A stretch of 64,000 nucleotides of DNA, taken from contig CAVRCF010000001.1 in the NCBI GenBank assembly GCA_963719505.1, forward strand, positions 608,001 through 672,000. The letters are read 5' to 3'. The translations under genes and the position numbers were made by a program. The notes under the pieces were generated by a model. That model ran no database searches and was not told the origin of the DNA. It saw only the letters and a list, made by a program, of their open reading frames with translations. Below, piece after piece: positions 1 to 64,000 of the stretch (within the stretch, counting starts at the first letter, position 1; every line of letters starts with the position of its first letter). The stretch is from Halobacteriovoraceae bacterium. Lineage in GTDB: Bacteria; Bdellovibrionota; Bacteriovoracia; Bacteriovoracales; Bacteriovoracaceae.

Positions 1-2
1 GA

Positions 3-194
3 AATAAGACAAGGCTTGCAAGGGCAAGAGCGATGTTCAGAGAGATGAACGATGAGATCCATAAATTTTATAGGAATGCACAACTTCATGATGATCTTAT
101 AGGGTTGAGAAATTCTATAGAGGTTGCGCATATGGTTTTAAATGCCAGTGTCAGGAATAAAAAGTCAGCAGGGTGTTTTTATAGAGAAGACTAG
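3..194 (+). CDS. nadB: L-aspartate oxidase, C-terminal fragment (gene runs in from the window edge)
   Basis: Manual translation from position 3: NKTRLARARAMFREMNDEIHKFYRNAQLHDDLIGLRNSIEVAHMVLNASVRNKKSAGCFYRED*. It resembles the NadB C-terminus (LRN..VA......R.ES.G..Y..D). The TAG overlaps the stop of the convergent gene. Confidence 0.75.
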   Translation, partial: NKTRLARARAMFREMNDEIHKFYRNAQLHDDLIGLRNSIEVAHMVLNASVRNKKSAGCFYRED

Positions 195-1156
195 ATTCTC
201 TTGTAGGTCGTTTCTAAGTTCTTTGAAATTCTTTGTTTATAGATGAAGAGACTTTCACTTTGTCTATTCGTCAGATTAGATAGATCAAACATTTTATGCA
301 TCCAAACATACAGATCAATACTCCTAAATCTCAAAACATCGTCTATAAGATTAAACCAAATGGGGTCGAGTGCATTTTTAGACTTGTAAGAGGCAATAAA
401 CCTTCGTTTGTAATTTTCAAAATGAGACTCGCCATTGTGATAAGTAAACATACCGAGAGCATAATAGAGATGAATGCCGACATCAAAGATATAGAAACCA
501 TTGGAACAATCGTCAAAGTCAAAAAGCTGTATACCGTCAACTGATGAGTAAAACATGTTTCCAAAATGAATATCACCGTGGATTGGTCCAAATGCATTTT
601 TTGACTTAGGTAAAGAACTATACCAGTTGAGAGCTTTTTCGCACTCGCGTTTTGCTTCGTTATCTTTGAGATAAAGACTAAAATTTTCTAAGTGATCATT
701 CTTAACGTACTCTTCTCGTTGGAATGAAAACTTTTTAGAGTGATAATGAAGATCTCCAACTAATTCTCCCATCTCAATTGGAAAACTAGCTTTTAGTAAC
801 TTGAGATCTTCTATAGTATTTCCTGTGGCTTTTATAAATACACAAGCGGTTAAAGTTTCACTTTTGTAGTCGAGAGTCTCCATCATGACATTGTTATTTG
901 ATCTTATGGGCTTGCACACATTCGTACTAAATTGACTTAGATATTCTATAAAAGCTAATTCTTCTTTAATTTCAAAGTTGTTCCTGTGACTTTGTTCTGT
1001 AAGCCTTAGGATCAGATTTTTACTTTCAAATTCATAAACGATATTTTCAGAATCATTAATGAACCTCGGAGCTTCTTGAATACCCCATAAGTGCCCGAAT
1101 TTAATGGCCATATTATGTAAGGCTGCAAAGTCTCTTTTTGCAAATACAGATCTCAT
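191..1156 (-). CDS. Phosphotransferase (APH/choline kinase/homoserine kinase type II-like)
   Basis: HGDIHFGN Brenner-type motif and downstream DFDD; 321 aa. Confidence 0.85.
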   Translation of the reverse strand: MRSVFAKRDFAALHNMAIKFGHLWGIQEAPRFINDSENIVYEFESKNLILRLTEQSHRNNFEIKEELAFIEYLSQFSTNVCKPIRSNNNVMMETLDYKSETLTACVFIKATGNTIEDLKLLKASFPIEMGELVGDLHYHSKKFSFQREEYVKNDHLENFSLYLKDNEAKRECEKALNWYSSLPKSKNAFGPIHGDIHFGNMFYSSVDGIQLFDFDDCSNGFYIFDVGIHLYYALGMFTYHNGESHFENYKRRFIASYKSKNALDPIWFNLIDDVLRFRSIDLYVWMHKMFDLSNLTNRQSESLFIYKQRISKNLETTYKRI

Positions 1157-1217
1157 TTTTAAATTCCTTGCGGCTTAAATTTTTGATGAAAAAGTTACTC
1201 GATTTTATCCTTTCAAT

Positions 1218-1246
1218 TAGACTTATTGCAACATTAAACTTATAAC
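1218..1246 (+). promoter_or_regulatory. sigma70-type promoter of rimO
   Basis: TAGACT-N17-TATAAC. Confidence 0.5.
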
Positions 1247-1273
1247 ACCTCAAAATCACTTGAAAGGCTCTTT

Positions 1274-2671
1274 ATGGAAAACACAATTACTGGTGGCGAA
1301 AAATTCGTTACAAAATCTCTTTATTTTACCTCATTAGGTTGCTCCAAAAACTTGGTTGACTCCGAGGTCATGCTGGGTCATCTGGGACTTGATGGTTTTA
1401 AAGTCTCTCAAAGTCCTGAAGATGCTGAGGTTATTATCGTAAACACATGCTCTTTTATTGAAGCGGCTAAGGCGGAATCAATCGAGACAGTTTTAGATCT
1501 TGCGGACTTCAAAAATCCTGAAGTAGGTAAGTGTAAAGCACTCGTGATGAGTGGATGTATGGCCCAGAGGTATTACGGTGAACTAGAGCAGGAGATGCCT
1601 GAAGTTGATATGTTCATAGGAACTGGTGAGTACAATAAAATTGTTCCCCTTCTAAAAGCTTTTGAAGATGGAAAGTTAGAAAAGAAATCTTTTGTTGAGA
1701 TTCCAAAGTTTATTCATACAGAATTCGATCCAAGGATCAATACCTCTCCAAGTTATATGACTTGGCTAAAAATAAGTGAAGGATGTAATAGGAATTGTAC
1801 TTTTTGTATTATTCCAACTTTAAGAGGTAAGCTTCGTTCAAGAACTATAGACTCTTTAGTCACAGAGGCAAAGCGCCTGGGTGAGAGTGGGGTACGCGAA
1901 CTCAATTTAATTTCTCAAGACTTTTCGGACTATGGTTCGGACTTTGAGGGCTTTGAAAAAGTAGATACCAAAAATCCAGTCATTCATAATATGTTAAAAA
2001 GTCTTGCCGAGGTTGACCAGATTGATTGGGTAAGAGTTTTTTATTTCTATCCCGATGATCTTACTGAAGATGTAATGGATATTATTGCAACTCATCCTAA
2101 GATTTGTAAATATTTAGATATGCCGATTCAACACTTTGCTGACGGAGTGTTAAAAAGAATGAATCGTAGAGTAACCGGACAAATTATCCGCTCAAAAGTT
2201 AAAATCCTTCGTGAAAAGATTCCAGGTATCGTGTTGAGAACTTCTGTTATTGTGGGATTTCCGGGTGAAACTCAAGAGGATTTCGATAAACTTCTTGAAG
2301 GTATTAAAGAGATGCGCTTCAACCATCTTGGCGTCTTTAAATACTCTGATGAAGAAGGAACGCCTGCTTTAAGACTAAAGAATAAAGTTTCCCAAGAAGT
2401 TATTGATGCCAGATTTGAAAAAATCTATGAGGTTCAAAAAGAAATTGCAAGAGAGCTGAATCAAGAATTTATCGGTAAAACGATTGAAGTTCTGGTTGAA
2501 GGTGTTCACGAGGAAACGGAACTTCTTCTTCAAGGCCGTCACATGGGGCAAGCTCCAGATATTGATGGTAAAGTTATCATCAACGATGGTGATGCTAAAT
2601 CTGGAGACATCGTAAAAGTCCATATTACAGAAGTTCTAGATTACGACCTTGTTGGTGAAATAGTAGACTAG
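1274..2671 (+). CDS. rimO: Ribosomal protein S12 methylthiotransferase
   Basis: N-terminal SLGCSKNLVDSE, NTCSFI and GCMAQRY; radical SAM CNRNCTFC; C-terminal TRAM with APDIDG and DYDL. Confidence 0.95.
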   Translation: MENTITGGEKFVTKSLYFTSLGCSKNLVDSEVMLGHLGLDGFKVSQSPEDAEVIIVNTCSFIEAAKAESIETVLDLADFKNPEVGKCKALVMSGCMAQRYYGELEQEMPEVDMFIGTGEYNKIVPLLKAFEDGKLEKKSFVEIPKFIHTEFDPRINTSPSYMTWLKISEGCNRNCTFCIIPTLRGKLRSRTIDSLVTEAKRLGESGVRELNLISQDFSDYGSDFEGFEKVDTKNPVIHNMLKSLAEVDQIDWVRVFYFYPDDLTEDVMDIIATHPKICKYLDMPIQHFADGVLKRMNRRVTGQIIRSKVKILREKIPGIVLRTSVIVGFPGETQEDFDKLLEGIKEMRFNHLGVFKYSDEEGTPALRLKNKVSQEVIDARFEKIYEVQKEIARELNQEFIGKTIEVLVEGVHEETELLLQGRHMGQAPDIDGKVIINDGDAKSGDIVKVHITEVLDYDLVGEIVD

Positions 2672-2673
2672 CC

Positions 2674-3837
2674 TTACTCTGAGGCTAGCTTTTTAAGAAA
2701 GAGGTCAAAATTTCTAGAAAAGTCATCGAAGTACTTGCCTGTAGCCGGTCCTTGAAAACTTGCCAAGATCTTTCTGACCTTACCTTTTTTATCTATATAA
2801 ATAGTTGTTGGAAAAGAGATAAAGTTTTCGAGACCAGGTAGGATGTCAGAGACTTTATCTTCTTCTGTATAGCCTCCAATCATGATGGGGTAATCGATAT
2901 CGTAGGCTTTCTTTGCTTTTTTTAATTGAACAAGAGCATGTTTTTTGTTGGGACTTCTTTCAAAAGCAATGAGTGAAAATTTGACGCCAAGATCACTGTT
3001 ATTCGCTTTCCAGGACTTAATGAACTTTGTCTCGTCTATACAGTTTGGACACCATGAGCCAAAAATCTGGATGACTTGAACTTTTCCTAAATTATTTTTT
3101 ATCGAATAGCTCTCTCCTATTAAAAGTGGGAGAGACAACTTGGTTATGTCTTTTTTATATTTCGTGATTTGTTCTGGATCTTTCAGTTTGAATTCACTAT
3201 CTACTGTTGCGCTAAACTGAGTGTTGTAATTTGCGCCAGAGTACATTTTTCCCGTGTAGCTACTGCCTTTAATTTTTCCTTCAAAGTAGAAGGCATAGGC
3301 TCCATCAAAGCCAAACAATACAAGATTATCTTCTTTAATTCTTGGAGTTAGGAAACGGTAATCACCTGTTTGGGTAATAACACTTGCATAGAATTTATTC
3401 TTATTTTCTGTGAAAACGAGAAGGGCTGGGTCTTCATTTCCTTCAAACTTAACTTTCCACTTTCTTGGAAGTAGTTTCTCTTCCTTAAAATTATTTTTTA
3501 AGGTTGCCGCCAGCTTCATTCCAATAACGGGCACCTTGTACTCTGGAGTTCTGTTGTGCTTTATCCAGTATCCCTTAATCACTGGGCCTGTTTGGACGAG
3601 TTCAAAAGAAGCATCAAAACCTTGGATAGGAATAGTAATTTTACCTTTCTCTATTTGGCGTGAAAGAGTTAGAGTCTCAGCCATCGTCGATAATTTTACA
3701 TCGTCTTTTGTAAACTCTAGATTAAAAGGAATCTTCTTTCCCTGTAGTTGGAGTTCCATTCCCCATATACCCTCAAGCTTTTCTGGCCCAAAGCAACCTG
3801 TAAGTAAAAATAGTAGTGAGAAAAATAGAGTGCGCAT
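2674..3837 (-). CDS. TlpA-family thiol-disulfide oxidoreductase lipoprotein
   Basis: Lipobox LLTGC; C-terminal thioredoxin domain with WCPNC and SFPTT. Confidence 0.85.
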   Translation of the reverse strand: MRTLFFSLLFLLTGCFGPEKLEGIWGMELQLQGKKIPFNLEFTKDDVKLSTMAETLTLSRQIEKGKITIPIQGFDASFELVQTGPVIKGYWIKHNRTPEYKVPVIGMKLAATLKNNFKEEKLLPRKWKVKFEGNEDPALLVFTENKNKFYASVITQTGDYRFLTPRIKEDNLVLFGFDGAYAFYFEGKIKGSSYTGKMYSGANYNTQFSATVDSEFKLKDPEQITKYKKDITKLSLPLLIGESYSIKNNLGKVQVIQIFGSWCPNCIDETKFIKSWKANNSDLGVKFSLIAFERSPNKKHALVQLKKAKKAYDIDYPIMIGGYTEEDKVSDILPGLENFISFPTTIYIDKKGKVRKILASFQGPATGKYFDDFSRNFDLFLKKLASE

Positions 3838-3910
3838 ATATTTAGACCTTTGAAGATTTGTGGTCCAAATACTGTCATTTGTTGATTTATTCTGTCAACG
3901 GACAGAAGGT

Positions 3911-4204
3911 CTATTGGTCTTTATCTTTAGATTTTTTATTTGCGTCGAAGATAATATCAGTTTCTAACTCAGAGATCTTATATTGGAGGTGGCCATATGT
4001 ATTTTTGTCTCTAATCTCTTTGGAGGCAATTCTATTTTCTATCTCTGTAACTTTCTGAGTTAGACTCATCAAGATCGTTTTCATTTCAGAAAATTGATTA
4101 TTTTGGTTTTGTGCTAATTTATCAAAGAGGACTTCAGTTTCCTCTACAACATCTGTAGCTAGAGTCTTACTAAATTTTTTGCGATTAAATAGAAAATCAA
4201 ACAT
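3911..4204 (-). CDS. Hypothetical protein with coiled coil
   Basis: 97 aa ORF with AAGGAG RBS; hairpin TTCTGTC-AACG-GACAGAA just downstream. Confidence 0.75.
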   Translation of the reverse strand: MFDFLFNRKKFSKTLATDVVEETEVLFDKLAQNQNNQFSEMKTILMSLTQKVTEIENRIASKEIRDKNTYGHLQYKISELETDIIFDANKKSKDKDQ

Positions 4205-4327
4205 CTCTTTCTCCTTGAATACACTCTTATTTTAGACTGCCAGGCTGCGTGTTTAAAGAAGGCAAACTTTACACCGAGATATCTGGGGCAAAATGATGTA
4301 TGATACTGATATTATAAGGAGATAATC

Positions 4328-5155
4328 GTGAATAAATTTATTTTGTCAGCTCTTATGAGCTTAATGGTCACCAATTCCTACGCTTTGGATCTCGATAAGT
4401 ATAAGGAAAAACTAAGAGCTCCCATGGCCAAAATGCTAGGTGAAGAGACAACAAATAAGATTTTGGGCGAAAAAGTAGTAGAGAAGACCAACGCGATGAC
4501 ATTACCGGAAATTCCACAAGTCAAGCTCGATGCTAAAAATGAAAGTTTCTACGATCAAAAAACCAGTGCGGTCTACACTCAAGGTGAAGATTATAATAAC
4601 CTCTCAAATCAAGAGAAAAGAAATTTTAGAATTAAATTTTTAAGGCAGCTCTATTTTGTCACAAGAAATTCGCAACCTAAAGAAAGTGATCTGGCTAAGT
4701 CTCTAAATGTTTTAGAGCAAGGTGGAAATAGAGAGGGAGTATATCGCTCTGTCACACTTGACCAAACTTATTTAGCTCTTGAACAATATGAAGAAAATCC
4801 AAGTGACACATTAATCAATTTTGTTCGATACTTCACACCAAAATATCTAAGAAAAACTTTCGAAGAATCAAGCCTTAGAAAACTGAACCTGTGGTCATTA
4901 AAAAGGCTTCTCACGGAGAAGTGCTTAGAGCTTGTGGATGTACTTGCAAAAAAGCCAGAGGATCTCTATCGTTGGTATGCTGTTTATTCCGCTGAAATTG
5001 CGAAAAATTATCCTGAGCTATGGAAATCAAAAACTCGAGCGAGTACCAGTGATGAGTTCCACTATCGCTGGGCAACCAAAGTACCTTTTCAACATATTAA
5101 ATCAGAAATTATTTTAAAAAATCATCTTCTGATGAACTATTTGCAAAAAAACTAA
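4328..5155 (+). CDS. Secreted hypothetical protein
   Basis: AAGGAG RBS, GTG start, signal peptide ending SYA. Confidence 0.8.
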   Translation: MNKFILSALMSLMVTNSYALDLDKYKEKLRAPMAKMLGEETTNKILGEKVVEKTNAMTLPEIPQVKLDAKNESFYDQKTSAVYTQGEDYNNLSNQEKRNFRIKFLRQLYFVTRNSQPKESDLAKSLNVLEQGGNREGVYRSVTLDQTYLALEQYEENPSDTLINFVRYFTPKYLRKTFEESSLRKLNLWSLKRLLTEKCLELVDVLAKKPEDLYRWYAVYSAEIAKNYPELWKSKTRASTSDEFHYRWATKVPFQHIKSEIILKNHLLMNYLQKN

Positions 5156-6114
5156 TCAAAGAATATTTTTTCGCTTTTGACAATTGAAGCAAATAGTCTC
5201 TCAATTCCTAGGGCAATGCCTGAGGAGTTGGGGTAGCCGTCTTCAATAACTTTTAAAAATCTTTTTGGAGAAGGTAAGGTGTAGTTGTAGGCTTCTTTCT
5301 TTTCAAAAGCTTGAAGCTCAAACCTCTCCTTTTGAGAATTGTAGTCTGTAAGCTCGTTAAAACAATTTGCAATTTCCACTCCTCGAATAAAAAGTTCAAA
5401 TCTTTGGCAAACTCTTTTGTCTTCAGGTTTAAGTGTCGAAAGCGCAGCCAGTGGAGCCGGATATTCATCTACAAAAATGGCTTTCTCTTTGGCAATAATA
5501 GGTTCTATTTCGTTGAGAAATAAAAGAAAAAAATAATCATCCCAGGTACAATCAGTGTTGGGAAGTGGAACTGATTTAAAGTTCTTCTCAATAAGCTTTT
5601 TAAGCTCTTTGGTGTTTAAAAAATTTAAAATATCAATGTTTAAAATATCAATAAAGAGCTCTCTAACTGTAGCTGTTTGAAAGTCTGACTTTTGAAACTT
5701 CTCTTTCACAGGCATTGCCAACGCTTGGGCACGCTGTGAGAGGTCTACTGTTAAATCAATAACATCTTCTTTTATCGAACTATAGTTTTCATGTTTTCTA
5801 TACCATTCACACATAAGAAATTGTGGTCTGTGGATAGGAGATGCTTGTTCATCTCTAAAGCAATAAGTGATAGTAAAAATTTTATCAAACTCTTCTTTAG
5901 AGAGAAGCTCTTTCATAAAAAACTCAGGAGAGGTGTGAAGAAAACTATTTGTTCTTTTTGAGCTGTTGATTGAATATAACTCAAAAGGGTGAATATGAGT
6001 TTCCATGCCAGGGTTCTCCGTCACGGGAGGCGTTAGAACATCTAGAAAACCTTTTGAGACAAAATGATTTCTCATGGCCTGAATAAATTGAAACTGATAT
6101 TTTAAACTCATCAT
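5152..6114 (-). CDS. epmA: EF-P lysine aminoacylase (GenX/PoxA)
   Basis: LysRS-like catalytic domain only: LHTSPEFFMKELL, FRDE, HRPQF.M.EWYR, RFELF, EIAN.F.ELTD, SGIALGIERL; no anticodon-binding domain. Confidence 0.9.
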   Translation of the reverse strand: MMSLKYQFQFIQAMRNHFVSKGFLDVLTPPVTENPGMETHIHPFELYSINSSKRTNSFLHTSPEFFMKELLSKEEFDKIFTITYCFRDEQASPIHRPQFLMCEWYRKHENYSSIKEDVIDLTVDLSQRAQALAMPVKEKFQKSDFQTATVRELFIDILNIDILNFLNTKELKKLIEKNFKSVPLPNTDCTWDDYFFLLFLNEIEPIIAKEKAIFVDEYPAPLAALSTLKPEDKRVCQRFELFIRGVEIANCFNELTDYNSQKERFELQAFEKKEAYNYTLPSPKRFLKVIEDGYPNSSGIALGIERLFASIVKSEKIFFD

Positions 6115-6712
6115 GCGATATCCTCTTAGAAAAGAAGCAATTTATCAATATATTGAAGATTCAGAATGGGTCGGCGCAGTAAATTTTATTTTTATTGAAG
6201 ACTACATCTTTCTAATCTTGAGAAGTGACACGATGCCCTCTCATGCGAGCCAAGTCGCCTTTGTTGGTGGGCATAAACTTGCTAGTGAGATCCATCCAAT
6301 TGTGACAGCGAAAAGGGAATTTGAAGAAGAAACGGGTCTAAGTCCTGAACTTCTTTTGGATCCTATCGTTTTGGAGCCTGTTGTTACTTCAAAATTGAAA
6401 ATGATCTATCCCGTGGTGTCTTGGATAGATATGAGTAGAAAAGATTTTATCCAAAAGATTGTAAGTAACGGTGAATGGAATAATGCTTATTTGGCCCGGG
6501 CTGATTATATTTTCAATGACTCTCATTGGAGCAGGGGAAGTATGTTTAAGGAAAGGGTTTATGATGTCTTCTTTTGTCCAATACCAAAGTCTGAAGTTTT
6601 AGAGAAAAGCCCTGATGAACAAAATAAGGTCATTCTTTGGGGTGCCACAGCTAAAATAATTTGGAATTTCTTTAAAATCCACATTGATGATGCTAATTTC
6701 TCAAACAATTAA
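6113..6712 (+). CDS. NUDIX hydrolase, CoA pyrophosphatase-like
   Basis: H.SQVAFVGG...AKREFEEETG Nudix box; C-terminal LWGATAKI. Confidence 0.8.
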   Translation: MRYPLRKEAIYQYIEDSEWVGAVNFIFIEDYIFLILRSDTMPSHASQVAFVGGHKLASEIHPIVTAKREFEEETGLSPELLLDPIVLEPVVTSKLKMIYPVVSWIDMSRKDFIQKIVSNGEWNNAYLARADYIFNDSHWSRGSMFKERVYDVFFCPIPKSEVLEKSPDEQNKVILWGATAKIIWNFFKIHIDDANFSNN

Positions 6713-6732
6713 TAAATAAAAACGTAGGTTTT

Positions 6733-7968
6733 ATGAATCAATATGCAGCTCAAGTAGCAGAACTTCTAGGATTAGCCGATATTCCAAATCTTTATGATTG
6801 GTTGGGAATAAGTGGAATCTTCACTTTGGCTTTCATTTCAGTCTTTAACCTGTTTAAAAGTCCAAAAACAAATCTTGATGATGAAGCGACTCTAGAAAAA
6901 GATAAAAAAATAGCAACTGAGGTAGCAAAAGAGTTAACTTCTTCACCTGTCGCAGAGAGTTTACCTAAACATGAACCCGCTCCAGAGTTAGTTGAGACTG
7001 TTGAAGAAGTCCCACAGAAGCCTCTTGAGAAAAAAATAACTTGGAGTGACAGATTACTAAAAGGACTTTCGCAGACGAGAAATGATGTTTGGGGAAAAGT
7101 TGGAGCTATCTTGGGATCCAACAATATATCTGAAGAACAGTTTGAGCAGATTGAGGAGATTCTTTACTCTGCAGACCTATCTCCTTCAATGGTTCAAGAG
7201 CTTTTAGAAGAGCTTAAAGCATTTTCTAAAAGTGGAGAAAAAAATACTCAAGAGTTTATTCTTTTTATTAAAGGCTTCTTAAAAGGAAAGATGGCATCTA
7301 TCCAGGATAAAGTTAATCTTGATCTATATGACTTCGATAAAGAGAAAAAAGAATTAAAAGTTATCATGATTGTTGGTGTTAATGGAGCCGGGAAAACGAC
7401 AACCATCGGAAAGCTTGCAACGAAATTAAAAGCGCAAGGGGCCAAAGTCGTTGTCGGAGCTTGTGACACTTTTAGAGCAGCGGCTGTTGAGCAGCTTGAG
7501 GTTTGGTGTAACCGGGCAGGGGTTGAAATAGTAAAAGCAAAAGAGGGAGCAGATCCAAGTGGAGTTGCATTCGATACAGTAAAGAAAGCTAAAGAGATTC
7601 AAGCAGATTACTGTATTATTGATACTGCGGGTAGACTGCATACTGCGTCAAACCTCATGGATGAACTGCGAAAGACTAAAAAAGTAATGAGTAAAGTTGT
7701 AGAAAGTGCTCCTCACGAAACACTATTAGTGGTCGATGCCATTACTGGGCAAAATGCTTTGAGACAAGCTGAAGAATTTAATAAGACACTGGACCTTACT
7801 GGTCTGATATTTACTAAATGTGATGGCTCTTCAAAAGCTGGTTCTGCGGTAGGAATCGTGAAACAATTGGAAGTACCAATCGTTTATATCGGAGTAGGAG
7901 AGTCGGTCGATGATCTTAATATCTTTGACCTCGATTTATACCTAGACGCACTGCTTGGAATTGCTTAA
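6733..7968 (+). CDS. ftsY: Signal recognition particle receptor
   Basis: GVNGAGKTTTIGKLA, DTFRAAA, DTAGR, TKCDG..K.G; N-terminal hydrophobic segment. Confidence 0.95.
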   Translation: MNQYAAQVAELLGLADIPNLYDWLGISGIFTLAFISVFNLFKSPKTNLDDEATLEKDKKIATEVAKELTSSPVAESLPKHEPAPELVETVEEVPQKPLEKKITWSDRLLKGLSQTRNDVWGKVGAILGSNNISEEQFEQIEEILYSADLSPSMVQELLEELKAFSKSGEKNTQEFILFIKGFLKGKMASIQDKVNLDLYDFDKEKKELKVIMIVGVNGAGKTTTIGKLATKLKAQGAKVVVGACDTFRAAAVEQLEVWCNRAGVEIVKAKEGADPSGVAFDTVKKAKEIQADYCIIDTAGRLHTASNLMDELRKTKKVMSKVVESAPHETLLVVDAITGQNALRQAEEFNKTLDLTGLIFTKCDGSSKAGSAVGIVKQLEVPIVYIGVGESVDDLNIFDLDLYLDALLGIA

Positions 7969-7985
7969 ATCCCTCTCTATGCGCA

Positions 7986-8014
7986 TTGACTTGTAACTAG
8001 ATGTCATTTACTCT
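7986..8014 (+). promoter_or_regulatory. sigma70-type promoter of zapA operon (probably leaderless transcript)
   Basis: TTGACT-N17-TACTCT; ATG at 8021 follows a 6-nt gap after the -10 element; no SD. Confidence 0.55.
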
Positions 8015-8017
8015 TTT

Positions 8018-8341
8018 GTGATGACCGTACACAATGAAGGTTTAGAATATAATATATTAGGTTGTAACGTCCGGATAAAAAAGGACGAAGCCGACAGAGA
8101 TAATGCTTTAAAAACTATTGAAATTGTTAACAAAGAAATTGAGAAAATGAGATCACAAAACTCTAAGCTCAAAGATATTGATGTCGCAGTTCTCATCGCT
8201 TTAAAGTTTGCTTCGGAAAAAAGTGAAATCGAATCTGAGTATAAAGAGAACTTGTTTTCTTTGAAAGCTGGGGTAAATGAAGCTTTAAGTTTTATCGAAG
8301 AAGTGTCTGCAGGATCCATGCAACCCAGTAAATCAGAATAG
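8018..8341 (+). CDS. zapA: Cell division protein ZapA (likely start ATG 8021)
   Basis: YNILG.. beta segment, VAVLIALKFA helix, coiled coil; typical position upstream of 5-FTHF cyclo-ligase and rny. Confidence 0.75.
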   Translation: MMTVHNEGLEYNILGCNVRIKKDEADRDNALKTIEIVNKEIEKMRSQNSKLKDIDVAVLIALKFASEKSEIESEYKENLFSLKAGVNEALSFIEEVSAGSMQPSKSE

Positions 8342-8348
8342 TGCGCTT

Positions 8349-8906
8349 GTGAGTAAAAAGATTGAAAGAGAGCACGCCAAAGAGCTGTTATCTAAAATCT
8401 CTGAAAAAATGATTCTAGAAAAAAGCATGTCTTTATCTAGCAACCTCGCTATGCACTTAAAAAGTATTCTAAAAATTTCCTCTTCATTAAGTATTGGTGG
8501 GTTTAGTCCCATTCAAAAAGAGTGTCTTTGGTTTAAAGATGACTTCTTTGTGAATCAGACTATTTATGTGCCAACGATCACAACTGAGACCCAAATGGTT
8601 TTTGTAGAGGTCGAACACCGCAACTTAGATAGGGATGAGCTAGGTCTTAAAGTGGATGAAGCCTTTGTAAAAAGTGCTGGAGTTCCGGATGTTTTACTCA
8701 TACCAGGATTGTTGTTTGATAGACATATGAATAGGCTTGGAAGGGGAGCAGGTTACTATGATAGGTACCTGGAAACTTTTAAGGGAATAAAGATTGGAGT
8801 TTGTTTTGAAGAACAACTCGTTGATGAGTTAAAAGTAGATAAAAACGATATAAAAGTAGACTTAATAATAACTGAAAAAGACAAATATATAAGGGGAATA
8901 AAATAA
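8349..8906 (+). CDS. 5-formyltetrahydrofolate cyclo-ligase
   Basis: DVLLIPGLLFD..NRLGRGAGYYDRYL; D..VD.IITE. Confidence 0.92.
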   Translation: MSKKIEREHAKELLSKISEKMILEKSMSLSSNLAMHLKSILKISSSLSIGGFSPIQKECLWFKDDFFVNQTIYVPTITTETQMVFVEVEHRNLDRDELGLKVDEAFVKSAGVPDVLLIPGLLFDRHMNRLGRGAGYYDRYLETFKGIKIGVCFEEQLVDELKVDKNDIKVDLIITEKDKYIRGIK

Positions 8907-10465
8907 TGACTACAGAAACGATATTAGCAGCTCTGTTATCTCTCGTTCTTGGTGGTGTAATCGCTTACGTTATTTCAATGGGAAAAGTTAAGAATTTAAC
9001 GGCCGAAAGTGAAAAAGAAGGTGAGCAGATTATCAAAAGGGCCAAAGATAGAGCAAGCGAGATTAAGAAGTCTGCCAAATTTGATGCTAAACAAATAATC
9101 CAAGATGAAAAAGATGAACTGGATAAAGAGTACAAGAAAAAAGTATCAGCTCTTCACGATCAAGAAAGAGGACTTACCAAGAAGGAAGTTTCACTCGATT
9201 CTAAGATTGAACAAAAAGATAAAGAGCTTGAGGCCTTAAAATCTAAAGAAGAAAAATTAGAAAATGAAACAAAGCAAACTTTGGCTGAAAGAGAAAAGTT
9301 CATCGCAAGACAAGCTGAAATTTCAGATAAGCTGACTTCTGTTGCTGGAATGAGTAAGGACGAAGCTAAGCGAGAGCTTATGAGTGCGATGGAAGAAGAG
9401 GCGAAAGTTGATGCCGCTAAAATGATCGCAAGAGTAGAAGAAGAAGCACAAGAAGAATCAGAAAAAAGAGGAAAAAGAATCCTTGGAATCGCTCTCCAGA
9501 GATTTGCAGGAGAGTTTGTTGCTGAACAAACTATATCTTCAGTTGAACTTCCAGGAGACGAAATAAAAGGTCGTCTTATTGGTAGAGAGGGTCGAAATAT
9601 TAGGGCCTTTGAGCAAATCTGTGGTGTTGATTTAATTATCGATGATACTCCGGGAATGGTTGTTATCTCTTCATTTAATGTCGTAAGAAAGCAAGTTGCT
9701 AAAATGACAATTGAAAAACTTATTGCGGATGGACGTATTCATCCAGCAAAAATTGAAGAGTTTCATGATAAAGCTAAGCACGAAATGGAATTAAATCTTC
9801 GTGAGCTTGGAGAAAAAGCACAGATGGAAATCGGTATTCACGGTCTTCATCCAGAAATTTTAAAAATGCTTGGAGCTTTAAACTACAGAACATCTTATAT
9901 GCAAAATCAATATCAACACTCTTTAGAGGTTGGTTTCCTTTGTGGTGCCATGGCAGCAGAATTGGGAATGAACGTTAAGCAAGCGAGACGAGCAGGACTT
10001 CTTCACGATGTCGGAAAAGCCATTGATGCTTCGGCTGAGGGATCTCACGCCGTTGTTGGTGCAGACTTTATTAAGAAATATGGAGAGGATCCTGATATTG
10101 TTCACGCGGTTCGTGCTCACCACGAGGACGTTAAGCCAGAAACAGTACTGGCCCATCTTGTTATGGCAGCAGATGCACTAAGTGGTGCAAGACCGGGTGT
10201 TCGTAAGTTCTTGAAAGAGTCATACGTAAGTCGAGTTACTGATATTGAAAATATTGCCAATGGCTTTGAAGGTGTTAGTAGAAGTTATGCCATCTCTGCA
10301 GGTCGAGAGATTAGAGTGCTTGTTGAAAATGAAAAGGTAACAGATGAGCAAACTGTCATGCTTTCAAGAGATATTGCTAAAAAAATTGAAGAAGAAATGT
10401 CTTACCCAGGAACAATTAAAGTTTCTGTTATTAGAGAGACAAGAGCTGTAGGTATTGCAAAATAA
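8906..10465 (+). CDS. rny: Ribonuclease Y
   Basis: N-terminal TM, coiled coil, KH domain (KGRLIGREGRNIRA), HD domain (LLHDVGK), C-terminal YPGTIKVSVIRETRA. Confidence 0.96.
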   Translation: MTTETILAALLSLVLGGVIAYVISMGKVKNLTAESEKEGEQIIKRAKDRASEIKKSAKFDAKQIIQDEKDELDKEYKKKVSALHDQERGLTKKEVSLDSKIEQKDKELEALKSKEEKLENETKQTLAEREKFIARQAEISDKLTSVAGMSKDEAKRELMSAMEEEAKVDAAKMIARVEEEAQEESEKRGKRILGIALQRFAGEFVAEQTISSVELPGDEIKGRLIGREGRNIRAFEQICGVDLIIDDTPGMVVISSFNVVRKQVAKMTIEKLIADGRIHPAKIEEFHDKAKHEMELNLRELGEKAQMEIGIHGLHPEILKMLGALNYRTSYMQNQYQHSLEVGFLCGAMAAELGMNVKQARRAGLLHDVGKAIDASAEGSHAVVGADFIKKYGEDPDIVHAVRAHHEDVKPETVLAHLVMAADALSGARPGVRKFLKESYVSRVTDIENIANGFEGVSRSYAISAGREIRVLVENEKVTDEQTVMLSRDIAKKIEEEMSYPGTIKVSVIRETRAVGIAK

Positions 10466-11149
10466 ATGAGTACAGATAGAATTGCTATAGTAACCGGAAC
10501 CTCTTCTGGGCTTGGAATGGCCATGGCCACTTCTTTGCTTGAAAGAGGTTTTGTCGTTTTCGGAGGCTCAAGAACTGAATCAGATATTGAGCATGAAAAC
10601 TTCATTGATCTTGAGCTCGATGTGAGAGACGAAAAATCAGTCATAAAGTTTTACGATGAAATTAATAAAGAAACTGAAGTGGTTGATATCCTCATCAACA
10701 ATGCAGGTATTTGTGAAATGAATAGTTTCTCAGAAACAAGTGGAAGCGAGTTTGTGGATCACTTACAAACTAACCTTCTAGGTTCATTCTATCTTTATAA
10801 GTACTTTGAACCGTTCATTATTGAAGACGAAACAACTTGTGTAAATATTCAATCTATTAGTTCAAAACATTCCTACCCAAACACTGTCAGCTACACGGCG
10901 ACTGAATACGGAAAACGTGGTCTTATTGAAACGATATTAAAAGAATGGGGACGCTATAAGATTAGAAGAGCTAACTTTTATGTCGGGGCTGTTGATACAC
11001 CTCTTTGGTTTAAGTATGAAGATATCGAAGTCGATAAAATGTTAACAACTGAAGATTTTATCTATATGTTTAACACTATCATCGATGCACCCGAACACAT
11101 CCAATTCCCTGATATTACATTTCTCCATAAATATGGCTTTATTGACTAA
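10466..11149 (+). CDS. SDR family oxidoreductase
   Basis: TGTSSGLG and NNAG motifs; the catalytic YxxxK appears as YTATE. Confidence 0.85.
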   Translation: MSTDRIAIVTGTSSGLGMAMATSLLERGFVVFGGSRTESDIEHENFIDLELDVRDEKSVIKFYDEINKETEVVDILINNAGICEMNSFSETSGSEFVDHLQTNLLGSFYLYKYFEPFIIEDETTCVNIQSISSKHSYPNTVSYTATEYGKRGLIETILKEWGRYKIRRANFYVGAVDTPLWFKYEDIEVDKMLTTEDFIYMFNTIIDAPEHIQFPDITFLHKYGFID

Positions 11150-11174
11150 ATTGCCATTAATTAGTGGCAATTTT
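11148..11174 (+). terminator. Probable intrinsic terminator
   Basis: AAATTGCCA...TGGCAATTT inverted repeat right at the SDR stop. Confidence 0.55.
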
Positions 11175-11262
11175 ACCTGGCTAAAGATCACAAAAAAGCT
11201 AATAAAAACAGCCTCTTAGTTGATTAACAAAGCTAATCCGACTAAGTTTATCGAATTTCATT

Positions 11263-11289
11263 TAACATAAGGTCTAAACCTTCCGATAA
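11263..11289 (+). promoter_or_regulatory. sigma28 (FliA)-type promoter
   Basis: TAAC-N15-TCCGATAA versus consensus TAAA-N15-GCCGATAA; 17 nt upstream of the ATG. Confidence 0.55.
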
Positions 11290-11306
11290 GGAAGCGTGAG
11301 GATCTT

Positions 11307-14300
11307 ATGAAAGTTATTTTTTATTTATTATTTATTTTTTCATTTTCTGCTATGGCATCAAAAAATCTTGGTCCAGGGTTAGAAACAATTTGTACTGAAA
11401 TTTTAAAAGAAAACTCAGCGAGATCTTTAGTAAAAGATAAAGATCTTTTTGCTGGAGCCATAGATAGAACTTTGAATGTTGCAATTGCTGGTGTGGCAGG
11501 TGCAGTCGCAGGAGAATTAAAATCTAATGAGGCTCAAAAAGGTGAGAAAAAAATAGAAATAAGCGACAGCGATCGGACCAATTTTTTTGAGATAATGAAA
11601 ATTGTGGACTCTAAGACTGATAAGAATAGTAGCTCTAGTGATATTAGAAAAGCCTGTGAAAGTGCTTCTTCAAAAATATTAACTCATAAAAGTGCACAAA
11701 GATTAAACAAATTACTCAAATACGAGGGTTTGGATGAAAACAATTTAGAAAATGATCTGAAACTTTATGGAAAAAAAGACAGACAAAGTGTATCTGCTGG
11801 CGAAACATCAATATCTAAAAGTTCAACGACATGTAAAACAAGCCTTGATCTAAATGGAACTTTTGGTGAGAGTTGTTCTAGGTTGCCAAGCAAGGTTACG
11901 GATCATTCTGGGGACTCAAATGATCAAACTTTTTCACTACTCGATAGATTTTCTTTCGTATATTCAAAAGATATAACATCTTTGTCTGGTAGACCTGAAA
12001 ACTGTGTAAAATGTCTTGAAAAATTTTCTATTTCAAATAAAGGTGCAGAGGGAATTTCTAACGGGTACCAAGTGGCGCAGAACAAAGTAGCAGAAATTTA
12101 CCACGAAAAGATTGTAGAAGGGAAACTTCAACTTGCATTCGCAGCTGCTCAAAACATAGCTGACCTAAGAGCTTCAAGAGAGAAGTTTGCTGACGGCGGC
12201 AATTACTCCCAAAACTGTCTCGAACAAAAAAACTTCGAGTCTTCTTTACGCAAGAAGTGTGGAGATGATGAAAAAAAGCTATTAGAAGCTAAATTGAGAA
12301 TATCTAAAGCCTTAAATTCTATGGGTGACAACTGGTCTATTGAAAATCTACAAGATTCATTTGAAAATGGAACGAGAAAAATTAAATCTGAAAGCTGTAA
12401 AGGGAGTTTCAGTTCGAGAGATGCCTATCAATACTTCTTGATGAATGAGATGTATGCACCCAGCATCAGTGAAGAAGAAGTTACTTTACCTGGCTTAACC
12501 TTAAAACTTGTTGATGAGACAATTAGTAAAACCAATACGATCAGTCAATTCTGTGCTGGATCTGGAAAGAAAACTGGGTCAGTTGATACTCTATTTGAAA
12601 TCATTTTTGCTCAACATATGAATGGTAGTTTAAAGGGTGCACTGACAAAGGTCAACGATAAGTTAAATGAAGAAACAGGTAGACAGCGTGGGGTGTCTAA
12701 TATGGTTCTAGCTTCAGCGGCTTTGGATGAGATGCGAAAAGCCGATCCTTTACTCAGAATGGTATTGCTTAGTGGTGAGTCGTTTTGCGCTTTTCTAGAT
12801 AAAAAACCCGAGGGAGCTTCAGTAGCCTCACTTGTTGTTAATAGTGACCATTTTAGCCCAGAAGAGCTTTTTAATAATCACAAAGAAATTCTGAATGAAT
12901 ATGAAGGTCGATGTACTTCGTATATTGACGAGCTTGTTGAGTCAGCTTGCTCTTCAAATGAAGGCATGGATACTTTGGTAAATAATGTTATGCCAGACCA
13001 AATCAAAGGTTTAATGGATGAGAGAATTGAACAAATACATTCATCTCAAAGGGATCTTTCTGAACTTGAAAAGTCTGAAATTTTAGGAATTGGCAAAATG
13101 AGCTGCGAGGTTAACTCTCTTTCAGGGGGAGATGATGATGGTGTTATTTTTAAACCCTTAAGTGCAAAAGACTCTTTTGAGTATGGACAAATTTCAAAAT
13201 CAGAAATGTCTGATTTATTTCGAAAGAAGCTATCAGAAGAAATGGATAATAGTCGTTACGTAGAATCGGTAAACTTTTTAGATTACAAAGGAGATTTGTT
13301 TTGTGAAGGCAGTGCTGAAGTTCTTGCAGCAAAACAGCATGTTAACTATGACGTTTATGGAGAAGAGCCGGATGAGGACGTCGTTAATGAAAATATTATG
13401 AGAGGCTATATTGAGAATGAGGGATCAGATGGTATTGCCTATCTACCTGACTCAATAGCTAAAAAGCTATCGCAAGGTAAATCCCCTTCTTCTATTCTGA
13501 AAGAAATGGAAGAAAAGAGAAAGGCTAAAACATTAGGGGCAATTCCATCATCGGGATTTGCAAGCACAAAGACCACTGATTCATTACCAGTAAACGAATT
13601 TGCAGAAGAAAAAAATGACCTGACTCAGTCACAGGTTGTATCTTCTTATGTCAATCCAAAAGAGTTTATAGACGAAGTAAAAAAAATGGACTCAGAAGAA
13701 AAACTTATAGATGATCTCGTATCAGGTAATTCTGAAGCGGATCAATTGGAAAAAGCCTTAGCTAAAGATAGATTAAAAGAACAAGATAAGCTCGATGAAT
13801 TGAATAGACAGCTTGCTGAGATAGAAAAAAAGATAGCGGATGCAAAAAAAGCGGAACAGTCAAGAAAGGCCAGTGAGCTTGAAGATCAAAAGAAAAAAAT
13901 TAAAGAAGAAATTGCAAGCACGCAAAAGAACTTGAACTTTTTAGACAAAGAAAACCAAAAACTTGCAGATAAGAGATATGAAGAAAAAATTAAGGACTAC
14001 GATAGAAAGCCTTCTGGTATCGCGGAAAATAAAGTCGATTCAAATACTGGAAGCTTTCGTCGAGGTAGAACCTCTAACCAGGCAGGCGCTCAATTGAGTG
14101 ATGTTGTCAAAAGTGTAAACGACCAAGTTAACGAGCAGACAAACTTCATAAAGCTTGAAGTCGCACCGTCAGAAATCTTATCCATCATAAAAAACGTCGA
14201 TGCTAGCGGAATTGATACATTATTTCTTGGAGAGAATAAAGATGAGCTTCGTTTTATAAAGATTCCAGGTCAGACTAACTATATTGATGTCAGGCTTCTT

Positions 14301-14528
14301 GATGAGGATACGCGGAAAGAACTTTTCAAAAAACTGGAAATTTCTAGTTCTAGCATTGTAGAAAGTGGAAAAGAAGCGAGAGAGAAAATTGATAAAATAG
14401 TTGAAGATTCTAAAAAAGATGGCGGAAGAAAAGTTTTATTTGAAAACTTAACTTCTTTTATAAAATCATCTGTGGCTTCTGGAGATAAGCAAGCGGCTGC
14501 GATAGCTGCTAGTGAAATACTTAAGTGA
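11307..14528 (+). CDS. Large secreted Cys-rich hypothetical protein with C-terminal coiled coil
   Basis: 1073 aa; signal peptide ending AMA; many dispersed Cys in the N-terminal two thirds; charged coiled coil around aa 810-900. Confidence 0.85.
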   Translation: MKVIFYLLFIFSFSAMASKNLGPGLETICTEILKENSARSLVKDKDLFAGAIDRTLNVAIAGVAGAVAGELKSNEAQKGEKKIEISDSDRTNFFEIMKIVDSKTDKNSSSSDIRKACESASSKILTHKSAQRLNKLLKYEGLDENNLENDLKLYGKKDRQSVSAGETSISKSSTTCKTSLDLNGTFGESCSRLPSKVTDHSGDSNDQTFSLLDRFSFVYSKDITSLSGRPENCVKCLEKFSISNKGAEGISNGYQVAQNKVAEIYHEKIVEGKLQLAFAAAQNIADLRASREKFADGGNYSQNCLEQKNFESSLRKKCGDDEKKLLEAKLRISKALNSMGDNWSIENLQDSFENGTRKIKSESCKGSFSSRDAYQYFLMNEMYAPSISEEEVTLPGLTLKLVDETISKTNTISQFCAGSGKKTGSVDTLFEIIFAQHMNGSLKGALTKVNDKLNEETGRQRGVSNMVLASAALDEMRKADPLLRMVLLSGESFCAFLDKKPEGASVASLVVNSDHFSPEELFNNHKEILNEYEGRCTSYIDELVESACSSNEGMDTLVNNVMPDQIKGLMDERIEQIHSSQRDLSELEKSEILGIGKMSCEVNSLSGGDDDGVIFKPLSAKDSFEYGQISKSEMSDLFRKKLSEEMDNSRYVESVNFLDYKGDLFCEGSAEVLAAKQHVNYDVYGEEPDEDVVNENIMRGYIENEGSDGIAYLPDSIAKKLSQGKSPSSILKEMEEKRKAKTLGAIPSSGFASTKTTDSLPVNEFAEEKNDLTQSQVVSSYVNPKEFIDEVKKMDSEEKLIDDLVSGNSEADQLEKALAKDRLKEQDKLDELNRQLAEIEKKIADAKKAEQSRKASELEDQKKKIKEEIASTQKNLNFLDKENQKLADKRYEEKIKDYDRKPSGIAENKVDSNTGSFRRGRTSNQAGAQLSDVVKSVNDQVNEQTNFIKLEVAPSEILSIIKNVDASGIDTLFLGENKDELRFIKIPGQTNYIDVRLLDEDTRKELFKKLEISSSSIVESGKEAREKIDKIVEDSKKDGGRKVLFENLTSFIKSSVASGDKQAAAIAASEILK

Positions 14529-14920
14529 TAACTATAAATGTCGCAATTGTCATACCTTTTAGATTTAAAGAATCTATGGAGGTTTGGATGCAAAAGCGAA
14601 ATTCAAAAGATGAATTAAATGGCCTATTAGAATTTCCAGGTGGAAAGATTGAAGCTGGTGAGGACCCAAAAGCTGCTGCGATAAGGGAGACTTTAGAGGA
14701 GACAGGTGTAACTTTAGCTGCCTCAAAGCTTAAATTGGTTAAAGTCTATGACGATATAAAAGCCACCAAGACAGTCAAATTAAATATATTCGCCTACGAA
14801 GATAATGATGAGTTTTTAAACTCTTGGTTCAGTGAGCCTGAAGAATATTGGTCTTTAATCCCTCCAGCGAATCAAACCTTTCTTAAAGAAGTCTTAAGTC
14901 TCTTGAAAACAATGACTTAG
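14525..14920 (+). CDS. MutT-like NUDIX hydrolase
   Basis: EFPGGKIEAGE...AAIRETLEETG; PPAN; GTGA overlap with the upstream stop. Confidence 0.85.
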   Translation: MITINVAIVIPFRFKESMEVWMQKRNSKDELNGLLEFPGGKIEAGEDPKAAAIRETLEETGVTLAASKLKLVKVYDDIKATKTVKLNIFAYEDNDEFLNSWFSEPEEYWSLIPPANQTFLKEVLSLLKTMT

Positions 14921-14945
14921 GTGATGCCGCAGAGTAACAACTGAA

Positions 14946-14974
14946 TAGACTGAAATGCTCTTTTGAGCTATACT
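14946..14974 (+). promoter_or_regulatory. sigma70-type promoter of the CNNM/CorC gene (long leader)
   Basis: TAGACT-N17-TATACT. Confidence 0.6.
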
Positions 14975-15028
14975 TAATTCTAGAAATATGATTTATTTCA
15001 CTTTTATAAACCTACAAGGAGCTGGACC

Positions 15029-15103
15029 ATAGAGCCCCCATCGAATAATTCAAACTTACAAAAATCACTCTTTAAATATATAGTAAATCTTGGGAGTCTT
15101 TAA
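15029..15103 (+). CDS. Putative 24-codon leader peptide with ATA start (IEPPSNNSNLQKSLFKYIVNLGSL)
   Basis: AAGGAG at 15016-15021, 7 nt before ATA; TAA directly abuts the downstream GTG start. Confidence 0.4.
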   Translation: MEPPSNNSNLQKSLFKYIVNLGSL

Positions 15104-16450
15104 GTGACTTCTCAAACTCAGGATATAATAATTTTTATTACCGGAGTAATCCTTTCTGCTGTTTTTTCAGGATCGGAAGCCGCTCTCATTAGTATCCCTG
15201 CGAAAAGGGTAAAGCAGTTGATCGAAGAGGGAGGAAGCAGAGCAAACGCTTTTAGATTCCTCGCTGAAAAACCTTCTGAAATTCTCACCACTATTCTTAT
15301 TGGAAACAACTTTGTTAATATCTTTGTTGCTTCATTAGCAACGACAATAGCTCAAAACTACTTTGACGATGACGCTATATCTTACTCAGTTGGTGGTACG
15401 ACTATCTTAATTCTTATATTTGGTGAAATTATTCCAAAAACTTTTGCCCGTAATCATTCTGAAAGACTTGCACTGCCTATCATTAGACTTCTCCAGTTTT
15501 TGTACTACGCAATGTTCCCTGTGGTAAAAATCTTTATGTTTGTTATTGAAGCTGTCCTTGGAAAAAATGCTCAGCTTGCTGAAAGACTTGTCACAAAAGA
15601 TGACATCGAGTTTTTAGTTAATGAGGCTGAAAAAGAGAAGACCATCGATTCAAAGCAAATTGACTTATTGACATCAATCCTTGAATTCCCAATGATAAAA
15701 GTTAAAGACATAATGGTTCCAAGAACCAAGGTTCACGCTATAAAGAAAGAAGCTAGCTTTCGAGAGGTTATTGATCTTGTCAAAGAAGTGGCCCATAGTC
15801 GTTACCCTGTTATGGAAGAAGACTTAGATTCAGTTTTGGGCTTTCTCCACGTTAAAGACATCTCATTTGTTGAGCCCGAAGATAGGGATAAATTCAATGT
15901 TGAAGATCATTTAAAAGATACATTTTTTGTTTATGAGCATATGAAAATTCAAGCAGTCTTTGATCATATGAATAGAAAAAAGGTTCATTTGGCGCTTGTA
16001 AAAGATGAGAATGGACTTGTCGTTGGTATTGTTACTCTTGAAGATATTATGGAAGAAATTTTTGGTGAAATTCAAGATGAGCATGATGATGAGGATGACG
16101 GAATTCCAAAACTCTCTGAACATCAGTTAGAAAATGGACTTGTCGTTCCAGCTGAAATTAGTTTAAGAGATTTAAAAAATGAGTACGATATCGAAATACC
16201 TCTAAACGATAATTACTCCACCCTTCGAGGCTTTTTATTAGATATGCTTGGAAACAATTTCCCGCAGACTGGTAATATTCTCTTTTGGGAAGGTCTATCT
16301 TTTAATCTGCTTAAAGTCGTTGATAAAGAAATCGAAGAAGTTAAAATCGAAAGTACTGATGGTGAAAGATATATTACAAGTAGAAGTGAGGAAGAGGCTA
16401 AAGAAACTTCACTAGAAGACTTTGAAGTCGCAAAGGAAACTATTAATTAA
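15104..16450 (+). CDS. HlyC/CorC (CNNM, DUF21-CBS-CorC) family Mg2+/Co2+ transporter
   Basis: FSGSEAALIS, ILIGNN, IFGEIIPK, CBS pair (HSRYPV, GIVTLEDIMEEIFGEIQDEHD), CorC C-terminal domain. Confidence 0.93.
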   Translation: MTSQTQDIIIFITGVILSAVFSGSEAALISIPAKRVKQLIEEGGSRANAFRFLAEKPSEILTTILIGNNFVNIFVASLATTIAQNYFDDDAISYSVGGTTILILIFGEIIPKTFARNHSERLALPIIRLLQFLYYAMFPVVKIFMFVIEAVLGKNAQLAERLVTKDDIEFLVNEAEKEKTIDSKQIDLLTSILEFPMIKVKDIMVPRTKVHAIKKEASFREVIDLVKEVAHSRYPVMEEDLDSVLGFLHVKDISFVEPEDRDKFNVEDHLKDTFFVYEHMKIQAVFDHMNRKKVHLALVKDENGLVVGIVTLEDIMEEIFGEIQDEHDDEDDGIPKLSEHQLENGLVVPAEISLRDLKNEYDIEIPLNDNYSTLRGFLLDMLGNNFPQTGNILFWEGLSFNLLKVVDKEIEEVKIESTDGERYITSRSEEEAKETSLEDFEVAKETIN

Positions 16451-16768
16451 CTATTTAAGCTTGGTGAATTCAAAGTCACCAAGGACTCTTGCTCGACAAG
16501 ACAGTCTAATGACCTTATCTTTTGCAGTTCCAGCTCCATTCATCCTTTCATAGTTCTGTTTAATGGCTTCAATAGTATTTTTCTCAATTTCTGAGGGAGC
16601 TTTTAAGTTCTCTGCACCGCTCACAATTTCAACCTTACATGCACCGCAAGAACCTGCGAGACAGCCATGAGGTAATTGTTCACCTGCATCGTCCAAAGCA
16701 TCGAAAAGAATAGAGTTTTCATCGACTTGGTAGCTTAGAGATTTATCTTTAAATGACACTGTGGGCAT
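16451..16768 (-). CDS. 2Fe-2S ferredoxin
   Basis: GCLAGSCGAC ... RLSC. Confidence 0.9.
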   Translation of the reverse strand: MPTVSFKDKSLSYQVDENSILFDALDDAGEQLPHGCLAGSCGACKVEIVSGAENLKAPSEIEKNTIEAIKQNYERMNGAGTAKDKVIRLSCRARVLGDFEFTKLK

Positions 16769-16831
16769 ATAATTTTCACCTATTTATATTTATAACTTCA
16801 CTATCGAAATTGTACCTTATAAGGAGTCTAA

Positions 16832-17953
16832 ATGCTAAGTTTTGAAAAACTTTATTCAATGGGGCACGAAGAAGTTGTCTTCTTTAGTGAGCCATCTTGT
16901 GGTCTAAAAGCTATCGTGGCAATTCATGATACTACATTAGGCCCAGCTCTTGGAGGAACAAGGATGTGGAACTACGCTTCAGAAGAAGAAGCTGTAGAAG
17001 ATGTTCTCAGGTTATCACGAGGTATGACGTATAAAGCTGCAATCTCAGGATTAAATCTTGGTGGTGGTAAAGCTGTCATTATCGGTGACCCAAAGAAAGA
17101 TAAATCAGAAGCACTTTTTAGAGCTTACGGAAGATTTGTAGAGTCTCTTAACGGAAGATATATTTCAGCCGAAGATGTCAACATTACAGTCAATGATATA
17201 GACCATGTATATACTGAAACAAATTATGTTTGTGGTATTGATAAAGCTCATGGTGGTTCTGGAAACCCAGCGCCCTATACCGCTTTAGGTGTTTTTAGAG
17301 GAATGCAGGCAAGTGCTATGAAAACTTGGGGCGATAAGTCTCTCGCTGGAAAGACTGTCTCTATTCAGGGTGTCGGTTCAGTGGGCCTTGAACTTGGGAA
17401 ACTGATTAATGAAGATGGTGGAAAAATACTTTTCACTGATATTTCTGAAGATAATATTAGTAGGTTTAAAGAAGAAATTCCAAGCGCTGAGTTTATTGAA
17501 CCAAACTCAATCTACGATGCGAATGTCGATATCTATGCTCCTTGTGCTTTAGGTGCAACTATTAATGACGACACTGTTAATAGATTAAAGTGTAAAGTTG
17601 TAAGTGGAGCAGCTAATAATCAGTTAAAAGAAGACAGACATGGAGATATCCTTAAAGAGAAAGGAATCCTCTATGCGCCTGACTACCTTATTAATGCCGG
17701 TGGACTAATGAACGTTTCAATTGAGTTTGAGGGTTGGAATGATGATAAGTCGAGAAGAATGATCGATAAGATTTACGATACAACGTTAGCGATCTTTGAT
17801 CTAAGCGAGAAAGAAAATATTTCTGTTAATAAAGCCACTGACTTGCTGGCTGAAAGAAGACTCGCTTCAATGAGAAAAATTCAAACTAACTTTTTAGGAC
17901 GAGGATCAGATCATCGCTTCCCAGGATCAAAAGTAAGACATCAAAAAATATAA
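16832..17953 (+). CDS. ldh: Leucine dehydrogenase (Glu/Leu/Phe/Val dehydrogenase family)
   Basis: IHDTTLGPALGGTRM, RLSRGMTYK, GGGKAVI, AEDV, GAANNQL, YAPDY.INAGG. Confidence 0.92.
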   Translation: MLSFEKLYSMGHEEVVFFSEPSCGLKAIVAIHDTTLGPALGGTRMWNYASEEEAVEDVLRLSRGMTYKAAISGLNLGGGKAVIIGDPKKDKSEALFRAYGRFVESLNGRYISAEDVNITVNDIDHVYTETNYVCGIDKAHGGSGNPAPYTALGVFRGMQASAMKTWGDKSLAGKTVSIQGVGSVGLELGKLINEDGGKILFTDISEDNISRFKEEIPSAEFIEPNSIYDANVDIYAPCALGATINDDTVNRLKCKVVSGAANNQLKEDRHGDILKEKGILYAPDYLINAGGLMNVSIEFEGWNDDKSRRMIDKIYDTTLAIFDLSEKENISVNKATDLLAERRLASMRKIQTNFLGRGSDHRFPGSKVRHQKI

Positions 17954-17957
17954 TCTT

Positions 17958-17981
17958 AAGCCCTCGGAAGAGGGCTTTTTT
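17958..17981 (+). terminator. Intrinsic terminator
   Basis: AAGCCCTC-GGAA-GAGGGCTT followed by T run. Confidence 0.85.
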
Positions 17982-17995
17982 ATTAAAAGAAAACT

Positions 17996-18445
17996 ATGAG
18001 CCAAACGAATTATACAACCCTGTTAAATCAAGTTAAATCAGTCACAGAAAATGAAACGAATAGGATTGCGAACTTATCTAATTCTATCGCGTTGATTCAT
18101 GAGGATTTAAAAACTCTTTGGACAGGTTTCTACTTTATTGAGGACAACGAACTTGTTCTGGGTCCATTCCAAGGTCCGGTAGCTTGCACAAGAATAAAGT
18201 ATGGAAAGGGTGTTTGTGGAACAGCTTGGAGCGAAAATAAAGTTCTTAGAATTGCTGATGTTCATGCATTTGATGGGCATATAGCTTGTTCAGCTCTATC
18301 AAACTCTGAAATTGTCATTCCACTACGAAAAGATGGTGCTGTTATTGGAGTTTTAGATATCGATAGCGAAGAGTTTGACTTCTTCTCGCAAGAAGATGAA
18401 AAAGGTCTTTCCCAAATTGTCTCTTACATTGAAAAACTTTTATAG
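17996..18445 (+). CDS. msrC: GAF-domain free methionine-R-sulfoxide reductase
   Basis: WTGFY, LGPFQGPVAC, GKGVCG, HIACS, SEIVIP, GVLDIDS. Confidence 0.88.
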   Translation: MSQTNYTTLLNQVKSVTENETNRIANLSNSIALIHEDLKTLWTGFYFIEDNELVLGPFQGPVACTRIKYGKGVCGTAWSENKVLRIADVHAFDGHIACSALSNSEIVIPLRKDGAVIGVLDIDSEEFDFFSQEDEKGLSQIVSYIEKLL

Positions 18446-18571
18446 TATCATTTTGACCCCGGATGAGCCCATTATCAGCTGTTTTGCGGTAAGTATGTAT
18501 TAGTTGATTAAAATTCTTGATAATGTAAATATGGTGCCCAGGAAAACGAAACCAAGGAAAAAGGGGCATCG

Positions 18572-19513
18572 ATGACAAACCAAACAACTTTCAAGTTAAC
18601 TCTCTCACTTTTAGCATTACTTTTTGTTATTAACTCAAACGCTAATGATAAAGTCATTTACGGTGAGGATGACAGGCTTGACGTCTTTGAGGCCACAAAC
18701 AAAAAACACGTTGAGTTATCAAAGTCGACAGCGGCGATGATCCCAACTTATAAAATCAAATCCCTAAATAGTTATGAAGTTCTACTTTCAGGGAGAAGTT
18801 TAGAGGAGGGCGGAAAGTGTGCATCTGAAAAATTTGCAGCTCAACCCACAGTTGCCAACTGCTCAGGATTTTTAGTTGCGAAAAATAAACTTGTAACGGC
18901 CGGTCACTGCATAAAGTCTCAATCTGACTGTGAGAGTAACTCATGGGTTTTTGATTATAAAGTTTCTTACTCCGCTCAAGATGAAGTTGTTGTGGATAAG
19001 AGCAAAGTTTATAAGTGTAAATCAATCATTTCTAGAAGCTTGGATTCAAGTTCTCAAAATGACTATGCGCTTATTGAACTTGCAGAAGATGTTGAAGATA
19101 GAAAGCCTTTAAAGTTTAGAAAGACAGGAAAAGCCAAGGTTGGGGATGAGTTAGTTGTTATTGGTCATCCGACGGGTCTTCCAACAAAAATAGCAGCGGG
19201 AGCTAAAGTTAGAAAAGTGGGGAGCGTTTTCTTCACGGCTAACTTAGACACATATGGAGGAAACTCTGGCTCGGCTGTTTTCAATGCCACAACAGGAGTC
19301 ATCGAGGGAATATTAGTTAGAGGAGATACTGATTATGTTTGGAGTTCAGCTCAGGGCTGTCAGGTTTCAAATGTTATCTCTAACTCAGGCGGAAGAGGAG
19401 AAGATGTGACTCTTATAACAAATATAAAAGAATTATCATCTATCACTCAGAAGAAGAAGAAACTGTTCAACAACCGACAAAGCCAGACTATAGTCATCTA
19501 CCAGCCTGGTTAA
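18572..19513 (+). CDS. Secreted trypsin-like serine protease (S1); true C-terminus may extend to 19536 in the -1 frame
   Basis: Signal peptide; VIYGEDDR mature start; TAGHC, DYAL and GNSGS catalytic triad motifs. Confidence 0.9.
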   Translation: MTNQTTFKLTLSLLALLFVINSNANDKVIYGEDDRLDVFEATNKKHVELSKSTAAMIPTYKIKSLNSYEVLLSGRSLEEGGKCASEKFAAQPTVANCSGFLVAKNKLVTAGHCIKSQSDCESNSWVFDYKVSYSAQDEVVVDKSKVYKCKSIISRSLDSSSQNDYALIELAEDVEDRKPLKFRKTGKAKVGDELVVIGHPTGLPTKIAAGAKVRKVGSVFFTANLDTYGGNSGSAVFNATTGVIEGILVRGDTDYVWSSAQGCQVSNVISNSGGRGEDVTLITNIKELSSITQKKKKLFNNRQSQTIVIYQPG

Positions 19514-19562
19514 GAAGATGGTTGGGGCTAGTTTAATTTTAAAAATATAAAAAGGAAGTTTT

Positions 19563-19590
19563 AAAGCCCACTAAAATGTGGGCTTTTTTT
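19563..19590. terminator. Intrinsic terminator between convergent genes, probably bidirectional
   Basis: AAAGCCCAC-TAAAAT-GTGGGCTTT with flanking A/T runs. Confidence 0.85.
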
Positions 19591-22500
19591 ATTCGTTAGT
19601 TCCGTAAAGGAGTGTCTCGTCTTGATCAGCGGCGGAATTGTAGTTATTTGGTTGGTACCAAGCTCCCACTGGAACCGTCGAAATAAACCTCTGACCTGCT
19701 GTCGGATTTGCTAAGCGCACCTTGTAGGGTGCATTCGTATTTGCTCCTGAACGAGTAAGAGTTAAAGTGGCAGTCGTTGTTCCAGCAGAGTTAACAACAG
19801 CTATCGTTCCAGGGATTTTACTAGCGAAAGCTATATAGTCCGAATTTGTTGGAAGTATATATTTCGTTTTCATGAGATTTGTCGAAATAAATGCAGCCGA
19901 ACATAGTCCATCTGAGTCAGCGAAAGAGGCTCCACTTATTTTCTTATCAGCCGTAATTAAGAGACTTTCACTTTGATAAAGTGTTCCTGTTCCTTGTGGG
20001 GTTATTCTGATGTCTCCAGACTTATTCAGTGATCCGGTTGCTGTAACAGAGTTTGAGTGGATAGCTGAATAGTTTGTTCCGTCAGTAAAAGTGGTCAAAG
20101 TCATTGAGGCTGTTGGAAAACCAATTATTTGTGTGAAGCCGGGAATAAGAGGACTCGGATCTTGAAGGTCTCCTCCTCCTGTCGAAAGAGAATAAGCTAA
20201 AATATTTCCTGTCGACTCTACTTGGTAACTACCGTAATCAGACCAAGCAAGCGTTGTTCCGCTACCTTTGGTAAGAGTTGCACTTGCTAAAAGTGTTGCC
20301 CCTTGCCTTACTTCGATAATTGCATCTTCAATGGCATAGACCTCTAAGTTTTGCGGACTTGTTCTTGTGGCGTTAAAGGAAAATGACTTTCCGGCCCATT
20401 CAGCAGGGTTCCAAGCAATATTCGCGGACTTATCCGCTTGGTCAGCGCTTGAGCGTTTACCCGCCGTAAAGATGGGCTTATCAGCATCAATAATATCGTA
20501 CTTGGCTGAAGTAAACGCAAAGGTCTGTCCCTGATTAAGTGTCGTTAAAGGTGCACCGTTTAGAGTAATGGTCGTGCCATTTTGAAAGGCAGCAACAGTT
20601 GTGGCTGTTGAACCACCGACATTCATCGCGGAGTATGGACCAAAAATAGTATCTTCTGGTTTTGTTTCTGCTTCGGCAATTGCACTCCATTCGGATTCAC
20701 TGGTAGTGTCATAAATGACTTTTGCCCTAAATTCATAGATAGTGCTGGCATCAAGTCCTGTAACTTCAGCGAATGTATTGGAGCTTGATCCATCTGAAAA
20801 AAGAAGCCAAGCAGTAGAACCTTTCAGTCTATAATTAATAATATAGTCATCAATAGTGAATCCACCAGGAGTATCGAGTTCCCAATTTAGACTAACACTA
20901 GTACTTAAAGTCGTTGGAGCTGAGAAAAAAGATATCGTCGGTGTACTTGTCGATTTATTTATCGTTTTTGTTACCTGAGTCGCTGTTGAGTGATCTGCCG
21001 TTAACAAAATCCCCGTTGCATCTGCTAGAGATGATACATCGACCGGTCCCGAACTCCATGTTCCTGAAGTACAAGAAAGAGTGTAAGGGAGACCACCGAT
21101 GTCTAAATTAACACTTGAACCATTTTGAGAACAAGTTCCTGAAGTCGTATAACTATTCTCATTGACCGAGGTTATATCAGGGGCTGATGAAATCGTTACA
21201 GTTTCAGCAGCTGCATCTTTTACGATATTGACAGAGTCTTGAGTGGCCGTTGAATGATCAGCCGTAATAGTAACTACGCCATCAGCTAAGCCAGAAACAT
21301 TAGTTGTCGTCGTCGAAAATGAACTACCAGAGCAGTTCGCGGTCTTACTTATTCCGCCAATATCGATTGAAACAATCGTTCCACTTTGAGAGCAAATACC
21401 AGAGACCACGTAGCTAGTCTGATTCGACAAGTCTATGTTAGGTGCATTGGTAATTGTTACCGTCGGTGTGGCCGTCGTCTTTGTAATATTTTTTGTATCG
21501 GAGCCCGTATTCCCTGCTGCATCGGTTTGAGAAGCCAAAATTGTAACAGCCCCGTCAGGAATAGATGAAACATCTTGGCTGCCAGAGTTCCAAGAATTAG
21601 AAGTACAGACTGGGGATAAGTTGATGCTAGAGATAGAGACACTTACGACTTCTCCATTTTCATCACACGAACCTGAGATAAAATAGTTTGATTCGTTGCC
21701 AGGAATAATATTCGGTGAATAGGTAATAGCCACAGTTGGACCAGTCGTATCTTTGTCAACCGTTGTTGTAACAGTCGTTGAAGTGTTTCCGGCATCGTCC
21801 GTCTGAGTTACAGAAATAGAAATATTTGAGCCATCAGTTACAGATGTGGCATTAACATTAACCGAGTAAGCTCCACTAGAGCATGACCCAGTGGCAGTAG
21901 ACCCTCCGACAGAGACATCAATTGAGCCAGAGTCCTCTGAGCAAGTACCAGAAACTGGATAGCTAGACTCATTAGATTGTATAATATTTCCTTGAGCCCC
22001 AATAGTTACCGTCGGCGCAACGGTGTCTTTCGTAACAGCAATATTTGCGCTGACACCAGTATTAGCTGAGGCGTCAGAAATTTCGGCAGTCATTAAATAA
22101 GTTATTTCACCCAAGCCGGTTGTATCAATTGTCCCTGAGAAAGTGGTGCCATTACAAAGCATTCCAACTGGACTTGTGGCAAGTACTCCATCAAGTTTAA
22201 TGATAACCGTTTCTCCATTTTCACTACACGTTCCACTAACAGCAAAGCTTGTAGAGTCAGAAACTGAATTGATAAAGCTAGCTTGAATTGGTGATGTTAT
22301 GGCCACAAGTGGAACCTCAACATCTTTGATAACGCTTACAGTACTTTGAGTTGCGGGATTTCCAGCTGCATCGGCTATGTCGGCAGTTACTGATACTGAA
22401 GCATTGTCAGCCTCTGCGGAAACATCCCAGTTTGTTACTGACCAGCTTGTTGTTGAACAGGTTGCTGTTGTTGTTAAAGCGCCAAAAGCTACATTTACAG

Positions 22501-25500
22501 TTGCTGCATCTTCATCACAAGTTCCACTAACTGAATAAGAACTTACATTTGCATTGGCAAGGTTGACATCATCGGCTGCTGTAATGGCAATCAGTGGAGC
22601 GATAGTGTCTTTAACAACAGTTGTTGAATCAGTAGAGGTTCCATGAGCTACCTCTACTGTAACTGCTCCACCATCTGTTGCACCAGAAACATCGAAAGCA
22701 GCCGTTGTAAATGCACCAGCGGTACAAGTAGGCGTCGCAACTTCCGTACCACCCACAGTAACTGTGACAACCTCAGTGTCTACTGAACATGTACCAGTCA
22801 CAATATAATTTGTTTCATTCGCAAGATTGATGATGGGGGAAGAGGTTAGCGCAACAGTATAACTTACTTTATCGACACTGTTGGCTGCACTTGTCGTGAG
22901 GTTCCCAGCAGCATCAGTTATTTCGACTGTGAAAAGATGGCCAGTAGCGTTTGGAATAACGGTAGAATCAAAAGTTCCAGTCCAATTGGTCCCATCACAA
23001 ACAAATCCAGTTTGGGAAGTGGCTAGGCTTCCATTTACCTTAAGTTCAGCAACAAGAGTATTTTCATCACAAGAACCAGAAGCTGCAAATGTATTTGAAT
23101 CTGTAATTGCTGTAATGGTTGAAAGGTCTGCTGGGGTTGTTAAAGTCACCACTGGAGCAATAGTGTCTTTTGTTATGTTAACTCCGATTGAGGTGATATC
23201 ATTTCCACCAGCATCAGCAAGATAAGCTGTGAACTCTAAAGATCCTTGAGTAAGACCTGTTGAATCAATTGTTCCTGTAAAATTTGTGCCATCACAGCTA
23301 AAACCAGTCTGTCCAGCTGCGGCTGAACCATCAACTCTAATCTCAACTGTTTGTCCACTTTCGTTACAAGTTCCACTTACAGCGAATGCAGCGGAGTCGT
23401 TTGCAATATTTATATAAGCACCATCAGTGGGAGAAGTAATTGCAACAGTCGGTAGAACTGTGTCTTTTGTTACATTATTTGGGAGACTTGCTCCAATATT
23501 TCCAACAGCATCTGATAGCTCTGCCGTAAAAGCATAAACACCATCAACGTAGCCTGTGGTATCAATTGTTCCGGTAAAGTTTGTACCATCGCATGAAATA
23601 ATTGACTGACCTGTTGCAACTGCTCCATCGAGTTTAATAACAACACTTGCTGCACTCTCATCACAAGTTCCGCTAACTGGGTAAGTAGCAGAATCATCAG
23701 CAAGTAAAATAAAAGTTGAATCTGCTGGAGTCGTTATTGCAATTGTTGGAAGTACGGTATCTTTTATGACATTTGTTGTGGCTTGTATTCCCGGATTCCC
23801 AGCACTATCAGTAATATCAGCTGTGATATTTACTGAAGCATTGTCAGCCTGTGCAGAAATATCCCAAGCGGACTTTGTAAAAACACCACTTGAACAAGTC
23901 ACTGAACTATCGGTTATGTTTCCGAATTCTAAATTGATTGTTGCAGACTCTTCATCACAAGTCCCAGTTAAAGTATAAGCAGTACTATTGGCCAAATTAA
24001 CATTAATAGCAGGATCAATTGCTATAATAGGAGCCACTGTATCTTTTGTAATATTAATATTAGGGCTAATACCTGTATTGTTTCCCAGGTCAGTTAGTTC
24101 AGCTGTTATAACGAGAGCTCCCTCTGCGATACCTGTGGTATCTATTGTTCCAGAAAAACTAGCACCATTACACAACAGACCAGTTGGATTCGAGGCTGTA
24201 GAGCCATCCACTTTGATGACAATGGTTTGACCAGCAACATTACACGTTCCGGCGACAGCAAAAGCTGTCGAGTCAGAAGCAATATTAATAAAACTCAGAT
24301 CTGCTGGTGTAGAGATAGCAACTATAGGAGCTATTGCATCAACTAAGACGGTTGGAAAATTCGTTGAACTCAAGTTTAAGTAGGCATCATTTCCATTAAC
24401 GTCTTTTGCCGTTGCTGTTAAAAGATCGATTGAGGCTGACAGGTCGATGCCATCGGTGTCTTCATTCCCTGTCGTGACTGTGTAACTAAAAGTTAGTGAT
24501 GTCGTCGCTGACCCTGAAGTGAACAAAGCTTTTGGTGTTCCAACGGGTGTTTCAAAAATCAAAGGAAGTTCAGGTATGTCTCCTGTTATCGTGACTGCAT
24601 CATCGTAGGTTAAGATAATATCAATTTGATCGTTCTCTCCATAAGTACCAGCTGTAATTGTTACGTTGGTAATTGTGGGTCTTACACCATCAACAAGTGA
24701 AGATGCAAAAGTGGTAGAGGGAACAATATTATTAAGGGCATTTCCAACTGCATCGACAATGCCTACTCCTCCAGTGATTGAAGCTGCACCAACAATTCCA
24801 TCGGTATCTAAATCATTCTCTAAAACAGTGTACGAGTATGTAATTGTATTTGCTGTTGTTGCTGATTGAGTTGCCGTAACTGTCGCGGTTCCAATTGTTA
24901 AGTCGATTGTTTCAGATCCAACGGGGGTTATGTTTTCTGAAAATGTTAAAACCATATCAATGACATCACCAATAATATAAGTATCAGCAGCAATCGTATT
25001 TGAGGAAATAGTAGGAACAATAGTATCTTTTATAACTGTTGCCGTTGCTTGTATCGCGGCATTTGTTCCAGCGTCATTATGATCGGCAGTGATAATTAAG
25101 TCGGCGACTGTATTGTCAGCAGACTCTGTAGCGGCAGTGACATCAGTCGTTGTGGACCACGCTAAAGCTGAACATGGAGCCGTGTCAGTAACACCTCCAA
25201 TATCAATATTTACATCTTGGCCATTTTCAGAACAGGTACCACTAATAGTATATGTTGAAACATTACTCGCAGAAACTGTAGGGCTGACATCAATTGTGAC
25301 GGTGGGTATAACTCCATCAATTAAAATTCCACTCGAGTCAGGTGGCGTGTGAGTGAGTGTAGCGTCGTTTCCATTAATATCTTGAATAAGCGCCCCAACA
25401 GGAAGATCTAGAGGAGATACTAATTCAATTCCATCTAAGTCTTCTTCGCCTGCAAGCACTGTATATCTGAATGTTACTGCACTCGTCGTTGAACCACTTA

Positions 25501-28243
25501 AGTAGTCAGCGTAAACAGTTCCCGTGCTGAGAGTAATAGCAAGTCTTGGAGTATTTGTAATTGTAACGTTGTCATCAAAGTTGACAATGAAGTCTACTGT
25601 ATTACTTATGATATAAGTATTATCAGCTGGAAGAGTAATTGAGGTAATTGTTGGAATTACGGCATCAACAAGGACTAAAGACAAATTTGGTAAAGCCGTA
25701 AATGCACCTAGGTTTGTATTGCTGTCATTTGTTCCAATGTCTTGAATTGTTCCACCATTTAAATCTAGTGTAGTACCGACAAAACTGATTCCATTTGTAT
25801 CTTCATCAGGACTTATGACTGTGTATTGAAATAGTAAAGACGTCGTCCCATCTCCTGAAGTGTAGTCCGCATACTTTGTGACTCCACCAACGTCGATGGC
25901 AATCCTTGGCGTTCCTGTTATAGAGACGTTTTCGTTATAGTTGAGTGTAAAATCAACTGTCTCATTTAAAATATAAGTTTCAGGTGTGGGTGCAGTGATC
26001 GTTACAACATAAGGAACAAGTGAGTCTATCAGGACTCCAGTTGTATCTGGTAGAGTGAAGGTTAAATCTAGGTTGTTTCCGATAACATCTCTTAAATTTG
26101 AACCATTTGTTTGGATTGGAGAGACCATCGTAATTCCATCATGATCTTCAAGACCTTGAGGGAGTGTGAGTGCAAAATACAGTGCAGTGGTTCCTGTACC
26201 CGAAAGATAAGTTGCAAAGGCTTGTTGGCCTCCGATATCTAATTCTATTCTTGGTATTCCACCACTAATATTTATTGGCACATTTGTATTTACAGTAAAG
26301 CCAAGAACATCTGTTTCATTATAATATTGATTCGCCGGTGGCGTGATGGAGATGATCTGTGGGGGCTCATAATTAACATTGATCAGAGTTGTATCAGGAG
26401 CAAATACTGAAAAGTCTAGTTGTCCCGCAAGGGCGACCGAGTCTGAAATTGTTCCTGCATTTAAATCTATTGTCGGAGAAGGAATTTGTATTCCATTGTC
26501 ATCGATATCAGCGGCACCTACAAGATATGTAAACACTAAGTCTGTCGATGTCGATGCACCAGTGTTATAAATGGCATATTCAGTTGAACCACCCACATCT
26601 AAAGCTACGCGAGGAGATCCCGTTACAATAACATTTTCATGATAGGTGATTGTTAAATTTATCTCTTGTCCTATTGTGTAGTTTGCATTGGGAGAGATCG
26701 CTACTGCTGTAATCTCAGGATTTTTTGCATCCACTAAAATATTAGAGGAATCGATAAGAGAAATCGGCGTTGTAAGAATATTACTTGCTGTTACCGCATT
26801 TGTTCCAATTATTGTTCCCGTATTTGGTTCTAACGGGGATCGAATTTCAATTCCATCTAGGTCTTCTTCTGTGTTCGAGACAACGTATCTAAAAATTAAA
26901 TTATTAGTCCCTGTTCCTGAACTATAATCAGCATAGACTAAACCTGGGGAATTTGAGTTAAGAAGAATCGCAACTCTCGGTATCCCGGTTACATTGACGC
27001 TGGTATTATATGTAAGAGTAAAAAATAACTGCTCGCCTTCCAAGTAAGTTTTGTCTATTGGTGGTGTTATTGAAATAACTTCTGGCAAAGTTGCTTCTAC
27101 TAAAACATTGACCGTAGAGGGTGGATTTATTTCTGCAAGTGAATCAAACAGACCAACGTCTTGTATTGTGGCACCATCAAAATTTATTGCAGGTTGAATT
27201 AAAATTCCATCGGAGTCAGCATCACCTGTGACGACAATATATCTAAACAGGAGTGTGTCGGTGCCGGAACCAGAAATATATTGTGCTTCCCTAGTCACGC
27301 CTCCAATATCGAGATCGACTTTAGGAATACCTGCTGCAACATTGACGATCTCTGTAAAAACTAGAGAGACTTCAATCGCCTCTCCTGGTTTATAGGTGTC
27401 ATTTGGAGGCGGTATAACTTGTTTCACATAAGGCTGATCTCCATTAATATTGATCATTGAATTAGCTAAAGTTGCTGGTGTGAGATCTGCATTATTAGTT
27501 GCTGCATCTTGAATTGTACCACCATTTAGGTTTAGTGAAGTCACAGCATAACCTGTAAGGTCTAATTCGGTTCCCCCAACAGTGGCCCTAAAAAAAAGAT
27601 TAGATGTTCCATTTCCTGAAACGAGTTGAAGTTGTTTTGGAGTTCCTTCAATATCAATCTCAAGAGTTGGTGCTCCAGTAATCGTGACCGATTCTGAAAA
27701 TGCCAGTGTTATCTCAATAGCTTGATCGAAGTAGAGAGTTGAAGTTGGAATTGCTAAAGGTGAAACTAAAGTTACAGCGGGTACAATTGAATCAATTTTT
27801 ACATTGGAGTATGTCGTGTCACCAATTGAGGTATTTGAGTCAACGGCAACACCATTGTTATCAAACTGAATTGTTCCACCGTTGAGATCTAAGTCTGCAA
27901 TAAGTTCTACTCCACTGTAGTCTTCTACTCCCGCTGGTACTATATACTCAAACACTAATGTTTTTGAATTTGATCCAGACAGATAATTAGCGTAAGCTGT
28001 TGCTCCATCAACATCAAGAACGAGTCTTGGTGTTCCAGTAACAGTTAAAGTCGCTGGATGTGAAACTTTAAAGAGTATTGATTCATTTTCTTTATATATT
28101 TTATCAACTGGAGGTGTAACAGCTATCAAGTTTTCAGACGGTTTATTACCTGCGAAAAAATTATCACCAAGATCTTTTTCTTCACTTTCAAAATTACATC
28201 CTGAAAGTAAAATCGTTAAAATGAAAAATGCAAAATACTTCAA
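19589..28243 (-). CDS. Giant surface lipoprotein/adhesin with Ig-like repeats, FN3 domain and C-terminal IgGFc-binding-like domain
   Basis: TTG start, lipobox LLSGC; about 10 repeats of SGxGT..L.F.Y.V..G..D.DGI type and about 13 GTC...C repeats; FN3 (VSLNW...YIINYR...GL..STIYEFRAK); unique ~350-aa C-terminus. Confidence 0.88.
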   Translation of the reverse strand: MKYFAFFILTILLSGCNFESEEKDLGDNFFAGNKPSENLIAVTPPVDKIYKENESILFKVSHPATLTVTGTPRLVLDVDGATAYANYLSGSNSKTLVFEYIVPAGVEDYSGVELIADLDLNGGTIQFDNNGVAVDSNTSIGDTTYSNVKIDSIVPAVTLVSPLAIPTSTLYFDQAIEITLAFSESVTITGAPTLEIDIEGTPKQLQLVSGNGTSNLFFRATVGGTELDLTGYAVTSLNLNGGTIQDAATNNADLTPATLANSMININGDQPYVKQVIPPPNDTYKPGEAIEVSLVFTEIVNVAAGIPKVDLDIGGVTREAQYISGSGTDTLLFRYIVVTGDADSDGILIQPAINFDGATIQDVGLFDSLAEINPPSTVNVLVEATLPEVISITPPIDKTYLEGEQLFFTLTYNTSVNVTGIPRVAILLNSNSPGLVYADYSSGTGTNNLIFRYVVSNTEEDLDGIEIRSPLEPNTGTIIGTNAVTASNILTTPISLIDSSNILVDAKNPEITAVAISPNANYTIGQEINLTITYHENVIVTGSPRVALDVGGSTEYAIYNTGASTSTDLVFTYLVGAADIDDNGIQIPSPTIDLNAGTISDSVALAGQLDFSVFAPDTTLINVNYEPPQIISITPPANQYYNETDVLGFTVNTNVPINISGGIPRIELDIGGQQAFATYLSGTGTTALYFALTLPQGLEDHDGITMVSPIQTNGSNLRDVIGNNLDLTFTLPDTTGVLIDSLVPYVVTITAPTPETYILNETVDFTLNYNENVSITGTPRIAIDVGGVTKYADYTSGDGTTSLLFQYTVISPDEDTNGISFVGTTLDLNGGTIQDIGTNDSNTNLGAFTALPNLSLVLVDAVIPTITSITLPADNTYIISNTVDFIVNFDDNVTITNTPRLAITLSTGTVYADYLSGSTTSAVTFRYTVLAGEEDLDGIELVSPLDLPVGALIQDINGNDATLTHTPPDSSGILIDGVIPTVTIDVSPTVSASNVSTYTISGTCSENGQDVNIDIGGVTDTAPCSALAWSTTTDVTAATESADNTVADLIITADHNDAGTNAAIQATATVIKDTIVPTISSNTIAADTYIIGDVIDMVLTFSENITPVGSETIDLTIGTATVTATQSATTANTITYSYTVLENDLDTDGIVGAASITGGVGIVDAVGNALNNIVPSTTFASSLVDGVRPTITNVTITAGTYGENDQIDIILTYDDAVTITGDIPELPLIFETPVGTPKALFTSGSATTSLTFSYTVTTGNEDTDGIDLSASIDLLTATAKDVNGNDAYLNLSSTNFPTVLVDAIAPIVAISTPADLSFINIASDSTAFAVAGTCNVAGQTIVIKVDGSTASNPTGLLCNGASFSGTIDTTGIAEGALVITAELTDLGNNTGISPNINITKDTVAPIIAIDPAINVNLANSTAYTLTGTCDEESATINLEFGNITDSSVTCSSGVFTKSAWDISAQADNASVNITADITDSAGNPGIQATTNVIKDTVLPTIAITTPADSTFILLADDSATYPVSGTCDESAASVVIKLDGAVATGQSIISCDGTNFTGTIDTTGYVDGVYAFTAELSDAVGNIGASLPNNVTKDTVLPTVAITSPTDGAYINIANDSAAFAVSGTCNESGQTVEIRVDGSAAAGQTGFSCDGTNFTGTIDSTGLTQGSLEFTAYLADAGGNDITSIGVNITKDTIAPVVTLTTPADLSTITAITDSNTFAASGSCDENTLVAELKVNGSLATSQTGFVCDGTNWTGTFDSTVIPNATGHLFTVEITDAAGNLTTSAANSVDKVSYTVALTSSPIINLANETNYIVTGTCSVDTEVVTVTVGGTEVATPTCTAGAFTTAAFDVSGATDGGAVTVEVAHGTSTDSTTVVKDTIAPLIAITAADDVNLANANVSSYSVSGTCDEDAATVNVAFGALTTTATCSTTSWSVTNWDVSAEADNASVSVTADIADAAGNPATQSTVSVIKDVEVPLVAITSPIQASFINSVSDSTSFAVSGTCSENGETVIIKLDGVLATSPVGMLCNGTTFSGTIDTTGLGEITYLMTAEISDASANTGVSANIAVTKDTVAPTVTIGAQGNIIQSNESSYPVSGTCSEDSGSIDVSVGGSTATGSCSSGAYSVNVNATSVTDGSNISISVTQTDDAGNTSTTVTTTVDKDTTGPTVAITYSPNIIPGNESNYFISGSCDENGEVVSVSISSINLSPVCTSNSWNSGSQDVSSIPDGAVTILASQTDAAGNTGSDTKNITKTTATPTVTITNAPNIDLSNQTSYVVSGICSQSGTIVSIDIGGISKTANCSGSSFSTTTTNVSGLADGVVTITADHSTATQDSVNIVKDAAAETVTISSAPDITSVNENSYTTSGTCSQNGSSVNLDIGGLPYTLSCTSGTWSSGPVDVSSLADATGILLTADHSTATQVTKTINKSTSTPTISFFSAPTTLSTSVSLNWELDTPGGFTIDDYIINYRLKGSTAWLLFSDGSSSNTFAEVTGLDASTIYEFRAKVIYDTTSESEWSAIAEAETKPEDTIFGPYSAMNVGGSTATTVAAFQNGTTITLNGAPLTTLNQGQTFAFTSAKYDIIDADKPIFTAGKRSSADQADKSANIAWNPAEWAGKSFSFNATRTSPQNLEVYAIEDAIIEVRQGATLLASATLTKGSGTTLAWSDYGSYQVESTGNILAYSLSTGGGDLQDPSPLIPGFTQIIGFPTASMTLTTFTDGTNYSAIHSNSVTATGSLNKSGDIRITPQGTGTLYQSESLLITADKKISGASFADSDGLCSAAFISTNLMKTKYILPTNSDYIAFASKIPGTIAVVNSAGTTTATLTLTRSGANTNAPYKVRLANPTAGQRFISTVPVGAWYQPNNYNSAADQDETLLYGTNE

Positions 28244-28281
28244 ATTTATTCCTATTTTTTAGCTCATCTCATCTCTCTATC

Positions 28282-28299
28282 GGTGGATAAGGTGGATAA
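28282..28299 (-). repeat. Tandem 9-bp direct repeat TTATCCACC x2 (DnaA-box-like)
   Basis: GGTGGATAA GGTGGATAA on +; each copy is one mismatch from TTATCCACA; overlaps a sigma28-like -10 (ACCGATAG) of the adhesin gene. Confidence 0.6.
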
Positions 28300-28507
28300 C
28301 CTGTATTGTAAGGTCTCACCTGAAACATTTTGCCGATTTCTTAAGAAAAAATTAAGGCAAGTGTTTTCAAATGGTTAGGGCGTTAAAAATGGATAAAAGG
28401 CATAAATTCCAAAAATAGAGAATCATAAATGACTCAGAAAATGGTCAAAATTGCATCTTTGGAGGGAAAGATTGTGCCCCTAAGTAATTGAATTTTTATT
28501 TGTTACA

Positions 28508-29236
28508 ATGGAAATAATGAAGCCTATTTTAATCATCTTATTTACCCTTAGCTTAATTTCTTGTGCCCAAAGAATTAAGGTTCCTATCAATCGGATGATG
28601 ACCCCCGAAGTTATTGGTGGGGGAGCAGAGATTGAGTATCAAAGAATTGGTTTCGCTCAATCAAGGCTCGACTTTACCGGGGGGCGAACAGACAATCCTC
28701 TAGGCTTCACAAGTGTTGTGGCAAACAGAACTTTATACATGGCCGCTGGAGTGTCACAAAATGTGGACCTTTTTGTAAAAGTTCCCCAAGAGTCTTCAAG
28801 CCTATTAGGTCTGAAGGTTCAGCTTTTGGGCTCACCATCCAAAACAAGAAATAATACTCATCAATTTGCTTTTACGATAGCTGTTGGATCGGAAAGAGAC
28901 AGTTTTGAAGGCTCCTACGAAATAGAACTAAAGAGTGATGTCAGAGATTTTTCTCTCATCTATGGTTATAGGCTGAATCAATTATTCATTGCATATTCAT
29001 CAATCAGTTTAAGTAATTATCATTTTCAAGGAGATGTTAAAGATGGTGGAGGGGTGCTTATTGATGATGAAATTGATTACGAAGCCCAAAACATTCTTGG
29101 AGCTCAGGCAGGCTTTGAATTTGGAGGGGAGACTTTCTCCTTAAAACTTGAGCTTGCTGCTCAGAAAATAAAATGGACAAACACTGAAGAAGAGCTCCTA
29201 TATTCAAGTGGTTTGGCCTTCCGATATGCTTTTTAA
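28508..29236 (+). CDS. Putative outer-membrane beta-barrel lipoprotein (likely start ATG 28517)
   Basis: Lipobox LISC; alternating amphipathic strands; C-terminal ...FRYAF beta-signal. Confidence 0.7.
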   Translation: MEIMKPILIILFTLSLISCAQRIKVPINRMMTPEVIGGGAEIEYQRIGFAQSRLDFTGGRTDNPLGFTSVVANRTLYMAAGVSQNVDLFVKVPQESSSLLGLKVQLLGSPSKTRNNTHQFAFTIAVGSERDSFEGSYEIELKSDVRDFSLIYGYRLNQLFIAYSSISLSNYHFQGDVKDGGGVLIDDEIDYEAQNILGAQAGFEFGGETFSLKLELAAQKIKWTNTEEELLYSSGLAFRYAF

Positions 29237-29297
29237 AGAGAATATTGCCACCCTTAAATATCAACTCAATTTATTGTAAAATAAGGAGAGGAAAACT

Positions 29298-30389
29298 ATG
29301 AAACTATTCTTGTTAATCATTCTACTTCACGCTCAATCAAGTTTTGCAAGACTCTACTTTGAAGATGCCACAAGCCCCGAGCTCATCACAAGCGCTCGAG
29401 CTCTCGCAATGGGAAACTCTTATTCATCTTTAGTCGATGATTCTATGGCCGCGTTTTATAATCCAGCTGGCCTAGGAACGGTTAGAGGTTTGAGCCTTCA
29501 TCTGACAAATATTCACATTGAAATGAATAATGGCTTCTTTGATGCCACCAGTGGATCAGGAAACTTTTTTGATGCTATTGATAAGTACGACGACGCCTTC
29601 ACTTCCGAGGGAGTGCGTGATCTTTTAGCTGATAATCCCGGAACGACTCATGCAAGATTTAACTTCTTTCCGAATATAACGTATAGATGGATAACTTTGG
29701 GATACATGTATTCACAACAGCAAAAAGCGAGACTAGAGTCCAGCACTTCAGACTTTGAAATAGCTGAAAGACTAGATACAGGACCTGTATTGGCCCTTGC
29801 ATTCTCAATGTTTGGTGGTGTTGTAAAAGTTGGAGCAAGTGCGGTTCACTTGACCAGAAAAGAAATCTTTAGAGATACTCCCCAAAACCAAGCTGTTAAT
29901 ATAAATAAAGAGGACTACTCACGGGCCACTATGACTCATGTTACTGCAAGTACCAGAGTGACCTTCCCCGTAAGGTACCTTCCAACATTCTCTGTTGTCT
30001 CTAGAAACGCAGGGGATGCAAGTTGGGGGAGTGAGGACCTAGCAGGCGCACCAGAGGAGATACCCCAGACGACGGATATAAGTGCTTCAATAACTCCTAT
30101 TCTTTCCAAGGGATCGAGAATTCATATCGAGATCGGTCGAAAGGATTTAGGTAATAAATACGAGAATGTTCCAAACGAAAGAAAGCTGCAAGGTGGAATT
30201 GAGTGGAACTATAGACGAAGTATTTTTGTGAGAGCTGGCTATGGAGATGGCTGGGGCTCTGGCGGAATTGGTATAAGAACCAGAAACGTCGCTTTTGATC
30301 TTTCTACTTATGCTGTTGAAGCAAGTGAAGACGGATTCCGCGAGGATGAAGATCGCCGCTTTGCCATTCATCTATCATCAGGCTTTTAA
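29298..30389 (+). CDS. Outer-membrane beta-barrel, FadL/PorV/TraF-like superfamily
   Basis: Signal peptide; SARALAMGN...DD..A.FYNPAGL N-terminal motif; C-terminal Phe; AAGGAG RBS. Confidence 0.75.
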   Translation: MKLFLLIILLHAQSSFARLYFEDATSPELITSARALAMGNSYSSLVDDSMAAFYNPAGLGTVRGLSLHLTNIHIEMNNGFFDATSGSGNFFDAIDKYDDAFTSEGVRDLLADNPGTTHARFNFFPNITYRWITLGYMYSQQQKARLESSTSDFEIAERLDTGPVLALAFSMFGGVVKVGASAVHLTRKEIFRDTPQNQAVNINKEDYSRATMTHVTASTRVTFPVRYLPTFSVVSRNAGDASWGSEDLAGAPEEIPQTTDISASITPILSKGSRIHIEIGRKDLGNKYENVPNERKLQGGIEWNYRRSIFVRAGYGDGWGSGGIGIRTRNVAFDLSTYAVEASEDGFREDEDRRFAIHLSSGF

Positions 30390-30605
30390 CAGCCGCCAAA
30401 TCCTCAAGCTTTTTATGTTATTCCAACAAGATAGACATCTTTATGTTTAGAAATATCTTCGATCATATGCAATTTCTATAAGTGAGGCTATACAGGTGAG
30501 GCAACATCTGCTAAAAGTGCGTTTTTACAATAAAAAGATCAAATTGAGGGTTGTATTCCCTCCTAAATTTTTAAAAAAATTTAGCAAACAAACGAAGGTT
30601 TAAAT

Positions 30606-33329
30606 ATGTCTTTGCAAAATCCCTACGCCTCATTTTTAGAGTCACTACAAAAGCCAGCCCGCTATATTGGTGGAGAACATTTTATTGTTCGTAAAGACTG
30701 GGACCAGATGATCGGTAAGGTCGCCCTTTGCTTTCCTGATACCTATGAAATTGGAATGAGTCACCTTGGCTTTAAAATTTTATATGAAGAAATAAATAAA
30801 ACTGAAACCATGTGTGCCGAAAGATGTTTTGCTCCATGGATTGATATGGAAAAAGAGCTTCGAGAAAGAAATCTTCCCCTTGTGACTCTTGAAAATTTTA
30901 AGCCCTTAAATGAGTTTGATGTTGTTGGATTCTCTCTTCAATATGAAATGAGTTATTCAAATATTTTAAATATGCTCGACTTAGGTGGAATTGAAATCTA
31001 CCAAAAGGATAGAGCGGAAGATGCACCTTTTGTTATCGCTGGTGGACCATGTGCGACTCACCCAGAGCCGATTGCTCCCTTTTTAGACTTTATTGTTATT
31101 GGTGATGGAGAAACTCTTTTTTCTCAGATCGTGCACTTTATCGGTGAGGCTCGTCGCGAAGGCTTAAAGCGTGACCATATTCTTTTTGAGCTAGCAAAAT
31201 GAAAAGGGATTTACGTTCCTTCATTTTATGAAACTGAAATCGATGATATGACTAAACTTGAGGTTGTAACAGGTCCAAAACCAGAATTTATAGGTTCTAT
31301 TCCTGATAGAGTTGAACGCTATTTTGTCGAGAGTCTAAAGGACTACCCATTCCCAACAAAGTCTCCAATACCACATATGACCGCTATCTTTGATAGATTC
31401 TCAGTTGAGCTTAGCCGAGGCTGTACTGAAGGGTGTCGTTTTTGCCAGGCTGGGATGATTTATAGACCAGTTCGAGAAAGAAAGCCAACCGATGTTGCAA
31501 AAGTTGTTATGGATGGTTTAAAAAATGGTGGATTTGATGAAGCGAGTTTGACTTGTCTCTCAACAGCAGACTATTCAGCTGTAACCCCTCTTGTTGTTGA
31601 TCTCATAGATAAACTTGCTGCAGAAAAAGCAACATTAGGAATAAGCTCTCTAAGAGCATACGGATTAGATAATCAAGTTCTAGATAAAATCTCAGAAGTT
31701 AGAAATACATCTTTAACTTTTGCTCCGGAAGCCGGAACTGAGAGAATGAGAAAAGTAATTAATAAAAATGTCACCGAAGCAGATATGCTGAAGACAGCAA
31801 GAGATGTCTTCTCTCGTGGCTGGAAGAAAATGAAATTGTATTTCATGATAGGTCTTCCAACAGAAGAAGATGAAGATGTTATTGGCATCATGCAAACTGG
31901 TCTTCGAGCGAAACAGATTGCTCAAAAAGAATGTGGTGTTCGTAACCCTATTATCACAATTAGTGCATCAAGCTTTGTTCCTAAACCCCATACACCTTTT
32001 CAATGGGCTAGAATGATTACACTTGATGAGATTATTCGTAAGCAAAATATTTTAAAAGATCACGCAGTAAAGATGGGACTTAACTTTAGAAAACACTACT
32101 CAAAGATTTCTTATCTCGAGGGTGTCGTTTCCCGTGGGGACAGAAGAGTCGGAGATATCATCTATAACGCTTGGAAAGGCGGAGCACGTTTTGACGGATG
32201 GGATGAGACTTTTAAATACGACCTTTGGATGAAATGTTTAGAGGAGTCTGGGATTGATCCTATTCATATGCTTGGGACAATTCCGATGAATGGAAGACTC
32301 CCTTGGGATCATATTGATGTCGGACTTGAAGCAAAGTTTTTAGAGCGCGAGTGGACAAAAGCAAATAAAGACAGACTTTCTCCTCCATGCGGTAAAGTGC
32401 ACGGAATGATTGTTCACCATTCAAATCTCGAAGCTTTGGAAAAAACTTTTGATATCGATAAAAAAAGACTTGTTTGTTATAGCTGTGGTGTCGCCTGTGA
32501 CTTAAAAGAGATGGTTGAAGAGAGACGAGACTATCTTGGAAGCATGAATGCAATTGAGGACACTCCTTATGAGGCACCAAAAGAGCGCAAGAAGATAGTT
32601 GATCTAAGAGAGAAACGAGGTCAATGGACTGGTGAAAAATATAGAATTGAGTTCTCTAAAGTTGGACCAATCTCTTTTATTTCTCACCTTGATCTGCAAA
32701 AAATTGTTGCTCGTATTTTTAAACGAGCAGAGATTGAAGTTCTTTATTCTGAAGGCTATAAAACGAGACCGCTGATAGCGTTTGGTCCGGCCCTTACATT
32801 AGGGGTTAGTTCTTTATCTGAATTTTTTGATGTACGAGTACCAGAAAAATGGGAAAGCAATGAAGAACTTCTAGAAAAGTTACAGTCTCATTCAGAGAAA
32901 GGAATTATCTTTAAGAGTGTTGAGTTAGTTGGGAGTAAGACCGTCTCGATTCAAGACTCTGCTGAGAAATTTACTTACTATCTCCAAACAAAAAATAGTG
33001 ATGATAGTGAAAAGGCAATTAGCTTTCTAAATGCTGAAACGGAGCTCGTTATCGAGTCTTTCTCAAAGAAAGCTCAGAGAAATATAAAGAAAGATATTCG
33101 TCCAAAAATTCTTACGGCTTATAAGGGAAAACTTGACCTTGATCGTAAGTTGATGGATTTGATCGACGAAGTTTCTCCATGCAAGGGAGAAGGAATCTTT
33201 ATAGAGACTGATGTTGATCAAGGCTCAAGTGTGAGACCTAGCGAGCTTGTTAAAATTTTAGCTGGAATTGGTATAAATGTTGAGCGGCCAATCAAAGAGA
33301 AAATAACCCTTAAGGCTTCAACTCTTTAA
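30606..33329 (+). pseudogene. TIGR03960-family B12-binding radical SAM protein fused to TIGR03936/DUF2344 domain, interrupted by one in-frame TGA at 31200-31202
   Basis: ORFs 30606-31202 and 31248-33329 are in the same frame, reading ...FELAK*KGIYVPSFY...; motifs KPARYIGGE, FPDTYEIGMS, RGCTEGCRFCQAG, FISHLDL. Confidence 0.85.
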
Positions 33330-33360
33330 AGATTTTTAGATATCTAACCGAATATAAGTA

Positions 33361-33726
33361 ATGAATATTCGGTTAGTATGTCTCTTTTATCTATTGTCAC
33401 TTTGTTTCCAAGCGGCAGCTGCTGAAGATTCAAGCGGTGACGTGCTAAAGTGTGGATTTTATGAAGCCTTTGGCAAAATTATTTGTCAGTCCTCTAGTGA
33501 GTGTTCACTCGCTATAAACCCTGGTAAGTTATCGGAAAAACTCATCTTTTTAGAACAAAAAGACTTCTCTGTGTCATACTTCACCGATCAATATGTTAAA
33601 ATGTATTTAACGATCACAAAAGAGGCTGCTGAGTCTAAAGCTAAAATAAGCTCTGCTCCTATTAAGCAGGTCCGCAGTGTTAAGACTTCAGTTTTAAACT
33701 TTAAAAGAGGTGTGTCCTGTCTTTGA
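33361..33726 (+). CDS. Small secreted hypothetical protein
   Basis: Signal peptide and several Cys; stop overlaps the next start (TTGA). Confidence 0.7.
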   Translation: MNIRLVCLFYLLSLCFQAAAAEDSSGDVLKCGFYEAFGKIICQSSSECSLAINPGKLSEKLIFLEQKDFSVSYFTDQYVKMYLTITKEAAESKAKISSAPIKQVRSVKTSVLNFKRGVSCL

Positions 33727-35501
33727 AACATCATTTGAACATTGTCATACTTCTTTTCTCAGTGTCATCGTATGCATTTGACAAGGTTGCATTTGTTATT
33801 GGTGATGATTGCCATGAAACAAAAAATCTAACAAATAAAGTTGTAAAGACTGCGATTAATGTTTCAGAAAGCCTTGGTGAAAAAGGTTTTCGGGTCATAA
33901 CAATGTACGGTGACGAAGCAAGAGCACAAGAGTTAAAAGAAAAAGCACTCTCTGCCAGTAAGAACGTGACAACCACAAGTGTATCTTTGGAAAAAGTTAA
34001 AAATAATATTACTCGAGCCTATGAAATGGATTGTGACAAACGTCCCAAAGAACTAATGCTAAATTTTATAGCCCATGGATCAGCGAATTTCGATGGTAGT
34101 GGGTCTAACCACTCTATCTGTGCTGGTAATGCTTCTGCTTCCGGTGGAAAAAGAAAAAATCAGATTTACATGAGAGATATCGCTGAACAAATTAAGGCGC
34201 TAGCAAGTAAAGATCGCTGTGAAAATAAAATGAAAGTCGGATTTGTCGACTGCTCTTGTAAGAGCGGAGGCTCACTCAAAGAGTTTGAGGGATTAGGTTG
34301 CTCACTATCAATGACCAGTGAAAACAATAAGTCGGATCTTAAGCTCATTGATGAATACAGTGATAAGTTAAAAGATAAAAAAGAGATGAGTTTATCTGAT
34401 ATTCACTTGGGGCTTTTAGTAAACAGAGATTACGACCTCTATACAGAAGAAGTTGATGAAGCTTCAGGGAAAACATATCTTGAGAACCACTTTAACAACT
34501 CCAATCAGATATCGGGTTGTTATGACCAAGATATCGCCAAAGTGAATGCAATTAGTGCTAAGGAGGAACCTGCTTGTCGAACACCTCTGAGCATCCTTGA
34601 AAAGAAGAAAGAATTAGAATTTGAGAAAATAGAGCAAATTATAAAAAGACTTAATCTTGGCCTAAATAGTAATCCTGAAAAAGATAAGATAGCGACCTTG
34701 ATGGGCTTACAAGCAAGTGAAGTACCGGAAAGCGATAAAATTTCAAACATTGTAAATGATCTCATCCAAAAAGATAAAGAGTATACAGAGCTTTCGAGAC
34801 CCTTTGTAGAAAAGGAATCAGCAGTTATGTCCAACACTGCTCTCAATACAACATTTGACTGTGAGTTAGATGCGACAAGTTTTGCTGATCAGAATATAAG
34901 TAACGCTTTAAAGTCACCAGGCGGGTCTCCGGCAAAAGTTAAAAGATTTGAAGAAGTCTCTCAGGGAATTTGTCTGAGCTTACACTCTGATGTCTATGAT
35001 AAAGAGAGCGCTCAAAAGAAATGTGTTTTAGGTAAAGGCTACTCTGCTAGAGGATTAAAACTTTCCTTGTCAGAAGTCTTAAAAATTCAGAAAAATTTAA
35101 ACCTTCTAGATAGTGAGAGAAGTAAGCGACTTGTTAAAAGGAATACTTATGAGATTCAAAGAGCTTTTCGTTCCAGTGGCGAGACTCTTAATTTTGAAGA
35201 AGTCAAAAACTCTTATTCTAAAACGATTTCTCAATGCTTAAAGAAAATAGAAAAATTGGCAAAAGAGAAAGAAGTAAAACCGGCGTTAGATGCAATTGCC
35301 TTCGTCAACTCAACATATGCAGGACAAGAAGACTGTAAGGTTTCCCACAATACATTTAAATGTATTGAGCAAAAACAAAAGCTCAATGAAGCACAAGTGA
35401 AAAGGTATTTTGGTATGGCCCGAGGCTTTTACTTTCTAAATTGTAAAAACAGCTTCAATTCAAATTCAGATGTAGCAGCTTGTGATGATTTTAAAATCTA
35501 A
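33723..35501 (+). CDS. Secreted Cys-rich protein with caspase/legumain-like (clan CD) peptidase domain
   Basis: Signal peptide; KVAFVIG first strand; LNFIAHGS (His118) and FVDCSCKSGG (Cys179). Confidence 0.65.
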   Translation: MKHHLNIVILLFSVSSYAFDKVAFVIGDDCHETKNLTNKVVKTAINVSESLGEKGFRVITMYGDEARAQELKEKALSASKNVTTTSVSLEKVKNNITRAYEMDCDKRPKELMLNFIAHGSANFDGSGSNHSICAGNASASGGKRKNQIYMRDIAEQIKALASKDRCENKMKVGFVDCSCKSGGSLKEFEGLGCSLSMTSENNKSDLKLIDEYSDKLKDKKEMSLSDIHLGLLVNRDYDLYTEEVDEASGKTYLENHFNNSNQISGCYDQDIAKVNAISAKEEPACRTPLSILEKKKELEFEKIEQIIKRLNLGLNSNPEKDKIATLMGLQASEVPESDKISNIVNDLIQKDKEYTELSRPFVEKESAVMSNTALNTTFDCELDATSFADQNISNALKSPGGSPAKVKRFEEVSQGICLSLHSDVYDKESAQKKCVLGKGYSARGLKLSLSEVLKIQKNLNLLDSERSKRLVKRNTYEIQRAFRSSGETLNFEEVKNSYSKTISQCLKKIEKLAKEKEVKPALDAIAFVNSTYAGQEDCKVSHNTFKCIEQKQKLNEAQVKRYFGMARGFYFLNCKNSFNSNSDVAACDDFKI

Positions 35502-35506
35502 AAAGG

Positions 35507-35611
35507 CTACGACTTCTGTGATCTATACTTCTCTTCTGTGATGAGTTTTTGAATAAGCCTAACCAGTAGCTTAGTAATCTCTTTTTTTATCTCAATCCTT
35601 GAGTTACTCAT
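35507..35611 (-). CDS. Unannotated 34-aa small basic protein MSNSRIEIKKEITKLLVRLIQKLITEEKYRSQKS
   Basis: AGGAG RBS 6 nt upstream of ATG; upstream TTGCCA-N18-TAAAAT promoter; fills an otherwise empty spacer. Confidence 0.6.
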   Translation of the reverse strand: MSNSRIEIKKEITKLLVRLIQKLITEEKYRSQKS

Positions 35612-35805
35612 AAATTTCTCCTAGACAATAATTTTATAGAGATTTGACACGAATTGGCAAATTTATGCCTCTTAGAAGTCTGGTTTATACTCCAAATCAT
35701 GGATTTTATTGGACTTGCTCTGGTGTATAAATAACCCTGTTCGTAGACAAAACTCTACTAATATTATAGAGTTAGGGATCTTTTAATATTCTAAGGGGAA
35801 CTATT

Positions 35806-37974
35806 ATGGCCACTTCTCAATCTGTGACGTCAAAAAAAATATCAGCTAAAACGAAAAGAAAATTAGACCTTATAAAAAAACATAAATTATCTAAGGATAC
35901 CCTTTTAGATATGTATAGAAACTCATACCTTTCTAGAAAGTTAGATGATGCTGAGATTTCTATGAAGAAGCAGTCGAAAGCTTTCTTCCAAATTTCTGGT
36001 GCCGGACATGAGGGAATTCTCTCTGCTGTCACAAAGATTTTAAAACCAAGTTATGATTTTTTTATTCCCTACTATAGAGATAGAGCTCTATGTACTGGAC
36101 TTGGAGTAAGTGCTTATGAAATCCTTTGCCAAGCAAATGGAAATGTCGGGGATACTGCAAGTCACGGCCGTCAGATGCCCTCTCACTGGGGAAATAAAGA
36201 ATTAAATATTATATCTAAGTCATCATGCACGGGAACCCAATTTCTCCAAGCTGTTGGTATTGCTGAGTCTGGAAAATTTTTAGGCAAGATGGCAAAAGAT
36301 GGTGTTGATCATGGACTTCCATATGCAAACGATGAAATCGTCTACGTTTCCACTGGGGACGGAACAGTTTCTCAGGGTGAATTCTGGGAAGGTATTACAA
36401 CGGCTTGTGTAAATAAACTTCCTGTTCTTTTTATGGTTGAAGATAACGGTTTTGCTATCTCTGTTCCAACTTCTGTTCAGACACCTTCAGGATCGATTTC
36501 AGTTGCTCTTGGTGGTTTTCCTGGACTCACTATTTTCGAATGCGACGGAACGGATCCTGTTGATTCATACGATGCAGTTAAAAAAGCCGAAGTTCATTTA
36601 AGAGCAGGTAAGGGACCGGTTTTAGTTCATGCACATGTAACAAGACCATACTCTCATTCGCTTTCGGATGATCACTCTTTTTATAGAACAAAAGATGAAT
36701 TAGCAGAAGAGGCAAAAATTGACACGATTAAGACATATCCTGAATTTTTAATTGAAGCTAATATTGCAACACTTGATGAAATCAATGACATAAAAGCGAT
36801 TGTGGAAGTTGAAGTTAAAGAGGCAATGAAAAAAGCGATCAATACTGAATGGCCTGAGCCTGATACCTATATGGATCACTTATATTCTATGGACGTTGAT
36901 CCAACGAGTGAAGACTTTGAAAGAGAGGGATCATTTCTTGGAAAAGATGATATCCCAATGGCTGGATCGATAAATGCCGTTTTAAAAAATGAATTAAAGA
37001 AAAATCCACTCATGAGAATGTTTGGAGAAGATGTTGCTGACTTTTCTGAGTTAGAAAAATTAGACAATCCTGAACTCTCAGGTAAGGGCGGAGTTTTTAA
37101 AGTCACTTCTGGCTGTCAAAGAGCTTCAAAAGAAGGCCAGGTTTTTAACTCGCCTCTAGCTGAGGCAAATATTATTGGCCGTGCGATTGGTATGGCGATG
37201 AGAGGAATCAAGCCTGTTGTTGAGATTCAATTCTTTGATTATATCTGGACAGCCTACATGCAATTGAAAAATGAAATGGCAACAACACGATACAGATCAG
37301 GCGGAGACTTTAAATGTCCGATGGTCGTAAGAGTTCCAATCGGTGGTTATTTACGTGGTGGGGCAATATACCATTCTCAGTCGGGAGAGTCTCTGTTTAC
37401 CCATATTCCAGGGATAAGAGTTGTCTTTCCATCGAATGCTAAGGATGCTGCCGGTCTTCTAAGAACCGCAATTAGATCTGATGACCCCGTTATGTTTTTA
37501 GAGCATAAGCATTTATACTATCAGGGATATAATAGAACTGCAGATCCTGGGGAAGACTTTATGATTCCTTTTGGAAAAGCAAGAGTCGTAAGAGAAGGAA
37601 CCGATGCAACAATCATTGCATGGGGGGCGCTAGTACAAAAATCTGTTGAAGCCGCTAAAAGGATGAGCGCAGAAGGTAAAAGTGTTGAAGTTATAGACCT
37701 TCGAACTCTTGCACCTTTTGATATGGATGCGATTGTAAAATCTCTTTCTAAGACAAATAGAATTATGATCGCTCATGAGGAACATAAGACATCAGGTTTT
37801 GCTGGAGAGATTGCGGCAAGGATTAATGAAGAATGCTTCAATCAACTTGATGCTCCAATTTTAAGAGTTGCTTCCGAAGATGTGCATGTCGCTTATAACC
37901 CGGCTTTGGAAGATATCATTCTTCCTCAAATTAATCATGTGTACGATAAATTGAAAGAGCTTCTTGAGTACTAA
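35806..37974 (+). CDS. 2-oxoacid (probably branched-chain) dehydrogenase E1, fused alpha/beta subunits
   Basis: GRQMPSH, TPP motif GDG...EG...N, HS.SDD; beta part FGEDV, FNSPLAE, EIQFFDY, IDLRTL.P. Confidence 0.92.
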   Translation: MATSQSVTSKKISAKTKRKLDLIKKHKLSKDTLLDMYRNSYLSRKLDDAEISMKKQSKAFFQISGAGHEGILSAVTKILKPSYDFFIPYYRDRALCTGLGVSAYEILCQANGNVGDTASHGRQMPSHWGNKELNIISKSSCTGTQFLQAVGIAESGKFLGKMAKDGVDHGLPYANDEIVYVSTGDGTVSQGEFWEGITTACVNKLPVLFMVEDNGFAISVPTSVQTPSGSISVALGGFPGLTIFECDGTDPVDSYDAVKKAEVHLRAGKGPVLVHAHVTRPYSHSLSDDHSFYRTKDELAEEAKIDTIKTYPEFLIEANIATLDEINDIKAIVEVEVKEAMKKAINTEWPEPDTYMDHLYSMDVDPTSEDFEREGSFLGKDDIPMAGSINAVLKNELKKNPLMRMFGEDVADFSELEKLDNPELSGKGGVFKVTSGCQRASKEGQVFNSPLAEANIIGRAIGMAMRGIKPVVEIQFFDYIWTAYMQLKNEMATTRYRSGGDFKCPMVVRVPIGGYLRGGAIYHSQSGESLFTHIPGIRVVFPSNAKDAAGLLRTAIRSDDPVMFLEHKHLYYQGYNRTADPGEDFMIPFGKARVVREGTDATIIAWGALVQKSVEAAKRMSAEGKSVEVIDLRTLAPFDMDAIVKSLSKTNRIMIAHEEHKTSGFAGEIAARINEECFNQLDAPILRVASEDVHVAYNPALEDIILPQINHVYDKLKELLEY

Positions 37975-38473
37975 TTCAATACTAACAAGTAGACTTATAT
38001 TGAAGCCTTTGGAGAAAGTAGATGCCGAGCATTTATTTGGTTTACACTCTGATGCAGAGGTTATGAAATTCATTCGTGAGCCAGATACGGACATATTTCA
38101 AACAAAAAAAAGAATAAACGAAATACTTTCTTACTCTTTTGACAACGCGGGTTTAGGTCTCTGGTCAGCATTTACCAAGCAGGATAAAAGTTTCATTGGT
38201 TGGGGGGTTCTTGTGCACATCGATCATAATCTTTCCAACCCGATTGAGATGGGGTTTCGATTACACCAACGATTTTGGCGCCAGGGATTTGGTTTTGAGA
38301 TTGGAAATGCATTATTAGATCATGCCAAAAATATTAACTTAGCGAGAGTTTGTGCAATTACCCTAGATGAAAATATTGGTAGCCAGAAAACGATTGAAAA
38401 GTGTGGTCTGCAGTTTAAAGAAAAGAGAAATTATTATAATCAACAAGTTCTATACTATGAGAAAGAGATATGA
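37964..38473 (+). CDS. GNAT N-acetyltransferase (RimJ/RimL-like)
   Basis: RLILKP, EMGFRL...FWRQGFG.E, N..SQK..EKCG. Confidence 0.85.
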   Translation: MSTNSILTSRLILKPLEKVDAEHLFGLHSDAEVMKFIREPDTDIFQTKKRINEILSYSFDNAGLGLWSAFTKQDKSFIGWGVLVHIDHNLSNPIEMGFRLHQRFWRQGFGFEIGNALLDHAKNINLARVCAITLDENIGSQKTIEKCGLQFKEKRNYYNQQVLYYEKEI

Positions 38474-39126
38474 CAAAAGAAATTGAAGGCACAAGCGAAA
38501 AGTTTAACATCACAACTTATATGGAAGCGAGAAAGCTTGCTCAAAAAATTGTTCTTTTGACTGCTTCTCAATTTGATGTGGGAATGACTGAAGATCAGGG
38601 TTCAACAATTATCGATGAACTTTGTGAAAATTTTAATGTTGAAAGAAAGTGGCATCCAAATAAATTTAGAATTGGTAGAAATACAACTAAAGCCTTTCGG
38701 GAAAAATCTCATCCAGATGTTAAGCTTCAAAAAAATGATATTTATTTTTTAGACTTGGGTTTGGTTATTAATGGACACGAAGCTGACTTTGGTCAAACCT
38801 TTACTGTTGGACAAAATTTAGAGTTTGCTCATGCACAAAAATCAGTAAGAGAAATTTTTAATGAGCTCAAAGCTCTTTGGAAAGAAAAAAGTATCTCAGG
38901 TGAAGCTCTTTATATCGAAGGCGAAAAACTTGCGAGAGAAAAAGGATATATTCTCAACACTGCAATGGATGGTCATCGTCTTGGAGATTTCCCTCACGGA
39001 GCCTTCTACAAGGGCTCTCTAAGTGAATTCGCTAAAAAACCTATTGAGAATCTATGGGTTTTAGAAGTTCTCATCAGACATCCAGAAAAAGAGTTTGGTG
39101 CATTTTACGAGGATATTTTAGTTTGA
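38470..39126 (+). CDS. M24 family metallopeptidase (stand-alone catalytic domain)
   Basis: Metal ligands D(LG), EAD, GH, E and E in pita-bread order. Confidence 0.85.
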   Translation: MTKEIEGTSEKFNITTYMEARKLAQKIVLLTASQFDVGMTEDQGSTIIDELCENFNVERKWHPNKFRIGRNTTKAFREKSHPDVKLQKNDIYFLDLGLVINGHEADFGQTFTVGQNLEFAHAQKSVREIFNELKALWKEKSISGEALYIEGEKLAREKGYILNTAMDGHRLGDFPHGAFYKGSLSEFAKKPIENLWVLEVLIRHPEKEFGAFYEDILV

Positions 39127-39858
39127 TTGCCTAGAGTTTATAAGCTCTTCTGTTTTCACTCCAGCGCAGCTGGGGATTCTAATATCTCTTTCCGTTTCAA
39201 CATTTATAAGCTTATTCATTGGCATCCACTTGCTGACTAGACTGTATTCTTTGGTGTTGTAGAGGGCCAGCTCGACAAGATATTTTCCAATAAGACTTTT
39301 ATCCCCACTAAAAATTATCGGAGTAAATGATGGTCTCTCCATATTTGAAGCACGGTAAGGTGTCCTTCTGTTGGCAAAGAGTTGGTTAGGCTCAGTCTTG
39401 GTCGGAATCAGTGTTATCTCCGTCACTCTTTTGTCGTGCTGGAAAGCCGGACACTTGGCGCGTCTAAACTCACTAGACATAGCGGCAGCGTGATAATAGA
39501 CAAAAATTGATATGCTATCAGACACGTTGCCAAGATTTGCGAGGTCATAGAGAACATGACCGATAGGATTCTTAGAGCCACGATTTATTTTTGTTACTCT
39601 AAAGACCCAAGCATTTGCACCTGATTTACTTAAAAGTCTCTGTGCATCTTTTGGCTTAATCTTTGGAATTTTCACTTTAAACTGGAAGCCTTTAGAAATT
39701 TCTATTTCTTTCTTTTTACCAACTGACCACTCATCAACAGAAAGGTCAAAAACCTCTCCTGTAAGATTATTGACATACATCTGTCCGTTACCAGTTTTGA
39801 CTTCAAACCATTTACTACAAGAGCTTAAGAATATAAGACTTAAGAGAAGAAATTTCAT
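39118..39858 (-). CDS. Hypothetical lipoprotein
   Basis: Lipobox LSSC; ATGA coupling to the upstream VOC gene. Confidence 0.75.
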   Translation of the reverse strand: MKFLLLSLIFLSSCSKWFEVKTGNGQMYVNNLTGEVFDLSVDEWSVGKKKEIEISKGFQFKVKIPKIKPKDAQRLLSKSGANAWVFRVTKINRGSKNPIGHVLYDLANLGNVSDSISIFVYYHAAAMSSEFRRAKCPAFQHDKRVTEITLIPTKTEPNQLFANRRTPYRASNMERPSFTPIIFSGDKSLIGKYLVELALYNTKEYSLVSKWMPMNKLINVETERDIRIPSCAGVKTEELINSRQSN

Positions 39859-40397
39859 CCTTTTAGGAACTCTTCATCATGAAGCCAAGATGCTTGTCTT
39901 GGTGGTTTTTTAGTTTTACTCCACTCTTCTAACATTTCTGGAGCTATCTCTCGAAGCTTATCCATTTGTTTTTTTGTTCCAGTATTAGCAGACAGCTCTA
40001 GTCTGTGTCCATTTGGATCAAAGAAGTAAATAGACTTAAAAACACCATGATCAGTTACGCCAAGAACATCTATTCCTTTTGCTATAAGATCAGTCTTTGC
40101 TTTTTCTAAAGTTTTGAGGTCTTCGACTTCAAAGGCAATATGCTGAACCCATGTTGGAGTGTTTTGATCTCTATCCATCGGTTGTTGTCCCGTCAGTTCA
40201 AAGAAAGCAAGGACATTACCCATTCCAGCATCTAAAAATATATGCATGTAAGGATCGGGCTCTTTGGTAGAGGGAACGTGATCTTCTGAGATTGATACCG
40301 TTAGATCCATATCTAACATTTTTTTATACCAGTCTGCAGTTTCTTTAGCATCATTGCATCTATAAGCGACGTGATGAATTCTCTTTAAAATACTCAT
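39855..40397 (-). CDS. VOC/glyoxalase family protein
   Basis: IHHVAYRC, HIFLDAG.GN.LAFFE, QHIAF, SIYFFDPNGHRLE. Confidence 0.9.
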   Translation of the reverse strand: MSILKRIHHVAYRCNDAKETADWYKKMLDMDLTVSISEDHVPSTKEPDPYMHIFLDAGMGNVLAFFELTGQQPMDRDQNTPTWVQHIAFEVEDLKTLEKAKTDLIAKGIDVLGVTDHGVFKSIYFFDPNGHRLELSANTGTKKQMDKLREIAPEMLEEWSKTKKPPRQASWLHDEEFLKG

Positions 40398-40403
40398 AAT
40401 AAC

Positions 40404-41033
40404 CTACTTTTGAATTTGCGCTTTCATGAGGCGCTGTTTTTCAACGACACTATCTGTTTTAAACCAGTCATTGCCAGCCCCTCGGCCCATTGGTTTCCAC
40501 GCTTGAGTAGTGATTCGCCCACTGTCATATATTTTATCATCGATATGAACTTTTACAACTTCACCGGTTATAAGTGTCCCTGCTCCGGGTTTATCGCCGT
40601 AGCTAATTATATCTCTTAATTCGCACTCGAAGTGAATAGGACTCTCTTTGACTCTTGCAACATCTACAATATCTGACGGGATCGGTGTTAGCCCGGCATG
40701 GATAAATTCATCATCCCCATAAGCCAATTCAGCACTTGCACTGTTAACCTTGTCAGCGTTTTCTTCAGTACAGAAATTAATCACAAACTGCTTGGTGCGC
40801 TCTATATTTTTAACGGTATCTTTTTTTTCACCTGTCGCCGTTCTTATTAAAGGTGCAAAGCAGACAATAAACGGTTTCGCGCTAACACCTGTGAAAAATG
40901 AAAAAGGTGCGACGTTATTTGACCCGTCTTCATTTTTAGTTGAAACAACTGCTATAGGCCTGGGTAAAATTGAGCCTATAAGTAATTTGTAGTTGTCAGC
41001 AAATTCAGCATTTTTTGTATCGAAACTAAGCAT
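40404..41033 (-). CDS. Flavin reductase family protein
   Basis: YKLLIGSILPRPIA.VST, N.APFSFF, KKDT..N, ESP.HFEC. Confidence 0.9.
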   Translation of the reverse strand: MLSFDTKNAEFADNYKLLIGSILPRPIAVVSTKNEDGSNNVAPFSFFTGVSAKPFIVCFAPLIRTATGEKKDTVKNIERTKQFVINFCTEENADKVNSASAELAYGDDEFIHAGLTPIPSDIVDVARVKESPIHFECELRDIISYGDKPGAGTLITGEVVKVHIDDKIYDSGRITTQAWKPMGRGAGNDWFKTDSVVEKQRLMKAQIQK

Positions 41034-42049
41034 TATATTTCCTTATTTGGAACTCCAATTAAATTTCGAAGTTTTCCAATTCTTTCTATTTCTAATTCTA
41101 CTATATCACCGGGTTGAATCCATTTATCAATTTCAAGACCACAACCTGTACCAACGGTACCACTTCCCATGAAGTCAGTCGCAAGAAGCCACTCTTCTTT
41201 TGAGGCATGGTCAATCATTTGGGCCCAAGTGAAGTGAGAGTCACCGGTGTAGCCTCGCGACCAAACTTCGTCATTAATAGTTGCCGTCATTATTAGATTT
41301 GGTTCTTTGCCTTTAAACTCATCAGCCGTTAAAATCACGGGACCAACAACCGAGCAAAAATCTTTTCCCTTCGCAGGACCAAGTCGAACGGCCATCTCCT
41401 TCTTTTGGATATCTCTGGCCGAGATGTCATTAAAAACAGTGTAGCCAAAAATATGGTCGAGTGCATTTTCTTCTTTTATATTTTTTCCGTCTTTTCCAAT
41501 CACAATCCCAAACTCTAATTCATAATCGAGTTTATTTGTGTAGCAAGGCCACGGGACTGTTTCTTCGGTTCCAATAAATCCAGTTGTTGGTCCTTTGTAG
41601 TAGGCTGGCATTTCATACCACGCAGGAGGAATTTGTTCTCCGCGCTTTTCAAAACCTTTGGCAACATGTTTTTCATGGGCGTAAAAGTCTCGGTAGCAAT
41701 TAATTTTATCGATAGGGCAACCAAGGCTTACGTATTGGTCATCCTTTAAATCAAATGAAAGATCAGCTCCATCATTTGTTTTTAAAATTCCATTTGTTGA
41801 GAATTCTTTAAAGGCATCGATAGATTCTTCTAAGATTTCAAAACTTGCTTCTTGGTATTTTTTTAAAAAATCAGAAAGAGATGGTGGGGCAACGTCATGG
41901 GCTTTTGCTTTGGCATCAAAAAAACCATCGATTTCATATTGCTTTTGCCAAATAAGATTAACGTCTATAATTGTTGTTTCATTAAAGAAAACACCAAGTC
42001 TGTTAAATTGTCCAAGCGGAGTTTGTCTCAAATAAGTACAAACTTTCAT
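41033..42049 (-). CDS. Fumarylacetoacetate hydrolase family protein
   Basis: RDFYAHEKHV, LDYELE, NDISARD.Q, GPAKGKDF, GSGTVGTGC. Confidence 0.9.
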   Translation of the reverse strand: MKVCTYLRQTPLGQFNRLGVFFNETTIIDVNLIWQKQYEIDGFFDAKAKAHDVAPPSLSDFLKKYQEASFEILEESIDAFKEFSTNGILKTNDGADLSFDLKDDQYVSLGCPIDKINCYRDFYAHEKHVAKGFEKRGEQIPPAWYEMPAYYKGPTTGFIGTEETVPWPCYTNKLDYELEFGIVIGKDGKNIKEENALDHIFGYTVFNDISARDIQKKEMAVRLGPAKGKDFCSVVGPVILTADEFKGKEPNLIMTATINDEVWSRGYTGDSHFTWAQMIDHASKEEWLLATDFMGSGTVGTGCGLEIDKWIQPGDIVELEIERIGKLRNLIGVPNKEI

Positions 42050-43172
42050 AGAACTGTACTCCTAAATTTTTTATCGTATTCTGGTAAAATTTTATCCATC
42101 GCTGTAAAAAAATGACCATCTCTTCTTTTAGTCCGATAGAAACTCTTACCCAGTCGGGCATTATTGGCTTTTAAAGGTCTAATGATGACACCATGATCAA
42201 GAAGTTTATCAAAAAGAAACATACTCGCCTCTTCTGAGCCCGTTCTGAAACAGATAAAGTTTGTCATCGACTGAATAGGCTTAAATTCTCTTTGGTCTAG
42301 AAACTTTAAAGTTTCATAATAGCGTTTTGTATTGTTTCTAATTGTTCGCTCAAGATGAGGAAAGTCTGTAAGTGCTCCTACAGCTCCTTTTTGAGCAATT
42401 AAATTTGGCTCAAAGGGAAGTTTAACTTTGTGAAGAGCTTGATGAATTCTTCATGAGCAAAACCGTATCCAACTCTTATTCCACCTAGCCCATATGCTTT
42501 AGAAAATGTTCGAAGGGTTATGACGTTGTCATAGCGGTACTTCATAGAGTCTGGATAATCCCAAGTCGACTGAGCAAACTCAAAGTATGCTTCATCTAAA
42601 ATAACAATCGTATGCTTAGGAACAAATTGCATGAGGTAGTCAAATTCAGCTTCAGTGATATAAGTACCAGTCGGATTATCAGGATTGGCAATATAGAGAA
42701 CTTTTGTGTCTTCGTTTACAGCTTTGGCAAGAGCCTTAACATCGTATCTCATATCTTCAGTTCTTGGAACTGTTACAACTTTTGCTCCCCCGGCAGTGGC
42801 AAGAATATGAAATCCAATAAAAGTTTTTTCTGCTGTTAAAACTTCATCGCCTGGTTGAATAAAAGCTCTTGCAATATAGGCCATGATTCCTTCTGAACCA
42901 TTTCCTAGAATGATATTTTCTTTTTCAACTTTATAAAGTTCGCAAAGTTTTGTTTTAAGTGCAGTAGCGTGCATGTCTGGATAGCGGTGAGAATCCCAAA
43001 GAGCATTAGTCATTTCTTTAATCGCAAAAGGACTTGGTCCTAATGGGTTTTCATTACATGCAAGCTTTGTAACCTTGGTTAGACCCTTCTCTCTCATTAC
43101 TTCTTCAATTGGTTTCCCGGCTTGATAAACTTTTAGCTTGTCTAAGTATTCGGGAATTAAACGTTTTTGCAC
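42046..43172 (-). pseudogene. hisC: Histidinol-phosphate/aromatic aminotransferase, frameshifted as assembled
   Basis: GTG start at 43172 behind GAGGAG; KLACNENPLGPSP, NPDNPTG, DEAY, RTFSKAYGL; continues in other frames (ALHKVKLPFEPNLIAQKG... and MPDWVRVSIG). Confidence 0.85.
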
Positions 43173-43341
43173 TGCGCATTCTCCTCGTGATGACGATATA
43201 AAAGATAGAATGAAACTACTTCTAATAGAGTAATTTATCAAGCAGATTAGGCCTAGATATAGTGCCTTAAGTCACTGATAATATAAACTTTTACTCTTAG
43301 AATTATCTTTTATAGTATATTTAAAAAATCAAAGGATAAAG

Positions 43342-44112
43342 ATGAGTATATTGAAAGGAAAAAAAGCGTTAATTTTTGGAGTTGCTAACGATAGAAGCAT
43401 AGCTTGGGGGATAGCCAATGAGCTAAAAAATCATGGTGCCTCTATTGCGCTTTCCTATGTTAACGATGCAATTAAGAAAAGAGTTGAGCCTTTAGCTGAA
43501 CAATTAGGTGCTGACTTTACTTTTGAAATGGATGTTGCAAATGATGATCACTACGAAAAAGTTCAAGGTTTGGTAAAGGATAAATGGGGAGACTTTGATA
43601 TTCTTGTTCACTCCGTGGCTTTTGCCGACAGAAAAGACTTAAAAGATAAATTTTTAAATACTTCAAGAGAAGGCTTTAAACTTGCCTGCGATATCTCGGC
43701 CTTCTCATTGGTCGGGCTCTCACACTCCTTAAGCCCTTTGATGAACGAAGGTGGATCCATTATGAGTATGAGTTATTATGGGTCACAAAAAGTTATCACA
43801 AATTATAACGTGATGGGGGTCGCAAAGGCTGCACTTGAGGCAAGCACAAGGTACTTGGCCAATGAACTTGGAGAGAAACAGATTAGAGTAAACTGCATCT
43901 CAGCTGGTCCGGTAAAGACTCTTGCTGCTTCCGGGGTTTCAGGCTTTAGAGAGATGTTGTCTCAAGTCGAAGAGGTCGCTCCAATGCGAAAAAATATTAC
44001 GCCAACAGATGTTGGGGGAACAGCTGTTTATCTAGCGAGTTCTCTTTCAAACGGTGTGACTGGTCAGGTTATATATGTTGATAGCGGCCTATCAATCCTT
44101 GGAGGATTTTAA
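43342..44112 (+). CDS. fabI: Enoyl-ACP reductase
   Basis: GVANDRSIAWGIA, YNVMGVAKAALEAS.RYLA, SAGPVKTLAA. Confidence 0.95.
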   Translation: MSILKGKKALIFGVANDRSIAWGIANELKNHGASIALSYVNDAIKKRVEPLAEQLGADFTFEMDVANDDHYEKVQGLVKDKWGDFDILVHSVAFADRKDLKDKFLNTSREGFKLACDISAFSLVGLSHSLSPLMNEGGSIMSMSYYGSQKVITNYNVMGVAKAALEASTRYLANELGEKQIRVNCISAGPVKTLAASGVSGFREMLSQVEEVAPMRKNITPTDVGGTAVYLASSLSNGVTGQVIYVDSGLSILGGF

Positions 44113-44843
44113 TGCTAAAAGATGCTCTGGTTTCTTTTAAACCTTCCGTTCAAAATATTTTTCAAGATAAGATTAACTTTATACTTGCACTTATTCCAAT
44201 TATCATTGGTATTGTTCTCTATGTTCTTTTGGGATCTTGGGTCTTTGGAAGCTTGATGGAGCAAGGAAATGCGTGGATTGAAGGACTGACAGGTGAAGGA
44301 GCGACAGGAAGTATTTTGACTGTTATCGCTGGCATTATTCTTTCGGTTTTGTTGTATCTCATTATTAGTTGGACCTTTGTCCTTATTGTAACTGTGGTTG
44401 CAAGTCCATTTAATGATATGCTCTCAAGAAGAACAGAGAGAAAAATGAAAGGTGAGGAGCTTGAATCATTTGCAGCATCTTTTGCCATCATTGGTTCGAC
44501 TTTCTTTAAAACGATATTTACTGAAATTCAAAAAATATCATTTATTTTAGTTTTATCTTTATTGGCATTTGCGATGGGTTATATTCCCCTTTTAACTCCG
44601 ATTAGTCTTATTATTACAGTACTTCTGCTTGCCGTGGGGTTTGTTGACTATTCTTGGTCTCGCCACAACATTCCCTTTGGAATGTGTTTTAAAGATTTAA
44701 AATCAAATTTTTTAAACTATGGATTTGGAGGAGCTTTCTTTTTTGTACTCATCTCTATTCCTGTCGTCAACCTAATCGTTTCTCCTTGGGCAACGAGCTA
44801 TTTTACGATGCTTTGGGTGAAGAATAATGAACATCGCGATTAG
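44112..44843 (+). CDS. EI24/CysZ-like membrane protein
   Basis: ASPFNDMLS..TE motif, DYSW.R, IPVVNL; multiple TMs. Confidence 0.8.
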   Translation: MLKDALVSFKPSVQNIFQDKINFILALIPIIIGIVLYVLLGSWVFGSLMEQGNAWIEGLTGEGATGSILTVIAGIILSVLLYLIISWTFVLIVTVVASPFNDMLSRRTERKMKGEELESFAASFAIIGSTFFKTIFTEIQKISFILVLSLLAFAMGYIPLLTPISLIITVLLLAVGFVDYSWSRHNIPFGMCFKDLKSNFLNYGFGGAFFFVLISIPVVNLIVSPWATSYFTMLWVKNNEHRD

Positions 44844-45813
44844 AGTTCCTGACGAACTCGAACTTAAAATAGCTGTTTTTCCTTTTCTTCATGCTGTCGA
44901 TAGAGCATTGGATGAACTCATTGACGAGTCTGAGGTTTTAAACTTTCATTTAATTTCCAGTTCAGAAAGTTTAATCGCATTAAACTTTTTACCCATGAAA
45001 GCTTACTATCAAACAATACCGAAGGATGACCTTAATAATATCTTTGCCGCTCATAGAAATTTAGGGAACTTGAAACATACCAAAGTTGATATATATATCA
45101 GCATGACTGAAAATTTTGTTGATGTAATGATAGGACGAAACTTAAAGGCAAAAAAGAGGATCGGCTTCGCAAAAGGAAAAAATAGTTTCTTTTTGACTGA
45201 CAAAGTTGAAATAAAGGAGGAAGGCCACTTTGTTGAAAGATTTCAAGACTTTTTATCAAAGCTTGGTGTCGCAAAACCTAAATTAAGAAGAGTTAGCTCC
45301 CGATCATTTGATCCATTCTTTAAAGATACCGAAGAAAAACCTTATATTGTTTTGAATATTGAGACCGTTGAGGGGGCATTAAATACTCACTGGCTTGATC
45401 TAATAAAGCACTTTGAAGAACTAAAGATTGTTATTATGAGTGACGGACTCGATATAAATGACCAAAAACTTCTTCTCACTGAATTTTCAAAACGTATCAA
45501 ATCAAAAAATACAGTTGAAATTTTCGAAGCTGGGGATCTTATTGATTTTGGAAAGTTGATCTACAACTCTCAAGTTTTTGTTTCAGGAGACTCACCTTTT
45601 GTCTCTTTAGCCTCCTATTGTGGTGTACAGGTTTTTCATTTGAATAGAAGTCCAAATAAAGATAAAGATAATCGCTACTTTCTTGGGGATACAGTTGTAT
45701 GCTCTAGCGCTGATAGTTACTACCAAGATGGAGATGACTTCCACTACGGTAAATTTTTTGATGAAGTTATTGAATTTGTTGAAGCTAAAATAAAGAAAAG
45801 AGAGACTAAATGA
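44827..45813 (+). CDS. GT9 (heptosyltransferase-like) fold protein, divergent
   Basis: KKRIGF, H.VERF, VFVSGDS...LASYCG resemble WaaF/WaaC; the N-terminal GD motif is absent. Confidence 0.6.
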   Translation: MNIAIRVPDELELKIAVFPFLHAVDRALDELIDESEVLNFHLISSSESLIALNFLPMKAYYQTIPKDDLNNIFAAHRNLGNLKHTKVDIYISMTENFVDVMIGRNLKAKKRIGFAKGKNSFFLTDKVEIKEEGHFVERFQDFLSKLGVAKPKLRRVSSRSFDPFFKDTEEKPYIVLNIETVEGALNTHWLDLIKHFEELKIVIMSDGLDINDQKLLLTEFSKRIKSKNTVEIFEAGDLIDFGKLIYNSQVFVSGDSPFVSLASYCGVQVFHLNRSPNKDKDNRYFLGDTVVCSSADSYYQDGDDFHYGKFFDEVIEFVEAKIKKRETK

Positions 45814-46712
45814 TTTTAGAAAATATTGTTATGGTTATTGGCTTAATAGGACTTGGATCTTTAAGTAAACGAAGTGGTATTTTTCCTGAGAATACTCCCG
45901 ATGTTTTAAACAAGTTTATTTTGAATATTTCACTACCGGCCATCATCGTTATAAGTATTCCACAATTAATTTTTGATTCTAATATGCTTGTACCTGTTGC
46001 CGTTCACTGGGGAGCTTTTCTTTTTCACGTCGCTGTTTTGTACGGAGTTTGCAAACTTCTAAAATTTTCTCGATCAGTTTTTGGAGCCTTATTAATTGTT
46101 ACAACTCTTGGTAACACTGCATTCCTTGGTATTCCTATGGTTAAAACCTTCCTTGGGGTTGATGCGGTTCCTTATGCCGTATTGTATGATCAATTGGGGT
46201 CAGGAATTGGATACATTATTTTAGGGGCGTTTGTTTTACCTCGTTTTGTTGGAAAGTCTGTTGGAAATCCAAAAGAGGTTTTTATGGGGCTTTTAAAGTT
46301 CCCTCCATTTGTTGCTCTCGTCCTTGGCTTCATCTTTATGAGTGTTCCTATGCCACATGTTCTAGAAAGTTATCTAGCAGCCATTGCTAGTACTCTCATA
46401 CCTTGTGCTATGATCGCCGTGGGATTTCAAATGAAGTATCGTCTCCCCAAATCCACCCTCTATCCAATGGGGGTAGGGTTGTTTATAAAACTTTTAATAG
46501 TCCCTGTTGTGACTTGGTTTTTTGTCTCGAGCGCTGGTGGTGAATCGATTGCGGCGAAGACTTCCATTTTGCAGTCGGGGATGCCACCGATGATAACGGC
46601 TGGTGCTATGGTAATGGCAGAAAAATTAGAAATTGATTTATGTACATCCCTTGTGGGCTATGGACTCTTTTTCTCGTTTATAACTCTGAGCGCAATAAAT
46701 TTCCTGCAGTAA
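45810..46712 (+). CDS. AEC family transporter
   Basis: LNKFILNISLPA, GNTAFLGIP, MPPMITA; about 10 TMs. Confidence 0.9.
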   Translation: MILENIVMVIGLIGLGSLSKRSGIFPENTPDVLNKFILNISLPAIIVISIPQLIFDSNMLVPVAVHWGAFLFHVAVLYGVCKLLKFSRSVFGALLIVTTLGNTAFLGIPMVKTFLGVDAVPYAVLYDQLGSGIGYIILGAFVLPRFVGKSVGNPKEVFMGLLKFPPFVALVLGFIFMSVPMPHVLESYLAAIASTLIPCAMIAVGFQMKYRLPKSTLYPMGVGLFIKLLIVPVVTWFFVSSAGGESIAAKTSILQSGMPPMITAGAMVMAEKLEIDLCTSLVGYGLFFSFITLSAINFLQ

Positions 46713-46836
46713 TTCTAAGTGCTTTTCGCTGCGTTACGACTCTGTCGGGGCAATATATCTCCACTACAAACCTGGCACCTATCAGAATACAATGCTATAA
46801 AACTATTTCATCAGTCATTATGACAAGGAGATTAAT

Positions 46837-47580
46837 ATGCGTAGAATAATTACTTTAATCAGCATTCTTGCTTTAAGTTTAAGTTTAGCAAGTTGTGGAA
46901 AGAGTGGAACTAAACTTGTTACCGACATCGGAGTTGAAACTTTAGATGACGGAACTTCACAATATCTTTCAACAGACTTTGTTTTAGATATTGGTTCAAC
47001 AGAGCTACCATTTATTTCACTTCCACTTCCAAAAGATATTGGTGCTTTAAGACTTTATCGATTAAATGGACAAAATAGGATTGCCGTTGACCTCAATCTA
47101 ACTTCAGCTTTAAAGCTACCTAGAGAGCTTGGAACTCTTCCCAATGGACAGCCGATTCCTGTCGATACAAATGGTGCTGGAATTATCACTATTAAAATAG
47201 AAGGAATAAATGCAAAAGTTTATGTTGCTCAAAAAGAAGATACAACGTTAGTTGGTTTTGCAATCGCTATTAAGCAGCTTGACGGTTTAGGAGACTCAAT
47301 TGGAAATGCCGGTATTTTTCCAAGCTTTGAGTTAGGAAAAGTGAGACTTACTGCTGGAGTCTTTACTTCAGATGAAGCAAAAGAGACTGGAATTGCGGCT
47401 TTCGCAAACCTTGGAAATGTATTTGCGGGAGACAGCAAAACAATTGAACTAGCTTCAAACGTAGAGCACTTCACACCAATAAGACAGAGAAGACTTTCTA
47501 GAAGACAACAGAGAAGAGCTTACAATGCTCTTAGAAGAGTAATGTATTCTGGAGAAGAATTAATTCTTTCTGAAAAATAA
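46837..47580 (+). CDS. Hypothetical lipoprotein with Arg-rich C-terminus
   Basis: AAGGAG RBS; lipobox LASC; RQRRLSRRQQRR tail. Confidence 0.8.
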   Translation: MRRIITLISILALSLSLASCGKSGTKLVTDIGVETLDDGTSQYLSTDFVLDIGSTELPFISLPLPKDIGALRLYRLNGQNRIAVDLNLTSALKLPRELGTLPNGQPIPVDTNGAGIITIKIEGINAKVYVAQKEDTTLVGFAIAIKQLDGLGDSIGNAGIFPSFELGKVRLTAGVFTSDEAKETGIAAFANLGNVFAGDSKTIELASNVEHFTPIRQRRLSRRQQRRAYNALRRVMYSGEELILSEK

Positions 47581-47604
47581 ATAAAAGCCAATTTAGAATT
47601 TGAT

Positions 47605-47635
47605 AGAGCCCGGATTAATTTCCGGGCTTTTTTTT
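47605..47635 (+). terminator. Intrinsic terminator
   Basis: AGCCCGGA-TTAATT-TCCGGGCT followed by T run. Confidence 0.85.
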
Positions 47636-48239
47636 AGTAATTTCTGATAAATCTACAGACGTTCACTGTCGCCAGTTGGCCGAAACGGGTATAACCACTG
47701 ACTGGTATACACTGCCCAATTTCTTTGCAGTCGTTATTAAAAGTACATTGCCTTCCGTTATGAACACATCTGTTAAAATCACATCTTGTTTCTCTTTCAC
47801 AAATTTGACTGAGGGGACACTCCATAGAGCCATTTAAAGTAATGAGTTCTTTTTTAAGATTTTTTATAGCTTCAGCTTTTCTTTTGTTTTGCTCAAAGAC
47901 TTCAATGCCTAGTTTATTGCCTTTTTGAAACTCAATACTTTTTTGGTTGCAGTACAAGTGTTCCGTACCAGAGTCTAAACCTAGTTTATAACCATTTTGG
48001 TAAGTACAATAAAGTTTTAGTCCTTCGTCATAGCCACTAAGATATTTTTCTCTTTCCATGGTAATTCCATGCTCCGAGCAATCTTTTTGATACTTTGAAT
48101 CTTGGGGGGTGACTTTTCCTCTCAGGGCATCACTTTTGCCTCTTTCAAGCCAATTGGTTGTCTGACATTCTTCTTTTGATAGGCTGCTGCAACTAGCAAT
48201 ACCAAAAACTAGAAATGAGATAAGGAGTAGGTGTTTCAT
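47634..48239 (-). CDS. DUF2799 lipoprotein with Cys-rich C-terminal extension
   Basis: C.SLSKEEC..NW...G..DA..G; Y..GY.EGL..YC...NGY.LG. Confidence 0.8.
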   Translation of the reverse strand: MKHLLLISFLVFGIASCSSLSKEECQTTNWLERGKSDALRGKVTPQDSKYQKDCSEHGITMEREKYLSGYDEGLKLYCTYQNGYKLGLDSGTEHLYCNQKSIEFQKGNKLGIEVFEQNKRKAEAIKNLKKELITLNGSMECPLSQICERETRCDFNRCVHNGRQCTFNNDCKEIGQCIPVSGYTRFGQLATVNVCRFIRNY

Positions 48240-48253
48240 ATTTCCTCTTTTAT

Positions 48254-48742
48254 TTATTTTTTTAAATCACAAACTTTTACTCTTACAACATCAGAAAAAC
48301 TTGTGACGTCTTGTTTGTATTGGCATCTTTTACCATCGGTGCATTTAATTGATGTGATACATTTTTTTCCATAGCGCTTCAGCAGGTCATTCTTGGCTTT
48401 TCTTTTAAGATAATCTCTCAATGCTTTTTTATATGTACTCTCGAAGGTGGTACTTATTTCTTCGCAGGCTTTGTGCGGCTCTTTTCCAGAGGAGCCTAGC
48501 ATTTTAGCATTTTCGTCTGAGCAATATGTTTTTAGACCCTCTTCAAAACCTTTGAGATAGTCGAAACTTCTTATTTTAACATTTTGAGAATAACAGGCAT
48601 CACGATACTCTTTCGTTTTTGGCTTACGAATGCCATTTTGAGCATCAGCAAGACCTTTGATAAACCAATTTGCTTCTTTGCACTCTTTTCGACTGAGGGA
48701 GCTACAAGAGGCAAACAGAAAAAAAAGAAAGAAGTACCTCAT
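48254..48742 (-). CDS. DUF2799 lipoprotein (tandem paralog)
   Basis: C.SLSRKEC..ANW...G..DA..G; YLKGFEEGLKTYC. Confidence 0.8.
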   Translation of the reverse strand: MRYFFLFFLFASCSSLSRKECKEANWFIKGLADAQNGIRKPKTKEYRDACYSQNVKIRSFDYLKGFEEGLKTYCSDENAKMLGSSGKEPHKACEEISTTFESTYKKALRDYLKRKAKNDLLKRYGKKCITSIKCTDGKRCQYKQDVTSFSDVVRVKVCDLKK

Positions 48743-51429
48743 TAGCCGCCAAATAAAGTTAAACTGTTTTGAATAGACTTCACTTGTTCTTCAAAACCTG
48801 AAGCTTTCTCTTTAACCTCAGCAACAACTTCGTCTGGGGCATTTTCTATAAACTTGGGGTTTTTAAGTTTCTTTCCAACTTTTTCAAACTCTTTTTCAGC
48901 TTTTAAAAGGTCGTTGTTTAATTTGTCTATGTAGCTATCAATATCAACGACTCCTTCAAGAGGGATAAAGACTTCAGTGTGTGTACTCGCCTTCATAATC
49001 GACTTCTCTGGTCTTTCAACTGTTTTATCTTTGATTTTTCCCGAGCGAACACGAGCGAGTTCTTTAAAGTAACCTCGACTTTTATAGAAATATCTCGCAA
49101 GGGCTTCATCATCTGTGAAGAAACGAACATCAATTTCTTCTTTAGGCTTGATGTTAACTGAATTTCTAAGGTTTCTAATATTTGTGATGACTTCGATAAA
49201 TTTATCCATATTATTAACGTCTTCACTGAATGAAAATTCAGGATTGTATTCAGGATACTTTTGACTAATAAGTAAACTCTCATCAACAGCTTTAAGATGA
49301 CTCCATATCTCTTCTGAAATAAAAGGAGTAATAGGGTGAAGAAGCTTCATAATATGTTTAAAGCAATACTTAAAAACATTGGCCCTTTGTGCTCTTAAGG
49401 CTTCGTTCTCTGAGCTTAAGATTCCTTTTGATAGTTCAATGAACCAAGAACAAAATTTATCGTACACGAAAGAGTAAAGTGTATTACAGGCATCATCAAA
49501 TCGATACTCTTCCATAGATGCTGTTACTTTTTTTGTCACATCGTTGAGTTCACTTAGAATCCATTTTTCGTGGTGATGAAGATCAATCACTTCGAAACCT
49601 TTGTCATTTGCATTTTCTAGATGAGGATGAATGAACCTAAAGGCATTCCAAACTTTGTTGACAAAATTTCTATAGCCTTCAATCTTTTCAGGATCAAGAT
49701 TTATATTTCTATTGTAACCAGAGCTGACGGCCAGGGTGAACCTTAAAGAGTCACATCCATACTGCTCGATAATATCAAGAGGATCTATAACGTTTCCTAA
49801 TGATTTACTCATCTTGACACCGTCTTTATCCCTTACAATGGCGTGGATATAGACATGATCAAAAGGTGACTTCCCCGTCGCCTTATTGGCCATCATCATC
49901 ATTCTTGCAACCCAAAAGAAAATAATATCAAAACCGGTAACCAGTGTGCTTGTTGGATAGAAACGATCAAATCCTTTCTCTTTCATGGCATTCTCATCAG
50001 GCCAACCAAGTACGCTTAGTGGGAATAATCCTGAAGAGAACCATGTATCAAGTACATCTTGATCCCTTTCAATTTTTTCGCTATCGCACTTTGGACATTT
50101 TGATAACTCAGCTTCTGAAGCCATTTGATGCTGACACTCAGTACATTCATAGACTGGAATTTGATGTCCCCACCATAGTTGTCTTGAGATACACCATGGT
50201 CTTGGATTTTTTTGATATGAGTAATATGTATTCTCCCATCCCTTTGGAAAAAATTTCATTTTTTCGTTTTCTACTTCTTTAACAGATATTTCGGCCATCT
50301 TTTGTGTGTTTAAGAACCACTGCTTTGAGACCATAGGTTCAACTACGGTTCCGCTTCTTTGAGAATGACCGACCTGTTGAACATGGTCTTCAGTTTTAAC
50401 AAGCTGTCCTATCTCTTCCAAAAGGCTTACTGTTTTCTTTCTTGCTTCTTTAGATGTTAGACCTTCAACTTCCTTGGCATTTTCATTGAGAGTACCATCT
50501 TTGTTAATAATATTGATGATCTCTAAGTTGTGGCGCTTTCCAATTTCATAATCATTAAAGTCATGACCCGGAGTCACTTTGAGACAGCCTGTACCTTTTT
50601 CCATGTCAACATGATCATCAGCGACTATTAAAACTTCTCTGTTGCAAATAGGGACGATGGCCATTTTTCCGATAAGATGTTCGAAGCGATCATCGTTTGG
50701 ATTTACCGCAACGGCGGTGTCACCAAAAAGAGTCTCTGGTCTGGTCGTTGCAATCTCAAGAAGGGCATTGCTTCCTTTTACTTTATAGTGGATATGATAA
50801 AATTTTCCATTAATTTCTTTGTGATCAACTTCAGCGTCACTTATGGCTGACTGAAGTTTTGTATCCCAATTTATAATATAATTGTCTTGATAAATTAAAC
50901 CTTCATTAAACATATCGACAAAGAATTTGTTAACAGCTTTGTGAGGACCTTCATCCATGGTGAACGTAAAGTAGTCCCAGTCACAACTATCCCCAAGCTT
51001 TTTAATTTGCTCGATGATTTGACCACCGTATTCTTCTTTCCATTCCCAAATTCTATTTAAAAACTCTTCACGACCAAGATCATGTTTCGTTTTTCCTTCC
51101 TCTTTAAAAATTTTCTCTTCGACTTTAGCTTGAGTCGCTATACCTGCATGGTCTTGCCCCGGAACCCAAAGAGTTTCAAAGCCCTGCATTCTTTTAAATC
51201 TTGCAATGACATCCTGAACAGTGTGATCAAGTGCATGTCCCATATGGAGTTTCCCTGTAACATTTGGGGGAGGCATTAGCATTGTGAATGTACCCTTTTG
51301 TTTATTGGGCACAGGTTTAAAGGATTTCTTATCCATCCACGTTTTATACCATTTATCTTCAATCCCTTTTGGGTCGAATGTTTTTGGAAGTTCATTTGCA
51401 TCTATTTCAGTTGTATTATGATCCGTCAT
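48742..51429 (-). CDS. valS: Valine--tRNA ligase
   Basis: PPPNVTG.LHMGH, DHAGIATQ, WCISRQLWWGH, KMSKS, C-terminal coiled coil. Confidence 0.97.
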   Translation of the reverse strand: MTDHNTTEIDANELPKTFDPKGIEDKWYKTWMDKKSFKPVPNKQKGTFTMLMPPPNVTGKLHMGHALDHTVQDVIARFKRMQGFETLWVPGQDHAGIATQAKVEEKIFKEEGKTKHDLGREEFLNRIWEWKEEYGGQIIEQIKKLGDSCDWDYFTFTMDEGPHKAVNKFFVDMFNEGLIYQDNYIINWDTKLQSAISDAEVDHKEINGKFYHIHYKVKGSNALLEIATTRPETLFGDTAVAVNPNDDRFEHLIGKMAIVPICNREVLIVADDHVDMEKGTGCLKVTPGHDFNDYEIGKRHNLEIINIINKDGTLNENAKEVEGLTSKEARKKTVSLLEEIGQLVKTEDHVQQVGHSQRSGTVVEPMVSKQWFLNTQKMAEISVKEVENEKMKFFPKGWENTYYSYQKNPRPWCISRQLWWGHQIPVYECTECQHQMASEAELSKCPKCDSEKIERDQDVLDTWFSSGLFPLSVLGWPDENAMKEKGFDRFYPTSTLVTGFDIIFFWVARMMMMANKATGKSPFDHVYIHAIVRDKDGVKMSKSLGNVIDPLDIIEQYGCDSLRFTLAVSSGYNRNINLDPEKIEGYRNFVNKVWNAFRFIHPHLENANDKGFEVIDLHHHEKWILSELNDVTKKVTASMEEYRFDDACNTLYSFVYDKFCSWFIELSKGILSSENEALRAQRANVFKYCFKHIMKLLHPITPFISEEIWSHLKAVDESLLISQKYPEYNPEFSFSEDVNNMDKFIEVITNIRNLRNSVNIKPKEEIDVRFFTDDEALARYFYKSRGYFKELARVRSGKIKDKTVERPEKSIMKASTHTEVFIPLEGVVDIDSYIDKLNNDLLKAEKEFEKVGKKLKNPKFIENAPDEVVAEVKEKASGFEEQVKSIQNSLTLFGG

Positions 51430-51430
51430 T

Positions 51431-52741
51431 TTAACCTTTGATTAATTTCTGTATATTTTTGATATCCGTTAATTTTATATTCTCGCCGTCTCTTGTTGCT
51501 AGGTCCTTTATTTGCACAACTCCATCTGCTAACTCATTTGAGCCAATCATTGCGACAAATTTGTGCCCTTTGGACTCTGCCAATTTGAAAACCTTCTTAA
51601 ATTTGATGGTTCCTAGGTTGAGTTCGATATTGAGATTAAGCTGGCGAAGTTCACTCGCTAGTTTAAATGCCGCAGCTTCACAGTCTTCATCGAAGTAGCA
51701 AATAAGCATGTCATTTTTTGCATGAGAAAGGTCTGGAAGAAGTTTATGAGTCTCTAGGAAGTCTCGAAGTGTAACATCGCCCATTCCAAAGCCAATTCCT
51801 GGAAGGGGGCTTTCATTAAATATTTGTAATAGGTTGGCATAGGCTCCGCCACCTGCAATCGCTCTTCTATTGTCGGGATGCTTGTCAAAAACTTCAAAGA
51901 CGACACCTGTATAATAGTCAAGACCCCTAACAATCGTTGGATCGTACTGAAGTGATTCATACACAGGAAGGTTTTTAACTTTTTTTACAAATGAGTTGAA
52001 AGAATGAGATTCTTCTTCAAGACCGTGTCGAGATAAAAAGCTAAAAAGCTCGTCGAAATTTTTAATTTCAAGATAACTTTTAAAAGTCGAAATCAATTGC
52101 TGATCGGTAATGATTTCTGAAATCATTTTATCCAGAGCTTCCGGTTTAACTTTTTTGGCTTTATCTATCACTTTGTAGAGTTTATATGTTTGGTCCTTGT
52201 CGAGTTTTAAAAGATCTTCAAAGATTGAATCGACAACGGTTCTGTCGTTGATGAGAATTCCATACATAGAGGTGTTAGCACCAAATTTTTTCATCAAATT
52301 ATCAACAAGAGAGAGAATCTCTATCTCTCCAAGTTTGTCTTCTGCACCAAAGATATCAGCATTGAATTGCCAATGCTCTCTCAGTCTTCCTCTTTGGGGT
52401 TTTTCATACCTCATGAGATTGGGAAGAGAGTACCACCGTATTGGTTTACTCGTTTCTCTGTGAACACCCGCAACCATTCTTGCTACGGTCGGTGTCATTT
52501 CAGGTCTTATGGCGACCTTGCGATCTCCGCGATCAGTGAATGAATAAATTTGCTCGTTTATTAATTCTTCTCCAGATTTGGCCAAGTACAGATCAACTTC
52601 TTCTAAGAGGGGGCCATCATAGGCTTCATAGGCAAAACTATGAGCAATATTTCTCATGTTTTCAAAAAGATAATCCCTCACTCGCATCTGAATGGGGTAA
52701 AAGTCACGACAACCTTTGTAGGGCTTTTTCGACAATGCCAT
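51431..52741 (-). CDS. hisS: Histidine--tRNA ligase
   Basis: RPEMTP, RYEKPQRGRLREHWQ, RGLDYYTG, GGG.Y, G.GFGMG. Confidence 0.96.
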   Translation of the reverse strand: MALSKKPYKGCRDFYPIQMRVRDYLFENMRNIAHSFAYEAYDGPLLEEVDLYLAKSGEELINEQIYSFTDRGDRKVAIRPEMTPTVARMVAGVHRETSKPIRWYSLPNLMRYEKPQRGRLREHWQFNADIFGAEDKLGEIEILSLVDNLMKKFGANTSMYGILINDRTVVDSIFEDLLKLDKDQTYKLYKVIDKAKKVKPEALDKMISEIITDQQLISTFKSYLEIKNFDELFSFLSRHGLEEESHSFNSFVKKVKNLPVYESLQYDPTIVRGLDYYTGVVFEVFDKHPDNRRAIAGGGAYANLLQIFNESPLPGIGFGMGDVTLRDFLETHKLLPDLSHAKNDMLICYFDEDCEAAAFKLASELRQLNLNIELNLGTIKFKKVFKLAESKGHKFVAMIGSNELADGVVQIKDLATRDGENIKLTDIKNIQKLIKG

Positions 52742-52816
52742 ATTGATTCCTTAAATAACTAAAATAACAGTTATAGGTATCAAAATTAAGTCTGAATGTT
52801 AAGTTTTTGAATTGCG

Positions 52817-53686
52817 TTATTGCTCTGTTTCCTCGGCATTTTCTGGTGCAATGACATCGATAGCTTTGGAAGCTGAACTCATGTCGGACTCGCCTAGATC
52901 TTCTACTGTTTCTTGCGCCTTAGCCTTTTGACTCGCTGAGTCCTCTTCCATTGAATCTTCTTTTATAGGCTGACTAGCTTCAGGGGTAAGAGAAATTTCA
53001 GGAATAATAAAAAGCTGATCACTTCCCGAGTCGCTCTTTCTAGCAAACTCCTTGAAGTAAAAAGACTTTTTGGTAAGTCTCTCGATTGTATCGAGGGCAA
53101 TCTTTTTGGTAAGACTATTGAATTCCTCGGGACTCATGCTTAAAAAAGCGCTAAGCATAGGGGAGATATATTTTAAAACTCTCTCAACTCTTTTTGCTCG
53201 CAAAAGGTCTTTAGGGTTACTTCTGTCGACACTTTGATAGCGAGTTAAAAAGTTATCCGCCATAAAGGGGGATAGGTCATTCAGTATGGTTTCTATAATC
53301 CAGTTAGAAAAGCTCGCATAGATCACCTTATTCTTTTCTAGTTTTTTATTGATCGACTTGATGATTGTCTGATTAACTTGAAGCTTTGCTGTGTCTTGTA
53401 GATATTGATTTGTTAAAATACTTCTATAAGTTTCAGACTTTAGAAGGAACATCAGCTCTTTTGAGTCTAGTCCCTTAAGGTCTGAATTTATTAAATCAAG
53501 GCGAGCGATGAGGTTTTGTTTTTCATCTTTTGAAAGAGGAGATGCTTTCAAGTGTTCTATTAGAAGTTCGATCTCGTAGGGAACGGATTTAGAGACGATA
53601 CTCAAGCCAGATATGTCTTGAGCAAAAAGTGTGGTTGTGATCAACAATGCTAAAAGGCTAATCATCTTTAATAAGTTTATCGTCAT
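52817..53686 (-). CDS. Secreted hypothetical protein (start 53686 or 53665)
   Basis: Signal peptide ending LFA; helical, with an acidic low-complexity tail. Confidence 0.7.
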   Translation of the reverse strand: MTINLLKMISLLALLITTTLFAQDISGLSIVSKSVPYEIELLIEHLKASPLSKDEKQNLIARLDLINSDLKGLDSKELMFLLKSETYRSILTNQYLQDTAKLQVNQTIIKSINKKLEKNKVIYASFSNWIIETILNDLSPFMADNFLTRYQSVDRSNPKDLLRAKRVERVLKYISPMLSAFLSMSPEEFNSLTKKIALDTIERLTKKSFYFKEFARKSDSGSDQLFIIPEISLTPEASQPIKEDSMEEDSASQKAKAQETVEDLGESDMSSASKAIDVIAPENAEETEQ

Positions 53687-54692
53687 TGAGTCGACTCTTT
53701 CCTTCTGCAACAAAATACTTATCTCTGAAAGGGATTAATATCGTCCCATCCATATTGATAATATTAGTTACATATCTCAGATCAGTTAAAATTGTTAACT
53801 TATTTTCTTTTAAATCAATTTTAGCAACTTCAGTTTTTTTTGTATTAAGTGATTTATTTTCATCAAGTGTTTTTACAAAATAGATGTTCTTTTCAGAGCA
53901 GACAATATTTCCGATGTCGTTTAATTGACTTGAATAGATTTGTGTTATGGTATTAAAGTCTTTGTTGTTGTAGAGAGGAATCTTGAAGATTGAGCTTCCA
54001 TGATCAGCTTCGGCGAAACTAAATTCACCCAAATAAATATTATCACCTTGGATGCAGAATTTTAGGTTCATCCCGTTAAATCGACTTTTGTAAACGGTCG
54101 TAAAAGTCTTATCAAAAATAGAATACATAATAAGGGCCATTGACCCTTTGGAGTTAATATCAGTATAAAAAAGTGTATCCTTGGTTGCCATCAAAGCTTG
54201 TGGGCGAAAGAAAGGATTAATTTGATTTTTCAATTTTACTGTAACGACTGCCTGATCTGTCTTTAAACTTTTTGCCTTTATTTCTTGAGTCTTAGAGTCA
54301 TAGTAATTTATCCATGTGTCTTCTAAGTTGAGGGATAAGAAAGCACCATCGCTAATTTTCTCAAGCTTATCCTTTCCATAGTCGAGGGAGTAAAGAGTGG
54401 TTGACTTAATAGCACTCAAATTCCTGTGGAATTCTTTTTCTTGTTCAACGATTAAGGTCTTTCTCGATGGACTACCGAAAATTAAGTATGATGTCGAGTC
54501 CTCGTCCTCTTTAAGAGTACTGCTAGAGTAATTAGTGGACAAGAAGAGCTTTCCGTTTTGTTGGAAATAAGTAAATTTTCCATCTTTTGAAAGAAAGCGA
54601 ATATTGTTAAGCGCCTGTTTCGTTTGCATTTCAGGAAGCTTAGAAAAAGCAATAAGTGGCAAAGTAAGAAGAAGGATTTTAATAAAGGGCAT
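53658..54692 (-). CDS. Secreted hypothetical protein, probable beta-propeller (start re-assigned to ATG 54692, MPFIK)
   Basis: Signal peptide ending AFS; FLSKDGKFTYF TolB-like blade; beta-rich. Confidence 0.65.
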   Translation of the reverse strand: MPFIKILLLTLPLIAFSKLPEMQTKQALNNIRFLSKDGKFTYFQQNGKLFLSTNYSSSTLKEDEDSTSYLIFGSPSRKTLIVEQEKEFHRNLSAIKSTTLYSLDYGKDKLEKISDGAFLSLNLEDTWINYYDSKTQEIKAKSLKTDQAVVTVKLKNQINPFFRPQALMATKDTLFYTDINSKGSMALIMYSIFDKTFTTVYKSRFNGMNLKFCIQGDNIYLGEFSFAEADHGSSIFKIPLYNNKDFNTITQIYSSQLNDIGNIVCSEKNIYFVKTLDENKSLNTKKTEVAKIDLKENKLTILTDLRYVTNIINMDGTILIPFRDKYFVAEGKSRLNDDKLIKDD

Positions 54693-56643
54693 ACAACCCC
54701 CACAGGTTAATCGAGCTAAAAGCTTGGTAGGCTTTAACAGAGCTAAAGATATAACTCCAAGGGACAATTCTTGGAGCATTTAAATCATCGTAAGCTGTTC
54801 TTAAAACAACAGACAAAATTCCCTTTTCCTCAAAGTATCCATCGATGATAAAAGGAAGAGGATTACATTCATTCAGTGTTCTTTTTTGGAAGAAACTAGG
54901 AAGAAGGTCGGCTCGGCACCCAACACCATGAATAATTGCATCAGGCTTTTCTTTGAATAATTGTTGGAGGAAAGTAATATTAAAAATCTTTTTAGTTTTC
55001 TTTTGATAGAAGTCTCTTAAGAATTTTTCTTGAGCTAGGTTTTGAGCCGTGTATTTATCAGCAAAGTAAGGGAAGGTTACGCCCTGTCTAACAGAGATAT
55101 GATTTATGGCCACCTCATCTTTTATGATTTTAAAACGACAGTCAGTAACATAACACTGGTCAGAGTTTAAAATAATCCAACAACCGGACTTATACTCTAA
55201 AAGAGTTGGCTTATATGCGGATTCCTCTACCGCTTTACAGGTTTGATTTGCCGAGAGCCCTCGAGTTCTTCTCATTATTTTGGAGATGACAAAGCTAAGA
55301 GATTGTTCGCTTTTTTCATAATCTCCAAAAAGAACGGGCTCACAAACATCAACAGCATTTATTTTATCTCTATAACAAACCTTGTTTCCCCAAAACTTTG
55401 CATCATTTGTTTCCATATTCATTTTTAGAAACTGATAAGCCGAGTTTGTTTGACAGTCGGAGCCAAGAGTTGGTTTTTCCTTGTCAAAATGAGCGGCGAT
55501 TCTTGAGATATTGACAAGAGAGAGATTACCAACCTTTGAAGGACAGTCGTTAAAGTTTGATTGAAGTCTTGAAAAATTTAAAGCTTTAGATATATTGGGG
55601 CAAGTAGGCTTTGGTGTAAGACTTTGAGAATATTTATTGAGGTACTGACATCTCTTGTCCTCGTTTGATAATGTGCGAGCACAGTTTTTGATATCCCTAT
55701 CAGTGAGTTTTACTTTTTTTAGAAGTTCCTGGCAAAACGGATAAATTGTCACTGCTGGTTTTAGCTTCTCTGAAACTTTTTTAAAATAACTTGTGTTAAA
55801 AAAGTCGTCACAAAAAAGTTTGGGCTTTTCTATGTTCTCACAGAGATTTTTTAGATAGTCATAAGAATTTGCATTTAAGCTTTTTTTGTATGCTTGTGCC
55901 TGTCTCAAGTCTCTTTTTAATTGTGTTAGTTTTCTATAGTCAGACCTCGGGGTTGAGTTAATTTTTACTTCTAAAGGTCTAATGGACTCAACCTCTTCGT
56001 AGATCATACAAAGATGAGGTGTTTTGTAGTCGGTTGTAAACTCTTTGTGAATACTGAGGCATTCGTCATTTGTTGAAGGTGTCTTTAAGAAAATTGTGCT
56101 GAGGGTTTTCTTTGCATTTTGTACTGAAAAGTAAAGTGAGAATTTTTTTGATTCCGGACATTGAACAAAAGCGACTTTGTCTAAAAAGATGGCCCTAGAG
56201 ACAAGAGCTGTTTTTTCTTCTTCTTTTCTATCTTTGTAATTCACAATGAGATGAGTGATTGGTCCATCTGAGTCTTTTATGTGATTGGCTAAAATAAGGT
56301 CATAAAAAGAGCATTTGTCCTTTGAACCTAACGAGGCATATTTAGAAGGGGAATAGAAAAGAATATGATTAATAAAGTCTGGATCAAGCGTGAGCTGGTT
56401 TATATCTTTGACATCCAAAAGATTTGAATAACTACTTTTAAGCTTTTCTTTTTTTTCAGCATAGAGTTTTTCTTCAATCTCAAGAAGTGACTCCATAGTA
56501 GAGTATAAGCCTGGTAGTTTTTTTTGAATAACCTTAGGTTTTGTTTGAGCGGCAAGGGATTGGGAAAATGCCAGGACGATAAACGCCCCGGCTATAAAAC
56601 TCTTATTCAATAGATTTTCTAAGAATTGATGCAACATCTTCAA
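54679..56643 (-). CDS. Secreted Cys-rich hypothetical protein (true start probably downstream of 56643)
   Basis: 654-aa ORF; signal peptide ending SLAA; numerous Cys. Confidence 0.75.
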   Translation of the reverse strand: MKMLHQFLENLLNKSFIAGAFIVLAFSQSLAAQTKPKVIQKKLPGLYSTMESLLEIEEKLYAEKKEKLKSSYSNLLDVKDINQLTLDPDFINHILFYSPSKYASLGSKDKCSFYDLILANHIKDSDGPITHLIVNYKDRKEEEKTALVSRAIFLDKVAFVQCPESKKFSLYFSVQNAKKTLSTIFLKTPSTNDECLSIHKEFTTDYKTPHLCMIYEEVESIRPLEVKINSTPRSDYRKLTQLKRDLRQAQAYKKSLNANSYDYLKNLCENIEKPKLFCDDFFNTSYFKKVSEKLKPAVTIYPFCQELLKKVKLTDRDIKNCARTLSNEDKRCQYLNKYSQSLTPKPTCPNISKALNFSRLQSNFNDCPSKVGNLSLVNISRIAAHFDKEKPTLGSDCQTNSAYQFLKMNMETNDAKFWGNKVCYRDKINAVDVCEPVLFGDYEKSEQSLSFVISKIMRRTRGLSANQTCKAVEESAYKPTLLEYKSGCWIILNSDQCYVTDCRFKIIKDEVAINHISVRQGVTFPYFADKYTAQNLAQEKFLRDFYQKKTKKIFNITFLQQLFKEKPDAIIHGVGCRADLLPSFFQKRTLNECNPLPFIIDGYFEEKGILSVVLRTAYDDLNAPRIVPWSYIFSSVKAYQAFSSINLWGLYALY

Positions 56644-58603
56644 CTTGTAGATTTTCAGTTCCTGTTTTATTACCTTTACCTGAGTTAAAGTTTATCATAC
56701 AAAAAGAACATGATGTAGCAAGTTTCTCAACTTTTGTGGAGTTAACATGGTGAAGTCTTCCTTCAACGAGCTCAGTTCCCTCATGAACTTCGTACCACAT
56801 ATTTCCTCCACCCATTCCACAGCATAGGGCTTTGTCTTTATTCTTTTCCATCTCTTTAAGAGCAATACCCGGAATTGATTTTAGAATCTCTCTAGGTGCG
56901 TTATACTCACCATGATGTCTTCCAAGGTAACAAGGGTCATGGAAAGTTAAATCTTCTCTTACTTCTATTTTAGGTTTTAATTTCCCGTTAGAGACAAGAT
57001 CGGCTAGTAACTCTGTGTGGTGGATTGTTTCAAAATCACCATCATCAAATTTTGCGTACTCTTTGCCAATTGTGTGAAGACAATGTGGGCAGTGAGTGAC
57101 TACCTTTCCGAAATCATATTGATTCATATTTGCAATATTCTCGATGGCAACTTCAAAGAAAGAATACTCATCACCAAACCTTCGAATAGGGTCACCGTTA
57201 CACTTTTCTGTTTTACCCATAACGGCAAAGTCAACACCGGCTTTTTTAAGAAGTTCGACAGTGTCTTTAACGACTTTTTGGTTTGAAGCATCGTAAGATC
57301 CGGCACAACCAACATAGTAGAGGTAGTCGACCTTTTTACCAGCTTCAATGAGAGGAACATCCATTCCATCAGCCCATTGGAACCTATCATCTTGAGAGAC
57401 ACCCCATGGGTTTCCATTAATTTTAATATTGTTAACTGCAGTTGCAGCCTCCGGTGGAATTTCACCAAGAGTAAGTGCTTTATATCTTTTAAGTCCCATA
57501 ATCTGTTGAACGTGTTCAATATTCATTGGGCACTCTTCCATACAGGCACCACATGTCGTACATGAATCAAGTTCTACTGCAGAGTAAAGAGGGTTCTCCC
57601 AGAAATCAACTTCGCCTTTGTCACCTGCCACCATTACATCACGCATTTTTGTAATAATTGTTTTCGGATCAAGCGGTCGACCAGCTAAGTTGGCAGGACA
57701 AACGTTTGTACATCTTCCACATTCAACACATGAGATCGCATCCATTCTTTCTTTGGAAGTAAGTTCACTCGACTTCCCAAGTCCAAATGTTTCAGCAGTC
57801 TCATCTTCAAAATCCATTATGTTCAAGACACCCCCGCGACGCGCTGGTGTGAATAAAGCGTTGAGAGGAGCCGCAACCATATGGAAGAATTTGGTATGTG
57901 AAATACAAGCTAAGAAAGCCATTGTGTTGATCATGTGAACCATCCACACGACTTGATAGGTAAGAATCAAACCTTCACTTTGTGGATTCGCCATTTTTAG
58001 GATTGAGGCTACAAACCAACCAACCGGAGACCACATGGCCTCTCCACTTGGCATGCCTGCTGCAACTAATCTCATCGCTTCAAGAGCGTACCCTAAAATG
58101 ACAAGAGCAAAAATCATGGCATACATGAACTTTTCATTATTTGGATTCGTTGCACTTAAATAATCTGGCTTGTCGATGTAACGTCTTTTATAAGCCATTG
58201 CTAAACCGATCAGAATTGCGATTCCGGCCCAGTCAGCTAAGAAAGATACAACAATATAGGTTGTTCCTGTATAAAGTTTTAAAGGGGTATCCGCGTGAAT
58301 TGCAACAAGCTCTGTTGCAATAAGAAGGATCACAAAACCATAATAAATAAGACTATGAAAGATTCCGACTTTTCCATCACGAGTAACTTTTCCCGTAAAT
58401 AAAATAGTTTCAAGCATCCTTTTGAAGTTGAGCTTCTGCGGAAGAAGTGATTTGTATCCGCGACCTTGCGTCACAAATTTGTATTTATCTAGGGCGCCCT
58501 TGATAAAAATTCCAATCGCAATAAACATAAAAAGATACATCGCAACTTTAAAGCTCGTTGGGATTTGCCACAAGACTTCTCTTGTTGCTGTAGTAACATC
58601 CAT
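56603..58603 (-). CDS. FadF-like/heterodisulfide reductase-related membrane Fe-S oxidoreductase
   Basis: NarI-like TMs; two 4Fe-4S motifs (CVECGRCTNVCP, CTTCGACMEECP); two CCG domains; GGAGG RBS before ATG 58603. Confidence 0.9.
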   Translation of the reverse strand: MDVTTATREVLWQIPTSFKVAMYLFMFIAIGIFIKGALDKYKFVTQGRGYKSLLPQKLNFKRMLETILFTGKVTRDGKVGIFHSLIYYGFVILLIATELVAIHADTPLKLYTGTTYIVVSFLADWAGIAILIGLAMAYKRRYIDKPDYLSATNPNNEKFMYAMIFALVILGYALEAMRLVAAGMPSGEAMWSPVGWFVASILKMANPQSEGLILTYQVVWMVHMINTMAFLACISHTKFFHMVAAPLNALFTPARRGGVLNIMDFEDETAETFGLGKSSELTSKERMDAISCVECGRCTNVCPANLAGRPLDPKTIITKMRDVMVAGDKGEVDFWENPLYSAVELDSCTTCGACMEECPMNIEHVQQIMGLKRYKALTLGEIPPEAATAVNNIKINGNPWGVSQDDRFQWADGMDVPLIEAGKKVDYLYYVGCAGSYDASNQKVVKDTVELLKKAGVDFAVMGKTEKCNGDPIRRFGDEYSFFEVAIENIANMNQYDFGKVVTHCPHCLHTIGKEYAKFDDGDFETIHHTELLADLVSNGKLKPKIEVREDLTFHDPCYLGRHHGEYNAPREILKSIPGIALKEMEKNKDKALCCGMGGGNMWYEVHEGTELVEGRLHHVNSTKVEKLATSCSFCMINFNSGKGNKTGTENLQVEDVASILRKSIE

Positions 58604-58710
58604 TTTTCCTCCAAAACGTACCGAGACAGAATTGACTGGCTGCGACACTAAATCCACACATTCTTAGTTTTTTATACCCTATCAATATACAATAATTTAT
58701 AGTTTAAGTC

Positions 58711-59322
58711 ATGATTGCAATTCTAGACATTTTAATATTTTTTAGCTTTTTCACTTTGCTTGCCGGACTAAACTTCAGGATGGTGCAACAAGTTAAAAAC
58801 ATTCCTATCACCGAAGCCAATATTTTAATTTTAATTTTTCTTTTTGGGCTCGATCTTGTGTTCGTTGCGATGACTGCGCGCTTTTTTGAGCTAGGAGTTG
58901 ACCTCAATTGGGCCGTCATTTTGATGACTTGCTTTGGTTTGCTATCTCTTAGTTCGATCACAATAGGCGTTATGGTAAAAATGGGTTTGGCCACAGGTAA
59001 AAAGATGAGAACTTTGCTCAGGTTACCTTTGATTGGTGCGCTTGTGGGCTTTTATCTAAAAGATGAGAGAGCACTTTATCTTTTTGTTGGTATTGAGTTA
59101 ATATTAACAATATATTTTTTCATGATGAAAGATGAATACAATTACGTTTTTCGCCAGCAGATCAAAGGGCTTTATGGTTTTCTGCTGTTCGCTATACTAC
59201 TTAAAAATAATTTCTTGGCCTACTCACTTATCGGGCTGTTTATCTTCGTGCTCATGAAAAATCAGATTATTAATCAAGTAAAGCTCAAACTTGTGTTGGA
59301 GAAGAGTCAAAATGAAATTTAA
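58711..59322 (+). CDS. Hypothetical multi-pass membrane protein
   Basis: About 7 hydrophobic segments. Confidence 0.75.
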   Translation: MIAILDILIFFSFFTLLAGLNFRMVQQVKNIPITEANILILIFLFGLDLVFVAMTARFFELGVDLNWAVILMTCFGLLSLSSITIGVMVKMGLATGKKMRTLLRLPLIGALVGFYLKDERALYLFVGIELILTIYFFMMKDEYNYVFRQQIKGLYGFLLFAILLKNNFLAYSLIGLFIFVLMKNQIINQVKLKLVLEKSQNEI

Positions 59323-60340
59323 ATTATACTTCCTAATATTTACTCTCTTTGGTTGTGCTCAAGTCACTAGCCTTAACCTTCAAAAGCACCAATTTGGTCA
59401 AATCCCAACAAAAATTGTGTGGATACAAGTTGCGGGTTTTGAAGAGGAGCATCTCGCAACCCTAAAATTTGATTCAAACGCTAAAGCTGAAACTTTATCT
59501 TTTGAAAAGTTTCTCTGTTTGGGTAAAGCTTGGGAGTATAACCTTTACGATATTCGTCCTTCTTCGAGCTCTAGTTTTATAGGACAGTTGACGGGAGAAA
59601 AAAATATTAAAAATACTTGTGAAGACTATCAGAAGACACCCATTTGGAGTCTTATTTCTAAAAATAGTTATAAAGTCGGTGCTTTCGAAAATGGGGCAGG
59701 TAAAGATCAGAGCCTAGAGGCAGCAAAAGAGTGTGGAGAAGATGGTAAAAATTTCTTAGAGGATCTTACTCTTTGGAAAATGGCAAAAGCTCCGAGCAAG
59801 TCTAATTCCTTTTTCCACGTAAACGAAAAATCTATTTTTGATAAAGATACAACTTACTATGATAGAAGTTGTCTCACAGGAGAGTGTTACTCAAACCTGT
59901 CCCAAAATATTAAGTCAGTTTTTAGTCAATTTTCTCGAAAGTCTGATCGATATTTATTTGTGGTGAGAGACTTTAAGTACCAGAATGATTTAAAAAGTAG
60001 AAATTATTCTAAGTATAAAACAAGTTTGAGTGAACTCGAGAAAACGGTAGACTATTTTTTGGATCTCGCAAAAGAGAGTAAAAACATGCTCATCCTTTTA
60101 ACCAGCGCAAGCTCTCAAGGTTTAGACTTTCCAAAACGTGGTAATCAGTGGAAAGAATTTGAAAAAAGTGGGCGTTATCTAAACCAGAAAAAGTCTAAGC
60201 TTATAAGTACAGTTATGGCCTCTGGAGCAAGAGCAGAAAACTTTTGTGGTATTTACAATCAGAGTGAAATTTTGACAAGAGTCTTTAGCGGCTCGAAACA
60301 GCAGGGGCTTGAACTTGCCATCATCAACCCTTTTGATTAG
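59312..60340 (+). CDS. Lipoprotein with degenerate alkaline-phosphatase-like fold
   Basis: Lipobox LFGC; KIVWIQVAGF, LTG.K, LILLTS and FCGIYNQSEI line up with AP core motifs. Confidence 0.6.
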   Translation: MKFKLYFLIFTLFGCAQVTSLNLQKHQFGQIPTKIVWIQVAGFEEEHLATLKFDSNAKAETLSFEKFLCLGKAWEYNLYDIRPSSSSSFIGQLTGEKNIKNTCEDYQKTPIWSLISKNSYKVGAFENGAGKDQSLEAAKECGEDGKNFLEDLTLWKMAKAPSKSNSFFHVNEKSIFDKDTTYYDRSCLTGECYSNLSQNIKSVFSQFSRKSDRYLFVVRDFKYQNDLKSRNYSKYKTSLSELEKTVDYFLDLAKESKNMLILLTSASSQGLDFPKRGNQWKEFEKSGRYLNQKKSKLISTVMASGARAENFCGIYNQSEILTRVFSGSKQQGLELAIINPFD

Positions 60341-60348
60341 GAAATAAT

Positions 60349-60375
60349 TTAAGTTTTAGAACGATTGTCCGATAA
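60349..60375 (+). promoter_or_regulatory. sigma28 (FliA)-type promoter
   Basis: TTAAGTTT-N11-TCCGATAA versus extended consensus TAAAGTTT-N11-GCCGATAA. Confidence 0.65.
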
Positions 60376-60381
60376 GATTAG

Positions 60382-60478
60382 TATCTTTCTTAAATGGAAA
60401 GAGAACCACTTCGTGAGAGACAGGTTTCAACAACACAAAAAGGTTAAAATGCCCCATTGGAATCAATGGGGCTTTTTG
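60382..60478 (+). ncRNA. Candidate small RNA (sigma28 promoter to intrinsic terminator)
   Basis: Promoter immediately upstream, terminator at the 3' end, no RBS-supported ORF inside. Confidence 0.45.
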
Positions 60479-60480
60479 TT
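60451..60480 (+). terminator. Intrinsic terminator
   Basis: GCCCCATTG-GAAT-CAATGGGGC followed by TTTTTGTT. Confidence 0.85.
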
Positions 60481-60483
60481 TAT

Positions 60484-60499
60484 TGGCACGAAGATTGCT
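60484..60499 (+). promoter_or_regulatory. sigma54 (RpoN) -24/-12 promoter
   Basis: TGGCACG-AAGA-TTGCT, exact match to TGGCACG-N4-TTGCW. Confidence 0.75.
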
Positions 60500-60581
60500 T
60501 CTAGAGAGGTATAAAGCTTAGTTTAACGGCCCCAATTGGGAAATAACTGTATAAAGCTTTTACACTTTAGGGAGTACTGTC

Positions 60582-60833
60582 ATGAAGTTAGCCATTCAAC
60601 TATTCCTACTTTCTTCAGCCTTTTCTAGTGCTTTTGCGTCCAATAAACTAGTGGAAATGATTCGAGTCAATCAAATAGAAAAAACGAATGAATACATTGA
60701 GCTAAATAAAAGGAGCATCACTCAGAACTCCGCAAAAGAGGCTTTGGAATATATAAATCTCAACTCACTTCAGTCAGATTCATTTAAAAATATTGAAATT
60801 ATTCAGCGCCTGCGAGAAATTGCATTCAACTAA
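60582..60833 (+). CDS. Small secreted hypothetical protein
   Basis: GGGAG RBS; signal peptide ending AFA; 83 aa. Confidence 0.7.
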   Translation: MKLAIQLFLLSSAFSSAFASNKLVEMIRVNQIEKTNEYIELNKRSITQNSAKEALEYINLNSLQSDSFKNIEIIQRLREIAFN

Positions 60834-62472
60834 CCTTCTTGGGTATATAGCTTGCTATTCTCTCCGCATTTGCCGCGATGGTGAGTGAGGGATTGGGACC
60901 AAGTGAGCTTGGAATAATACTACCATCAATAATATAGAGACCCTCATGCCCGTAGGCTTGTCCTTTCTCGTTGACCACAGAAGTCTTGGGGTCCTCACCC
61001 ATAATACAACCACCAAGAGGATGAACAGCAAAAATCTTATCAACGGCCATAAAGGGGTTGGGCATAAAAATTCCATTCCATTTTTTTGTATAGCGACGAA
61101 GTTCTTTTTCAACTCTTTTGAAATGAAGTTCTGAGTCGTGAAGATTCCAGCGGACTTTAAATTCACCTTCTTCTTCTACCATTTTTCCTGTATTTCTATC
61201 TCTTCCCATGGCAAGGTGGACGAACATATTGCGGACAAACTGATCACTATCTAATGCATTGGAAAACTCATGACCAAGGTTTACTTCGGACTTAAATTGA
61301 GAAATTCCAAGGACTCGTTTGAGAAAACGAATAAAAGTAAAATGAAGAAACTTAATTTCATTCCAAATAGAACTTGCTTGAGGAAGCTTTCCAGCTAGAT
61401 ACCAAGCGAGTCCGGCTGGAGCTCCAGCATCCTCAAGATACATCACATGTTTGTAGCCATCAGGGTATGGTGTCATCTTGTATTTGATTGCGGTTGTTAT
61501 AACTGGTCCCTTGGTTGGGTCAAAAGTTTTATCAGTGAAGTTACTGTAGGCCAGAAAATCACCATTTCCGCACAAACCTTTTCCTAGATGAGAACTTAAG
61601 CGGTTAAGATTTCCATTTTTGACTTGTTTCATGAGAAGTCTTGTGCTTCCTATGGCCCCTGCGCTAACAACAACTTTTTTAGCAGCTATTGTTGTCATTT
61701 TTTTGGTTCTAGGATTTATGTAGCGAACTCTAAACATATCTCCTTCATCAATAATATCTGTAACCTCAGCATTGGTTCTAATATCAGCTCCATTTTTTCT
61801 AGCAAGAAAAAGATAGTTCAAGTCCAGAGTATTCTTGGCGTGTATATTACAGCCGATATCGCATTCACCACACTTATTACACTTTGATTGAATAGCTCCG
61901 TGTTTATTTTTTGTTTGCTCTCCTGGAAAGGAGCCTTTAAAGTTTATCGCCAAGTCGGGGGCAATGACTTCAGGTTTCTCAAGCATATCCTCTGTCATCT
62001 CCATCTGAGTGGCGGTCTCTCGATAAATTCTCGCCTTAGGAGTGTCTCGGTAGTCTGGATCTGTTTCAAGGGGGTAGGGAGATGCTTCCATCATTTCCAG
62101 TACAGTCTTATAAAATGGCTCAAAGGTTTTTGCGTTTAATTGAAAAGGCCAGTTAGAGAAATACTCTTCTTCTAAGCGCAATAAAACATTCGCGTATATA
62201 AGGGATCCTCCTCCAAGGCCAGATCCCGTGACGGATAAGTAATCGCTGCTGGCGTCATCTCTTATTTCCATAAAACCAAACTTTTGATCTTTAGGTTCCC
62301 AAAAAAGTTTTTCTTTGATTTCGTGGATACGCCTAGGAAATGACTGCATTGGATACTCAGACCCCCTTTCCAAAAGACATGTTTTATAGCCTTTTTCGAC
62401 AAGTCGATGAGTCATGACAGAGCCGCCAAAGCCTGAACCAATAACAATATAATCAAACATTATCTCTTTCAT
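60826..62472 (-). CDS. GMC oxidoreductase, cholesterol oxidase-like
   Basis: IGSGFGGSV, LERG, G.GLGGGSLIYANV, C..CGEC..GC...AKNTLDLNYL, HPLGGC, GPNPSLTI.A.AER. Confidence 0.9.
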   Translation of the reverse strand: MKEIMFDYIVIGSGFGGSVMTHRLVEKGYKTCLLERGSEYPMQSFPRRIHEIKEKLFWEPKDQKFGFMEIRDDASSDYLSVTGSGLGGGSLIYANVLLRLEEEYFSNWPFQLNAKTFEPFYKTVLEMMEASPYPLETDPDYRDTPKARIYRETATQMEMTEDMLEKPEVIAPDLAINFKGSFPGEQTKNKHGAIQSKCNKCGECDIGCNIHAKNTLDLNYLFLARKNGADIRTNAEVTDIIDEGDMFRVRYINPRTKKMTTIAAKKVVVSAGAIGSTRLLMKQVKNGNLNRLSSHLGKGLCGNGDFLAYSNFTDKTFDPTKGPVITTAIKYKMTPYPDGYKHVMYLEDAGAPAGLAWYLAGKLPQASSIWNEIKFLHFTFIRFLKRVLGISQFKSEVNLGHEFSNALDSDQFVRNMFVHLAMGRDRNTGKMVEEEGEFKVRWNLHDSELHFKRVEKELRRYTKKWNGIFMPNPFMAVDKIFAVHPLGGCIMGEDPKTSVVNEKGQAYGHEGLYIIDGSIIPSSLGPNPSLTIAANAERIASYIPKKVS

Positions 62473-62480
62473 ATAGTTCC

Positions 62481-63587
62481 TTAAACGACTGTTAGATTAA
62501 AACTTGGGAGGACTTCATAGAGAACCGTTCTTCTATGATCCATGATTGCGTCGTGAAAAAGTTTCCAAGGAGAATCTAAAAAACATTTTGTGAATTTAAT
62601 ATTTTCGGAAATACCATTGAGTTTATCGGGAAGTTGAAATTTGAGTTGGTTTTTCCAGCCCATCACCCCTTCGCCTCGATAGTCTATCTCTTCTGCTCCA
62701 AAGCTAAAGAGACCATTTCGAATCTCATCTATCCAGGCTGTACAGCGAACATGTTGATCGTCGTTTGTGATTCCAAGAAATAAGTCCTCTATTTTTTTTC
62801 TATCTTCTTCAGGTATTGAATGCATCACCAGTGCGTCTTCATTCTCTCTGTAGCTTCTAAGAGCTGAATAGAGATGATCAGCTGCTTCCATAAAAATTTT
62901 AGTATTATCTCTTCTAACTACTTTTCCGGCATAGTTTATATACTGCCACTTTAAAAAAGGTTTATCTGGCATGCTTAAAGCGGGTCCGTGTCCCAGTGGA
63001 GAATATTCTGTCAGGAGAAAGGAGAAAATTTTCTCCCACCATCTTTTTTTAAAGTAAGCTTTAATTCTCATTGTGTGAGTGGTGTGTGTGGTTCCATCAT
63101 CAAAATCAAGAATCTTTTCAACCTCGTTAACCCTATGTGAGATCCCACAAAATTTCTGATGGGCCCAAGTATCGGCGTAAACATGCATTGTAATGCCCAG
63201 CTGATAAAGATTGTAGGGCTTATTTTTTTTAGCAAAGACCTTCTTAAGCATAAGCTTGGCAACATCACTATTGGGTTGGCAAATAAGTCTTTTTACAAAT
63301 GAATCTTCACCTTCAAAGAGTGGGTCATCACTTATATTGCCAGGTAAAAAGTGAAAGGGAATCCAACTATAGTGATTTTGAAGCTGTTCAAAATTTCTAT
63401 AATCGAGCATTTTGTGAGCAGAAGCGAAAAATTCATAACCGGCATAGTTGTCGAAGAGAAGTCTTCCTGAGTCTGTGGCATCATCAATAAATTGTGAACT
63501 CGAAGCGATGATCTCTGATTCATTTTTTTCAAATCCAGCAAGTCTTGCAAGAACATAAGTTGTTGTAAAATGAAAATCTTTTTGCAT
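62481..63587 (-). CDS. DUF6765-like protein (putative Zn-dependent phospholipase C/P1 nuclease-type fold)
   Basis: DFHF..TY.LAR.AGF, SQF.DD, W.PFHFLPGN, LGI.MHVYADTWAHQ.F.G, GHG.A...PD. Confidence 0.7.
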   Translation of the reverse strand: MQKDFHFTTTYVLARLAGFEKNESEIIASSSQFIDDATDSGRLLFDNYAGYEFFASAHKMLDYRNFEQLQNHYSWIPFHFLPGNISDDPLFEGEDSFVKRLICQPNSDVAKLMLKKVFAKKNKPYNLYQLGITMHVYADTWAHQKFCGISHRVNEVEKILDFDDGTTHTTHTMRIKAYFKKRWWEKIFSFLLTEYSPLGHGPALSMPDKPFLKWQYINYAGKVVRRDNTKIFMEAADHLYSALRSYRENEDALVMHSIPEEDRKKIEDLFLGITNDDQHVRCTAWIDEIRNGLFSFGAEEIDYRGEGVMGWKNQLKFQLPDKLNGISENIKFTKCFLDSPWKLFHDAIMDHRRTVLYEVLPSFNLTVV

Positions 63588-63588
63588 A

Positions 63589-63999
63589 CTACTCTCTATT
63601 CCTATTTAAAAATTCAATAAAAGTTGGGAAGACATCTTCAGATGCTTTCTCTCCAATAAAAATATCTTGATGACCATAACCATCAATCTCTTTGAAGGAA
63701 ATTTCTTGCTGAGGGGAGATTTTCGATATCTGCTCAAACGTTAGCTTATTGGATTCTGGAAAAATTTTATTCTTATTTCCTGATATAAAAAGTGTGGGAG
63801 GCAATGTTACATCCTTCAAGTTTTGTAGATAGCTCTTTGGAAGATCTTTGAAATCATTTTTTCTTTGAAACGGAATACTTTCTTTATTCTTAATCATCTT
63901 ACTAATATGTCTGTAGTAATAGGTCGTCGTCGCTCCAAAAAGATCTTTGATCCTTTTGTGGGTAAGAGGATGAAGATTTTTGTGCTCGTAAGCAGCCGG
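63589..63999 (-). CDS. Alpha/beta hydrolase of the cholesterol-oxidase-associated type, C-terminal part (gene runs in from the window edge)
   Basis: Frame is open to the window end: PAAYEHKNLHPLTHKRIKDLFG...PTLFISG..N...GYGHQD.FIG..A..DVFP. Confidence 0.8.
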   Translation of the reverse strand, partial: PAAYEHKNLHPLTHKRIKDLFGATTTYYYRHISKMIKNKESIPFQRKNDFKDLPKSYLQNLKDVTLPPTLFISGNKNKIFPESNKLTFEQISKISPQQEISFKEIDGYGHQDIFIGEKASEDVFPTFIEFLNRNRE

Positions 64000-64000
64000 A

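Follow-up and report, generated by a model that had tools for sequence, protein, structure and literature searches.

A conserved leader ORF with a non-AUG first codon and a Glu-Pro-Pro motif probably ties synthesis of a CorC-type exporter to magnesium or ribosome state in Bacteriovoracaceae

In the predatory Bacteriovoracaceae, the gene of a CorC-type membrane transporter is preceded by a short leader open reading frame (ORF) that probably makes the synthesis of this exporter dependent on the cellular magnesium level or on the state of the ribosomes. The leader combines a strong Shine-Dalgarno sequence (SD), a first codon that is AUA or AUC, and a Glu-Pro-Pro motif directly behind it. To our knowledge, Mg2+-sensing leader peptides with a hard-to-translate N-terminal Glu/Asp/Pro sequence have been described in detail only for enterobacterial importers, for example as MgtL, and for exporters we know of this type of sensing only as a proposal, made for E. 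coli YbeX. The leader described here would add a natural, family-wide example from a distant phylum, which is linked to an exporter, wired in the opposite direction and in need of no RNA structure.

The transporter gene and its leader

The transporter gene is located at positions 15104-16450 on the plus strand of the window (the whole stretch of 64,000 nucleotides that was analysed), starts with GTG and encodes 448 amino acids. Pfam profiles recover the expected domain order of CNNM (DUF21; PF01595, 3.9e-43, with profile position 2 at residue 10), a CBS pair (PF00571, 5.2e-16, two stretches) and CorC_HlyC (PF03471, 1.9e-11), and the position of the GTG start agrees with that in 30 orthologues. 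The NCBIfam matches of the protein, which are the GldE subfamily, PRK11573, PaeA and CorC, all fall below the curated cut-offs. Membership in this family suggests that Mg2+ is the substrate that is exported. Polyamine exporters such as PaeA also belong to the family.

Upstream of the gene and on the same strand, the leader SD AAGGAG can be read directly at 15016-15021, and the 7-nt spacer CTGGACC separates it from an ATA at 15029-15031, where, by comparison with relatives, the leader ORF putatively begins with a near-cognate start codon. The following codons GAG CCC CCA TCG (15032-15043) encode Glu-Pro-Pro-Ser (E-P-P-S), the conserved putative sensor motif. The complete leader ORF (15029-15103) comprises 24 codons and a TAA, and its product is IEPPSNNSNLQKSLFKYIVNLGSL, with a tail that is not conserved. 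The TAA at 15101-15103 directly abuts the GTG at 15104, both ORFs share the same frame, and the SD-like site of the CorC gene, GGGAG (15092-15096, 7 nt before the GTG), lies within the leader ORF. The initial annotation had claimed a strong SD followed after 7 nt by ATA and an E-P-P-S reading frame, and a leader that is in frame with the transporter, covers its GGGAG and ends at its GTG; reading of the sequence confirms both points. Between the upstream stop codon and the leader ATA, the window sequence contains no in-frame ATG, GTG or TTG. When both strands of the 3.69-Mb genome are searched for the composite pattern SD-N4-9-ATH-GAR-CCN-CCN, the leader site is the single occurrence. A regulon based on further copies of the motif was rejected, as there are none elsewhere in this genome.

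Two promoter-like sites precede the leader on the plus strand, TAGACT-17-TATACT (14946-14974) and TTGAGC-18-TATGAT (14963-14992), each with 9 of 12 matches in a consensus scan. Both hexamers of the first site are also found in the closest relative (L002). The -10 element of the second site ends 36 nt before the leader ATA, a distance that lies among those of the relatives, in which -10-like hexamers scatter from 20 to about 80 nt before the start. As the sites match at 9 of 12 positions and the scan returned 7 sites vs 3.3 +/- 2.0 in shuffles, the promoter and the leader of about 120 nt that had been claimed can be called plausible only.

At the RNA level, an E-value scan of 14400-15600 against the covariance models of Rfam 15 gave no match to an M-box or to other riboswitch or leader families; it returned four chance-level matches, all far below the gathering scores. 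A terminator scan found no terminator-like sites. In folding calculations, the leader of the window is less structured than its dinucleotide shuffles (z = +0.60), and the same holds for 60 leaders drawn at random from 137 coupled ones, with a mean z of +0.73 and 2 of the 60 below -2. A structure-based switch was rejected on the grounds that the leaders fold less than dinucleotide shuffles.

Conservation within the Bacteriovoracaceae

The comparison is based on 185 unique orthologous CorC loci from the family, for which ATA, ATC, ATT, ATG, GTG, TTG and CTG were all permitted as start codons. The locus counts cover related genomes and not independent events, and about 40 family genomes with CorC places outside the listing are left out of them. 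Conservation of SD, ATA and E-P-P-S had been set beforehand as the test of the initial annotation, and it was found: an SD-like site with an ORF carrying X-Pro-Pro (X-P-P) at codons 2-4 is present at 163 of the 185 loci, with Glu-Pro-Pro at 156, Lys-Pro-Pro at 4 and Asn-Pro-Pro at 3. The leader is real and conserved, and the motif occurred at none of 44 loci outside the family. Across the family, no other letters of the intergenic region are as conserved as those of the SD, the non-AUG start and E-P-P. An AAGGA, AGGAG or AAGGAG core is present at 147 of the 163 X-P-P loci, and at 146 a distance of 7-10 nt separates the end of the GGA core from the start codon. The claim that such a leader had been undescribed also stands, since a literature search turned up no account of such an element and no prior description of an AUA/AUC-started E-P-P leader before CorC.

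X-P-P is missing at 22 of the 185 loci, 9 of which are without any candidate ORF, and another ten of which have retained a coupled ORF started by ATA or ATC with a degraded motif (KVP, KRP, KFL, ESP, EPS, DPL, RPT). These losses suggest that E-P-P is dispensable in some lineages. A pattern-only survey of 237 family genomes proved too loose, as a reversed control also matched many, and it enters none of the counts.

First codon and codon choice

At the 163 X-P-P loci, the first codon is ATA in 133 cases and ATC in 30. The other permitted starts ATT, ATG, GTG, TTG and CTG occur at none of these loci; ATT accounts for 54% of the Ile codons of the genome vs 0/163 at the leader start. The 43 unique GAR-CCN-CCN stretches in the first 58 loci are all directly preceded by ATA or ATC. 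A canonical start further upstream was rejected, as none is present in frame at 135 of the 163 loci and an SD-like site before one was seen in only 5. What the leaders have in common with infC-like AUH starts is a conserved AUA or AUC, an optimal spacing, a strong SD and mostly no canonical alternative. The infC gene of the same genome carries GGAGGT-N5-ATA in frame, and an AUA start is therefore probably used elsewhere in this organism.

Within the motif, codon positions 1 and 2 are near-invariant and position 3 is variable, which is a substitution pattern of the coding type. Codon 2, where it encodes Glu, is GAA in 117 and GAG in 39 cases, Ser at codon 5 is encoded by TCN in 74 and by AGT in 9 cases, and Glu is found at codon 6 at 55 of the 163 loci. 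The proline codons are more restricted. Pro3 is CCC at 101 loci and CCT at 62 and never CCA or CCG, and Pro4 is CCG at 111 loci, CCA at 20, CCC at 19 and CCT at 13, with CCG being rare genome-wide (8.6% of the Pro codons). The limits at Pro3, the rare CCG at Pro4 and the avoidance of ATT point to some nucleotide- or tRNA-level constraint. The peptide alone does not explain this codon choice, and the model that we favour does not predict it. A sequestration of the SD by CCUCC-like Pro codons was considered and dropped, because CCC, which is found at Pro3 in at least half of the loci, breaks the anti-SD-like pairing.

Coupling and fusion to the CorC start

The leader ORF is tied to the CorC start either via overlapping stop and start codons or via in-frame fusion. 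In relatives, the coupled leader ORFs are 14-48 codons long (median 27), all 137 of them end between -8 and +13 nt relative to the start of CorC, with NTGA overlaps in 68. When the ORF end was left free, every regular-expression match stopped within -20 to +11 nt of the aligned start of CorC. Of the stop-start adjacency that had been described for the window, the stop/start overlap is thus what is conserved, mostly as NTGA, whereas the in-frame TAA-GTG abutment is particular to this genome. The tails of the leader ORFs are unrelated among relatives, and a conserved small protein was rejected for this reason. An SD-like 4-mer at the CorC start is present in 24 of 43 coupled relatives and absent in 19, so that some CorC translation independent of the upstream ORF (uORF) is possible.

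At 26 loci, an ATA-E/N-P-P start is fused in frame to CorC and opens its frame. Twelve of these have no in-frame ATG, GTG or TTG across the approximately 50 codons examined, in another nine the first one comes no earlier than codon 34, which lies beyond the conserved first helix, and five contain an in-frame TTG, GTG or ATG at codons 8-22. At these 26 loci, ATA is likely the start codon of CorC itself. The six fused loci that are placed on the tree form one clade, which is nested among the coupled forms.

Comparison with known systems

MgtL is reportedly a leader that controls an importer via alternative RNA structures and transcription termination. Its translation in E. coli is described as aborting within MEPDPT, the first six residues, and more so at low Mg2+ (10.1101/2021.02.02.429294). 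As far as that description goes, the leader of the Bacteriovoracaceae is similar: a short ORF precedes a gene for Mg2+ transport, presumed in the present case, and acidic and proline residues directly follow the initiator, here as (fM)EPPS. An Asp/Glu/Pro cluster directly after the initiator of a short ORF in a transport-gene leader also characterizes sensors of the MgtL type or of intrinsic ribosome destabilisation (IRD). In such sensors, translation is further expected to abort early, by peptidyl-tRNA drop-off that increases at low Mg2+ or when bL31 is missing. The two leaders also differ: MgtL precedes an importer gene that is switched on through failed translation, whereas the leader described here precedes an exporter gene and is expected to act with the opposite sign. 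RNA structures and termination give the output of MgtL, whereas here there is no significant structure or terminator and the output would be coupling or fusion. MgtL, as described, also starts with a normal initiator Met, whereas the leader of the Bacteriovoracaceae, which belong to another phylum, never starts with AUG. With no terminator-like site and the positive folding z-scores in the window and in the 60 sampled leaders, the leader would resemble an IRD sensor in its working and not an mgtL-type attenuator. Four shared residues are insufficient to show homology to MgtL. As a mechanistic precedent, IRD as in MgtL (MEPDPT) and E. coli YbeX/CorC is at least as close as the EF-P-dependent X-P-P stalling that the initial annotation had invoked.

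For E. coli ybeX (corC), an N-terminal destabilising sequence is described, which was proposed to raise the synthesis of the efflux pump at high Mg2+ (10.1101/2021.02.02.429294; PMC12421838). In these accounts, YbeX is a CorC-family protein whose own N-terminal residues shed ribosomes early, and this is the layout of the 26 fused loci. YbeX is however presented as soluble, with the CBS and CorC parts but no CNNM membrane domain (PMC12421838), its motif is rich in acidic residues and contains Ser/Thr instead of E-P-P, and the passages concerned with it describe neither a non-AUG start nor a separate coupled uORF. In Salmonella, high Mg2+ is stated to induce both corC and mgpA, and mgpA translation is aided by the leader peptide YoaL, which overlaps the upstream region of this gene; replacing the YoaL start codon by a stop codon lowers MgpA translation, which amounts to positive coupling (PMC12421838). 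By this description, YoaL shares with the present leader that a small leader ORF overlaps the upstream region of a high-Mg2+-induced exporter gene with a CorC domain. The membrane domain of MgpA is given as TerC and not CNNM, and YoaL is compared here by its description.

Salmonella mgtQ is reported as a very short, translation-aborting uORF with destabilising acidic codons before mgtB, and thus as another very short uORF that acts on the translation of a Mg2+ transporter (PMC8092293). In that report, the ribosome-binding site of mgtB is held in an inhibitory stem-loop until mgtQ frees it, and the transporter that benefits at low Mg2+ is an importer (PMC8092293). The leaders of the Bacteriovoracaceae, in contrast, are without such a structure and precede an exporter gene.

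With respect to initiation, the closest cases are genes with an AUH start, namely infC and the S. aureus genes ccpN, citZ and cvfC1, which are described as having a strong or extended SD, an optimal spacing and a conserved AUA or AUU (PMC13009471). In S. aureus, such conserved AUA/AUU starts with an extended SD give about 10% of the AUG output according to this source, which states that they lower the output and make it sensitive to initiation fidelity (PMC13009471). The genes treated there encode full-length proteins, and its account of them includes no leader peptide that pairs a weak start with an elongation-level sensor (PMC13009471).

Proposed mechanism

We think it very likely, judging from the comparative pattern, that the leader is a translated and coupled uORF started by AUA or AUC. 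The strong SD would draw ribosomes to a near-cognate start that is weak by design, namely AUA in this genome and AUC in some relatives. The first peptide bonds would yield fMet-Glu-Pro-Pro, and such an MgtL-type combination of acidic and proline residues at the N-terminus would impede ribosomes whose exit tunnel has not yet been filled. Some ribosomes would then abort or pause at E-P-P, and those that pass it would traverse a tail of arbitrary sequence and terminate at or next to the CorC start. This termination would drive CorC translation, either by termination-reinitiation or by opening of the start site. One clade would have dispensed with the tail, and its CorC would carry this start and motif as a direct fusion. 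Exporter synthesis would therefore correspond to AUA initiation multiplied by passage through E-P-P. High Mg2+ (or polyamines) would stabilise ribosomes and favour both AUA initiation and E-P-P passage, and more exporter would therefore be made in cation excess and less in scarcity. The direction of control is argued from the two natural architectures, the coupled uORF and the direct fusion.

We consider this model as a whole, with an MgtL-like N-terminal Glu/Pro sensor, a weak start and positive coupling to exporter synthesis, to be reasonably likely. That the leader senses Mg2+ or ribosome stability in the proposed way is a part to which we lean somewhat, by analogy with the systems described above.

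A more far-reaching version is put forward tentatively and is in our opinion rather doubtful. In it, the near-cognate start would supply one half of the sensor, such that two ribosome-stability checkpoints are multiplied in a structure-free and protein-free "magnesium-stat". The mismatched pairing of the initiator tRNA with AUA or AUC would make the first 70S complexes steeply dependent on free Mg2+ and on IF3 proofreading, and fMet-Glu-Pro-Pro, encoded with rare Pro codons and synthesized with an empty exit tunnel, would be the second Mg2+-dependent checkpoint. Such a device would occupy about 30 nt of mRNA and could be attached to a gene via stop/start overlap or by direct fusion.

Alternative explanations

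The same coupled uORF could sense EF-P activity, the supply of proline or tRNA-Pro, or general translation capacity in place of Mg2+, in that an EF-P-dependent pause at rare Pro-Pro codons sets the number of ribosomes that reach the CorC start. X-P-P is the classic EF-P-dependent motif, it is present in the candidate frame, and the genome encodes EF-P above the cut-off (239.9 bits). The window also contains a 320-aa ORF on the minus strand (5152-6114) with EpmA as best NCBIfam match, at 265.7 vs 286.9 and 232.9 vs 264 bits. The epmA gene that the initial annotation had placed in the window is thus present as an EpmA-like ORF, but it remains below both curated cut-offs and is 9 kb away from the leader, and nothing ties it to the leader. 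The codon choice fits this explanation as well, with Pro3 confined to CCC and CCT and CCG at Pro4 in 111 of 163 loci vs 8.6% genome-wide, and this bias to rare Pro codons suggests that decoding speed or a particular tRNA-Pro matters. Physiologically, it is however not obvious why proline or EF-P status should govern a CNNM cation exporter, and the Glu that precedes the prolines at 156 of 163 loci, together with the Glu at codon 6 at 55, fits acidic/proline destabilisation better. We hold a readout of EF-P or proline status to be unlikely. EF-P stalling and acidic/proline destabilisation can both hold at the same time.

It has also to be considered that the leader senses nothing and constitutively sets expression. 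The weak AUA/AUC start and the coupling would then hold a potentially toxic membrane exporter at a low and steady level, and E-P-P would be just an additional fixed brake. Coupled leader ORFs are common expression devices, non-canonical starts are reported to cut output about ten-fold (PMC13009471), and the ten lineages that retain an ATA/ATC-started coupled ORF without strict X-P-P would agree with such a role. A weak SD or a weak promoter would however suffice for a fixed low level, and it would be left unexplained why purifying selection acts throughout the family on the combination of strong SD, weak start and E-P-P and why all three were retained after the CorC fusion; moreover, the likeness to the Mg2+-responsive MgtL and YbeX would be a coincidence. 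A purely constitutive device therefore appears quite improbable to us. Finally, the conserved letters could act as an RNA or DNA site without being translated, for instance by binding a protein or a small RNA or as part of an unknown riboswitch, and the reading frame behind them would then be incidental. The complete avoidance of CCA and CCG at Pro3 and of ATT as first codon, as well as an anti-SD-like CCUCC at 62 of the 163 loci, would be in line with this, although CCC at Pro3 (101 of 163) disrupts that pairing. Against such a site speak the concentration of variation at third codon positions and the encoding of Ser by two unrelated codon families. Likewise, each of the 137 coupled frames runs for 14-48 codons without a stop and closes at the CorC start, the site forms the N-terminus of CorC at 26 loci, and the leaders are less structured than shuffles and have no Rfam match. 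We regard an untranslated site as very improbable.

Implications for leader peptides and gene annotation

If the model of a translated uORF with an N-terminal Glu/Pro sensor is true, the exclusive AUA or AUC at the start of all 163 X-P-P leaders among the 185 loci would make them an unusually clear example of bacterial leader peptides with a regulatory non-AUG start. The element, which is compact, portable and about 30 nt long, would also be of use for probing initiation fidelity and early elongation as reporters of Mg2+ and ribosome stability. For genome annotation, it is relevant that gene callers overlook the leader ORF and that in the fused clade CorC will be mis-started or truncated.

The leader ORF and the downstream transporter gene

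A Shine-Dalgarno sequence (AAGGAG, 15016-15021, + strand) is followed after a 7-nt spacer by an ATA codon at 15029 (+), which opens a small frame of 24 codons, IEPPSNNSNLQKSLFKYIVNLGSL, whose codons 2-5 read GAG CCC CCA TCG. The TAA stop of this frame (15101-15103, +) is directly followed by the GTG of the CorC gene at 15104, and a GGGAG at 15092-15096 (+) lies inside the small ORF; on rereading, the sequence agrees with the initial annotation in all of these letters. A sigma70 promoter had also been named, and two overlapping promoter-like sites are indeed present at 14946-14992, but both are weak consensus matches (the scan gave 7 sites against 3.3 +/- 2.0 expected), which makes this promoter plausible only. 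The composite motif occurs a single time in the whole 3.69-Mb genome, and it is therefore a dedicated element of the CorC gene and not a regulon signal.

The 448-aa ORF downstream (15104-16450, +) contains CNNM, CBS and CorC_HlyC domains. As its CNNM profile starts at residue 10, and as its start falls at the same aligned position in 30 orthologues, which mostly have ATG there, the GTG at 15104 is the true CorC start, and the reading of the small ORF as a mis-called CorC N-terminus is ruled out. All NCBIfam matches of the transporter are below cut-off, with the polyamine exporter PaeA among them; we infer the substrate, and a sensor of ribosome stability would be equally apt for Mg2+ and for polyamine.

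Conservation in the Bacteriovoracaceae

The first comparative sample comprised CorC orthologues and their flanking sequence in 40 related genomes, and then 80 loci from named genomes, the family being the Bacteriovoracaceae (Bacteriovorax, Peredibacter and Halobacteriovorax MAGs and isolates). The search upstream of CorC was a plain regular expression, GAR-CCN-CCN, that left the ORF end free, and a layout recurs in which an SD-like site is followed after 6-10 nt by ATA or ATC, Glu-Pro-Pro and an unrelated tail. The codon before the motif is ATA in 34 and ATC in 9 cases and nothing else (43/43 unique matches), and, without any selection on the end, the ORFs of all matches stop between -20 and +11 nt relative to the aligned start of CorC. 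The leader ORF is present in 52 of 58 unique family loci, counting one locus (L065) that was added by eye; where loci had two candidate ORFs, seven secondary ones (ESLTR, SNNSL, FVEKP, VQVET, YLTGV, FMPAN and MLAGV) were taken out by hand before the tally. Outside the family, 11 of the 44 loci searched contain an SD+ATH ORF that ends close to the start; this frequency is what chance yields under so loose a criterion, and none of these 11 carries E-P-P.

In the family-wide survey, 222 of 237 species genomes had a CorC match. The survey covered the upstream regions of every CorC place listed and all of genus g20, with about 40 matching genomes lying outside it; 19 short loci without a tblastn match were oriented by their known position, and their translation into the conserved N-terminus was checked. 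From 222 family loci, four with <100 nt upstream (L004, L148, L168, L250) and 33 duplicates were removed, leaving 185 unique loci. Permitted starts were ATA, ATC, ATT, ATG, GTG, TTG and CTG; a candidate had to have an SD-like 4-mer 3-11 nt ahead of its start and 10 codons or more, and either to end -25 to +15 nt from the start of CorC or to be fused to it in frame. When a locus offered several candidates, the one with most P and D/E at codons 2-4 was retained. A candidate ORF was obtained in 176/185 loci and none at all in 9/185, and these counts, like all the others, come from related genomes and do not represent independent events. X-P-P at codons 2-4 occurs in 163/185 loci (EPP 156, KPP 4, NPP 3), always with ATA (133) or ATC (30) as first codon, and 10 further loci have a degraded motif in an ATA/ATC-started coupled ORF (KVP three times; KRP, KFL, ESP, EPS, DPL and RPT once each).

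Evidence for translation from AUA

Four lines of evidence suggest that the leader is translated, and that it is translated from AUA: codon-type substitution, a frame open to the CorC start, the lack of a canonical upstream start, and the existence of fused forms. Among the 163 X-P-P loci, codon positions 1 and 2 are near-invariant and position 3 is variable (codon 2, GAA 117/GAG 39; Pro3, CCC 101/CCT 62; Pro4, CCG 111/CCA 20/CCC 19/CCT 13), and Ser at codon 5 is encoded by both TCN (74) and AGT (9), a substitution pattern of the coding type. In all 137 coupled loci the frame remains open through 14-48 codons with unrelated sequences and then ends at the CorC start, in 68 of them with an NTGA stop/start overlap. 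An in-frame ATG/GTG/TTG upstream of the leader start is absent in 135/163 loci, and one with an SD-like site is found in only 5.

ATA-(E/N)-P-P is in frame with CorC, with no stop between, in 26 loci. Of these fused loci, 12 lack an ATG/GTG/TTG over the roughly 50 codons examined, in nine the first one occurs at codon 34 or later, past the conserved first membrane helix, and five have one at codons 8-22, so that in most of these genomes the full-length transporter could be made only from ATA. In a FastTree phylogeny of the transporter, built without the N-terminal columns and without L065, whose sequence was too short, the six fused loci sampled form one clade nested among coupled forms, with two loci bearing short leaders of 18-19 codons as its sister; coupled leaders with E-P-P occur throughout the family tree and have been lost here and there.

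Nor does the first codon resemble an ordinary Ile codon: across 896 long ORFs of this genome, ATT accounts for 54% of the codons for Ile, and it occurs in 0/163 leaders at this position. Within the motif (window 15035-15040), Pro3 is CCC or CCT only, though CCA represents 40% of Pro codons, and Pro4 is CCG in 111/163 loci, though CCG represents 8.6% genome-wide. Amino-acid conservation alone does not account for this bias, including the absence of ATT, which goes beyond what the peptide demands; codons that are rare or slow, or certain tRNA-Pro species, may belong to the device.

Initiation at AUA is probably not confined to the leader in this organism, because infC, encoding IF3 (C5:984847-985359, - strand, outside the window; locus L276), has GGAGGT, 5 nt and an in-frame ATA. 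This ATA lies 36 nt before the first profile-matched residue, and in-frame ATGs farther upstream are without SD; IF3 thus probably starts at AUA too, as reported for S. aureus.

Proposed mechanism and precedents

What the coupled and fused forms have in common is fMet-Glu-Pro-Pro behind a strong SD and a weak near-cognate start. As the fused form would make CorC directly from this start, translation of the small ORF and synthesis of CorC would have to rise and fall together. For the coupled form, termination-reinitiation at the overlapping stop and start would fit, and 19/43 CorC starts lack a separate SD-like 4-mer. In vitro, start-codon discrimination becomes less strict at high Mg2+. Exporter output would be the product of AUA initiation and passage through E-P-P, both of which would be favoured by high Mg2+. 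The leader matched no Rfam family, the scan found no terminator-like hairpin, and it is less structured than shuffled sequence at the window locus (z = +0.60) and in 60 random leaders out of the 137 coupled ones (mean z = +0.73, 2/60 below -2).

An EF-P-dependent Pro-Pro pause is a compatible alternative to the Mg2+ model or an addition to it, and EF-P is present in the genome. The initial annotation had pointed to epmA in the same window, and an EpmA-like ORF does lie there (5152-6114, -; 320 aa, a truncated class-II Lys-tRNA-synthetase paralogue), 9 kb from the leader. EpmA is its best NCBIfam match, but both scores are below the curated cut-offs (TIGR00462, 265.7 bits vs 286.9; NF006828, 232.9 vs 264), and a functional link to the leader was not found.

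Among experimental precedents for the Mg2+ model, intrinsic ribosome destabilisation (IRD) comes closest. According to that work, the EPDP that follows the initiator Met in E. coli MgtL makes translation abort within MEPDPT, an effect that low Mg2+ and loss of bL31 strengthen; a tunnel-filling nascent chain counteracts IRD, so that only N-terminal motifs are effective; and E. coli ybeX (corC) has an N-terminal IRD sequence, from which the authors propose that high Mg2+ leads to more efflux pump (10.1101/2021.02.02.429294). Salmonella corC and mgpA are described as induced by high Mg2+, and the YoaL leader peptide, which overlaps the region upstream of mgpA, as supporting mgpA translation (PMC12421838). 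For S. aureus, conserved AUA/AUU starts with an extended SD and about 10% of AUG output are described (PMC13009471). We propose that the leader is an N-terminal sensor peptide of the MgtL/IRD type; it would differ in its obligatorily non-AUG start and its phylum, in acting by translational coupling or fusion and not by RNA structure, and in serving an exporter gene. No prior description of the element was found in the full-text literature on CorC/CNNM leaders, AUA/AUC starts, IRD and Bacteriovorax, subscription-only papers lying outside this search.

Genomic neighbourhood

Convergent with CorC lies a 105-aa 2Fe-2S ferredoxin-like ORF (Pfam Fer2; 16451-16768, -), whose stop codon directly adjoins that of CorC, so that there is no room for a separate terminator between both genes. 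Upstream, a 1073-aa ORF (11307-14528, +), whose N-terminus resembles a signal peptide, contains a long coiled region rich in Lys and Glu. It gave no Pfam match at E <= 0.001, and its stop overlaps the GTG start of a NUDIX gene (14525-14920). In five relatives (loci L016, L017, L020, L023 and L065) the upstream neighbour of CorC is instead a small conserved ORF ending in ...(F/H)(D/N)HEMNDRI(V/I)YSDH(D/N)F(H/K)GKPL. A leader ORF is absent from L016 and L023, and an ATA/ATC-started one from L020; the leader is given as retained in three of the five, with L017 and L065 named together with the other members of the fused clade. As the upstream neighbour differs in several relatives, synteny upstream of the leader is not fixed.

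Follow-up and report, generated by a model that had tools for sequence, protein, structure and literature searches.

The forward-strand sequence between positions 60382 and 60481 has the organization of a gene for an RNA of ~100 nt, and we give about an even chance to the reading that this RNA is a sigma28-dependent, trans-acting sRNA made together with the motility regulon. At the sequence level, the unit combines a promoter and a terminator of its own with a length between 50 and 300 nt and no conserved ORF. It is present once in its genome and recurs, in the same gene order, in one congeneric genome (G002).

The window analyzed here is the whole stretch of 64,000 nt, corresponding to C1:608001-672000 of genome G000 (3.69 Mb, 36.8% G+C, 5 contigs, 83.5% complete). 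When we checked the sequence, all the elements named in the preliminary description of the locus were found where it had placed them. The locus is composed of the following features:

59291-60340, + strand: upstream ORF of 349 aa with a lipoprotein-like signal sequence, second gene of a two-gene operon, without Pfam match; stop codon at 60338-60340
60349-60356, + strand: sigma28-type -35 element TTAAGTTT, beginning 8 nt past the stop codon of the upstream ORF
60368-60375, + strand: sigma28-type -10 element TCCGATAA, after an 11-nt spacer from TTAAGTTT
60382-60481, + strand: predicted RNA of ~100 nt, its start placed by promoter geometry and its 3' end by the T-tract
60384-60402, + strand: hairpin SL1 of the predicted fold, with a 7-bp stem and the loop UAAAU (TCTTTCT/UAAAU/GGAAAGA)
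60403-60427, + strand: hairpin SL2 of the predicted fold, with the outer stem AACC/GGUU (GAACC...GGTTT) and the conserved loop CACUU..GAGA.A
60428-60444, + strand: A/C-rich linker CAACAACACAAAAAGGU, predicted to be single-stranded (unpaired probabilities mostly 0.6-0.9), candidate pairing region
60445-60481, + strand: intrinsic terminator module, made of an A-tract, the stem-loop at 60451-60472 (9-bp stem with 6 G-C pairs, 4-nt loop) and T5GT3
60484-60499, + strand: sigma54 promoter TGGCACGAAGATTGCT of the downstream gene, a perfect TGGCAC-N5-TTGCT directly past the T-tract
60582-60833, + strand: ORF of 83 aa with a signal peptide, likely a sigma54-dependent gene, ~80 nt beyond the sigma54 promoter, without Pfam match

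The letters of the terminator are GCCCCATTG-GAAT-CAATGGGGC (60451-60472), followed by TTTTTGTTT. On the far side of the unit, a GMC oxidoreductase gene is convergent with the 83-aa ORF.

Sigma28-type promoter, fold and terminator

We assigned to the sigma28 class those promoters with a -35 element TAAAG or TTAAG and a -10 element (G)CCGATA(A) that lie 15-16 nt apart (consensus from PMC3627812), for which a FliA-dependent start of transcription would be expected 6-8 nt past the -10 element. The sequence TTAAG-N15-CCGATAA at 60349-60375 has this form, and differs at 2 positions from the enterobacterial consensus TAAAGTTT-N11-GCCGATAA. No other site in the 64-kb window comes within 2 mismatches of that consensus, and 6 sites in all come within 3 mismatches (1.29 expected). 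Genome-wide, 23 sites have up to 2 mismatches, and 16 of them fall in intergenic DNA, which covers ~10.5% of the genome according to a crude ORF map built from the longest ORFs of at least 90 aa.

The spacing between the two elements is a further indication that the motif is in use. Searched genome-wide, T[TA]AAG-N15-CCGATA is found at 13 intergenic and 5 coding positions, and T[TA]AAG-N16-CCGATA at 14 and 6 (27 intergenic and 11 coding matches overall). The control spacings of 12-14 and 17-19 nt sum to 4 intergenic and 30 coding matches, with an average of ~0.7 intergenic matches each, as compared to 13-14 at N15 and N16; chance would account for about 1 in 20 of the intergenic N15 matches. 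Of the 27 intergenic matches at N15 and N16, 25 stand 4-160 nt ahead of an ORF, and hence these matches are for the most part real promoters. Judged from this placement, T[TA]AAG-N15/16-CCGATA is clearly a working promoter class in this genome. The preliminary description had proposed a near-consensus FliA promoter, and TTAAGTTT-N11-TCCGATAA is confirmed as such, with a spacing class enriched in intergenic DNA. None of the 27 except the site at 60349-60375 has a terminator after it in place of an ORF.

Boxes of the form TTAAG/TAAAG...TCGATA also precede two flagellin genes. The fliA homologue of G000 (C3:303559-304238) is broken up over 3 or more ORFs, and a genuine disruption would mean that the sigma28 regulon no longer functions. 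One flagellin gene is similarly found in two ORF pieces (C5:672024-672438). The concurrence of a split fliA and a split flagellin gene in an assembly that is 83.5% complete in 5 contigs suggests assembly indel errors instead of pseudogenes, and the frame breaks of fliA are probably such indels.

The RNA is predicted to fold at -29 kcal/mol with a z of -3.29, a value that none of 200 shuffled sequences equalled, and its counterpart in G002, which retains SL1, SL2 and the terminator, has a z of -2.27. The local hairpins followed by an unpaired stretch that had been noticed in the sequence were recovered in this predicted fold as SL1, SL2 and the A/C-rich segment at 60428-60444. The sequence at 60451-60472 has the G+C-rich stem-loop and the T-tract of an intrinsic terminator. 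Its 9-bp stem was rightly described as GC-rich, 6 of the 9 pairs being G-C with the T-tract after them, and folds at -17.8 kcal/mol when the A/U extension is included. A generic terminator scan of the 3-kb region returned 2 terminators as compared to 2.1 expected, and hence is without enrichment.

Judged from its sequence, the unit lacks coding capacity. The 17-codon ORF at 60394-60447 is present and lacks a Shine-Dalgarno (SD) sequence, as first reported, and its frame is not conserved in G002, where indels shift it into a version of 36 codons that crosses the terminator. More generally, G000 and G002 differ by indels within both internal ORFs, which alter the frame, and the stop codons differ as well. 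In a cmscan against Rfam, the best matches at the locus had E values of 0.23-1.7, far below the gathering scores, and the scan of the whole window returned zero matches at gathering scores. This agrees with the proposal that the RNA is an uncharacterized one. The c-di-GMP-I riboswitch, the core of which had been judged missing, was absent among the cmscan matches up to E 10 as well as at gathering scores, and the unit is accordingly not classed as a merRNA.

The interpretation given in the preliminary description is supported in part, and in one respect it went too far. It considered the RNA as stand-alone, which is too strong a term for a unit whose promoter begins 8 nt past the stop codon of an operon, whose terminator is shared and whose T-tract abuts a perfect sigma54 promoter. 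We found no other terminator for the upstream operon between 60340 and 60451. Because its one terminator is common to both transcripts, the RNA sequence would also be the 3'UTR of the upstream operon. The locus therefore has the layout of a 3'UTR-type sRNA with its own promoter, close to the stop codon, and a terminator in common with the mRNA. The distance between the upstream stop codon and the terminator is 111 nt, as compared to a median of 28 nt among 249 genes followed by a comparable terminator.

Conservation of the unit in a congeneric genome

When the intergenic region was aligned with BLASTN to 40 related genomes, only the congeneric G002 was matched (E 1.5e-15), and the next-best match (E 0.0015) spans the terminator alone. 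The order of elements in G002 is the same, with the lipoprotein gene followed by the RNA unit, the sigma54 promoter and a 94-aa homologue of the 83-aa ORF. The lipoprotein gene has homologues in all 61 family genomes that were searched. Between G000 and G002 its protein is 64% identical, and nucleotide identity amounts to 45% for third codon positions and 38% for four-fold-type sites. The alignment of the RNA between the two genomes has 74 identical columns out of 106. Identity to G002 is distributed along the locus as follows:

Stop codon to -10 box: 8/27 (30%)
-10 box: 7/8 (88%), with ACCGATAA in G002
SL1: 14/19 columns, with a stem of 5 bp and an unchanged loop in G002
SL2: 19/25 columns, with 4 of the 5 outer pairs invariant
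Linker: 7/17 columns, with a 5-nt deletion in G002 and only CAAAAAGG in common
Terminator module: 30/37 columns, with one A-U to G-C double change
Sigma54 promoter: 14/18 columns
5'UTR of the small ORF: 32/70 (46%)

Since the -10 box, both hairpins and the terminator are 74-88% identical, as compared to 30-46% in the spacers, and synonymous sites are saturated, the RNA unit, as far as this alignment can tell, is under purifying selection. The -35 element of G002 is TAAAG and lies one base further from the -10 box. The resulting TAAAG-N16-CCGATA corresponds to the other of the two spacings that are enriched in G000.

Paired cells make up 87.8% in G000 and G002 together and 29-67% when the partners are slid. 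A BLASTN search and a covariation analysis had been put forward as checks of the locus. The former returned one conserved homologue, in G002, but the latter detected a single double change, in the terminator, which was equalled by 255 of 500 shuffles; covariation has no power here because only two sequences are available. A covariance model built on these two sequences and run on 151 family genomes assigned 129 bits to G000, 100 bits to G002 and at most 42 bits to all others, and the best 10 other matches are plain terminators. No copy of the unit was found in G001 and G003, the other two species of the genus (assemblies 87% and 82% complete, respectively), and an unfiltered run of the model on the locus in each of them returned nothing. 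A scan with the 19-base conserved pattern hit 7 loci in the genome collection and 23 in metagenomes, and only the G002 contig scored with the covariance model. A lack of conservation in relatives, which had been named among the joint grounds to give up the proposal, is thus not what these searches revealed, since G002 has a syntenic copy, although conservation is limited to two genomes.

Homologues of the downstream 83-aa ORF occur in G002 and in G003. The G003 homologue is an ankyrin-repeat protein of 272 aa, and the 83-aa protein of G000 and the 94-aa protein of G002 match only its C-terminal part. Both homologues are preceded by a sigma54 promoter, TGGCCC-N5-TTGCT in G002 and TGGCAT-N5-TTGCA in G003. 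The G003 homologue also has a terminator, and is without a sigma28 element and any SL1- or SL2-like sequence. The G000 genome encodes rpoN and has 15 intergenic matches to TGGCAC-N5-TTGC, this promoter being one of them, and 3 coding matches, as compared to a total of 1 intergenic match at six other spacings. The small ORF has in its 5'UTR a direct repeat GTATAAAGCTT (60509-60519 and 60549-60559, 40 nt apart), which flanks a GGCCCCAATTGGG hairpin and is only loosely conserved in G002. Several sigma54 promoters of this genome (among them C1:707951, C4:271458, C4:148260 and C5:1054740) are directly followed by a similar box, TCATATAG(T/G)GTAAG, possibly an element of the initially transcribed sequence, or of regulation, that they have in common.

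Alternative readings of the locus

The proximity of the sigma54 promoter raises the question of whether there is a separate RNA gene at all. The sequence could simply be the long 3'UTR and the terminator of the lipoprotein operon, in which case SL1 and SL2 would be DNA sites, for example sigma54 activator sequences, and the sigma28 match would be fortuitous or vestigial. In its favor, the operon has no other terminator. As DNA, both hairpins are palindromic, and they lie 57-115 bp ahead of the perfect sigma54 promoter at 60484-60499, which is conserved in G002 and G003. This is a typical distance for activators, so that they could be activator-binding DNA, and the coordinated changes in the two arms of SL1 would fit a palindromic protein site equally well. 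Also in its favor, fliA looks broken in the assembly. A further point against the sRNA reading is that G002 has its -35 element one base off, in a spacer with 8 of 27 identical positions. We nevertheless consider the DNA-site reading unlikely. Fortuitous promoters of this class are rare, given the ~0.7 intergenic matches per control spacing as opposed to 13-14 at N15 and N16, and the -10 box retains 7 of its 8 positions within surroundings that are 30% identical. Moreover, none of the 9-mers of SL1 and SL2 recurs upstream of 15 other sigma54 promoters, and the G003 homologue has both a sigma54 promoter and a terminator with nothing similar to SL1 or SL2. Finally, the SL1 and SL2 sequences of G000 contain G-U pairs, which can form only in RNA of the + strand.

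A different question is how the unit came into being. Directly after the lipoprotein gene, G003, G013, G078 and G019 carry a gene that encodes a membrane-anchored coiled-coil protein without Pfam match. The coiled-coil gene is present in 71 of the 151 family genomes, and a search of the family genomes did not find it in G000, G001 and G002. Out of the 30 best coiled-coil homologues, 14 have CGA[TC]A 25-62 nt ahead of the start codon, and several others have near variants of it. In G003 (contig C44), the small-ORF homologue has its terminator and sigma54 promoter ~4.5 kb away from the lipoprotein gene, the interval being occupied by the coiled-coil gene (~984 aa), a small ORF and a gene for a cNMP-binding protein. 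The corresponding distance in G000, from the lipoprotein stop codon to the sigma54 promoter, is about 140-144 nt, and in G002 the interval likewise contains only the RNA unit. The sRNA probably arose through the loss, by deletion in the G000/G002 lineage, of a sigma28-controlled coiled-coil gene, which left its promoter beside the terminator ahead of the sigma54 gene. The evidence for this deletion is one of position only. Local alignments of the RNA body with the upstream regions of 14 of the 30 coiled-coil homologues, and with the 3' end of the cNMP-binding gene of G003, were within the shuffle background, and therefore the similarities seen by eye (CTTAATTGAG and TTTAAA.CAAA) are not evidence. 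A tentative and more specific scenario, which we consider possible, is that a deletion of ~4.4 kb (by comparison with G003), which removed the coiled-coil gene with the genes next to it, joined the orphan sigma28 promoter to the terminator, and that the junction of ~70 nt was recruited as a motility or attack-phase sRNA and has been selected since then in two species.

The same observations, namely the coiled-coil gene after the lipoprotein gene in the four genomes and its apparent loss from G000 and G002, the CGA[TC]A motif ahead of 14 of the 30 homologues and the interval of ~4.5 kb in G003 versus 144 nt in G000, can be read in another way. The unit could be a transcribed evolutionary relic, in which the orphan promoter of the lost gene drives transcription up to the next terminator and yields an RNA without a function of its own. 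However, identity between the two species is 75% in SL1 and SL2 together and 88% in the -10 box, as compared to 30-46% in the spacers and 38% at saturated synonymous sites. A functionless junction that remains conserved while synonymous sites are saturated is quite unlikely.

The unit could also be the sigma28-driven leader of the gene for the 83-aa secreted protein, similar to MotR, in which the majority of transcripts would end at the terminator and regulated or leaky read-through would add a sigma28 input. The RNA and the small ORF are indeed adjacent in both genomes that carry the RNA, and the layout is that of E. coli MotR and motAB, where read-through of the terminator is reported to yield the mRNA (PMC10578931). 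Several features make this possibility improbable. The terminator is strong (-17.8 kcal/mol) and the gene has a perfect sigma54 promoter of its own past it; the G003 homologue has this promoter without the sigma28 element or the RNA body; and the resulting 5'UTR would measure 207 nt, as opposed to the 4-160 nt at the 25 other sigma28 sites. When we blocked the 3' arm of the terminator in silico in G000 and G002, only weak pairings were formed, and SL1 and SL2 were unaltered. With no antiterminator fold in either species, a riboswitch or attenuator leader is unsupported; the unit has neither an Rfam riboswitch, aptamer or leader match nor mutually exclusive folds in G000 and G002.

That the locus encodes a small protein, either from the 17-codon ORF or from the ATG at 60448 after an AAGG box, is hardly credible: both ATGs are kept in G002 and AAAGGTTAAAATG resembles an SD sequence with a start codon, but the first frame is broken by indels, lacks an SD sequence and runs through the terminator in its 36-codon version of G002, and the second crosses the terminator, differs between species in its register to the sigma54 promoter, would have no stop codon on a terminated transcript, and starts from an AAAATG that is found also in the terminator module of G003.

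Known sigma28-linked sRNAs and proposed mode of action

Our preferred reading of the locus as a sigma28-dependent sRNA has several precedents. In the predator Bdellovibrio bacteriovorus HD100, three attack-phase sRNAs (APsRNA3, APsRNA6 and one more) are reported with a strong FliA motif, and the sizes in the table are 98-655 nt (Karunker et al. 2013, PMC3627812). The same study reports TTAAG-N16-CCGATA in 92 of 140 attack-phase promoters of this species. These sRNAs belong to the same broad group of predators, and similarly to what is predicted for the G000 unit they are short structured RNAs with a FliA motif. The consensus TTAAG-N16-CCGATA of B. bacteriovorus is matched by TTAAG-N15-CCGATA in G000 and TAAAG-N16-CCGATA in G002. 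The expression of the B. bacteriovorus sRNAs was measured, whereas the G000 RNA is a prediction from sequence. Searches of Rfam and of 151 family genomes found no sequence relationship for the G000 unit beyond G002, and the B. bacteriovorus sRNAs were compared to it by description only.

UhpU, DapZ and MicL share the layout of a 3'UTR-type sRNA with its own promoter. Together with MotR, FliX and FlgO, UhpU is one of the E. coli precedents of sigma28-linked sRNAs (PMC10578931). It resembles the G000 unit in that its sigma28 promoter lies at the 3' end of an unrelated gene, its terminator is shared with the mRNA and it can arise from the 3'UTR. The two differ because the promoter of UhpU is inside the coding sequence of uhpT, whereas that of G000 is 8 nt past a stop codon, and because UhpU is bound by Hfq, whereas we found no Hfq in G000; there is no sequence similarity between them. 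MotR is an RNA of ~95 nt with a sigma28 promoter inside flhC and is the 5'UTR of motA (PMC10578931). In common with the G000 unit, it has a sigma28 promoter, a length of ~95-100 nt and a terminator just before the next gene, with possible read-through, but the next gene in G000 has its own sigma54 promoter and is not flagellar by any annotation.

In Campylobacter jejuni, CJnc170 (FlmR) depends on FliA and CJnc230 (FlmE) on RpoN (PMC11187230). This pair of sRNAs is linked to the sigma28 and sigma54 tiers of motility, and in G000 too a sigma28 unit lies directly beside a sigma54 unit. Unlike in C. jejuni, the sigma54 unit of G000 is a protein gene, and a link to a flagellar target was not found among the leaders that we scanned. 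In terms of its organization, the G000 unit probably resembles the known sigma28-driven sRNAs in kind, with no sequence shared with curated families.

The sequence analysis shows promoter, terminator, absence of coding capacity and purifying selection, and from these features we infer how the RNA might be transcribed, where its ends would lie and how it could act in trans on putative targets. RNA polymerase with sigma28 (FliA) would transcribe it from ~60382, and the transcript would end at the intrinsic terminator, with the T-tract extending to ~60481. The transcript of the upstream lipoprotein operon would use the same terminator, as in other 3'UTR-type sRNAs with their own promoter. The RNA would then act in trans, being produced together with the flagellar and motility regulon, which in predators is the 'attack-phase' regulon. 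Most likely, it would do so by base pairing via the loop of SL2, the A/C-rich linker or both. The putative link to the attack phase is carried over by analogy from B. bacteriovorus (PMC3627812), and hence from a different lineage.

We looked for pairing partners of the RNA in three ways. Pairing with the downstream 5'UTR was equalled by 17% of the shuffles in G000 and by 94% in G002. Among the leaders of 34 genes of the sigma28 regulon and flagellins, the best pairing, with one of three segments of the RNA, had a P-value of ~0.05 before correction for three tests; it was inside a coding sequence and was rejected. A scan for duplexes between the whole RNA body and 3506 start regions returned unrealistic full-length duplexes and was discarded. 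The linker, which is the putative seed, is accessible in the predicted fold and has the lowest conservation within the RNA (7/17). We did not find Hfq (PF17209) in the G000 assembly, which is 83.5% complete. Since Hfq-independent sRNAs exist, this absence does not exclude a function as sRNA.

If expressed, the RNA would be a lineage-specific sRNA that joins the sigma28 regulon of a little-studied and apparently uncultured marine group related to Bdellovibrio. To our knowledge, post-transcriptional control in this group is almost unknown, beyond the RNA-seq catalogue of B. bacteriovorus HD100. As it probably sits at a deletion junction, the unit would be a convenient case for studying the formation of new sRNA genes from orphaned promoters. 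Its practical value is limited, because the unit is known from two genomes, has no predicted target and belongs to an organism that is not experimentally tractable at present.

CsrA is present in G000 and its gene adjoins a flagellar locus. A role of the RNA as a CsrA sponge was considered and dropped, since it has a single GGA, which lies inside the stem of SL1 and not in a loop. The csrA gene (C1:257718-257873) is located ~1 kb downstream of a gene of the flagellin family (FlgL-like) at C1:256351, an arrangement that we take to be typical of FliW-CsrA systems.
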